DNA of 56,146 nucleotides, filler included, from Bipalium vagum (Eukaryota), in the NCBI GenBank assembly GCA_037834085.1. It is 3 parts of 3 records of this genome, joined end to end, with 100 filler letters (N's around TTAATTAATTAA, not from the genome) between each part and the next. Parts side by side here need not be neighbours in the genome. Positions count along the whole stretch, not along the records: positions 38,418 to 56,146 come from JBBMKC010053801.1; 2 more parts are not named here. The stretch is one strand, 5' to 3'. Both the position numbers and the translations under genes were made by a program. How positions within the stretch are numbered: the first letter of the stretch is position 1; each line of letters opens with the position of its first letter. This document shows, in pieces, positions 1 to 56,146 of this stretch. Under the pieces are notes generated by a model. It saw only the letters and a list, made by a program, of their open reading frames with translations. It made no database searches and was not told where the DNA came from.

Positions 1-2429
1 TAATAATAATAATAGGAAGAAACAGAAAAATATATAATAATGATGTAATACTTAAACTATTTTGCTAAAGTGTGCAACTATAAATTTTAACTAAATAGAA
101 GACATGAAAAAATTTGCATAATTTCTTGAGACCAGACTAGGTTCAGTTTTGGGTGATGGTATCTAAAGGTGTTAGAAAGGTTTTTAGGGCAATAATTAAA
201 AACGAGATTACATTATTAATTGACTTATTGATTGCAAAACGTGTCCTAAATAACTTCCTATAAATATTTAATGAAAAATTACATTAACACTCAATACTAA
301 CCTGACATATTAAACTTTTCACTAAAACAAGTATTCTCTAAAGTTACATTAAAACAAAAATTAATTCTTAATGTTCACTAAATGATTTTTAAATGTTTCA
401 AAACCTATTCTATTAAATATTTTATTTAAACCAAAAAATATAAGTATATTTTCGCTTATAAAACTAAATAAAATGATATTTTCTCACTACTTTGTTTGAT
501 TCAATTTGCATAATTCGCAATAGAGAAAATGTTGTTTGTAAAATCTGATGATTTATATTATTCATTATATTAATAATAATATAAATTATAGTAATTAGTT
601 AACTATAGGACCTAGATATAAGAAATTTGACTGAAGATAGGAAATCATTCCCAAGATAAATAAAAGAGTAGAATAGAGCGATGTATAATTTCTTATAATA
701 TAATAATTAAAAAAAAAGCTTTCCGTAGTTTGTGAAAAAATAATTGGATTTTTCAAAAAGTATATAGGGAAAATGTCTTAAAACCAATAATTACGCTATA
801 TAATTGTGAAAAATGTTAATTAAAAATTCAACTTATTCAATTTTAATTTGTCATAATAAAAACGAATTTCTATTTAATTAGTTTCGGGTTTTTTAATTGA
901 AAACGATATTGGAAAAATTAATTTGATGCAGAGTACTGTAGAAAATTTATGTTGTAAACTGATTAATGTTTTCCAGTTAATTTATATTTTTTATTTTATA
1001 TATCTCACGACCGATTCCAATTTGATCATCAAACAAACACCATTACTGCTTCTGTGAACATATGTGCCTACCAAAGTGATTTATAAGGGTTATTCAAATG
1101 TGATCACATTTTATTTGTAACGTTCATAAGGCTTCGAAAGCCCGTAAAGGAATTATTTCTCTCTCTAATATCACCAGATCAAAAATTCTATATGAGGTCT
1201 GAACCAACAGTGATGGTAGCAAATAATTTATCATAGGAAACAATCATAATGAAATCAAACTTTATTAATTTGATATACATTTTTACTGACTGTCCTGAAG
1301 ACTTATACTGTTTTAAATGTGTGCGATAATGATCACATCAAATATCATATATCAGTAAAGTTCGGTAATATAAATTACTGATCGGATCTCAGTAATAAAA
1401 ATAAAGATTGTAATAAATACTGGATTGGCGAATAATGTTTTGTTGAATTAAAAAAGATACAGTTGTACCTTTATTTTTCATTCAAACATACTATTTAGAT
1501 ATTTTTGATTTTTTATAATAATTCTAATAATTACTTCCATTCTAGTGTAATTTTTGGATTTTGATAAGCAAAACTGAAATAAGGAAATTTTACGTTTCGA
1601 AAGACTAGATCCGTATTTCATTAACATACTGCATTGAACAAAACAATTTCAGAAGAATATGGATGGAATATCACATCCAGATTTCTTAAATTTCTGAAGA
1701 GGACGAACAGATTTGAGTGGTATTACAGTGCCTAGATGAAATATCCTCTTATTATCATTGACCAAGCTTGACACTCTTCAAGAGATACTTTCAGACTAGC
1801 CAATTGTCAATCCTGTCAAACAGTTTTATCTTCATTTTGTGTTAATTCGTTTCTGAGCTCTACCATACTGTCATATTTCCTTATCCAAAGTCATTTTTGT
1901 TGAATATTATTGTACATTATTCACTTTCATCTCTTTCAACATTTTTTTAACATCCTTTTGTTTCTATTCAATGAAATACAAACAGAATTTTTGTCAAATG
2001 TTTTTTTCTAATATTATATATAGAATTCAAATGCCATACACATTTATCAATCCAAGTGATATAAAACATCTTCCAACTTTTTATTTGGTCTACATTTAAC
2101 ATAGATTCCAATTCTCTTTCTTCAACAGTGCAATGACTTTTTAAAGTTAATATATACAGCACGAAGTTTGGTAAACCATACTCGGACATTTTGTTGTTCA
2201 ACTACATTTTTTCAATGAGTGTTGTATATTTTCTGGTAAATTCTACACATTTTTTTGTTTTGTAAGTAATAAAACATAAAGGCTCAAAAAAAGTGAATTA
2301 AAACAAGTATTAAAATTTTACTAATTTTGAAAGTATTATCTATTTGTTTAAATAAGGTTTTCATAATTAACATTCCATTTTTGTTCTTATTAATCTATTT
2401 AAATAAAATGAAATTTAAAATAATATACA

Positions 2430-2990
2430 TTTTTCCAAATAAATACAGCATATTTTTCGTGAAGCTATATTACAAGAAGAGCGTATCTGTAGAACAATAT
2501 ATCAGAGAATTCGGAACTGCACGCGATATCAAAAGAGAGCAACAGTTACCTGATCGCCAATTTATCTATGTATTGATTAAAAGATTCGAAACGCATAGGG
2601 CAGTTCAATATTTACCGAGAAGCGAAGAATACAAAATGAAGAAATACGGGAAATCGTGAAATCATCCGCAAAGCAGACCTTGCCTTTAACTTCCACAGCT
2701 ACCATTGCTGGTGTTTCAAGAACAACTACATGAAAAAATTTACGATTTTCCTAAACAATATCTGGTGGAGCAATGAGTCAGATTTTCCAATTTCTACAAA
2801 GCCAAACAGGTAAAATAGTCACTTCTGAACTGAAGATAAATGTGAAGTGTCAATAACTGAGATACACGTTTTTTCCCATTCAATCAGTGTTTGCAGCTTT
2901 CAACAGCCGCTATGTTTTGGAAGCACTTTTCTTTGAAGAGAACGAAATATTTAGTTTTTGTCATGAAAATTTGCTGTTTCCAATACTCAA
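2430..2990 (+). mobile_element. Tc1/mariner-superfamily remnant (rosa/DUF4817-type HTH)
   Basis: IFFVKLYY..S......REF......P....IY.LIKRFETHRAVQYLPRS, then GVSRTT and IWWSNES (degenerate WSDE). Confidence 0.6.
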
Positions 2991-3859
2991 AATATAATGC
3001 TTAAAATCAGAAAAATATTATACAGAAACCCATTAATTATGGTTTTGAGAAGATTTGTAATTTATCTTTAAATTATGTCATGTATGATTTCATATTGAAG
3101 AATCCTGGATGGAATCTAAGTATAATTTCTCAAATGAAATATATTCACCATGAAAGATAAAAACAAAATCTCAAGCAGAAAACATGTATTAGGAACAAAA
3201 TGGAACATTCTAAAAACTTTAAAAACACATGAGAAGTACTACTTCATAGTTTACTTTGATAAAAATGATTAAAGTAATGTATGTTTCATGTTTCTCAGTA
3301 GTAAATATTGTTATACAAGTTTTCAAACGAGTTATTATATGAAATATTATCTATAGAAATGTCTATTAGAAATAATTATCCTAGATTTGAAGAAGAGTAA
3401 TTTGCTTGGATTAGTCAACATGAGAGAAAATTAATGATATTATGTCAATATTGGAACATCAAAATTAGAATTATTTATGATGGAGTAGTTGAATCAAAAT
3501 ATACATCACCAAATGAATTCTTAAAAAAGAAAAAAAAAGAAAAAAGAATGTCAAATAAAAAGAAGAAATCTTCAAGAAATAATTATGCCTCCATTACATA
3601 TAAGGTTGTTCGAAAAATAATGTCGCTTCTTAACATTGAACTTTGAATGTATATTTGTTTTTAAAAAACAAAACATAATTAATCGAAATAAGAACCATTC
3701 AATTCAACACGTTTTATTCAACAAAAGAGAAGCTTAGTTATTTATTCTCGTTGAGTAAAATTACGAAGTTTTTGAATCAATGAAATCATTGAAGAATTTT
3801 TTAACATCATTCTGATTTCTGAAACATTTTCCCCTCTTATTGCAATTTTTGAAGATAGA

Positions 3860-4025
3860 CAACAACCTCCATCATTAGTCAATAGGAAAGGACAGATTCT
3901 ACTTCATGATAACGCTCGACCTCATGTAGAACAATCGATCTTACAGAAATTAAGTCAAACCCTGCCTTACCCAGCATACTTATTCGACCTTTTACTTAAT
4001 GACTACCACTTCTTTAAACAACCAA
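3860..4025 (+). mobile_element. Mariner transposase remnant
   Basis: LVNRKGQILLHDNARPHV...LPYPAY..DL...DYHFFK. Confidence 0.8.
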
Positions 4026-4559
4026 AAAAAATTGAAAAAAATCATCAGCACCAAACAATTAGGAATCATAATAATTCTCTGGTTAGATCATCATAGCAGT
4101 TATTATGTAGGAATCACTCCATACTGATTGGAAATTAAAGATATTTGGGGATCATTTGTGATATGAACTTCAGAAAAAATTGGAAGATAAATTCAACGAC
4201 CAGAATAAAATATATGAAAAATCGATAACGTATGAATGATTTTATTTGACTAATACTTTATCTCGAAGATCCAAATATAGTAAAGAAAAATTAATTGTTC
4301 AAAATCTTTCTTATCACAAATTATGACACAGATAAATCACAGATAAAGAGTATTGCGAACTCAACTTTTAACAGTCTAACGATCTCCAAACACAAAAAGT
4401 AGAAGATGATATTTTACTCTCAAGTGACATTAATAATAAATCAAATGATCCGATGTTTTACCGATATCTCACTGAAGTGGTTAACAAGATTAGGAAATAC
4501 AATCCTGCTTCTCTATCTACTGTTGATTTAGGCAAAGACCTAGAATTATAGGAAGCAAC

Positions 4560-4720
4560 ACGGAAGTCATACTTTGCAAATATTGGGAAATAACGAACTT
4601 CTGAAGAACTGTTAACATTTTTATATTTCTGGACTTATTAAAAATCGGTAAGAAACCGGGATTGACTTTTTCTGGCAGTAACTTACCAGGCATAAAATTT
4701 TCGGTACTTTACAAACCCTA
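4560..4720. mobile_element. Possible hAT-like terminus
   Basis: Ends in TTACAAACCCTA (TAGGGTTTGTAA reversed) after CGG-rich subterminal motifs. No partner end found. Confidence 0.35.
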
Positions 4721-7046
4721 GTCGATATGTGAGTGTCTGTCCAAATCATCGTTCTAATCATTAAAACAAAATTTTAAAATAAAAAAATAACATTTCGGTT
4801 TAATAATATTTTCATGATAAATATTTTGTCATCAGTTTAATTGGATCTGTTTGTTTTATTTTTCCAAAAACTTTGGGTCATTGTTATTAAAATCTTATTG
4901 AACCAAACTGATACAGAGAGTTATCTTGTTATTACTAACAGGTTCCAATAAAGTAGTTGGACAAAATTCAAGTACGTATAACTTCAAAAAATGTTTAGAC
5001 GTGTTTATAAATAAATTTCGACATATTTTACAAAATTAAAGTTAACTTATTAATACTTTTAATATTATAAGTGAAAGAGGCCAAGCAAGATTACTTACGT
5101 TAGCAAATATATGAAATTCTTGGACAGCTTTCTTAAAAGGTAGTATTGGAATATTTTAAGAACAATATTTCTGATTCCACAACTTATTCTATATTCAAAA
5201 CTTTCGATACTGGTAAACTAAGTACCGACACTACAAAAAGAGGTCAGCCAAGGCTTTTAGATAATATCAGATTCCCAGTCACTGAAAAATACCGGTAACA
5301 AGATTGGTGTTTATAATCGGAAATTGGATCGAAAAATTCTAATTTCAAAGGAAACAGTGCGCCAAAACTTTAAAAAAATAGTGTCACCTATCATACCAGA
5401 TTGACTGTTCCTCGATACAGGTCATTAATAAAAAAAGAAAGGTAAAAGGGGTCTATGGAATTGATTCTTTAATTGAAAATGAGGCAGAGAAATATAAAAG
5501 GTTTCAATATATATACCACTCTGAAATAATTCTCTTTAAATTATATATAATGGTTGTTGTTATTCGTGTTATTAGGTAGCCATTATTATTGTAACATTAA
5601 AAGAATCAATGATATTACTTTATAGCAAAATTGAGTTGCGAAATCAATAATAATATGCATTTTAGTCACGCTTGACGCCCTACAATGAATCTGAATAAAA
5701 GACACGTCCATTTATTTTTCTAATGACTTAATTAAATATATTATTTACCTTTATGAACACATCGGCTTAATTATTAAAATTTATATTTCACAATTGAATT
5801 TAATTATATTAAGTCAACCTTGATCATCTGATTGGGGTATAATAGGGATATTTATTTTATATTTTACGTTCAAATAATAAAGCTTATATCTCAAATTCAT
5901 ATTGGTTATTATTGTTTTATACATTAAAATCATCGAAGTAATCCAATTTAATGTGAATTCTTCCACAAAATTTTGTTTCACTGTATAAAATAACAATTTC
6001 TAGAAATTATTGTTCGGTTGACTGATTTCGACAAGTGTCACAGAATAATAGAATTCAATATATCGCTCCTGATGTATTATCATTGTAATCTTCTTGTCAT
6101 TCCCGTGATAATATTTTGATAATTAAAACAAAAGTTGTATATTTGAAAATTGTCACAGAATTGGTAAATAAAGAATTCATAAATTATTTTTATTTGTTAA
6201 TATTAATTACGTATTTTATATTTTTCGTCATTGTTCAATGTTTAAATTCAATACATAAGATTCGTAAACTGGAGCAAGACATTTCACATCATCTTTCATT
6301 TTATCTAGTCCTTCTTTATTTTAATATGATAATTTTCGACTTAGTCAAACTGAATCTTATTAATTATTTATTGATTCGAAAATATTTGATTGCCTTTTGG
6401 ACTTCTTTAATATCTTTGTGTTCTCATTTATTTTTCCAAATAATTCATTTTTGATAGTAAATTCCAAACTTTTTTTCAATTTCAACTTTTAAAACAAAAA
6501 AGATAAGTTTCACTTTCTTTTTCTTTCGGGCGCGTCTCTGGAAGTCTCTCAACTTAAATGGTAACCCCTGACAGCCAGCCGACCAATCCGGTCTTTGGTT
6601 GTGAAAATTTGTGAAAATAATTTCTCATTTTCCTCTCATATGCTGCTTTTTAAACTCACGTGGGGAGAAATAATTTATTTCCAACAGCCCCTACTTGTGG
6701 AGTACAATTATTACAGTTGCTAATGCATACTAAGAAAATTAATTTATTATTTTACAAATTTTCTACAAACTTTAAAAAATTCTTTAATATTAGAATTATT
6801 AAAAAATATTTTTATAATTATCACAATCATTTACAGACTTATTTACGGTCAATTTTCAGAAACCAGGTAGTGTCATTGGCTAATCCAACAATTATTGTAC
6901 ATTAATAATATTAAGGTAATAAACCCTTCATGGCAACTGATATAAAATTTTAACATTAACATTGAGATTTATCATGAATTAAAATATATTATGAAAAGTT
7001 AATTTTTTTTAATAATAAAAAATATATGTGGAAGAAAAGTATTTAC

Positions 7047-7289
7047 CCGACTTCGAATCCATGAATAGGTCATTTTCTGAATTTTCTTCTGACAAAATTT
7101 GATATTGAATACTTCCACGGAAATTGACAGGAGAATAGCTTAAGAAAGTCCCTAAAACCTTTGCTATTGGATTGGACTGAAGCTGATTTTCTGACATTGG
7201 CAAAGTTACATTTATTTCTTTCATCAACGTTTGAATATTGATTGAAGGTAACATGATGAACAGAACAATACAAAAAGCAGTTGAAAAAT
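7047..7289 (-). CDS. ds: Dachsous-like cadherin, probable exon 4 (gene continues, later exons not identified)
   Basis: TCTTTTTCCAG| acceptor. The phase-1 join completes VKAVDE-N-FSTAFCIVLFIM..., then MSENQLQSNPIAKV...GSIQYQIL...LFMDSKSG (EC-like). Donor G|GTAAAT. Implies a ~7-kb intron (7290-14293). Confidence 0.65.
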
Positions 7290-7471
7290 CTGGAAAAAGA
7301 AATCGATATATTTTATGGAAATAATGAAAGATTTATTTTCTTAATTAGTCAAGCCATAAAAATTACTTTATATTAATACTTATTAGACTTGTTATTTATT
7401 AGCTTATTATTTATTTTTGTTTTATTTATTATACGAAAATTGATTTGTTCGAATATAAAAGAGGAAATCCA

Positions 7472-7608
7472 NNNNNNNNNNNNNNNNNNNNNNNNNNNNN
7501 NNNNNNNNNNNNNNNNNNNNNNNNNNNNNNNNNNNNNNNNNNNNNNNNNNNNNNNNNNNNNNNNNNNNNNNNNNNNNNNNNNNNNNNNNNNNNNNNNNNN
7601 NNNNNNNN
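7472..7608. other. Assembly gap
   Basis: Run of 137 N. Confidence 0.99.
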
Positions 7609-9350
7609 ATATTTGAATATTCAATTAAAAAATGAATTATTTCATTCTATTTCAATGAAAGTTACGCTGAAATTATATTATATAGTAAATAACTGAACTT
7701 TTTATTATCCATTTAAATAACAATATAATAATATAATATCATTTTATAAGCGACGGAATAGATGAAACTGTATGAAGACTATACAAAATTAAACTCTATG
7801 GGAAACAAAACAGTTCAGAATATTAAAATTTGTATTCAGAATGTTTTTAATGTTATTATAATCAATTCAAGTCAAAAAAATAATAATTAATAATTAATAC
7901 TTAATACTATAATTGATTTATTTGATATAACAAAGGAAATATTATATTAGTAATGTGCAAAATTCTTTTAAGAGTCAAGTATACGAAGAAAGTCAGATTT
8001 AAAAAGAATAAAGTAAAACCTTTATATGTAAAACACGATTTTATTGTAAATATTAGGGAAATAAATTATCCGTGAAAGGAGACATCATTGTCTTCTTCGG
8101 TTCAGTTAAGAGTAAATATTCAAATGAATTTATCCAATGATATGTAATACCAAGCCAAAATAACACTTTGAAAAGACAATACTATCCACAGTAGCAATTA
8201 TTACAAGGAGAAAGCCAAAAGTCAAAGATAAGCATCATAATGATCAATAAAATATTAATAAATTCAAAAGAACAGTCATCAAAATATGTTAAAGCATGTT
8301 GAAGATTCTCAATGAAATAAAATGAATCAATCAAAATTGTCTGAGTTTTGACACCAATAAAGAAATAATAATTAAAATTACAAATGAAAAAAAATCTTGT
8401 GATTTAAAACAAAACATTTCTCTCAATTGTGAACAGTTCAAACATAGAAAAACCAAGTGAGTCTAGGAGCCATTATAACTTCATATTTTGGCTTTATAAT
8501 TATCACCTTCTTTGAAGACAGACCCACTTATATTTATGTCATTAATCCGATTAAGAACCGTCCGAAAAATGAACCACTCACTTACACCAAAGACCCAGAG
8601 TTTGGCTTGTTTATAAAGAATATTGAAATTAAGTTTTATTACTGAATGTAATGTACATAATTAATTTTATAGACTTCTTCATAAAGTCTAAATATTTTTC
8701 TAAATTTATTTTTATCGAATTCATCTTCTTTTTCTTAAATCATTAAGATTTTCTTTCAATAACTTCTTTTATAACAATAATATTAATTTAAACAAATTAT
8801 TTTTTTAATACTTGACTCTTTGATTATATACATTTATGTTTATTTTGTATTAATTATTCTTAATTACAAAGCATTTCTTTAAGAAAAATAAAGACAAAAG
8901 ATTTCTATTAAAAAGTATAAAACACGTTGTTCCAATTGGCAAACATATTGGTGGTCAGAAATAATTTTTTGTTTAAATTTAAGAAAAAATTTTCAAATCG
9001 CAATAATTTTAAAACCGTAAGCTTGTAAAATTATCAAGCTTAACGTATTTATTCACGTTCAATGTCATAGTTAAATAATATATTAAATTATTGACTTTTC
9101 CCAAGACTTTTACTTTAAAAAATATAAAGTATATTTTTCATTTTCACAAAACAAATAAAGTAAAAGTAAATTTTATTTCTTCCTAAAAATAATCTCATCC
9201 TTGAAACAGAATCGTTTTTACTGTTGATCTCATTATTATTTCCTAAGATCGTATGAAAATATTTTCCAAATAATATTTCAATTTCTAATTATTCTTGGAT
9301 AACTTGTCAGCTTTGTCTTTGAGTTTTATATGAGGATCATTTTGAAATTA

Positions 9351-9589
9351 CAGTACCTGGCCATTGAAATAGACTCATACAAAAAATATTGTTTTTTGAC
9401 GTAAGAAATTAAACCGATTTAATGAAAACCATTCTGTAGAAAATAATTTTTATTTACTTTTGACCAAAGTGTGTCTTCGTAGTGTTTGTATTTCACTCCC
9501 CAAACTAGTCTCTTCTTTATCATGGCCGATGTTAACTTATACTTTAGTGTTATACCACTGTTTTTAAAATAATACTTGACCAGGTACTG
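9351..9589. mobile_element. Tc1-type MITE (239 bp) in the cadherin intron
   Basis: TA-flanked TIRs CAGTACCTGGCCA / CAGTACCTGGTCA; no coding capacity. Confidence 0.75.
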
Positions 9590-12500
9590 TAATATATTAA
9601 GGCTATGTATACGTTCATATGACTGATGTTCATGTGGAATTTGAGTAATATTAAAAATATTACATCTGAAAATTTGTATTTTGTTTAAATAAGTTAATAT
9701 TGATTATATTTATTTATAGCATTAATTTGAATATTAATTTAAGTTTACCAATTCATTTGCAGAAAATATAATGGAAGTAGATAAAAATACATATATGTAC
9801 TGCAAATGTAGTGTTTTATTTGCAATAATATTTATAAAAATTATTCGTCTTAAAACGATGTGAATCTATGCATACCATAATATTTTTTATATTTTTTAAA
9901 AAAACAATATTATAACATAGAAATCACAGAGTTAGTTTTCGTTAGTTCCAATTGACACCTAACAACATGTTGGTAAACAACATATCCATTTTTTATAACA
10001 TTGCAGAACTGATTCGGTATTTTCGTTAGTACAGTTGAATTTCGAAGCTTTATTAATTTTTCCTTTTAGAAATATTTTAAGTGAAAATAAACTTGACGGA
10101 TTATGAAAATAATGTGGCTATAACCTCTTCAGTGGCAACATTTTATTGCAGGATTGGTACTTTAAATCTGGGAGAAATTCTCAAAAAGATAATGGTGAAG
10201 ATAAATAGTGATTATTATTGTGAGTTGATCGATAAGGTTGGGAAATTACAAAAATCTAAGATCTTCAAAACAGCTATTCACATAAGTGAATAAAATATTT
10301 TATTATGAAAAAAAAATCAATAAATAAATAAAATTATATTATTTTTAATATTGATTTAAAAAGAAATATTAAAAAGAAAATTTAAAGATTTTATTGTATT
10401 TTATTTTTAGTTTAATTTTCTAAGAATTAAAACAATATTTTTCATAATCTAATCGTCAAAAATTGTATTTTTTTAACGCTAGACAAATCATTTCCCAAAT
10501 GTTTTATTCAAAAAAAATTTATTTTCAGCTTTCGATCTTACATTAAAAGTATTAATTAATTAAAACATTTAAGATATTTATTTTCAGCTAAACAGTTTTT
10601 CCCATTTCATTTTTTATGCATTTAAATTTTTAGATTATTAAAATTGAGACAATTTAATCCTTGCCTTATTCATAAAGCCTTTAAATAAATCACTTTAATT
10701 TTATATTATAAAATAATTATGATTGCATTGCTTTTTCGGATAGTGAAAATAATTTTGTTTTAACCATTTAAAAATCGAAAACTGATATATTTTCATTTTT
10801 TCATTTTATTTTTTGTTAATTCATTAAGATGTAAAATTGATAACCATAAAAACTTCAAATATTTTCATTAATTTCCGTTGGAGAAAACTGATTAAAAAAT
10901 ATTAAAAATGGAAAAATATTTTTTAAACATTTAAAATTAATTTTCACCAAAAAATTGTTAATATTTTTAATATATCTAATAATATACAGTTTTTGTGTAA
11001 CAAAGGCCACATATCCGATTTTTTATTTCGACATTTAAATATATCTTAGTCATTTTATTTATAACTTGAATTATTAAAACAAACAGAACAAAAACATCAA
11101 ATCACATACATATTATTAGTAATACCTTAAATATTAAAAATGTAATAAATGTTAACCAATTTAAACATTTTTATGTAAGCCTCATTTTTTTTTCCAGCTG
11201 TGTATATTTTATTATTACTATTTTTATAAGTCCTTATCGGACCTTCAAAAATCGTAAATGATGACACTGGAAACAGCGTCAGTGAAGGCGGTGTATTGAT
11301 TCAAATTTTTATTTATCAAAAACAGCATTTCGGATAAATACAAGAATAGAAAATATTTTTATCAGGGAAAAACCTGATATTTAACCAACCCTTTACCTAA
11401 TAATATAAACAAAGATAAAATTCAAAATAACATTCTCACAAAAACCTTTACTACATGTGATACTTTTCATTACAGCTTCATTATAAATTACATTTCATGA
11501 AAATTCTCTTCAGAAATTTAATATTCCTCAGATTATTAACTAATCATTCCTGTGGAGGAGATTATGAAATATATATATATCTGTGTGAAATGCGAAACCC
11601 CATTTGTAATCACTGATTAACTTTCCATCAGCTGGATATGTGAAAACGAACCATGTATTAATTGGTGTCTAATACACGAAGAGACGTTTTTCTTTATAAA
11701 TTTCAACTGTACATAAATGTATTAAAAATACTTCAAACAAAAACGGTTCATCACTTAACATATAAAATAATAATTCATTCAATTTTCAGTGTATTAATTC
11801 CGGGGACATTGTAAAGACAATTAATGACAAGACATTGGTTAACCTTCCTTTTGGAAAACTTTAGGGAACTGATTCCTCAGTAAATTTCCGATATGAATTT
11901 TCTTCTTAATTGTGGACCCTTCATAAATCTATTAGGATTTAATGACAGTGGAAATGATTTTGAAGATAATGGGGATAAAACTTTTATTAAATAAATAATA
12001 TTTTAACACCGTTATAATTTCACAGAGAGAGAGGTATATAAAGCTCGGATTTGATGATGTTAAACATATAGTCATTAACCTATATTAATACTGTTATCAA
12101 AGAGAGTCCTCAGTCTTTTATAACATTTTAAAAAGTATTTGAAGAAATGAGAGTAATGAGATATGACCAGAAATATTTCTGATACAAAATGTTGCAATTT
12201 AAATGAACCATGACTTATTGGCTAAAAACGAATTTGAAGGGTACCCTTGTGATCTGACATTGATTGATATTCAGCCAATATTAAAGAAAAACTTATTTCA
12301 ATATGAAAATATAATGCAAATTTTAATGATAGTTCTTTTAACATCAACTGACAAGTCGATCTTTTGACATATAAAAAGTAAACAAATGATCATAAGTCAG
12401 CTTATTTTATTATATATTAAAATTTATTCAATATTTTGTTTTAAATGGAACTCAAATGAGCAGACAAATATTTTTTCGTTTAACCAATTTCGGTTCTCTT

Positions 12501-12937
12501 CAGAAAAAAATTGATAAACCATGAAAATTAATGATAATCAGTGTTTGTTTCCAGAGTATATTGTTCACAAAATAAAATAAATACGGAATCGATGATCAAT
12601 AATGGTGAGCTATTGTAATAAAAATTGTCTCCATCTCTATATACAATTAGTTAAAAGTATAATGAGACGCGGTCTTAGAAATGATTCTGTAAACAGAAAA
12701 GATCTACTTATCAAATATGAGATCATGATCAGATTTTATCGTATGGCGTACTCTGAGACAATGAGGTTGATTATCTTATCAATTCATAAAAAACGGCGCT
12801 AAAAAGACATTGACCTTTCTTCTTGGATCGTGAATCGAGTAATAAGAAAGTGAATCTCTTATTACTCTTACATAATAAAAGATGTATCAAAAATTTCATC
12901 AATTTTGACCACAAAAAATTTTTTTATATGTTATAAT

Positions 12938-14220
12938 TAGAGCTCGGATTTTTATGACTTTATAAAATAAAAAAATGACCCTTTAAAATGTTAAATGTTA
13001 AATAAAATATAACACTAAAGATACTAATTAACTTTCAATAAAGGTCAAAAATCAAAAGTACATTGTGCTTCCTTAATCGCAATTGAATCTTCACCATCAA
13101 ACCGCGATATTACATATTTTAAGACGCTAAAATTCTCAGAGTAGTAAACGACTGCATTTGACCATGTTCCCCAGGTAAGATTAAATTAGAAGTTTTCGGA
13201 ATATATACGGAGATTTTGTAAATATCTTCTTGGTTGTGGTTATTAAATGATCAACGATGGGAAATAATTTTCTAATCTCTTCGCATACTCTATACAAAAA
13301 TGCACGTCACATGTCACATGAGCCATGTTTATGTAAAGGCACCGTAAAGATTTCCCTGCTTTTACCATATATGGTGTAGCATCGGTTACAATTAATAAAA
13401 CATTTTCACGTTCTTTTTTACCTTTCCATAACATAAGCATAGGCACATTGAATAACTTGAAAATTGACAAGTTATTCGTTTTCTCCAGACCCCGCTTGTT
13501 AAGAGAAAATGTTTGTTTCCTTTTGATTCCGATAAAATACGTACAATAACATTTGCAATAAAGCGTCCTCCAACATCTGTGGTTTCATTAATAGAAACCA
13601 TTTTTTCCACCTCTTTTGTCGAATGGCACTTACTGTGTGATCATAGGACAAATCTATATACTTTTTCCTTATCATGGACTCATATGGAATTTTATGAGCT
13701 TTTATTTTAACAAAATACTTCGCAGGATTTCATTTTCAAACTTTCCAAGTGGAATATTTGCGGAAATAAATGATTTACAAATATCAATTGAAAATGTTGA
13801 CGTGCCAGGTTTTAATACAGTATTTGAGATCAAACTTTGTCCACTTCTCACTTTATTTTCGATTCCACGTTTGTGTTTTTTACTGGAAATATGTTGCTCC
13901 ATATTAAATAGTTTGTCGGCAGAAACCTTTGTATGCATATTTTGCAAAAAAATAATTACATCAATGGAAAAGACGTCTTCCAAATTCAATAACCATTTTT
14001 CTTAAATGACTTGCAAGATTTAATTTGGTTTTGAGTAATTACATTACACAAAATTAAAAATTGAATTTCATCATATTAAAAAATTACTTGAAAATTCGAT
14101 TATAATGTTTATTTTAACAAACTATGATTTTAAAGATAAGAAATATGACTTAGAAATTTTAAATTATGACTTATAAACAAAATTCAGCTTTTATGAAATG
14201 TCGTAAATTTCCGAGTCCTA
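12938..14220 (-). mobile_element. Degenerate hAT DNA transposon (DUF659/CGGBP-type transposase) inside the cadherin intron
   Basis: Imperfect TIRs TAGAGCTCGGATTTTTATGAC / TAGGACTCGGAAATTTACGAC. 8-bp TSD GTTATAAT (12930-12937) / GTTATAAC (14221-14228). Frameshifted motifs QHISSKKH (BED-like), VSINETTDVGGRFIANVIV, VTDATPYMVKAGKSL, HVTC..H, WGTW..AV.YYSENF. Confidence 0.88.
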
Positions 14221-14293
14221 GTTATAACTCCAAATTATAAGGATCTTTAACCATCCTAGTATATTCAATTATGTTTAAAAAATAAAAACAAAC

Positions 14294-14471
14294 TTTCATC
14301 AACAGCTTTAACCATATAAATATACTGAAAAGTTGTCAATTGCGTCTGATCAAAATCATCCCTGGTACACAGAACTCCGTATTTATTGAAATAAAGCGGT
14401 CCATCAATTTTGGACTGGCTATTGAGTGTATACTGAATTTTGATACCACAATGGCTATTTGCGACGGCGAT
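14294..14471 (-). CDS. ds: Dachsous-like cadherin, exon 3
   Basis: TTACAG| acceptor, phase 0: IAVANSHCGIKIQYTLNSQSKIDGPLYFNKYGVLCTRDDFDQTQLTTFQYIYMVKAVDE. This fits the EC pattern (I.Y.L, G.L.T...D, Y...V.A.D). CF.Q, CG and G..CT recall the cysteine-containing Dachsous repeat. Donor A|GTTTGT (phase 1). Confidence 0.75.
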
Positions 14472-14840
14472 CTGTAATGAGAGATCTTTAAAGAAAAGTC
14501 TGAAAAATGATGATAATGATGATATTGTTTCGGCAAAATTCACTGGTCACCAGTTGCTATTATGAAGAACAGTCAATCAGAATGATTATAAAACGGTATG
14601 CAACAGAGAGGCTGATTATTTATCAATATTATCACTGTTGTGAAAATATCAAGATACCACCATAATCATAAACAAACACAAGATTCAAAACTACTCAACC
14701 AAGTGGAACAATATGGCTCAATTTATACCTGTCAACATCATTTCGCGATGGTGACATGCTTAAGATGATGAGAGTACTTGAAACTAAGACAGCTCGCTCT
14801 AAGTGTAGACCATTCTGATCGGAAAATATTTGAAACTTAC

Positions 14841-14923
14841 TTGAGAAAAACATTGCCTCTTTCCTATGTTCTGAGTAATTTTATAAAACCCTTTTTCGAA
14901 ATAAAGTGGTAGTTTTCGTTTTC
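14841..14923 (-). CDS. ds: Dachsous-like cadherin, exon 2
   Basis: Follows a 47-nt GT-AG intron (14924-14970). The phase-1 join gives G-KRKLPLYFEKGFYKITQNIGKRQCFSQ, ending at a strong CAA|GTAAGT donor (phase 0). Confidence 0.75.
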
Positions 14924-14970
14924 CTTAATAATTATTAGAATAATGATCTTATTAAATATTTTCACATTAC

Positions 14971-16588
14971 CTTTTATTATAATCTTGACTAGAGCATAAT
15001 CAATGGGTACTTTGTTTTTCACTAAATTCAATGAGACATTTAATAAGTATATTCCACAGTCTACAAAGGATTTGGAAGTTACGACTCCAGAACTTTGATT
15101 AATTTTAAACCAGTCGCTATGGTTTGAAAGATTGAAATAAAACTTAGACATGACAGGAATAGGTCTGTTGAGTTCAACAGTTAATATAATTTGATTACCA
15201 TAAAGTATAGGGTTTTCTAATTCGATACTGTGAACTTTTGTCTTAAAAAATATTTTACCCAAAAATGATTGTTTCACGTTAATATAGAGTACAGAAATCG
15301 TTGACAAAGAAGGTTCTGGAAAATCAATTGCTTGCAACGTTAAATTTACGATATCACTCTCAAAGTTACTTAAGTTTATCAATCTTAATTCCCACAGTGA
15401 AGATTGTATGTTGATCAGCTGAAAGTCAGAGTGATTTAAAATATTCAATTCGAATGAGGTGGATATGAGATCAACGTCTGTCACTTTAATATGAGCTATA
15501 ATTGAATTTAGTTTAGCATTTTCGTTAATAACAGGGGATCCGTTTGTCCAGACCGTTTGAATGATGGGTGGATTGTCATTTACATCAATGACATCGATTA
15601 TTATAGGCACTTTTGAAGTGTGAAGAGGTGAGTTATCTCTTACTCCGATACTTATTTGATGAGACTTTTTCTGTTCAAAGTCCAAATTCATTCTCAGAGA
15701 TATGTCTCCTGATTTATGATGAACAGTAAAATATTTGTTATCCACTGAGTTATTTTCCATAAAATAAAACAGTTCCCCTGTTACTCCAAAATCGCTATCT
15801 GTTGCTCTTACTCGCATAAAAGGCTTGTTAAGTTCATGATCTTCTTTTATACTTATAATATATCGAGATACATCAAATTTTGGTACATTATCATTGGCAT
15901 TCTGAACATTTATTTTAACAAGTAATGTCGATTGAAGGGGTGGAGAACCTCCATCAATTGCTTGGATAACAAAATTAAATTGAGATATACTCTCATAGTC
16001 TAATGGATGTTTTAAGATTAATCTAAGATAAAATAGTCCTTTAGAACCTTCATGATAATCGATTGCAAAAAATTTTCCATAGTCGCCCGAAATTATTTTC
16101 ACTAACTGAATACTGTTTCTACCTTCGTCTGGATCATAAACTGTTGTTAAATCAACCTTTGATCCAACAGGATAGTTTTCAGGAATTGTTTTCTCTAGAC
16201 TCGATACATTAAATTTCGGTTCGTTATCATTAACATCGATTAATTTTATTTGTATACTTTTAGTTTCCCCATTCACAGATATTATTAAAAATGAATACGT
16301 ATCTTGCTTTTCTCGATCTAACATTCTTGCTATTTTTATAATCCCAGTAGCCTTTGAAATCACAAAATTTTTACCTTGAAAATAATGAATTTCATAAGGT
16401 GGACTAAATCCTGGAGCACTGATTTGACCAACTATTTCACCGATTTTTGAATTTTCTTTAATATAGAATGTATTTAGGTCATTTTCTTTCAAGGATTCAT
16501 TGAGACATTGATTAAATGTGATAATAAAAATTAATATAAATCTATATTCAATAAAATTGGCCAATAAAGAACAGAGATATAGAAACAT
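14971..16588 (-). CDS. ds: Dachsous-like cadherin, coding exon 1 (signal peptide + about 5 EC repeats)
   Basis: Hydrophobic N-terminus; cadherin motifs LDRE/LDYE/LDFE, DVNDNEPKF, NANDNVPKF, DVNDNPP, AIDGGSPP, ATDSD. The exon ends at AAAG|GTAATG (phase 1), so the ORF-track tail to 14864 is intron read-through. FVDCG in EC5 plus cysteines in the next repeat resemble Dachsous/DCHS (family recall, no search run). Confidence 0.9.
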
Positions 16589-17197
16589 TTTAAAATACTA
16601 TTTTCGATAGAAAATCCATATAGTATAAAATAAACAACGCTGAAGCAGGCTCAAAATTTAATAAATTAATATTTCAAAGATAAACAAATTAATGCCTTTA
16701 TAAAGATTAATCTACTATCAATTATTAGACAGTTTAAACAAAATGCAAATGTTAATAATTATATATAAAATTTTTGAAGAACTTATAGACTTCATGCATT
16801 GAAATTTATTATTATTATTTAAATTATTTTATTATTATTAGAAAAGTATACATGTTAAATAAAAAGAAGTTTAACAATGTTATGTAACATTTTTGAAAAT
16901 CTTAAATTGAAAGTCAATTTGAATATTTTCTAATTTATGCTTTATTATATAGCAGAATTAAGAACTCATTTTGATGATGTGAAGACTTCCGAATAAAAAA
17001 AATTAACTACTGTGCTAATTTTGATTATTGTGTTTATTTTGACCAATCATTAATATCAGTTTTATTTCATTTTTATTTTGAAATATATTATTAAAATATA
17101 AATATTACTAAATATAAATAATGTAATAAAGATTATATTAAAACAATACATACTTAAATTGGATCAATTTCAGTTAAAACTACATTTCTGAAAAAGT

Positions 17198-17990
17198 TGT
17201 GTCAAATTTAGTTGATTTTCTTATGTGTGTCAAGGTTTATTGATGACATTATGTTGTGTCAAATTTAAATGATTTTTTGTGTAGTATCAAATTTTTCATG
17301 GTTAACAAATTTCAAAATTGAACTTAGGCAAATCATTAAATCAATCTTTTTGTGTCTAATGAATTGACGTATTCGCAAATGAAATATCAGGTATCGATTT
17401 CAGCCCCAGTTTTTATAATTGGTAAAATAAAGTTATTTTACAAGAAAAACTCCATAAAACTGGATGGAATTGAAATTATTTTTCAATGCGTCGAGGTAAA
17501 GGTCAATAACAACATTAAATACCACCGTGACAGAGGACCAAAATTTGGGCACTCACAATTTTCGATGCATCAGTGAATTCAGCTATTTGATTCTACCAGG
17601 TAATTCCAGATTAAAAAGCCGATACAATGTTATCAATTATTAGAAGTTTCGTTCGTCCCGGTTCAATAATATATACCGACGAATAGAAGTCTTATTTTAA
17701 ATTGAACTTTTAAACTTTTTAAACAAAATTCATATGGTTCGATACCTGGAGGGAAGAAACATTTAGTTAAACTCCACAATTACTTATAATATAAAAAATT
17801 TTGTAAAAGATGTTTTGTTAATTTTGTTTTCTATTTTAATCATATATTGTCAAATTTAGTTGATTTTTTACGTAGCTTTAAATTTTATTGATGACATTAT
17901 GTTTAGTCAAATTTAAATTTTTTTCTGTAGTGATGACATTATGTCATTATGTCATGTAATGTCACATTATGATGACATTATGTCATGTAA
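17198..17990 (+). repeat. Direct repeat of ~90 bp (about 17200-17290 and 17848-17935) built from TGTCAAATTT / TGACATTATGT units, upstream of the cadherin
   Basis: TGTCAAATTTAGTTGATTTT...TTATTGATGACATTATGTT..GTCAAATTTAAAT occurs in both copies. Confidence 0.75.
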
Positions 17991-18249
17991 GATTTAATTG
18001 TTGGTTGTTGTAATATCATGTTAATATGATCCCTTAAATTAAAAACGGAAAAGAACATGCATTTTTTGAAGAGTTATTTTAATAATATGTTATTAAAATT
18101 CATTATTACAATAAAAATGTTTAAATTATTTATTCGTAAAACTAAATGTTTATTTATTAAATTTTTGGTGCTGGTATTTCCAATTCTTCGGAATGCTATT
18201 TTTTTAAATAAACACTTAGAAGGTATAATAAATGAATAGGTCAAAATTA

Positions 18250-18560
18250 CATTTCAGACATGTACTAATGATTTTATTTACTATGCAGGAATCAGTAGAA
18301 AACATATACTAGTGAGGCTTCATTGTTATCAAACTACAAATTCTGATTTTCTATATTTAAACCAGATGACTACGATTTGAATTATAAAAAGACAAGGTCA
18401 GCCAAAAAGTTTGAAGACAGTCAATTGAAATGTTTATTGAATGACAACCATGCTAAAACAGAGAAATAGTTGACTCTGACACAAAATACACAAACTTATG
18501 CTTTACATTATGTCATAAAGAATGAAATGCAAAACTTTATCGCAAAATGTTGTTAAGTTT
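18250..18560 (+). mobile_element. Mariner N-terminal remnant
   Basis: FKPDDYDL...GQPKKFEDSQLKCLLNDNHAKT resembles the Mos1-type HTH linker. Confidence 0.65.
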
Positions 18561-18789
18561 TAAAAAGACCTAAAAAGATAATTTATTATGAAAATGATTA
18601 TAAATATGATTATTAATATTTAATCGGGTTAAGAATATTGATAGTGGTCTCTTTAGGAACTTAACATAAAATATATGCAAATTCAGAAAGATTTAGTGCG
18701 CGTACGTTCGAAGTTAAAATGTCAGTGACAATAAAATGTTGATTACTAAAAGTGAACTTCTCAAATTTATTAACAGAAACTGATTTCAA

Positions 18790-18885
18790 AACCTTTTAAC
18801 TTTCAAAACGATAAACGATAAACTTTTTAAACTTTTAATCGATAAACGAAAAACATTTAAAACGATAAACTTTCAATCGATTAAC
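18790..18885 (+). repeat. Short degenerate (AACGATA / CGATAAAC) repeat cluster
   Basis: About five CGATAAAC-like units in ~95 bp; resembles subterminal repeats of DNA transposons. Confidence 0.6.
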
Positions 18886-19646
18886 TGAGATAACAAGTTG
18901 CTTTATATAAAATATATATTTTATATAAATCTAACAACTTTATTTTTTAATACAATTTTACTTTTAAGTTAATAGAAAAGTCAGAACACCCTTCGGTATC
19001 TTACTCTCAAGGGCCCTCAGATAAAAAATCGGTTTTCCGTCCTACTTGACGTGAAGAACACAAAAAAAGAAAAAAAGATAACAATTATTTGATCCTAAGG
19101 TATTGGAGTAGCTGTCCAATCCTTAGTGTTTATTTAATTTAATTAATAACTTATAATTCGTAATCGAATTATAGTTTTTAATTTTTATTATTATGTTTTA
19201 TTTAAGTATCGGTTCACCTGAGAACAGTGTGAAACCAGGAATTATTTTATTTATTTATTTAATGATAAAAGTTTATTTAGACTTGTAATCATATCTAATA
19301 AACTTATCAAATAAAAATAATTTATTAATTATTGAAGAATTCACTTGGTACCTGGTCACCGAGACGAATGATTTAATAGTCCGTTGATTGTTCTGGATTG
19401 GAATCGGCTGCTTTCCTCTGATTATCTGCGTTTTCGGGTTTATTTGCGTCTATGGCGCTCTTCGAATATTGATATTTGGTTGATATCCGCTTGCTCTTCC
19501 TCTAGAACTCTTGTTCGCTTGTATCTTTCTTGTGTCTTTTTTAGTGTGTTTTAATACTGAAATACTTCAGTATTTATATTATTTTATTTTTCTATATTTT
19601 TAATTATAGTAACTTTATGTTACTACTTTTAGATTTCATGTTAAAA

Positions 19647-19746
19647 NNNNNNNNNNNNNNNNNNNNNNNNNNNNNNNNNNNNNNNNNNNNTTAATTAATT
19701 AANNNNNNNNNNNNNNNNNNNNNNNNNNNNNNNNNNNNNNNNNNNN
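19647..19746. other. Artificial scaffold join N44-TTAATTAATTAA-N44
   Basis: Exactly 100 bp with a central six-frame stop linker; identical structure at 38318-38417. Confidence 0.97.
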
Positions 19747-20990
19747 TGTCAAAACCGTATTTATTGTTATATTAAACAATAACATAGATAATGGACAGCC
19801 CTGCCTTACCCCTCTCTTAACGTTTATAGGGTCTGTAGAAATGGTCTCACAGAAAACTTTGGTTTGGCAATTTTGATATAAGTCTTCGATTATTTGTCGT
19901 GCATTTTCACCAACTCTGTGTCTTTCTAAGATGTCTAATATAACTCTGATCAGCACACTTCCGAATGCATCTGAAATATCAATGAAGCAGTTAAAAAGAT
20001 CCTCCTTCTTTAATTTAGCTTCCTCGATTTTCAGAGTCAGATTGAAGTTGTGTTCGGAACAGCCCTCAAAGTGCCCTAGTGATTTTATGATTTTTGTGCA
20101 TCAGCTTCTCTACCCGAACCCAGTCCTCTAACTGTTTGCAAAGAATTGACGTATAGAGCTTGTAACTCGTATTTAGAATGGCAATTGGACGCCAAGCATT
20201 GACTTTTAAGTAGTCGTCTTTGTTCGGCTTTGGAATTAATTTTGTTGAATATTCTTTCCACAGGTCTGGCATCTTTCGTTCAAGCATTATTGACTGCAAG
20301 AGATGTTCGTAGATCAGGACTTCTGGGTCAGCAATCAGGATGTCGTTATATATGATCCCATCTTGGCCAGGAGATGATTTTTTGTTTCTGCTTTTCAGAG
20401 TTTGTAGGATATCAGCTGTGGTGGGTAGACTAAAGTCGAATTTTTTTTCAGCTTGCTTGATCATTGGAGCAATCGAGGACGACCAGTTAGGCGGTTCTGG
20501 GATTGTCGATTTTTTCTTGAAGTCCGCCTTTATGTTATCAAGAGTTGGACATGTCTTAATTTCTGGCTCATCGATGTTTCGTATGATCTCCATCGCTCGT
20601 TTCATGTTTTTGTTGAACATTACTTTGAGATTTGATGGTTTAGAGTTCCGTGTAAGCCTAAGGTCAGGCTTATATGCTTTACACGGATTACAGTTCATTA
20701 TGAATTGGTTTATGATCCATATTTTGTTGTTTATTGGCATCACTAGATTTTTGGTTAACAAACCATGTAATCTTTTATTTAATGTTTCATTGCTTTCAAC
20801 GGATGTCTGCAATGGTTTGACCCGTTTTATGGTTTTCCTCTGTGTTGAGGTAGGAGCTGTGAATAGATCCTGGCTCATTTGGCTGGTTGAAGGAACCAAA
20901 ACTTGTTGGTTCGAGGCATCCAACGATTCCTTTTGACTGATGGAATCTTCCGAAGAGCAGTTTATGTCGAATTCTTAATCTTCAGGTTGA
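19747..20990 (-). mobile_element. Non-LTR retrotransposon RT fragment, restriction-like-endonuclease group (NeSL/R2/R4-like)
   Basis: SSPGQDGIIY, LIPK, WRPIAILNTSYKL, then a frameshift near 20080, then EGCSEHNF, FIDISDAFGSV, GVRQGCPLSMLLFN. Cut off by the scaffold join before YADD. Confidence 0.9.
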
Positions 20991-21317
20991 CTACTTCCTC
21001 TGACGATAAGTCTTTTCTAATCAATAAACTGTTATTGCAATATCAAAAAAAATATCTCTGTGAATTTCTTAACTGAGATCTTTGCCTTAAATAGAAGTAA
21101 AGATTGGCCAACGACCTTCAATCGCTACTTTTAAAAGGCTATTTCCTCATTTGGTCTAAAATTTCATAAATTATGTTACAATTATTTCGACAACGAGAAT
21201 TAGTACATAAATATTTTTACAAATAACTAATTATCTCGACGGAGAGATAAATCATTATTTTTACAAGTTTTAAAATTCATATTATAAATAATTAATTTAT
21301 TATTATTTTTATTTTTA

Positions 21318-21319
<2 letters not shown>

Positions 21320-21354
<35 letters not shown>
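21320..21354. repeat. (TTA)n microsatellite
   Basis: About 11 consecutive TTA units. Confidence 0.9.
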
Positions 21355-21355
<1 letters not shown>

Positions 21356-21559
21356 TAAATTAATTTTATTATTAGACTCTTAATTATTATTATTGATCCT
21401 TAGTGGTTCTGTCTTTGGTGAACTCAACAGAATGTAAGAAAAAAGTTGTATTTAATTTTTATATTTTCTTGTATTTCATGAATTTCAAATTCTTAGATAA
21501 ATTTTTTTTTAATTTATTTTATTTTCATAAAATTTTGGAAGTAAAAGAACAATGAATAA

Positions 21560-23515
21560 TACAAAATTATCAATATCAGGATGTTTCCTATCCTCGTAGT
21601 TTAGAAAGATTATACGTGTCAACATAAGCAAAACGTCATTTCTCGTCGATTGCAGACTTCCGGACTTAGATTCCATCAATGCCGCCGCAAACCGATGTTA
21701 TCTCCTGTTAATATTCACAAAAGATTAGCATGCGCTAAGAAATATGAAAATGAAACATCTGAGTATTGGAGATCAGTGATTTGGTCTTGTGAAAAGCTAA
21801 AAATATCTGAGTAACATATTTAATTTTTTAATTTAATTTGTAGTATATTGAGCTTAAAGATTTTAATAATTAAATAAAGGTATAAATTAAATTTTTAAAA
21901 AAAAACAAACAAATTTTAACGCTAAACATATACAAATTAAATGCGAAAATTTTTTGTGAAAAGTATTATAATTTCATTTGTTTTAATAGCAAAATGAACA
22001 AAACAGAGAACGGTTTGAATTAATGAATTATAATGGAGTGTAATGATTATTTAGCCACAACTAGCATGGCGAACCACAACTCTCTGGACCTAATCCATGA
22101 AGCAATATTTCCTAGGATCTTCAAGAAAGGAGAATATGTTGAAAAATTTATCAAGAGATGCACCACAGAAACGGACATCATACGGAAGAATGCTACACAA
22201 ATCTTGGGAAATTGTCTGACAACGGAAAGGAGAATTACGCAGGACGACGAGCAACATACACTGGAAGAAATATCGAAAGAAATCCAAACTTTTATCAAAC
22301 TTTGCGGCATACCATTGGAGAAAATAAGCAAAAGCCAGACATAAAGTACGTTAATGGAGTATCAGAAGACGAGGATATGGACTTCATTCGGAGAGGAGAT
22401 AAACTGTTCTGTTACGATCGAGAATCAGACACATTTTGAGAAGAACACCCAAACGCAAACGCTCCACACGAATTCGAGTTCGATCGGAACAATGAATTAG
22501 ATGAAGTTAACTATCGCGATATTTATATCTATAATAGAATTAATTTATTAAATATTATAGAAGATGAAGCGGACAAAAAGATATACAAAACTGATGATGC
22601 AATGGAGAAAGTGTACAGATTTATAAAAATGGAGGAATTGAATATTGATGCAGACAGAAAGAGCAGCACAGAAGAAGGAAACGAGATACTGCTAATAGAA
22701 GAAAGAGGACAACAGAGCAGCTATGATAAGATGAAAGGCAGACTGAGTGTAGCAGTTCAGATTTAAGGATACCGATTTGAATGTTTATTAGATACAGGGG
22801 CCCGTATCAATGTGATGAGCTGGAAGGTTTTCGAAGGATTAAAGGACTTTGAATAAAGAGATAGCGAAGACAATCTGTAATGTGCTAACAATAGTCCACT
22901 TGAAACGATAGGTGTAATAAACGTGGGCGTATTTATATGGAATACGACCATAAAGGTGTGTGCGTGTTGGTAAATGTCGCAGACAAAAAGATAAATGCCG
23001 TATTTTACCAAGAGATTTTGAAGAATGATTTGCTTCAATCTATTTCTAGACTGCATCCATATAATGAATATCTATTTGAACAAGATAATGAGACATCATA
23101 AAGCGAAATAGGTGAAAATGTAGCTGGAACAAAAATCGATACCTGTTATACCGGATTGGCCACCACAATCTCCCGATTTAAACCCGGTTGAATATATATG
23201 AGACTATATTGTTAGAAGAGTTCATGGTAAAGGTAACAAAAAAGATCTATGGAAACTGGTCAGATCAGAATGGGAAGCAATTTTTCAATAACCTGATTTG
23301 GAGTATACCTACTCGTTTGAAGGAAATAATCAAATTATGCGGTGGATCTACAAAATACTGAACATATTTTTAATGTTTTGTATTAGTAAATAAATATTCC
23401 ATAGCATGCAAAAACCCGTTTCTGATTATCTTTAAAATTGTTTGTTTTTATAGAAATTTAAATACTAAATTGTTGGAAATTTTAAGGCGTTAACTTTTTT
23501 ATGGACCGTTGTGTA
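21560..23515 (+). mobile_element. Tc1-like transposon remnant in two halves (about 21560-21800 and 23130-23515)
   Basis: RRLQTSGL....RRKPMLSPVNIHKRLACAKKY....YWRSVIWSCE and DWPPQSPDLNPVE....GGSTKY*. TIR-like end ...ATGGACCGTTGTG-TA. Confidence 0.82.
22033..23060 (+). mobile_element. Gypsy-type LTR retrotransposon gag-protease fragment (pseudogenised)
   Basis: Zinc-knuckle-like HHRNGHHTEEC and a retropepsin motif ECLLDTGARINVM (DTG at 22791), followed by CANNSPLETIG. Multiple stops and frameshifts. Confidence 0.75.
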
Positions 23516-26500
23516 TAATTAATATTTTGGTTAAATCCAAAATAAATAATAAAATAAACATAGCTGATATATATAATATTTTGTGATTTTAACTAGAGAG
23601 AAATTTCTAACAAAACCTGGTTTGTTTTAAATAAATATTGCTCCTATAATTAGAATTGTAGATATTAAAACAACTGTTTTCGAAGATATCAGAAAAATTA
23701 TTCAATTATGTAAGCAAATTTCGGTTTATGAATTAATTAATTTTTAATAAAATTAATAAAAAATATATTTATTCTTTCAGAATTTTCTATCATGTCTAAT
23801 TTTTTAAAACCATTTGTAATTTAATTATCTAAATTTATTGATTTTTATTTTTATAAATAAAACGTTTAAAATTAAAAAAAATTATTTTATTTTTTAATTT
23901 TAAAAAGTTTGTTTAAACTTTCATAAAAATTTCTTTTGAAAAATAAAATTTTATAAAAATCGAAATAATTTTTCTGATTCCCATGGAGAACAATCAAAAC
24001 CAGATTACAATTAATTGTAATTACAAAAATCAGAAGAATATTTATAAAAAAATTGAATAATTAAAAGCTTTTTCTTACAAAATTACTTAATTCCCATATT
24101 TATTAAAATGAATAAAAATCAATTTTTTTATAACATCATTTTCTTATATTACGTAAAAACAATTTATTCTTTTTTTTGTGAGTATTGATAATTATATTTT
24201 TTATCGTTGAAATAAAAAGACTTTTATGCTCCAGTTAAGCTGATAAAAAATATTTCAATATTTAATTGAAAAAAAGAATTCGTCCAAATATTATCATTTT
24301 AATTATCTTTTTGTCATGACGACTTTTAAGTAATAATCAAATGAAGAATACATTTGTTTTAATCGATCATTTCGTGATTTTACTAAGCAGATTTATTAAC
24401 AATGACAATTAATTTTTAAAAAATTGTAAATATTTTACAAATTAATTTTTATTAATTATTTTAATAATACCGTGAATTTTTCTGAATAAAATAGAAGAAT
24501 TCCAAATTTTTATTTTAAAAAAACGTTAATTTTCTACTAAAAAAAAGAAAAAGATTTTATATAAAGTTTCTTCTGATTGTTGTTTGAATAAATTTCAAAA
24601 CCCTAAGGGTCTCTTTAATTATTTTGTAACAAAATTTTTTTTTGATTTTCTGCACTATCTTTATTATTATTTTATCATAATTCATCTGAAGCAATCTCTG
24701 AACTCTGAAATTAAAAAAACTATTCTTAGAAAATCAAAATTATAAGATTGAAAAGAATTTTAGAAAAATAAAATAAACAACAAGTTTTCTTGGTATGGAT
24801 AAAAGAATATTTTCTATACATTCCAAAAAATAGAAGATCATTTTTCCATGACAATTATGAATCAAATTACAGTATTTCAGCTAAAACTTCATATTGCCCT
24901 GTGTACATATTTTTGTAAATAAGAAAGTTGTACAGTATTTATTAATAATATTAATTTCACAATTCAGAAAAAAATCAATGTTATCCTGATTATTAATCAC
25001 AAATACTTTCTGAAAAGTAAGTGATTTTACTATAACATTCCACTTATATATCAGATTTTAACTCATGTCATGCGCAAATTTTCGCAAATTCGTATTTAAT
25101 AATAATTTCATCAATTTTTGATCTAATCTTGAATCAAATTTCTCCATTACTATTATAAGGAATTATGAAGATTTAAGATAATTTCACTTATTCAATAAAA
25201 ACAACATAATTAGATTTGTTTGAATAGTTGATTGTTGGAAGTTGGCAGATTTTTTAATTAAAAGTTTTGGGATGGAATTATCTTGTTCTTAAGAACAGAT
25301 TAACAATTACCATTGACTAAAACAATATTCGTTTCATTTTTAATGATTTAAATTTTTTATTGTGTATTATGAATAAACAAATTTTATAATTTCAACTTGT
25401 AAATTAACAATTTCATGATTTTGAGCTAACTTTTCTATGCTGCTGTGATTTAGAATTGAAAGGAAATGCGATAGGTGATAGTTTATGGAGTGCTATTGTG
25501 ATTTACCACTTTTTTATTTAAATGACTATTTCAAAAACTGAATAAAAATATTTATGTAAAAAAATTTCTTGTAAATCATGTTTTTAATATTAAAAAAGTT
25601 GAATCATTTTTAAATTTTCAATGAAAGCCAAAAAATATTAGAAAACTTAGACAATATCTTTAATAATTACCAGAAAAGTAAATATCATAATCCATAGGTT
25701 TTAATGAAATTAGAAAGAAGAGAGAAATATCTACCACCGAAACTATGTTAAAAGCTTTCCTCATATTATGCATTACATATCAGTAAAATAGTGGACTGAT
25801 TTCTTCCCAAACGTTTTATGAAATTTCGGAAAATTATTCGACCTCTTGCAAAATTTGATAGATGAGTAAAATGTTGCATTCTTATTCCAATAATATTGCT
25901 AAATGTAATATAAGTATTATTTACTATTGATGAATTATTTAATTAACTATTTTAAAATTATGGATATCTGATTAAATTAAATTGATTAAACAAAAGATGT
26001 AATAATTAAGATGTAATTCATTAAAATAATAAATGTTACTTTTTTATTGAAAATAAGTATATATTATTTTTTAATTAAATATTTTTTATTTTAGAAGGAT
26101 TTCGTATTTAGACCACATGCGTGAAGTGAATTTCAAAGGAAAGGTAAATAAAATATATTGTATATTCAAAAGAGTTATAAAGAGAATGACCTTCTTAATG
26201 TCAACTATAAATATATTAAAGTATTTTCTATATTATGCTAATTATAGAAACAAATAATTATAAATATTTTTAAAATCATGAGTTTTTTTTATCTAATCCT
26301 GATTTATTAATCGTTTTTCAAATATAAATCAATGGATAGTCTGATTACTCTGGATCTCAAATGCTAAAAAGACTGATCCTAGAGAAAAATATAAAATAAT
26401 GAACTAATATTCAACTTTAAAATTAAAAAATTAGAACTATTTATAAAAAAAACATGAATCAGAAATCAACTGATTTGTTTTAAACAATGTCCAAAATATA

Positions 26501-26677
26501 AAACTAAATAACAAAATCACGTTTACAAAAAAGAATCTATATTATTTTTAATCATAAATATTTAAAAATTAAATTTATATATAAAATTTTATAAGCTAAC
26601 TTCTTTTTAAAAATATAAAAAAGAATTTACAGGTCTGTAAATTTTTTTTTAATATTAGTTGCTTTATCACTTAATGT

Positions 26678-28673
26678 TATATTGTTCAGAAAGTTTTGCT
26701 CGATTTTTGTTTATATACATTAAAAAGTAAATACAAATAACTTTTTTAAAGATTATTTAATATCATATAGCATTTAAAATCTTACATATTATTTTCTTTA
26801 AAGTATTAAGTACCTTTTTCCTATTTAAATGTAGGATGTCGTGTCGCGGTTTGAGCCAAATGTTGAGCAACTGAAACTGTTGGAAAAGTTAATAAAGCTT
26901 GGGACCATGGTACTGTAAATCTGTCAATAGTACGACCAGAACAGTTGGAATCAGAAGTTCCATAATGGAGATTTATTCCTTGAAGATGCGGAACGAATTA
27001 GCCGTCCTTCCAAACTTGATGACAAGGAATTATTTGCTCTAATGGAAGAGTATACACGAACAACAAAAAGAAAACTTATCAAAAGTCTTGATGTCTATAT
27101 TGCAATCGTTTCCTCCTGACAATACCCGTCCGCACATAACAAAGCAAACTATGAATAAGCTGAAAAACTTAAAATTGAAATTCCGCCACATTACTCACCT
27201 GATCTCTCGTCAACTAATTTCCATTTATTCTAACATTTACAAAATTATTTGAATGGAAAAAGATTTCAGAACGAAGAGGTGCTAAAAACTGAATTTAAAC
27301 AGTTTCTCCAGGTCTACTGAATTCTGTTGCATAGGAATGGAAAATCTATCGATTCATCTTATGATGTTTTCAAATGAATGTATTAGGTCTACAAATATGA
27401 CTCCGCCGTTTTTACCCTTATTTAAAATCAAATAAATAAAAAACAACCAAAGCAAATTTATAAAAGATTTTTATTAAAAATAATTTCCTTCACTCATGAA
27501 AACGTTTTCCCAAAGTTGTGGCAGTTTATGTATGCCATCATAGAAAAAATTATTTGATTTAGAGGCAATCCAATGATCTAGCCATTTTTTTACATCCTCA
27601 TAAGTCATAAAGCTGTGCTCTGACAGACAATGTGCCATCGAACGGAATACTAAGATAATCCGACGGAACAATGTCTGAAGAGTATGGCGGGTGGGGTAAG
27701 ACATCTCATTTCAACTATTTTATAGCCTCATCAACGATTTTTCCGACATGAGGCCGAGCGTTGTCATGAAGCAATATTATCTTCCCTTATCTATCTTATT
27801 TCTTCGTTTAGTTCCATTAACTGCTGTTGATAGCAATTGGCAGTCACGGTTTCACCAGGTTTCAGAAATTCGTAGAACAGGATACCTTTTTGATCCTATC
27901 ATATGCATAAAAATACTTTTTCCCATGAATGTTGCGCTTTGGAGTTGATTTTGTCAGCTAACCTGGATCAACCCAAGATTTTTTTTGTCTGGGATTGGAG
28001 AAATATATCCATTTTTCATCACCATTTACTATACGATGAAGTTAAGATTTTCTTTTGTTTATTTTGATCAAAATTTTGCATGTGGTTTTTCTCTGCTCTT
28101 GGATTCTTTCTGTTAATGCATGAGGCATCCACTTTCTCACCTTTAGAATCTTTCCTAAACCACGTAAACGATTGGAGATTGTTTGTTGGGAAACATTCAA
28201 TAAAGCAGCTAATTGTACCTGAGTTTGACAGTCGTCTTCGTCCAACAAGTCGTACAAATCAGGGTCTTCAATTTTTTTTGGTGGATTTCCGTGGGCATTG
28301 TCATTAAGGTTAAAATTACCCGTTTTGAATTTTTGAAACCATTTCCGACATGTTCTTTCAGCTAAAGAATTGTTGCCATAAGCCTGTACTAGTAATTTAT
28401 ATGCTTTGGCAACATTTTTCTTTAAATTAAAGAAAAATAATAAAGCTTCCCGGCACAAATATTGTCATCTAAAATAGGAAATAATTAATGATGTGCAAAC
28501 TAATTAAAAAATTATTATATTATTATAATTAGCGCTCAAGTGAATATTATTTAAACAACAACAAATATACAAAAAAATAATTTCATTTTAATTCTTATTA
28601 TAAAAAATAAGAACGGAGTAGTCATATTTGTAGACCTAATGCAAAAAACGTGCAAAACTTTTCGAACCTCATA
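26678..28673 (+). mobile_element. Older, internally deleted mariner hosting the 27383-28639 element
   Basis: Left end TATATTGTTCAGAAAGTTTTGCTCGATTTTTG matches the reverse complement of the right end TATGAGGTTCGAAAAGTTTTGCACGTTTTTTG. Remnants KFHNGDLFLEDAER..RP, DNTRPH, YSPDLSSTNFHLF lie in 26880-27350. Confidence 0.8.
27383..28639 (-). mobile_element. Near full-length mariner (Mos1/mauritiana-like), inactivated
   Basis: 28-bp TIRs TTAGGTCTACAAATATGACT(C/A)C(G/T)CCGTT with TA/TG flanks, 1257 bp. Transposase motifs TCRKWFQKFKTGNF, DEDDCQTQ, WMPHAL, HRIVNGDEKWI, LLHDNARPH, HPPYSSDIVPSDY, broken by stops and frameshifts. Confidence 0.95.
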
Positions 28674-30009
28674 AATTTATTCGAAAAAATGCCTTGTATT
28701 TTTGATAGTAAGCTAATTTATATTAACCATGTATGAAGCGATTAATTATACTGAAGAAAATATTGAAACTGGGATTTCTTTACGAAAATAATAATTATTG
28801 ATATTTTTTCTTTTAATTGGTTTATTTTTATTGATAATATGCATATAGAATTGTATGATTTTTTATGTTTTCCTAAAAATAACTACCGTTAAAAATCGTT
28901 AAATTTAAACAAATAACTCAGCTCAAAAACAACATCATTAGTTAAAAAAAGAACAGCCAGGATTAATACAATTTTGTAACAAGATAAAGGTTTTTTTCTA
29001 AAATAAAGATCAGACAACACTTCAAAAGGGCGATCTTTTTGATTATTGTTGAACATGTATAACATGATTTTTGAAGATGCATCTTAAACATCATTGGTTT
29101 TATAATTGTTCAGTTTTTAAAAGAATACTGATCAGATTATGTTAAGATTTCTTTTTTATCTGAACTCACTTTTGAACTAATTAATTTTAAACATTTTTGC
29201 AAGATATCTGATACAATAATGAAGACGGAGTGTCAGGAGCAGTAGGATTAGATGGAAAACTTTCCATTAAGTCAGAATATAAGTATAACAAACTCTAGAC
29301 GAGGTTTCTGAATATCGACCTACTTTTTCGACTTTCCAATGTACCTCAACTTATCAGAGACCGCTGTCTGCTTACACCAATGATGACTAACCTTTCAGTC
29401 TTTCTGGGCCCCATTGAAAGAATCTAATTTTGTTTGGGACAAACCAATAAAAATACAATATAATTTTAAATTAATCATCGGTTAATCATTATTTAATTAT
29501 TAAACTAACTTTTAACCTTCACTCTTAACCGAATAAATAAAATAACTCTTATTTCTCCATAAAATAGGTAGAATATTATAATCCATTTTACTTTAATTAT
29601 GTTACACCAAAAAGAAAAAATAATAAATTAATTAAATTATTTATTATTAGTTACAATTTTTTCTTTTTTAATATATAAATATTATTGCTCAACATTTAAT
29701 CAGATACAAAAATAAAAACTGTTTATGGCACTTTTAATTTAACTATATTACTCCCGTTTGAGAAAAGGTAATTAAGACTCAAATACTTTTTTGACGGTTG
29801 CCTCTTGTTGTTAGGCTTGCAATTATCGTTAATCTATCACCAATATTTTCAAGTAATTACTTTTTAATTAATTTTAGACGATTTCTCTTCTTGCTCACCA
29901 ACGTGACCACAAAACCTTCGTTCGATATACAGAACCCTCTTCTAGAGTTCGTTAAAGATATATATGTTCAAACTTTAATTGTCTGTAATATCAATTTATA
30001 AATAAAATA

Positions 30010-30660
30010 AATTTCGGTTACTACAAAACTTAAACTTTATTTTTTCAAACATCAATTACAATTTAATCATCAAAGTAATTTTCCATTGTTGGCAATGACC
30101 TTCTGTCATCGTCCTGGGAGCTAGTGGATTCCACCAAGAGTTGTGTGTGTGTATTTGAAGACAATAAAGTCATCGATGAATTTTCAGATATCTGATACAT
30201 CTCGAAACCTATGTCTAGTCAAAGAATGTTGCATTGACCTGAACAGATTATTATCTGAAGGCTCCAAGTCTGACGAGTAAGTGGTATAACGAAGAACATT
30301 CCAGTTGAACTTGGAGGTGGTTTCCTGTGTCACAACAGCAACTTTTTTTTTGTCCACTAAAACACCTTTTTCACAAATTTCTTTACTCAAACGCTTTAAT
30401 CGATTATTGTATCTTTATGCATTAATTGTTTGACACTATTTTAAAAATTCACAATATACGTAGTAAGCATTTGTTGTTGTAGATTTTTTGCTTTGCTGTG
30501 AAAGTAGATGGTTCTCTGGGACTTATCCATGAAGTTAAGTTTAAGATTCTCGTACTGAATTAACTTTTTGTCATCAGTAACAAATTTCCAAAAAAATTCT
30601 TTTAAGGTGCCTTGTAAATAGAGAAAGACATTCTGAGTCGTTCAATAGTGTTGATTTCGA
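30010..30660 (-). mobile_element. Mariner remnant
   Basis: FVTDDKK and YSSDLEPSDNNLFRSMQHSL motifs. Confidence 0.8.
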
Positions 30661-31189
30661 AAAACTAATGTGTTTTCTGTATTCATTTTATTGTGTGATT
30701 TTTTATAACGGTTTGGTTTGAATGAAAGTATAGAAAGAAAAGGAATCAGATTAAAAACGATATTGTGGAGCACCCCACAATAAACATTATATTTTTTAGT
30801 GTTGTTAACAATAAACATTTTTTTTTGTTTGATCATTGACTGTTGAATTTAAAAAACACTTAATATTGTGATTTTTATTTCTTGTGAAAGATTATAACTG
30901 TCGATCTTTACTCTTCTTCTTATTATTATTATTACTGATATTATTATGAGAAATTATAAAATGAAAAATAATAGTAAAACTAAAATTAGAAACCTTAGGT
31001 TACTACATATAGGAAAAATGTGAAAAATAATAATAATAAGTTTTATGATAGAAAATAAAATATAATAAATTATATTTTAAGTACTTTAGTACTTTCCAAA
31101 AATAGAAAAATAAAGAAAATAATCATAAGTGTTACTATTATACTAAAATGTAGCAACATGTGCTCGTCTGCTCGTGATTTCTCACTTTG

Positions 31190-31961
31190 TGTAACTCGTT
31201 GTGTTCGAAATCCCTCTCAACTCCTTTGAATGTAAAACACCCTCCACTATACAATATCCGCTCCCTCAATAATCAATTCGAAATATTTAAAATAAAACTT
31301 TATTTGTATTAAAAATTACAAATATTAAATCGATCACAAAAGAAATGTTATTATGGATAAACTGAAATCTCGCTACTACTGAATGTAAATTTAATAATAA
31401 TAATAATAATTTAATAATAAAATTGACAAAAAAAAATCAAAATCGATCTCACCGAGAGAGACAAGGGGTCCTCGGGTCACCCTCTAGGCCCTTCTCAGGT
31501 CGCATAGGGGCTCCCTAACTGGCGGGGTCCCCTTGTAAAAAATCCGACTGCATAATTTTGGACATTGGTAAAACATTTACTGTGGTCGTCCTCTGGATTC
31601 CTCTAACAGTGTCCTCTGGAATTTTTGGGCGACTTAACGGGAATAGCCGTCTCCTTTTATAGGCGTAGGGATTGGTCTACGATCACCAATCCCTACTCAG
31701 AGACGACTATAGCTTCTGACTATCTCCACGCCGAGATAGTCTCCTGATCCCATGAAAAATAATCCCCACGACGGGATTTCCCCATCACCAATCAACAAGA
31801 ATGATCCCATGGAAAAATAATTCCCATGAGGGGATTTCCCCTTACTAATTAATGAGAAAAAAATTTCCTCCTTTTATTTGAAAAAAAAAATTTTTTTTGT
31901 ATTATTATTATTATTATCGAAATTATTATTATTAAAAATTATTATTTTTCAAAACCCAACA
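31190..31961 (-). mobile_element. Probable solo LTR (772 bp)
   Basis: Minus-strand termini TGTTGG...GTTACA flanked by a 5-bp direct repeat CTTTG (31185-31189, 31962-31966). In order on the minus strand: tandem enhancer-like repeats, CCAAT boxes, TATAAAA (31655-31661), AATAAA (31299-31304). Locally GC-rich. Confidence 0.6.
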
Positions 31962-33071
31962 CTTTGAAGAGATTAAAAATGATGTCAAATATTGCACCGA
32001 AATGTTTTCTAATAATGAAGCAATAAAACAACTTTAATGTAATTAAACAAACGAATTACTCTGACTCAATCTAATATTAAAATGAGACAGAAAAAATAAG
32101 TTGATCTCTTAGGCAAGTTCCTGAAGAATAAGTTTAACAGGCTGGAGAAACACCAATGATTTAAAAAGAACATTTTATGATATTCTTGGTGATCGATTAA
32201 GAAAGATCATCGAATGAATGATGGTTTTGCGGCCAATACATGAAAAAATGATTGTCGATAAACTTAGTAAATAAAGATAAAGTAGATAAAGACGTAAGGT
32301 GACTCCCTTAATTTCCAGCCTCATAAAAAACTAATGAATATAGAAAAAAAGAACAACGAACGTTTTAAAAATCCTCCTTGGAAAATTCCATTAATATATT
32401 TATAGAATCAGGAAACGAATTATATTTGGATCTAAATGGACTTTGCAAGACTTAATTACGTATCCCAAAGACAAGAAATTCTGATGTGAAAAGAAATGTT
32501 CGACAAGGAAAATTTTATTTCAGTTCAACAGATTTGGATAAATTATGGTGTACCTTTACTTGACGGGCAGAGAAAAGAAAGTTTTTGGCTAATTGTTAGG
32601 TGCGATTAAAAATGGATTTATTTTCATTACCCTGAATGAAAGAAATCATTTTGTCCGACCCAATAATAAAAATATAACAATAAGATTATATTTAATATTT
32701 GGTGAGATATGAAAGACGTTAATTTTATCATGAACATTTGAAATGGAACGAAGAGTACGATATCAGCAACTAACAAAATTAAATGATGAATTGATTAAAA
32801 CAAGACATGGACTAGCCAGAAATCGATATAAATTCCTTTGCATGACATATCAGACTATTTTCTTCAATAGTCGAGCAAACATTGTTAGTCCTGGAATGGG
32901 AAAGTTTTTCAAAATCAGCGTACTTTGCATACAGAGCTCCAACAGGTTTTCATTTATTCGGGTCAATGACGTTCTTGAAGAATATTCCATTTAATTTGTA
33001 CAAAGATCTTCTAACTTGGGTGTCAAATCGGACTCATAATAATAAAGAATCATTTTATTAAGGCACATGAT

Positions 33072-33525
33072 ATTATTTTATTGATTTTCAGCAGGTTTTG
33101 TTTAAATAACAACAGATTTTAGTACGTTTTTTAAAAAAATTATACACCAAATGTTTTCTTCTGAGTTTGCAGACAATAGTGATTATTTTGTAACACCATA
33201 ATAAGAATAAAAATAAAGATAATTTTTTTATACATTACATTTAGAAATTGTAAATTTAATCAATTTATTATCATGTTTTTATTGAGTCACATTATATTAA
33301 TTTATTGATTTATCAGTTTTTGTTTAAATAACAACAGATTTTAGTACATTTTTGAAAAAATAAATTTTATACAACAAATGTCTTCTCTTGATATTGCAGG
33401 CAATAATGATTTTTTTGTAACATCGAAATCGGAGTAAAAATAAAAATAAAATATTATTAAAACAACATTTTTTATACATTACATTCAGAAATTGTAAATT
33501 TAATTAATTTATTATCATTTTTTTT
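33072..33525 (+). repeat. Diverged tandem duplication, 2 x ~225 bp
   Basis: Shared blocks TTTGTTTAAATAACAACAGATTTTAGTAC and TTTTTTATACATTACATT.AGAAATTGTAAATTTAAT.AATTTATTATCAT. Confidence 0.9.
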
Positions 33526-34941
33526 CATCTAGTTCATTTAAATTAACGTATAATTTGTAAAAATTAATAGATGTTATCAGATTTTCTTTTTTCTTATTTC
33601 AACATTTTTTTATGAAAAGAGAAAGAAATGTTTTTAATTGGTATATCTCAATTAGTAGTGGTTCGGATATTAAAAGAATTAAGGAAATTGTAAAAATATG
33701 GCATAATTACAGGATTATTTGGAGAAAATTCAATAAGGATTTTTTGCATTTTTTTTCTTTTTCAATAATGAAAAATTAACAAAAAATAATGTTTGATCTT
33801 TCGATTTTAATTGTATAAAAAGAGAGAGTACTTTTACAAAGTACTTTTTAATAATAAAAAATTTTTTACAGAAAAAATGTAACATATATTTTTACATAAT
33901 TGAAAAAAATTGGTATTTATGAAATAAAAATAATAAAATATTACTAATTAAAATATTTTTCCGACCATCAGCAGTGGTATTATTACTTTCTTTTGTTATA
34001 CACGAATCGGCAAAAGTAACGCCCTTTTTTATCCAGTAATATTTTTCTTACAATAATTTATTCTAATAGTTAAAGAAACAATTAGAAGAACGATTTATTG
34101 AAAGATTTAACCAACATGTTCCTTCTATGTGCAATACAATCCTGAACTCTGTCAGTATCATTTCAACAAATATTTTCACTCATTTCTGCGTTAAATACTG
34201 ACAATCTATCGGTAGTATCTTGTTTTAATTCTGGTTATAGGTTATAAGATTATTCTGGTTATCTGGTTATAAGATTTTTCAATACTCCTGAATAAAAGCT
34301 GGGTGGTGTCATATCTGGTGACATTTGTAGTCACTCCAATGGCTTAAAACCAATAATAAATAGTTTGTATTTTCATATTTTCTAATTTAATTCAATTCTT
34401 CTTTATCTTTTCTTCTTCAGGTTCTAAACCTTTTCTTTCAATTTTTCAAATATTCAAAGAATCGAACCCTCTTAACTCCAGTAAGCACAAACCCTTTTGA
34501 AATAAAATGAGAAATAGAATTAAAGAAAAGTTTTTTTGGTCCTATTTGTTCTTTTAAAAATTTTTTTTATTTTTCTCTTATTAGGATTGTTATTGGGATT
34601 GAAATAATAATAAGACATTTAATTTCACTTTAACTGTTTTTCAGAAATATAATCATTGTTTAAATAATATTAAAAGATAATCGACGAATTCAAATTTCAA
34701 CCAGTAAGTTAATATCATGGATTCGTTTGTTTCGTTCTTTATTTGTCAGCTTTAGTATGGAAGATTGGAACACGCTTAATGAAAAGTAACAAAATATCCC
34801 ATTTTTTGACATAATAAATTATCTTTTTTCATAAAATTTATTTCAAAGCTTCTCTGTATTTGAAATTATTTTACTTTTATTTTTATTTCTTCAAAGAGAA
34901 CTTTCATTGGTTATTTTAAAAATACTTAAGTATTCTTTAAA

Positions 34942-35143
34942 NNNNNNNNNNNNNNNNNNNNNNNNNNNNNNNNNNNNNNNNNNNNNNNNNNNNNNNNNNN
35001 NNNNNNNNNNNNNNNNNNNNNNNNNNNNNNNNNNNNNNNNNNNNNNNNNNNNNNNNNNNNNNNNNNNNNNNNNNNNNNNNNNNNNNNNNNNNNNNNNNNN
35101 NNNNNNNNNNNNNNNNNNNNNNNNNNNNNNNNNNNNNNNNNNN
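34942..35143. other. Assembly gap
   Basis: Run of 202 N. Confidence 0.99.
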
Positions 35144-35219
35144 TTTTCAATATTTATTTCTTAATAAAATGAAATTAATTTGAGAAAAAATAAAATAATA
35201 ATTAAAAAAGTCATAAAAA

Positions 35220-35600
35220 CTTAAAATATTTCTTGAGTAACCTTAGCAACACGTGGCCTGGCACTGTCTCCATCAAAGTATGATTAATTTTCAATTTAGC
35301 AGAGCTGGTCTATGTCGAATGATGATAATATATGTTGACAGTAACCATTTTGCACCCAGTTTAACAATTCACAATATATAACCCGATGTATGTCTCAACA
35401 TTTACGTCTTTCGATGGCTTAGATTTAGTTAGAAAACTTGGTCTTTGGTTATCAATTGAGCCCTGTTGTCTAAATTGAAATAGAAAATCGTTCATTCATT
35501 CTCAGTTTCGACACATTACAAATATGAACACAATTTTTGTCTGGTGTTAATATCAATCGGCTTGTAGTCAGAATTAGAAGACATTTCTTGAATATATTTT
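35220..35600 (-). mobile_element. Mariner remnant
   Basis: DSARPRVAKVTQE (degenerate DNARPH) and an upstream degenerate catalytic-core segment. Confidence 0.6.
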
Positions 35601-35789
35601 ATTAAGTGATAAAACAAATAATATTTAAACAAATTTTCTCAGACCTGGACATTTCTTTTTTTATTAAATTTTAAAAATAATTTTAATTTTAAATTTTCAT
35701 TCCTACTTTTTAAAGATTTAAAATAATTAAAATATTTAAAATAAATAAAAAATTCCCCAGGTCTGATAAGCCTCCTCATATCTGGTAAA

Positions 35790-36000
35790 TGATGAAGACG
35801 AGATGATAATTCTATGTGAAAGCAAGGAAAGGACCGATAGAAATAGCTGAGTTGTTGGGGTTGTCTATTCAAACTATTTACAAACGGATTGAAAGAAATG
35901 AAAAATGTCTGGAGTGACATATTGCTTTCTTGGAGACAATCAAAAAAGTAGGAAGTAAAGAAAACAGTAAAACCGAGCAGGTTTTGCAGTTTGCGGAATC
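35790..36000 (+). mobile_element. Tc1/IS630-like HTH remnant
   Basis: GPIEIAELLGLSIQTIYKRIER helix-turn-helix pattern with stops nearby. Confidence 0.5.
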
Positions 36001-36749
36001 GTTCAGAATGATAATTCTTTAAAAGAGACAGCTATCTATAATAATAAAAGTTTGGGTGGGTCAAATATTCTGATAGACTAAGAACAACGAGCATGCGCCT
36101 GGATAGACAAATGGTTCGCAAGGCGTTGAAAAATGGCAAATCGTCTTTAAGTAAACTGTGCCGCGGATCGTAAAAAAAAAGAAGTCATATCATAAATATT
36201 CATAAATAAGATCATTTTGATTTTTCTTTGCTTTACGAGATTAACTAAGACTTATTTAATATAACAACCTCTAGATATGTCAAGTGTACTGAGATTGTGC
36301 CAATAGCATTCAAAGTATTATCAATAAATGTGAAAAAACGATGAAAGAATGCCTTGAACCTCATACATTTAATATTGTTGTTATTATTAGAGATTTATAA
36401 TATTATATATTACTTATTATGAGATAAAATATAATATTAAATATGCAGTGGCTAAGGTTTACATAATAATATTATTTTATTACTATTTTCTTCATTTTCC
36501 AATTTCCAAAGGAAATAAAATTATTGCTTACATTTTCCTCTTTACTTTTGTTTCCTTTGTGTTCTCACATATTATGATGAATCTATCGTAACAAAAGAGA
36601 TAATATTAATATTAATATAACAATTAATGATAGGCATCGTAACAGCAATAGAATTGACTTGGAGCCTTGTTTCTCCATGCTGTTACGATGCATAATGGAA
36701 AAAAATTTATCTGAGTCAGGAAGTAAATTGTTTTATTCATTCATTCATT

Positions 36750-36918
36750 CATAATGGTTACCTAAGCAAGTCAAGTTTACAATCTCTGCCAACCTTGTGT
36801 GTACAACATTTTGCAAAAATCAATACATTTATTTGAAATCGATGATGCATTGAAATATTTCATGACTGATTGCAAAGCTTTTCATTTTAATTTTTGTGAT
36901 TTCTCACATTTTAATTAA
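36750..36918 (+). pseudogene. Degenerate tandem copy of the PAN-domain exon
   Basis: VT*ASQVYNLCQPCVYNILQKSIHLFEIDDALKYFMTDCKAFHF aligns without gaps to AIESNQTYISVQSCAFNTLKTSPALSKVECALKCFMAECKAFQF. There is a TAA at 36763 and two PAN cysteines are lost. Confidence 0.7.
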
Positions 36919-37398
36919 AAATAATAAAAAAGAAGAAAGATAAAACGTAGAGGTTATCTTTCATATTTAACTAAATATTTATTCTTTGTTGACAAATCAT
37001 TGTAATAAAACGTGTCCCCTCAACATTTAGTTCTCCAAATTGCTATTATTATCCTGTTCCAGAATTTTGAAGGAAGGTCAATTATTCCTCATTATCATCT
37101 TATTTCGTTCATATTCACACACGTATATTTTGACATATTATTATGAACATATTAATTGTGATAATAGTAATAATAATAAGAAATTATAACAAATAATAAT
37201 GATAAATGATAATAATAAATGTAAACATTACCAAACACCACGAGGGAATAATATTTACAAGCAGAGAGGTTTATTTCTTTCCATTATTAAAAGTAAGCAC
37301 AAATAATTCCAACTAATATTTCCGTTGTCAAGGAACAAATTTGCTTCTCTATTATAAATCGTTTTACTACTGTAAGAAAATTGTATAATTTTATTTCC

Positions 37399-37677
37399 AT
37401 GTTTCTGAGAATGGTTCTAACCTTTTTGCCGATAATTGCCATCGAATCCAACCAAACTTACATTTCCGTTCAATCTTGTGCGTTCAATACTTTGAAAACA
37501 TCACCAGCGTTATCCAAAGTTGAGTGCGCATTGAAATGTTTCATGGCTGAGTGCAAAGCTTTCCAATTTGATGTCCTCACGTCGTTATGCCGCTTGTATG
37601 AGTTCCGAGAGATATGCCAATCCAATACTCAATGTGAAAAAGTGACAATATTTATCAATAATCGATATAATGGGAAG
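37399..37677 (+). CDS. Secreted PAN/apple-domain protein, exon 1
   Basis: ATG at 37399, short hydrophobic leader MFLRMVLTFLPIIAIES, PAN signature S..ECALKC....CKAFQF.....CRLY. Ends at AAG|GTTGGT (phase 0). Confidence 0.75.
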
Positions 37678-37721
37678 GTTGGTGGTTTTTGAATACTTTT
37701 TTTTATTGATTTTCTGTTCAG

Positions 37722-38317
37722 CACCATTCTGATATCGGCAGTTTTCGATATAAAATTTTAAATAATTTTTTAGTAAAGCCAAATTACAGAATTACACTGA
37801 CATATGAACTGGTGGACAGGTCTCGAGCCTCTGCTTTGGCTATTGGTCAGAACAATTCTATTATAATGGTCATGGGCAATTATAAAGGGTCGGTAATGTT
37901 TGCTGTACCTTTATATAATTTACAAAGTTTGTATGATAATCTTGTTTCATTTATCACGAAAAATAAGTGCACAAATCATCAAAAGTGCGCGGATATATTG
38001 ACTGAAAAGCACATTGAATTGAACAAAAAGAATTTGATTTTAAACATAATTTCAAAATCTTTGGACTACGAAAAATTGAAAGAGAAGATCGAGAAGAACA
38101 ATTGGAACTTTATTATGTTTAGCTTTGATGAATTCAGGAATTCTACTTCGATAAAAAAGTTGTTACGTCTTTACGGAATCTGTCTGACGGGGTTGAAAGA
38201 TGAAACAGATTTGACAATTCGAGATAATATTTGTAAGGATATCAATGTCAAGTCTCATAAATGTATGGACGGAGATAGTGACAACCTTGTGGATGACGGA
38301 TCATTTCCTCTTACTAT
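37722..38317 (+). CDS. PAN-domain protein, exon 2 (unrecognised C-terminal region; truncated by the scaffold join)
   Basis: 44-nt intron (37678-37721) with a long poly-T tract and TTCAG acceptor. The frame is open from HHSDIGSFRYK... through the 37812 ORF up to the N run (~198 codons with no stop in very AT-rich DNA). Confidence 0.7.
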
Positions 38318-38417
38318 NNNNNNNNNNNNNNNNNNNNNNNNNNNNNNNNNNNNNNNNNNNNTTAATTAATTAANNNNNNNNNNNNNNNNNNNNNNNNNNN
38401 NNNNNNNNNNNNNNNNN
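38318..38417. other. Artificial scaffold join N44-TTAATTAATTAA-N44
   Basis: Same 100-bp construct as at 19647-19746. Confidence 0.97.
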
Positions 38418-39199
38418 TTTTCGTAAAAATTCGTTAAATGGCGTTTATTTAAAAAATAAAAGATTATTGTTCACAAGACTAATATATATATATAACTAGT
38501 TTCTCTTTCAAAATTGGAAAATTGCCCAGTTTTCAGTTTCTCAAACCGTACGTTTTAGTAAATTTATAATAGTCACCAGTTTGTTTTACTTTTCCATTAA
38601 TTGCTTCAGAAAATTCAAAGAGAAGTAATTTAGAATATGTGATAAAATCCATATATAGAATTATTCGGAAATTATATTTATAAATACATATTTTTCGTTG
38701 ACAAAAGACTAAATGTCTTTTAGAATTTTAAAAATAGATCTCATTCGAAAAAGCTGCAGCATTTTGTTTTTGTTTTAAATGACTAATTTAATCTCAAAGT
38801 AATATTAATTTTTAGCTTTACTTTTGTAATTATATATTATTTAAATTTAAAGAAAGGGGTCGCAATTAAGGTTTCTGCGCTCCCATAAAACGCGTCGCTA
38901 ATTAAAAAAATCACTCTGCAAGTCTGGATTCTTAAAAAATTGTCTAAGATAAGGAATACTAAATTAACCTTGTAAAAAGACCTACAGTACACCTACAGTA
39001 CATTTTTTTATTCATTAACATAATTGCTAAGATTATCTATGACCTTTAACCATCTTACATTTCGGAAATCAGTCTTTGAATAAATTCCTCGTTTTAAAAA
39101 CCGAAATCGTTTTTTATGTACTTTAAACATTATCAATCACTCTTAATGATTTTTATTCAAAAAATGTTTCACAGACCGGAAGAACTGAATATCTGATTT

Positions 39200-39450
39200 A
39201 GCAATTTCTAGACAATATGGTGATGATAGAAGAACCTTCTAATCATATTATTGTACGAAAATCCATTTCTCGTCACTAGCTATCAGCCAAAAAAGAAAAA
39301 TTTCGTGTTTAGTTTTAATGAATTTTTTTAGTTTAAAAATTTTAAGAACATTTTCATTTTTTAAAAATCACATTGGATCAATGAAACTGTCTTCCACTTT
39401 ATTTTAAAAGCCTGTCTCAATCTCTAAAAAGTGATTTAATTCTTTATTTA
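39200..39450 (-). mobile_element. Mariner remnant
   Basis: LIASDEKWIF (degenerate IVTGDEKWI). Confidence 0.55.
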
Positions 39451-42400
39451 TAGAAATTCTCAGGTTTTTTGCTGGAATACTTTTATAGATGAATTTAATG
39501 CTTCTTAATGATATCTAAGTAAGTGCTATTTGGTTTCTATAGTCTTAGAAGTACAGTGTGTGGATGAATTATTTAAATCATTTATTCTCAACATTTTAAT
39601 AATTTCAAGGTTTCCTGGGACACTGATAATACGTTGGATACTTTAACTACCTATAGTTCATTCTGTAAATTATTTTCAATGAAAAATAAAATAATTTGAA
39701 AGAATGAAGGAGAATGTTCATTTCTAATAAAAAAAGTAATAAAGCTTGGATAAGTTACAAATTAATGCTAAATTTCAGCTTCATAATCTTTTATATGTTT
39801 TATACTTTACGTAAACATGATAAACCCACCCTCATTTTTTCTTCTACGTTTAAGTCTCCTTTCAGATTTTATATTGCATAATGCTGAAAATCCGAATCCA
39901 TAATAAAATGTTTAAAATTTTCGTAATATTTTTAAAGCATTTTTATCTATTTTGGAATAGTCACATCTATTGTTAATCCAAAAAAAATTAATTGAATTCC
40001 TATTGAGATTAGTTTTACATGAAATGGCACCATTCTATTATTTGTTTAAATAAATCAAATAAATATTTGTCTAAAAATAATAATTCAAATATAATAATTC
40101 AGATTAAATTAAACATTAAAATAAATACATTAAATTACTCTATTTAAACAACAGCACATCTGGTGTTATTTATTCTAAATATTAACCTCCGAATTCTCTG
40201 AAATTAAATATCGATTCTTAGATAGCAACATTACTTTTACTTTTCGTTTAAAGTCAAATTATTTATCTGTACGTGTTCGTTATTGCAAGTCGATTACAAA
40301 CCCAATCAAATTTTTACATCTAAATTTGGAAAGTAATATTATCAAATGGTCCATAACAATTGTATGGATAGTTTTATAAATACCTTTTATAATTGACTCG
40401 ATTTTCCAAATTACTTACATGTGCTTTCATATCCCATAAAGTTATTTTTTATTTGATTCCCTCCAGTTTATCTGTAGAGTTTAATATATTTTCTTTTTGT
40501 CCATGCATACTTGAATTTATTTTATTAAAATATCAGCCATCTAAACTATTTTAGCACACCTTATTTGATCCTCCAACAAATGAACAAAACCATTTTTATG
40601 TTGCACAAAAAATATTTTCATTTCGCTTTTTAATTCAAGTACACGAGATAAAACTTTTCCTCAGAACACTGCTTCACCTCTGTGTGCAACAACAAGTATT
40701 CGTATATTGTATATCAAGTTATAAAAGTTATTTAAATAAACAAAAACATTTGTATTGCTTTGTTGCTGTTCATCTTGTTCATCTGATAATTCAAGACGCT
40801 TTTGATTGTTTACCAAGTGCATTTAATTCTGTTACAATTAAGATCTACAGAAAAATAAAAATTTTATACAAATAATCATTTAGGATGCCGATTTAAAACT
40901 TTTTGTCGAGAAAACATGGACACTTCACTATTATATATTGATTATAATTTTTTAAAATAAAATAAAATATGAAATATTTGTCGGGAAAATTTTAATGAAA
41001 GGGAAAATTGAAAAAAAAATCGAAAAATTTATTTTATTTTAAAATCGTTAAAAACGAAAGTTTTCTAAGATTTAAGATAATATAATAATATAATTAATAT
41101 TTTATTTATTTATTTTGAATAAATCAATAATTTTACTGTTGTGCAACAGGTATTTTATCGATTAATTTTTTCAATTTTCAATAAATAATGTAGAAAATAT
41201 TTTTTAAATTGTTTTTTTGTCTTTGGTTGCGTCAATTTAAATGGAGAGATTTTTTTATAGATTTTTTATAATAATCTGTAATGGCGATGAATACTTTTTC
41301 TAAATAAAATAATTAACACATTAATTATTTCTTAAGAATAAATAGTTATGCCAATTTTTCAGTACTTCATAACTTTATAATCCTGTTGGCGTCTGTAATT
41401 TTACTTCTCTGAGCATGGCCTCAAGTATGTCGTCAAACTATTTATATGTAAAAATAAAAAATTGACTGCTTAACAATTCATTATATTTACCATAGGTTTT
41501 CTTTGAATTAGTTAATTATATAATTGCAAAACCTTGAGTTTCTTAATCAAGTCATTGATATTTAATGATCTTTAGACACATGGTTTCAGTCTTAAAAGTT
41601 ATTAATTTGACCATTCAATTGTTATCTGAAGGTAATAGAATTAGTTAAATGATTGTCTAATAACTTTAGGTACACATTTCATTTAAAAATTGAGAATTTT
41701 TACTACTCCATAACTTGAAATAATTAATTCCCCTTTAATAAAGACAGGCGACTTTTCGTTATTTTAATGATAAATCCCCATCCGTCTTTAAATAATGATA
41801 AAAACATTGTAAAAGTAAAATTTCCCAATAAATGTATTATCCATAAATACATGACTCATACTCCATTTCTGAAAATCCGATTCAGAGTTAACAGTTAAGC
41901 ATTGAATTCACTCTTGATTAATTCATCATTGTTAAGTGAGAAATCTTCGCATTGTAAATAAGATTCTTTTCAGATAACTTTTACCCACCGATTCGATGTT
42001 TTGAGCTGAATCAACTCCTCGGCCATTTCCTTGGTCAATTTTAAGATGTCAGATATCTTAACTGTTTTTTGAAAACGATCTTTTTTACTAAAATTTACTC
42101 TAACGATTTTGATTATGGTTAGGGCACATATATTACCCGGTATTGAAAGTTGCTACCATTTCCTAGTTCTTTAACCCCCCTTTGTGGTGATCATGAACTT
42201 GTTAACCGCTTTCTGAACACTCTTATTCATTTTATACTCGGCTATAGGTTTAGTTTTGTATGTGTTTACTTCTGTTTGAGTCTAAGAACTTTTCATTCAC
42301 ACCACGTATGTATTTTTAATTATCATTAATATAAGAAATGATAATTTCCTTAAGTTTATGTTACAAATTTAGTATATAATAAGATTACTGAAAACCATTT

Positions 42401-42629
42401 ACAGAGCCTTGATCTTAATGTTAACTTAGAGTAATAAGGGTGCCCAATGCATCATAATATCTGAAAACATTAAGAGATTTTTCAATTTTTCTTTGATATA
42501 TTATGAGACTTTTGAAGTCGTTTTTGTTCTTTCTCATAGTTTTTTATAAGTAATTAAATCAGGTTATGAAATTTAAAGATGCTTTATATAAGATTAAAAT
42601 AATAAAAAGTAAAGATTTTCTTAATTCAG

Positions 42630-44143
42630 GAATTGAACTTTGTGATTTCTGGATCTGTTTTGATGTCATGTGTTGCTCAGCCTCAATTCTTCACCTTGTA
42701 GCCATAGCTTTTGATAGATATTGGGCAGTTACCAATATCGATTATATCAGAATGAGGACCGCTAAACGAATTATCATTATGATTATTCTCGTTTGGGTTC
42801 TTTCTCTAATCATATCGATACCGTCTCGTTTCTATGCAAGTCGGACCTGGACTCAGGTGTATGATAAAGTTGTGAAAAATGGCATATGTGACATAAATGA
42901 TGAATATTTTTATACTATTTTCTCAACAGTTGGTGCTTTTTATATGCCAATGTTTCTATTGATCGGTGTATATTTAAAGATTTATCAGACTGCTAGGGCA
43001 AGGATTCGTAGGCACGGCCTGCGAAAGCCAAATAAACAGTTCAATAGCAGCATCATTAAAAGTATCAAAAAATGCCCCTTTCGTTGGACGAAAAAAGTGA
43101 AATTTGTTCAGATCAAGAGAGATAACCACACAACCCATCACTACCAGTGCAGTTCCAACAATACTCAATCAAACAATTATGTACAGCTACATATAGATTT
43201 ACAGAACTATGAGATTTCCTCATTTTATAATTCTGATTTTTCTAAAATTCAAGCAAACTCATTTGATATGGACTCCATCAATCAAAGCTCATTCGATCCT
43301 CATTCTAGCTCATCATCTCACAAATATTGCAATTCCAGTTGTGAACAGATCAATAAGACTAACTATGACCCAAGTAGGATCAATTCAAATTCGATCATTC
43401 AGTCCCAGTGTCATCAGAATCTTTGCCAACATGAAATCAATAACAACAACTTTTCTATTGTTCAATCTCCTGTAGTATTGGACACCGAAGTTCTCAATGA
43501 TAGCCTGTTTCAGTCCGAAAAGGTCGTGGATAAGACATTATGGAACTGGAAAGAAACCAGCAGTCTCAACAACTCTCCCAGACTCACTTGTCCAAGTCGT
43601 CCGAAAAGTGATTGTATAGAATATTTGAAAAAAACGAAAAAAAAGTTCCGTTCCAAACCTTCATTGAGCCCAAATATCCATTATAAATTGGCCGGTCTCG
43701 TAGTGCCTGACAGTGTCAACTATCAGAACACGAAGACGGTGTTGAACAACAATCTTTATGAAACGAAGTCCCGCATGTCTCGGCTAGAAATATACCCAGT
43801 GTCACATGTTGCATTTAGTGATTTTACATCTCGCAAAACGTACGTTGAACAACAAAAACAAAAACTTGAACATAAACGTGAGAGAAAAGCTGCTCGTACG
43901 CTGGCTATCATAACAGGGTGTTTCATCCTGTGTTGGCTTCCGTTTTTCATTCAAGCCTTGGTTTTACCCTTCTGCGGCAAGAAATGCCTTTCCAGTAGCT
44001 TGTTCAACTCATTCTGCCTTTGGCTTGGATACTGTAATTCTTTGCTGAATCCGATTATATACACCATTTTTTCTCCTGAATTCAGAAATGCATTTAATAA
44101 AATTCTCTTTGGTCGATACAAAAAGACAAAAAGAGGTTATTGA
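42630..44143 (+). CDS. Serotonin receptor, 5-HT1-like class A GPCR; terminal exon encoding TM3-TM7
   Basis: TM3 CDFWICFDVMCCSASILHL with the aminergic Asp3.32, DRYW, TM5 STVGAFYMP, TM6 ERKAARTLAIITGCFILCWLPFF, TM7 LWLGYCNSLLNPIIY. Acceptor TTTTCTTAATTCAG| at 42629 (phase 1). TM1-2 are absent, so the ORF-track ATG at 42566 is intronic. Confidence 0.92.
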
Positions 44144-44160
44144 ATGAAAGTGATGTGAAA

Positions 44161-44166
44161 AATAAA
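44161..44166 (+). promoter_or_regulatory. Candidate polyadenylation signal of the GPCR
   Basis: First AATAAA after the stop codon, followed by T-rich sequence. AATAAA is common by chance in this composition. Confidence 0.3.
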
Positions 44167-45119
44167 GAAATAGGTTTTTCTTATTTTTATACAAAATTTA
44201 TAAACGATTATTTTAATACAATTATTTTATTTTGGTTTATCTTTTTAAATTGACAAAAAGTGACATAATGAAAAAAATTTTTGAAAAAATGATAAAAATA
44301 TTAAAAATAATAATCAAAATATTATTAGTATAATATATATATATATATATATAGAAAATTTTCTTTCATTTCCCATTAAGCAAATTCAATATATGCCCTT
44401 TTCTAATGATTTAACTTCCCATAAAATAATAATAAATAATTCCCTATCAATATTTTCAATCTAAATTATTAAAATGTGAAAATATAATTAATTTCTGGGA
44501 AAAAAAATAATTTTCCCCCAAAAAATATCTGTATTTTACGCAAAATTAAAACAAACTTCATAAAACAAAAATAAAATGTCATCAAATTAAATCTTAATTG
44601 TTGACATCAAAAAAATAGATTTTCGTGTTAATAGAATTAAATCGTAAAACCTTAGAAATCCTATAAAAATATCGTCCGAAATCAATTTTATGTTATGGGC
44701 TTAGCAAACGAAATTATTTTAATTAACTAGCGGTAGATAACAAAGTCGACGTATATTTTATATAAACGTCTCTGATAATTACTTTATTCTTATAATTCAT
44801 ATGTTATATAGATTTTGTTGACTTCATTTCCGGTTTCAATGGATATTTGAGCAGTCAAGTTAGCTATTTAAAACAAAAAAATGAAAACATTTAATTTATA
44901 GATGGAATTATATAAATAATAATTTCTCACTGAAAGGATGAAATTCTGTCATCAATGGTAGAGGTAATTATTTAATTATAGGCTTATATGAATAGTATAA
45001 AAATTTATATTCATTTATTATATATTATATATATTCATTTATTATATATATTATTTTTTTAATTAAACGATTTTTAAAAAACATTTTTGAACACGCAAAA
45101 TTTTATTTATACTGCTATC

Positions 45120-45163
45120 TTGAAACATGTTTCGATCTCTTCTTTCAGATCTTCTTCAGTCAA
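45120..45163 (-). ncRNA. Minimal type-I hammerhead ribozyme motif (Penelope-like element type)
   Basis: Minus strand reads TTGA CTGAAGA A GATCT-GAAAGAAG-AGATC GAA ACATGT T TCAA. It has stem I (TTGA/TCAA), core CUGAAGA, a 5-bp stem II, GAAA, palindromic ACAUGU stem III and a GUU cleavage triplet. Confidence 0.75.
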
Positions 45164-46204
45164 TTTTCTTCTTCTTCAATGACTTTCTTCAAATGATATC
45201 ACTATCATGATTTAGAAATATTATCTGCATTATTATTGGATAAAAATAAAAAAAAAATTTTTAATTCTACAAACTTTAAAAATATCATTTTTTTAATATT
45301 TTAAATTTTTTTTTAATTATTCTTTTTTTTAAAAATATATATACATTTATATATATATAGAGAGAGAGAATCTTCTACTTAATATTATTAATATCTTTAT
45401 TATCCATCTGAAATGTTATTTATTCCTTAATAATTCTTTATTTGTTAGAAATTTTCACCAGGTGAATGAAGATAAGATTTCTAATTTAGTCGATTTAATT
45501 TTATCCTACATTTAAAACAATTTTGAGACATTTTTCTATTTTAAAATTTTTTCATAATGATAATTTTTAGGAGAGAAAACATTTCGTAATTTAATTACAT
45601 CATTAAATGAAATAAATGCATTTCCGTATTACTTAATAATAATTTTGTTTTAATTATTACAACGGTCTCTGTTCTAGTCTTTAAATACAAAATATTTATA
45701 TAATTAAAGAGTTTAAACATGATTTATTGATTTTTAACTGTTCCCGTTTCTGTTTTTATTTTAAATTATGTTTTTCTTCCTCAGTCTAAATTATATTTAT
45801 TTATAATAAAATTTTATAAGTCTTCCAAAGTGTTATTGCCAATAAAAGTATTCCCATGATTAATTTAATTTTTGTCTATTTTAATAAATATTTCTTTTAT
45901 ATATCTCAAGGAAATAAATAAATTTAAGAAACTATTTATAATTGCTAATCTTAATATATAATATCACGTAATATTGAACTTTTTACAGTCCTGATAATTG
46001 AGATTCAGACAATATCCTAGCGGAAATATATTTCTTAATATCTGTCTACTGATTTCATAGGAAATATTATTAATTTTCCTTTTTTTATTATGTTTAAATG
46101 TAAGTAACAAAATGATTAAAATTATGAAAAATAACATTTACATGAATTTCAAGAGACAAGCATAATGTAATTTCTAAGACTAAAAAAACTATTTTTTATT
46201 TTTA

Positions 46205-47042
46205 TTAGGTTTATCGGTAAATGATGCGGATTTTTTTGACAAACAAGATGAGAAGATTTCAAAAAATACATAGAAATATTCTATTCAAAGAAATGGTCAT
46301 TATTAATTACACATTTCCATCTTTCGGGTAGCTTGTTGATGCTGTTCCAAAAAATAACTTTTCCTGTTTGGAGGCGAGCCATTTAGAGACCCACTTTTTG
46401 GACATCTTCGTAAGTCTTGAATTGTTGCTCAGCATATCCATTTGCCATAGACTGAAACAAATAGAAATCTGAAAGGAGTGAGATCTGGTGAATATAGCGA
46501 ATAGGTGACTACTTCCCAACTAGATCTTTTAACTTGATTTTGATTAATTTTGAAGTATGTGATCCATAAGCTGTCATGGAGCAAAATTATTTTATCCCTA
46601 TCTTTAAAATCTTTCTCATTTCATTTAGAAGATCAGAAACTGTTTGCTGATACTAAGTTGTTCTTACCTTTGACATACATCTTCATCCACTGAGGCTTGC
46701 AATTGTTGGTCTTCAAATGTAGAAGTACTCCCTGGACTTTCATTTTGAATCACACTGAAATCATCATTTTTAAAACGCTTAAACCAACGCTCATAAGTAA
46801 CCTAAGATTATGCAAAATATGCGGCAGTTTACTCATAATAAGATGGTGAATCATAAATCCTTTCCAGGAATAAATTATTTCATGCTTAAATCTAAAATAT
46901 TCAAACTAGTAAACAGTATGTATTAAAACAATATACGATATACCATATATATACGATATTCGCATAATCAATAAGATTTGTTTTATCTTATATCATAAAA
47001 GATAGATTTTAAAAAATCTGCGTTCTTTACCGGTACACCCAA
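46205..47042 (-). mobile_element. Internally deleted mariner
   Basis: TA-flanked TIRs TTAGGTTTATCGGTAAATGATGCGGATTTTTT / TTGGGTGTACCGGTAAAGAACGCAGATTTTTT. Remnants ERWFKRFKNDDFSV, LLHDS, YSPDLTP. Confidence 0.85.
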
Positions 47043-48255
47043 TAACTATTCATAAATTCATAAAGACTCTTGAATAAAGAATTTAAGAAAGTATCTCTTT
47101 AAAAACATGTTTCTTTTTAGTGAACATAAGCTTTTAGAATTCTCTGAAAAATTGTTACGTAAAGCTCAAGAAAAGATTCTTAATAATAAATTCTCAGACT
47201 AGAGTTCTCAAAACAATTTTTTAATTATTTTTTTTATTTATCAATTTAATTTTTATTTTCAATAATTATTTTTTTATTATTTTATTTAATCATAATATTT
47301 TAAAAATACATGAAAAAATTTTTCTTTTTCATAAAAAAAGTGTAGAGTAAGAATGAAAATTGTTTATGTAAAATAAGAAAATTTCTGTGAGGTATTAATC
47401 AGATTTTGTCAAAATAATAATACTTGAAAAAGAAAAATTAATTCTAAAAGTTTCATTCAATAATGAACTTTGTCGGAAAAAATCCAAAGAAGTCGGTACC
47501 AAATAGTTCTGCTAATCTTATCTAAGTATTGATAATGTAACTAATATTTTTATCAAGTATTTAGACAGGATAATGAGTTCACGCTAAAGATCTTTATTTA
47601 AGTAGAGATTTTCATTAAGACATTCTATTAGGAATATATTCCTAATTTTCCAGCATCGGGGTACATAACTGGGGGAAAATATTATTATTTATATTTTAGT
47701 AATGGGGTTTGTATAAATAGCATTAAGACTTATCAGAAGAAGAAATCGATAAATAATGTTTCCCTTTGTCATTAATAAAGATTATATATATTGAAATTTA
47801 TAAAATATTATTATTATCAATTATTAATTATTAATAAGTCATGCATAGATAGATAAATACAATTCATGTTTTAGCTTTTATTTTGCTATTCATTCACGTT
47901 GACTAAAGATTGAGAAAGGTTTTTATGAGAAAGATTTCTTTATAAATAATGCAAAAGTTTCAATCAAAAAACATTTGGAAAAAAATTATTAAAAGGTCAT
48001 TTATTTAACATGAAATATATATCTACATATAATATAGATATAATATAATATAATTATCTATATGTACGATATGAAAATGTTATATTTACAGATTTTCTGT
48101 GATGATTATGGAAAAAATGAAAGAACTGATGGGTTTATAACTGGTGCTCAAATACAGATGCAAATTCTATGTGGCATTTCTGTCAGAACTGTACAAAGAA
48201 GACTTAGTACCAATAGTATCCAGTGATGACGGTTAAATACTGAAAATATAAAGTA

Positions 48256-48488
48256 CAATTCCCGCCAAAAGTCTTTGGCCACTCTTAAAATTCTAGAAAA
48301 AAGCGTTTATATGATTCCAGTCATTAATATTTATTAAGTACAAATGTAAAGAACGTTAACGACATTAGAAATAAGTTCACAAGAACATTTATAATTATAT
48401 CAATAAAAAATAAATAACTAAAGAATAAATAACTAAAAGATAAACTAGGCTTTTTTACATGATGGCCAAAGACATTTGGCGGGGACTT
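48256..48488. mobile_element. Tc1-type MITE (233 bp)
   Basis: TA-flanked TIRs CAATTCCCGCCAAAAGTCTTTGGCCA / AAGTCCCCGCCAAATGTCTTTGGCCA. Confidence 0.8.
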
Positions 48489-49949
48489 TATGTTCGTACA
48501 TATATGGGAAAACATTAGGTTGAAAAACGTCTCAGAATTAAAATCAAGTTTTACACATTTTTTCTGGTTTCAGGCGGTTCTCCATGAAAGGCATATTTCT
48601 CACGATTCAGAGTACAAAGTAAAACCATAAATTCACAAGATCAAATTCTTCTGAAAAATGATATATTGTAGAGATCAATTTCAGATCTCTACCTTATAGA
48701 TCTAAAATAATTTTTGTCATCAGTGCATTGTGCCAACCGAGACCTGGACCTTCCTGAAATTGTTAAACTTTACATGGCTTTTATTTGGAAGACATTATCA
48801 AATGATGACAGGCAGAGAGATATTATGTGCTAAATTGTAAGAAATATGATCCGAGCTCATTATTAACATATAAACAATTCGACTTTTTAATGAAAAACTC
48901 ATAAAGGCTATTTATAAATCCCAGTCAAATATGATTTTCTTTAAATTTAATGTTTGGTTCAAGACATTGTTAATATAATTTTTTTAAATTATTTTTTAAA
49001 CGTTTTAATTTATGTTTTTTCTTTAGCTTTTTGCGTAAAGGATATTAATAATGTACTCATTTTCACTTATTATTTTAATGAATCACATCGGAATTATTGA
49101 ATGTGTTACTTAATCAATCTAATTTAATCAAATATCCATATTTTTGTATTCATACCATTTAAATAGTTAAAACAATTAAATAATTTATCGAGACTCCATA
49201 ATCTTTGTAGTATCTTATTGCATCTTCAAAGAAAATTAACATTATTTACAAACAACCAAATAAATATATAATAATGTTTATGATAATGTTAATAAGAAGT
49301 AAAACTCAGTAAAACTTTGATTTGACATTCATTGAACTTTCTACTACATACATGTATATGTGCCCAGGACCATACCACGAGATGAAAGACTAAAACATAA
49401 GACTCAACGGAAATTTGACTGTTTAGATGCTTGCTAGTAAGTTGTTTATCTGTTGATTTTCTGATGAAACTAATTTTGTTTCCAAAATTGACTACAATGC
49501 ACGTTTCATCAGAACATACGAATTTTCACCAATCTAGTTCCGTCCAATCTTTAAATTGTTGTGCAAAATAAGATTACTTGAAAAAAGTTTTTATGAGGAA
49601 CTTTGATGTATGGGCGACCTTTGTGTACCTTCTAGAAATGATGGACAACCTTAGATTAGTAGCTTAATACATAAATAATAAAAAAAAATTTAATTATATT
49701 GTATTTACTGTAAATAATTCATAAATGATAAGTGCTCATTACATTTAACAATTTAGCTGGAATAAAAAAACAAATTTCATGCACCTAACAGACTTGAAGA
49801 GGTCTAATCATTCCACTGTTTTACGGGCATGAAATGCGTGCTTTGAGAAAGGCTTGCAGCATCATTTCAGTGGACTGAAAAATACCAAAGTACCAACGAA
49901 TGCAAAGATAGACCTTTATCTTTTAGCTATTAGAGACAGACTTATACCC

Positions 49950-51990
49950 ACCAAATACATTGAAATAAATTGGAATACCCTCAGTGCTAACATCAAATAT
50001 TGAGTAGTATTGATTTGCGCTAATTCCGTGTAAAATGGTGTTTAAAGTTGTCATCAAATCATAAACTCGCACGATTTACCTGTTAACTTGTCAAGAAAGA
50101 CAATATTGGAGTGGCGAATGGCATAGTATAAGATTTTATTTATGGAAGCTTGAGGGTGAGACATTAACATGGCAAACAACAAATTATTGCATTGATGTTA
50201 CCAAGTCACAAAGGAATCACACCTGGAATTATGTAATGGGGTTCTATTTGCTTTGCATTTAGATTTCTTCCTGTAATTATCAGAGAATGCTTTATAATTT
50301 GAATGCTTTTAAATATATAATGCTGTGAAATAGTGACCAATACTACTATGTTCAAAAAGTAAGGTGACTTATAAATGGAAAGCTCTGAAAAATGAAGTCC
50401 AAAAAATTGTTATTTCATATTGCCACAACATTCACCTACATTTTTGCGAATTTCATTTTGATATGTCAAAAAACAAATAAATTACAGTTGTTTATTTACA
50501 TCATTTACTTGACCTTTTTACGATTTTCTTAAAATGTCTTTTACACAGCAAAGAAATTACAGTAATTACAAAAAATGAAATCAATGCTACCCATACTTTT
50601 CAAATGAATAGAGACCGCATTTGGTGATCAATACTTATCCTGAAAAAATATATTCAAGTAGTAAAATTGTTCGGAGAAAGTCGTAAATTCATAAAAGATG
50701 AAGCTCGTTCTGGTCGTCCATCAACATCGGTAACAAAAAAAATTTGCAAACAATTAAGAACAAAGTTATGGTAAATCGTCATTTCACGATGAGAGAGCTT
50801 TCAGATGATGTAGGCATATCCATATGCTTAGTACCAAAATCATTGGATTTTTTGTAAAAACAACATCTTGTTCATGTTGCTAAAGAGATGCTGGAGCAAG
50901 TAGAAAATGATCCAACATTCATCAAGCGTTTCATTACTGGTGATGATGAGACATTGGTTTATTAGTTTGGTATGCTGACAAAGCAGCAGTTCTAAAAGAA
51001 TTCGAGAACGCATTCAAAAATCAAGACTTTGTTAACCTGTGGATTATCGTGGTGTAATTCATCATGAATTTTTTGCAGAAGGTTGTACTGTAAATAAAGA
51101 TGAGTCATTTATGTAAGGCGATTCGTCAAAAATATCAGATTTGTGAGCAGATAAATTATTATGCAGAAAAATTACACCACAACAACGTCCCTTCTCATAA
51201 TACAATTATTATCCTTGAGTTCTTAGTCAAAAATTCAACAAATATTATTTTATATGCGCCATATTCTCCATATATATCACCTTATGACTTTTTTTCTCTT
51301 CAATCACTTCGAGGAACCAGTTTTGATCCCGTAGAATCAATAAAATAAAAATAGAAAAACGAACTTGCGAATATTCCGAAAATTTATGTTAAAAAGTGCT
51401 TTTTGAATTAGATTTAAAGTTGGTTCATGCGTATAGCGATGGGAGGAGAGTATTTGAAGGAGATAAAATAAATTTTGGTAATTAAATACATATTTTGTTT
51501 TATTTTGACAGTTACATTAACTTTTGAACATAGTAGTAATTACTTTCATTAATGGAAACACAACCAAGCAACAGTTTACAACAAGACAATATCAGATCAC
51601 ATAACACCAGTATGATTGCAAACTTTTTTGCAAGAATCAAAAGTAGAAACAATAACTTGGTCAGCTATTTAACCAGATTTATCTCCTATTGAACATGGGT
51701 GTGAATGAGGAGTTATCTATTACAGACTTTTCTTGGTACTCATGAACGTTGGATGAACTAAAAATCAGCTTCAATAAATACGGAATGACATACAAAAAGT
51801 GAAATTGATCTTCTAATTAATAGTTTTCCAAAAAGAATTCAAGATTTTGTCGTAAAATGAGATTACATGACTGGCTATTGACATCACCATTTCTTTCCCA
51901 TATAAATTTATGTCATGCAATTTAATCAGATATCTTTAATCATTTTATTTGTTCAGTTTTAATGCTTTAGTGGTGCGTTTCATTGAAAAA
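49950..51990 (+). mobile_element. Degenerate Tc1-like element split by the 50343-51536 mariner
   Basis: Left of the insert: PGIM*WGSIC...LNAFKYI. Right of it: QQDNIRSH, W....PDLSPIEH. Boundaries approximate. Confidence 0.7.
50343..51536 (+). mobile_element. Degenerate mariner (irritans-like)
   Basis: Inverted termini TACTACTATGTTCAAAA(A/-)GT. Remnants DEARSGRPST, FITGDDET, LHHNNVPSH, APYSPYISPYDFF. Confidence 0.88.
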
Positions 51991-54900
51991 AAGAATATTG
52001 GGTAATAGTAAAAAATTTTTAAACCAAATTGTGATGAAATAAAATCTATTTAATTTTCCCTTTTGAACAAATACATTAATTGTCCCTTAGAAAGAAAACA
52101 ATGAAGTTATAATTTTTATGGAAATATTTCCTTCTCATTCCAATATCGAAAATAATTTTTTGAAGTGAAAAAAAATTCAGGAGCGTTTTATTTGAAAAAT
52201 AAATTTTGATTTAGAAATTAATTATTCATTTTAATTCATATATGAAATTAATTTTTCTAATGAGTTTTCAATCGCTAAAAAGAATCTCGATTATTTTTCT
52301 TTTTATATTATTTTTTTCTCTCTGTCAGGTTTCTAATTTGTTAAAGTTGATTTCATCTGAGAAAATCAATATTTCTAATCCGACTAAAATCAAACTATTC
52401 TGAACTAATACTTTAATAATAAAACTATTTTTGTATAATTATTTCACAATTGTAGTGACAACAGAAGAATTGTGTATGTGATTTTTGTTATAATTAAATT
52501 CAGAATTTGCGAGAAGAGCTTAATTATACTTTTAATTTTAATATAATTATCTGGCTGAATTTATTTTCTTCTCATTTAAACAAAAGGTTCATTAATCAGA
52601 TTCCAAAAATTGGAGAAACTTCATATTTTTTCTTATTTATGAGAAATATTCCTTCGAAAATATTGAAATATTGCACGATTTTCGATGATTTTATTATTAA
52701 TTTCTATTTAAACTAATCAAATTCAAATGTAATTTCAATAATAAAATAAATTCTCGATTTATTTTAAAATTATTTTATGATTTAAAAACGATATTTGCTG
52801 TTATTTCATTTATAACAGAATTAATTCAAAATTATCTGGCAAGATATATTTTAAGATTGATATCGTTTTTTCGAATATCTCATCTGGAACTTAATTTATT
52901 TAATATTTAATAAATTTAAATCTTATCAGCATTAAATAAAAAAAAATTTCTTATCAATACTTAAGAAATTATTAATAATAGTAAAAAATTAATTAAAATA
53001 ATATTAATTAAGAATAAGATTAAAATAATAAAAATAAATTAATAATGATTTTTAATTTTTAGAAAAAATTAATTGTGAAATAATGTGGTAACTTTTATTG
53101 TCAACCATTATTATTCAAAAATAATGAAATTGGAAAACGTACTGATAAATATTTCAGTACTCGAAGAACATGCATAACTTATCCTCGTATTTTATTTAAT
53201 AAAAATATAATTATTAATATATAACATATAAAATATATAAAATAACTATGAATAACATTCTAATAATACTATTAATTGTCGTAATAATATTAATTATTAT
53301 TATTAATCATAATAATAATTATTATTCTTATTTTATATTAATTTTTATTATTATTATTATTATAAATACTGATTAAAAATAATTTTTTTTATTTATTGAT
53401 TTTATTATTTTATATAATATAAAGAATTCTGAAATCTATTTTAATTAAAAAAAATATTTTAATAATATGAAAATTATTTAAAATATACATTACAATAAAT
53501 AACCATTACAAAGGTTTTTGATTAATTGGATTATTAAAAAACTTTTTAATATTAATATTTAATATTTTTAATATATTTTATATTTTTCAGAAACAAAAAA
53601 ATTATATCCAAATGATTATGCTTTCTTGGAATAATTGCCTAATAGTGATAAAAGATAGTATACCCTAACATAATATATTCATTATTTTAAGTAAGAGAAC
53701 GAACTTATTTTGCAATTTAATATTAAGGACGTTTGAGATTGTAAAACTATAACATAAAAGTGATTTTATATATAATGATTTTAACTATAACATGTTTATA
53801 ATAAAATTTTATTTATGAAAAAAATCTCTCTCGAAGAAAAATGGCAAATGTCAAAAAATCTTTTGCAAGTTGTTAAAAATGAAGCGTTGTCAACGTGACC
53901 CTCAACAAGTATTCTGTAGGTTTTGGCACTTGATTTTCTAATATCAAAATGAAACAGTATCACTTCGTGGAAATGGTGAATATTTGATATATTCCTCCAT
54001 CCAAAAAATTAGGTGAAACAATAAATTCCTGTTAATGTCAGAAAAGTGTTTAATGAATAATTTTGAATAATATTCAAAATGCATAAAGTCAATTAATTCG
54101 TTTAAACAAGGTCATACTGTCATCACACACACACACACCTAATAATAAATAGATTAGTTTTCACAATTGATTAATTTTATTAAATTAATATATTCATTAT
54201 AAATTAATATAATAATATTTTTGCAAATTAAAAATTAATTTAAATTTTCAAAGCTTAATTTTACTTATCATTTATTTGATATTAAAACTCATTGAAAAAT
54301 GTGAGTCGAAATTGTTTTTGAGGAAATACAATTACTGTTTTAATTAATTCAATGCACATAAAATTTTCCTTATAAGAAATTAATATTGCTAATTTTAATT
54401 TAAAAATCACCGCTAAATCATAGACATTTCAAGAGTTTCTAAAATTGCTATTCAAAATTATTAATGTCTGAACATCCTCTTTTATCGCAGTAAAACATTT
54501 TATTTCGAAATTTCTTTTTCAGAAATATAATCTCTAGATTTTATTGGAAAAAAATAATTTTATTTTATAAACTATAAAAGCACAAGACAATATAATATAA
54601 GAATAAACGAGACTCTAAGTGATTTAATCACTTAAAATTTCTTGAAATATTTTTGATTTATTATGGCTTAATTTTAACAATATAATTCTTCAATTAATTA
54701 AATTTTTTATATTTCCATTTTTTTCGTTTTCTTTATTAAATCAATCTGAAAAAACAAGAAACATAACATGAATACAATAGAATAATGGTAAAAAAAATCT
54801 GAATAATAAATAAAAAATAATGAGTGATTTTGTTGCCATTATCAAAATATTTCCTTTTGTCCTAGTATGAGAAAGGTTAAAGCGCTAAATAATTGATGGG

Positions 54901-55876
54901 TCTTCTAATTTATTCGAGATTTTCCTGAGATAGCCTTACTTTTATGCCAGAATAAAATATGTCTGAATTATATTATAATTTGGAAATCAATGGTCTCCTA
55001 GCAAGAGACTGAAAATGAAAGACCGATAATTTTATTTGAAAATTTGTGTTCGAAGTATAGTGTGAATCTGTGATCAAGCCTGGTTATCAAACCTTGGTCT
55101 GGCTGCTTATAAATAACCTCGACTCTACTATTGAAAAGATACCTTTTCTTTAAAATAGTTTATAAATTATGTACAATCTCAGTGTTTAGACATTATTCTG
55201 AATTGTTTGATCCTTGGTATTATTTGGCTTGTTAATTATTTAGAGAATAGATTGTTTATCAGGAATTAACCGGAATAATTGTGAGAAAATATTTTAAATA
55301 TGGGCAGTGCTAATAGATTGGCAGTGAAAAAATCTATCCAAAGACTTTTTTTTTAAAAATCAGCTGAGATTCTTAATTTTGATCGATTGAAAAAACAAAA
55401 AATTTTACTGAATCAATTTTTCAATGTTTTAAGGTCAAAATGATCCAAAACCAAGATGAGGTAATCTTGTTTTATTGAAGTACTTCATGACATAACCCGA
55501 TAAGTTACAGACGCTTTTAAATTGTTTAAATTACCTAAAAATAATTTTTTTCTATAAATTTTATAATCTTGTTATTTCTCTTGAAAAAATATTAACACTG
55601 CTGTAGTACAAAATGTACCCAATGAAAATTATTTTTAATATAATTATTGGGAAAAACAGTTGTAAGATTGTTTTAAAACATTTAAATAATTTATACAAAA
55701 AGATTTGAAAAAATTTGTGAAAAATAATATATAAAAATTAAATTTAGAAAGATAAAAATTATAAGGTTGGGTCTGTCTTTTTCTTTTGAAATCAAGGTTA
55801 GGATATCTTTGAGCAATTCAATAATTTTTCAAATCATTTGGCCCCCTCAATCAGCCATTGACGTGAACAGTTAATA

Positions 55877-56146
55877 TTGGGTAGTTGCATTAATTCTCGC
55901 TGTTTTTTAAAGAAAATAAAAAGTTAAATAAAAACTCAATATACATTTATTTTTACATGAGATGTCAAGCAAAATACTGTCCATTATTCTTTAGAACATT
56001 TTCCCATTTTCAGGCAACATATGTATTCCACGATAAAAAAATTCTTCTTTTTTGAAATTTTTTCACTAGTCAAACCACTGCTTAACATCTTCATCATTAA
56101 GGAAGCGCTGTTCAGAAAGTCCTTGCTGCATTGAGCGGAAAAGGTG
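55877..56146 (-). mobile_element. 3' end of a mariner element (continues beyond the window)
   Basis: TA + TTGGGTAGTTGCATTAATTCTCGCTGTTTTT terminus. C-terminal transposase HLFRSMQQGLSEQRFLNDEDVKQWFD...GIHMLPE...NNGQYFA*. Confidence 0.85.

Follow-up and report, generated by a model that had tools for sequence, protein, structure and literature searches.

A minimal hammerhead motif, predicted to be inactive at its locus, in a high-copy repeat of Bipalium vagum that is probably a truncated Penelope-like retrotransposon end

The stretch of Bipalium vagum DNA considered here (hereafter the window; 56,146 nucleotides, comprising three parts of assembly GCA_037834085.1 and the filler between them) is populated by a few host genes and the remains of several mobile elements. 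The last coding exon of a 5-HT1-type serotonin receptor lies at 42554-44143 on the plus strand and is followed by AATAAA signals at 44161, 44431, and 44570. The receptor shows 85% identity over 105 amino acids to Schmidtea mediterranea GCR083 (the next match is at 69%), which points to a planarian-like host. About 980 nucleotides past its stop, and on the opposite strand, there is a hammerhead motif (45120-45163), in accordance with the original prediction, which had placed it antisense to the receptor and about 1 kb downstream. The motif is embedded in a dispersed repeat spanning at least 45067-45255 on the minus strand, this being the minimum extent given by contig coverage. On its 3' side in minus-strand orientation, the repeat is adjoined by a TA-rich tandem patch (45005-45056). 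Beyond it, at about 46270-46900 on the minus strand, is a frameshifted transposase relic (C-terminus at 46284-46519, HTH part at 46667-46801), which we take to be mariner; further mariner pieces are seen at 3776-4096 and 28042-28464 (HTH_48). The remainder of the window includes a long minus-strand exon of a Fat/Dachsous-like protocadherin at 14864-16597, with cadherin repeats and a FAT4-like N-terminal domain, and degenerate local direct repeats of 49-91 nucleotides at 17200-18020 and 33087-33524. A fragment of a non-LTR retrotransposon reverse transcriptase (RVT_1) extends across an assembly gap at 19699-20974 on the minus strand. This reverse transcriptase (19700-20974) was considered as that of a Penelope-like element (PLE) and rejected, because it is non-LTR-like by sequence and negative with the PLE profile. 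Indeed, a Pfam scan, tblastn, and the PLE profile (best i-E 0.092) recovered no PLE ORF in the window, as had been noted at the outset.

Read along the minus strand from 45163 to 45120, the motif displays, element by element and in the correct order, the catalytic core that had been claimed for it, and has the form of a minimal type-I hammerhead of the PLE type with a 2-nucleotide palindromic insert in helix III. Stem I is formed by 4 base pairs between UUGA (45163-45160) and UCAA (45123-45120). Next comes the core box CUGAAGA (C3-A9, 45159-45153), which together with an extra A at 45152 occupies 45152-45159; this extra nucleotide, placed between A9 and G10.1, is typical of PLE hammerheads. 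Stem II (45134-45151) pairs GAUCU (45151-45147) with AGAUC (45138-45134) over 5 bp, with pair probabilities above 0.99, and is capped by the 8-nucleotide loop GAAAGAAG, situated between 45147 and 45138 on the minus strand. The G10.1-C11.1 pair is present (G45151-C45134). Stem II is followed by GAAA (45133-45130), C-AU-G, U16.1 (45125), and U17 (45124), after which cleavage is predicted to occur. The type-I succession of CUGANGA, GAAA, and NUH is thereby retained, with GUU at the cleavage site, and positions 15.2-16.2 together with loop III are palindromic (ACAUGU). The extra nucleotide after A9 and the G10.1-C11.1 pair were not part of the earlier description. Helix I of 4 bp, helix II of 5 bp, and loop II of 8 nucleotides fall within the descriptor ranges in Fig. 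S7 of PMC4209133 (3-7 bp, 3-7 bp, and 3-10 nucleotides, respectively), and every field of the PLE hammerhead consensus in Fig. S3 of that work is matched. It also names four traits that are typical or lie outside the descriptor, namely, the extra nucleotide after A9, G10.1-C11.1, the palindromic 15.2-16.2, and a short helix I, and the motif has all of them. Judged by their sequence, the 44 bases are a real minimal hammerhead motif of a known class in a known host group.

On both strands of the whole window, three descriptors match at 45120-45163 only, and neither these nor nhmmer detected a partner motif within the 56 kb, in keeping with the initial statement that the window holds no second copy. 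A further segment, at 620-660 on the plus strand, agrees in 17 of 18 bases with the 5' flank, the stem I strand, and the core box of the motif (blastn E 0.037). It is followed by a 4-bp hairpin but lacks a GAAA box and a partner for stem I; nhmmer gave no match there, the window has 30 CTGANGA boxes, and the segment is either the remnant of a second hammerhead or a product of chance. Block-wise dinucleotide shuffling of the window (1956 shuffles) gave 20 matches to the relaxed descriptor, 3 to the medium one, and 0 to the strict one, which had been drawn up after the motif had been seen. Over about 250,000 windows, the medium rate would not exclude chance, and hence it is the evidence from the repeat family that carries the case. 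The Rfam covariance models gave no hammerhead family at the gathering threshold or at E up to 10, and nos_TCE, the sole match at E up to 10, was taken as chance.

Beyond the window, the description of the motif as an orphan is not borne out: 701 contigs of one run match 45060-45260 at 80% similarity, 111 of them at 99% or more, 163 at 95-99%, 241 at 90-95%, and 186 at less than 90%. This run contains 98% of the words of the region and is possibly the source of the window itself, and thus does not constitute independent evidence. Among the contigs are some of 500-1200 nucleotides, at a depth of 12-27, that differ by 8-24 letters and extend past the stretch. Hundreds of distinct variants of the repeat are observed, and the genome may have thousands of copies. 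The summed contig depth, which is not equivalent to copy number, reaches about 100,000 on 45137-45157, about 20,000 beside it, and less than 10,000 further 5'. Coverage runs to both edges of the query, and loose contig ends suggest that the repeat reaches to about 45045. The TA-rich patch next to it is a possible insertion target, in line with the microsatellite bias reported for PLEs in PMC8557442.

The variation within the family is unevenly distributed. Among the variant rows listed, those at or above 1% affect a single constrained position out of 33 (G12, at 1%), 3 of the 11 free positions, and 27 of the 157 in the flanks. A Fisher test of constrained against flank positions gives p 0.024, and one against the 60 nearest flank positions gives p 0.0007. 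Neither the core box with its extra nucleotide nor the stems show a variant at or above 1% among these rows, compensatory stem changes included. Two positions of loop II (45139 and 45143) differ in about 73% of the depth. The cleavage base U17 is replaced by A (GUU to GUA) at 45124 in 7% of the depth, both bases being allowed. Since depth is greatest on the core, a variant there reaches 1% less easily, which favors a result of conservation; as the tally is, moreover, of the rows listed, it is only suggestive that the variation of this multicopy family spares the core and stems. The homologues on which the original prediction depended are accordingly present in hundreds of contigs, and their conservation of core and stems stands at this suggestive level.

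The high copy number and the lack of a visible ORF could also be accounted for by a short non-autonomous hammerhead element, either a non-LTR retrozyme or a PLE-derived SINE-like unit, which amplifies itself and is mobilized in trans by a PLE. According to 10.64898/2026.07.22.740005, the retrozymes of animals derive from PLEs, are non-autonomous, and often occur as solo monomers; non-LTR retrozymes (see also PMC7229834) are likewise non-coding repeats whose type-I hammerhead depends on dimer formation. However, their motif is a canonical one of 6 bp and 4 bp, whereas the window has the minimal PLE type. Moreover, retrozymes are defined as tandem repeats, but the hammerhead occurs as a single copy in the window without a tandem array at the locus; among the matching contigs, five opposite-strand joints are found within single contigs and none that would indicate head-to-tail copies. 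The drop in depth 5' of the motif fits 5' truncation, although divergence or edge effects would give the same. On balance, such a unit is unlikely.

We favor instead, at a probability of roughly 0.8, the reading that the repeat copy bearing the motif is likely what 5' truncation has left of a Penelope-like retrotransposon, namely, its 3' end (pseudo-LTR), and that the motif is predicted to be inactive at this locus. The earlier proposal of a pLTR relic or small ribozyme-bearing repeat is thus supported, both by the fit to the PLE consensus and by a high-copy repeat whose core is spared by variation. The PLE link of the family itself is likely by analogy with other animals. In the published model (PMC4209133), a pair of motifs in a tandem transcript forms helix III and cuts after NUH; in vitro, weak cleavage was seen with dimers and none with single minimal motifs. 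In an active parent of the Bipalium repeat, two motifs in a tandem transcript would likewise pair via the ACAUGU palindrome to form a 6-bp helix III, and this dimer would cut after GUU, trimming the RNA of the element. Truncated reverse transcription would scatter many short 3' ends bearing the motif, such as that at 45120-45163.

Comparable motifs are known from Drosophila virilis Penelope, Adineta vaga Athena, and an Oikopleura PLE (PMC4209133), which resemble that of the window in the CUGANGAH box with its extra nucleotide, G10.1-C11.1, the 2-nucleotide palindromic helix III insert, NUH, a short helix I, AT-rich flanks, and an occurrence mostly as single dispersed copies. The insert groups the window motif with these variants, and like other insert variants it would be missed by the strict descriptor of that work (gaaannuh). 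It differs from them in a palindrome that extends to 12 nucleotides over the GAAA box and stem I, in a helix II without a bulge, and in that the window yielded no PLE ORF. The PLE hammerhead families of S. mansoni have a helix II of 7-8 bp, in contrast to the shorter one of 5 bp here. The PLE-linked hammerhead of Schmidtea mediterranea (AAWT01060303; Table S1 and Fig. S3 of PMC4209133) comes from the same host group and shares CUGAAGA with the extra nucleotide, a 5-bp stem II, and a short stem I; yet its stem and loop sequences differ and it lacks the helix III insert, indicating a family distinct from that of the window. No description of this particular family was found in the open-access literature, including the accessible part of PMC6431247.

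A wider view of the motif class comes from a metagenome scan with a pattern of core and stem II only, which gave at least 119 loci (L001-L119) with 120 distinct motif contexts. These belong to a few families and hence do not represent 120 independent events; their likeness to the window motif in stem II was imposed by the search pattern, and the ACATGT palindrome is shared in addition. Among the matches listed, the ACATGT continuation is seen in 82 of 120 distinct motifs (background 0.001), some palindrome in 100 of 120 contexts, and NUH together with at least 3 pairs in stem I in 71 of 120. The palindromes of 84 ACATGT motifs measure six nucleotides in 71 cases, eight in 12, and ten in one, none of those listed attaining the 12 of the window. 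A subset of 99 listed contexts has CATGT or CGT as well as 14 bases upstream; at every position of stem I, 88-94 of them are paired, by C-G, T-A, or A-T in different families; stem I thus covaries between families that are unrelated to one another, and 15 of the 99 have U17, as does the window. Divergent inverted motif pairs are found in 15 of the 119 loci listed, two of them from one contig.

With regard to coding capacity, a GIY-YIG ORF ends 230 nucleotides upstream of the motif in L033, on the same strand (E 1.8e-4, 22.2 bits against a Pfam cutoff of 22.6), and longer relatives of this ORF encode RT, GIY-YIG, or both. This is the one GIY-YIG match among 59 scanned ORFs of the matches listed (62 nearby or long ORFs, less 3 duplicates from one contig). 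In L020, L063, and L065, what we take to be PLE endonuclease C-termini lie directly upstream of the motif, the upstream ORF of L020 giving a weak PLE profile match. The divergent inverted arrangement, too, is described for PLEs in the accessible text of PMC8557442. There are several abundant families of PLE ends with ACATGT hammerheads (e.g., L002, L007, L033, and L073), often as divergent inverted pairs 65-1100 nucleotides apart; the ACATGT families of L001-L119 were matched to no entry in the 2014 alignment (PMC4209133). The loop of L033 has the same first five bases as the planarian majority loop (unphased) would have, but families of this type have CTCC/GGAG in stem I in place of TTGA/TCAA, and their flanks are unrelated. 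Indeed, the metagenome family profile matches the window at 45159-45124 only. As the likeness ends at the motif, these families illustrate the motif class rather than the parent of the window repeat.

The motif lies in GAA-rich sequence, and an acidic, helix-like peptide can be read through it on the minus strand (45175-45110), raising the alternative that it is the relic of a coding repeat or resembles a hammerhead by chance. This is favored by a 22-codon open stretch, by the absence of the stop at 45178-45176 in 86% of the depth, and by a fold energy no better than that of shuffles (z -0.28), although the last is expected for a minimal motif. However, the peptide belongs to no Pfam family (best E 0.079) and a weak search with E up to 10 turned up no related protein; on these grounds an EF-hand-like or other coding exon was rejected. 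The two major motif variants are nonsynonymous in the peptide frame but are located in loop II, third codon positions within the core are invariant, and none of the shuffles reached the strict descriptor. Further, L020 also shows ORF read-through into its hammerhead, and an open frame is thus no argument against a PLE end; given the frequent absence of the stop, the ORF of the parent may likewise continue into the motif. A coding or chance origin therefore appears very improbable.

The putative Penelope-like end at this locus is predicted to be inert on account of its palindrome and its lack of a partner. The self-complementary ACAUGU first proposed for stem III is indeed present, but the palindrome is longer than had been stated, forming a perfect 12-nucleotide unit at 45122-45133 (minus strand) that takes in the GAAA box, ACAUGU, U17, and two bases at the start of the 3' strand of stem I. 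Nearest-neighbor folding, which ignores tertiary and protein contacts that could shift the outcome, predicts -14.0 kcal/mol for the 12-nucleotide duplex, compared with -4.6 kcal/mol for the 6 bp of the active form. In the modeled monomer, the palindrome hairpin (-5.6 kcal/mol) is preferred to stem I plus II (-4.9 kcal/mol), and in a modeled tandem the active dimer fold would lie 18.6 kcal/mol above the MFE; in context, the predicted pairing probability of stem I is 0.002 or less. In the palindrome, U17 and stem I are paired to the GAAA box, and the core is thereby predicted to be masked. With its core predicted to be locked in this way and with no partner, the copy at 45120-45163 is likely inert. 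The central 10 bases of the palindrome (45123-45132) fit the p53 half-site pattern RRRCWWGYYY, with no second half-site beside them; this match is likely a by-product of the hammerhead core.

These predictions also bear on the function that had been envisaged for the motif, namely, that of a co-opted ribozyme cutting antisense RNA that runs toward the 3' end of the serotonin receptor. The strand and distance of the motif, and the intact core of this copy, would allow such a role. On the other hand, intact cores are the rule across the repeat family, a partner is missing, single PLE minimal motifs did not cleave in vitro, the 12-nucleotide palindrome is predicted to outcompete the active fold, and all three AATAAA signals of the receptor precede the repeat. 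The idea that the motif processes antisense RNA running into the 3' end of the receptor thus finds no support, and such control is extremely improbable. A distance of about 1 kb to a gene is not remarkable in so abundant a family: of hundreds to thousands of copies placed at random, dozens would be expected to fall that close to the end of a gene. The closeness of the motif to the receptor is likely incidental.

As a further planarian family, the repeat adds one more to the PLE hammerheads described in 2014, its relevance lying in repeat annotation only. Its one feature that can be put to use is the 12-nucleotide palindrome. With no variant row at 45122-45123 among those listed and a 7% variant at 45124, most copies appear to share the long palindrome, as seen in contigs that drop rare variants. 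It is conceivable, though improbable, that the entire family is a self-locked hammerhead, whose core is conserved beyond its flanks and yet has its GAAA sequestered by the palindrome in both monomer and dimer. If so, the motif may have been kept for RNA dimerization or for recognition by a PLE protein or, alternatively, cleavage may take place only after a protein refolds it. The family would then offer a natural test of whether PLE hammerheads work by cleavage at all. The minor U17-to-A variant, which breaks the 12-nucleotide palindrome, provides together with the unbroken form a ready pair for addressing whether these motifs are retained for cleavage.
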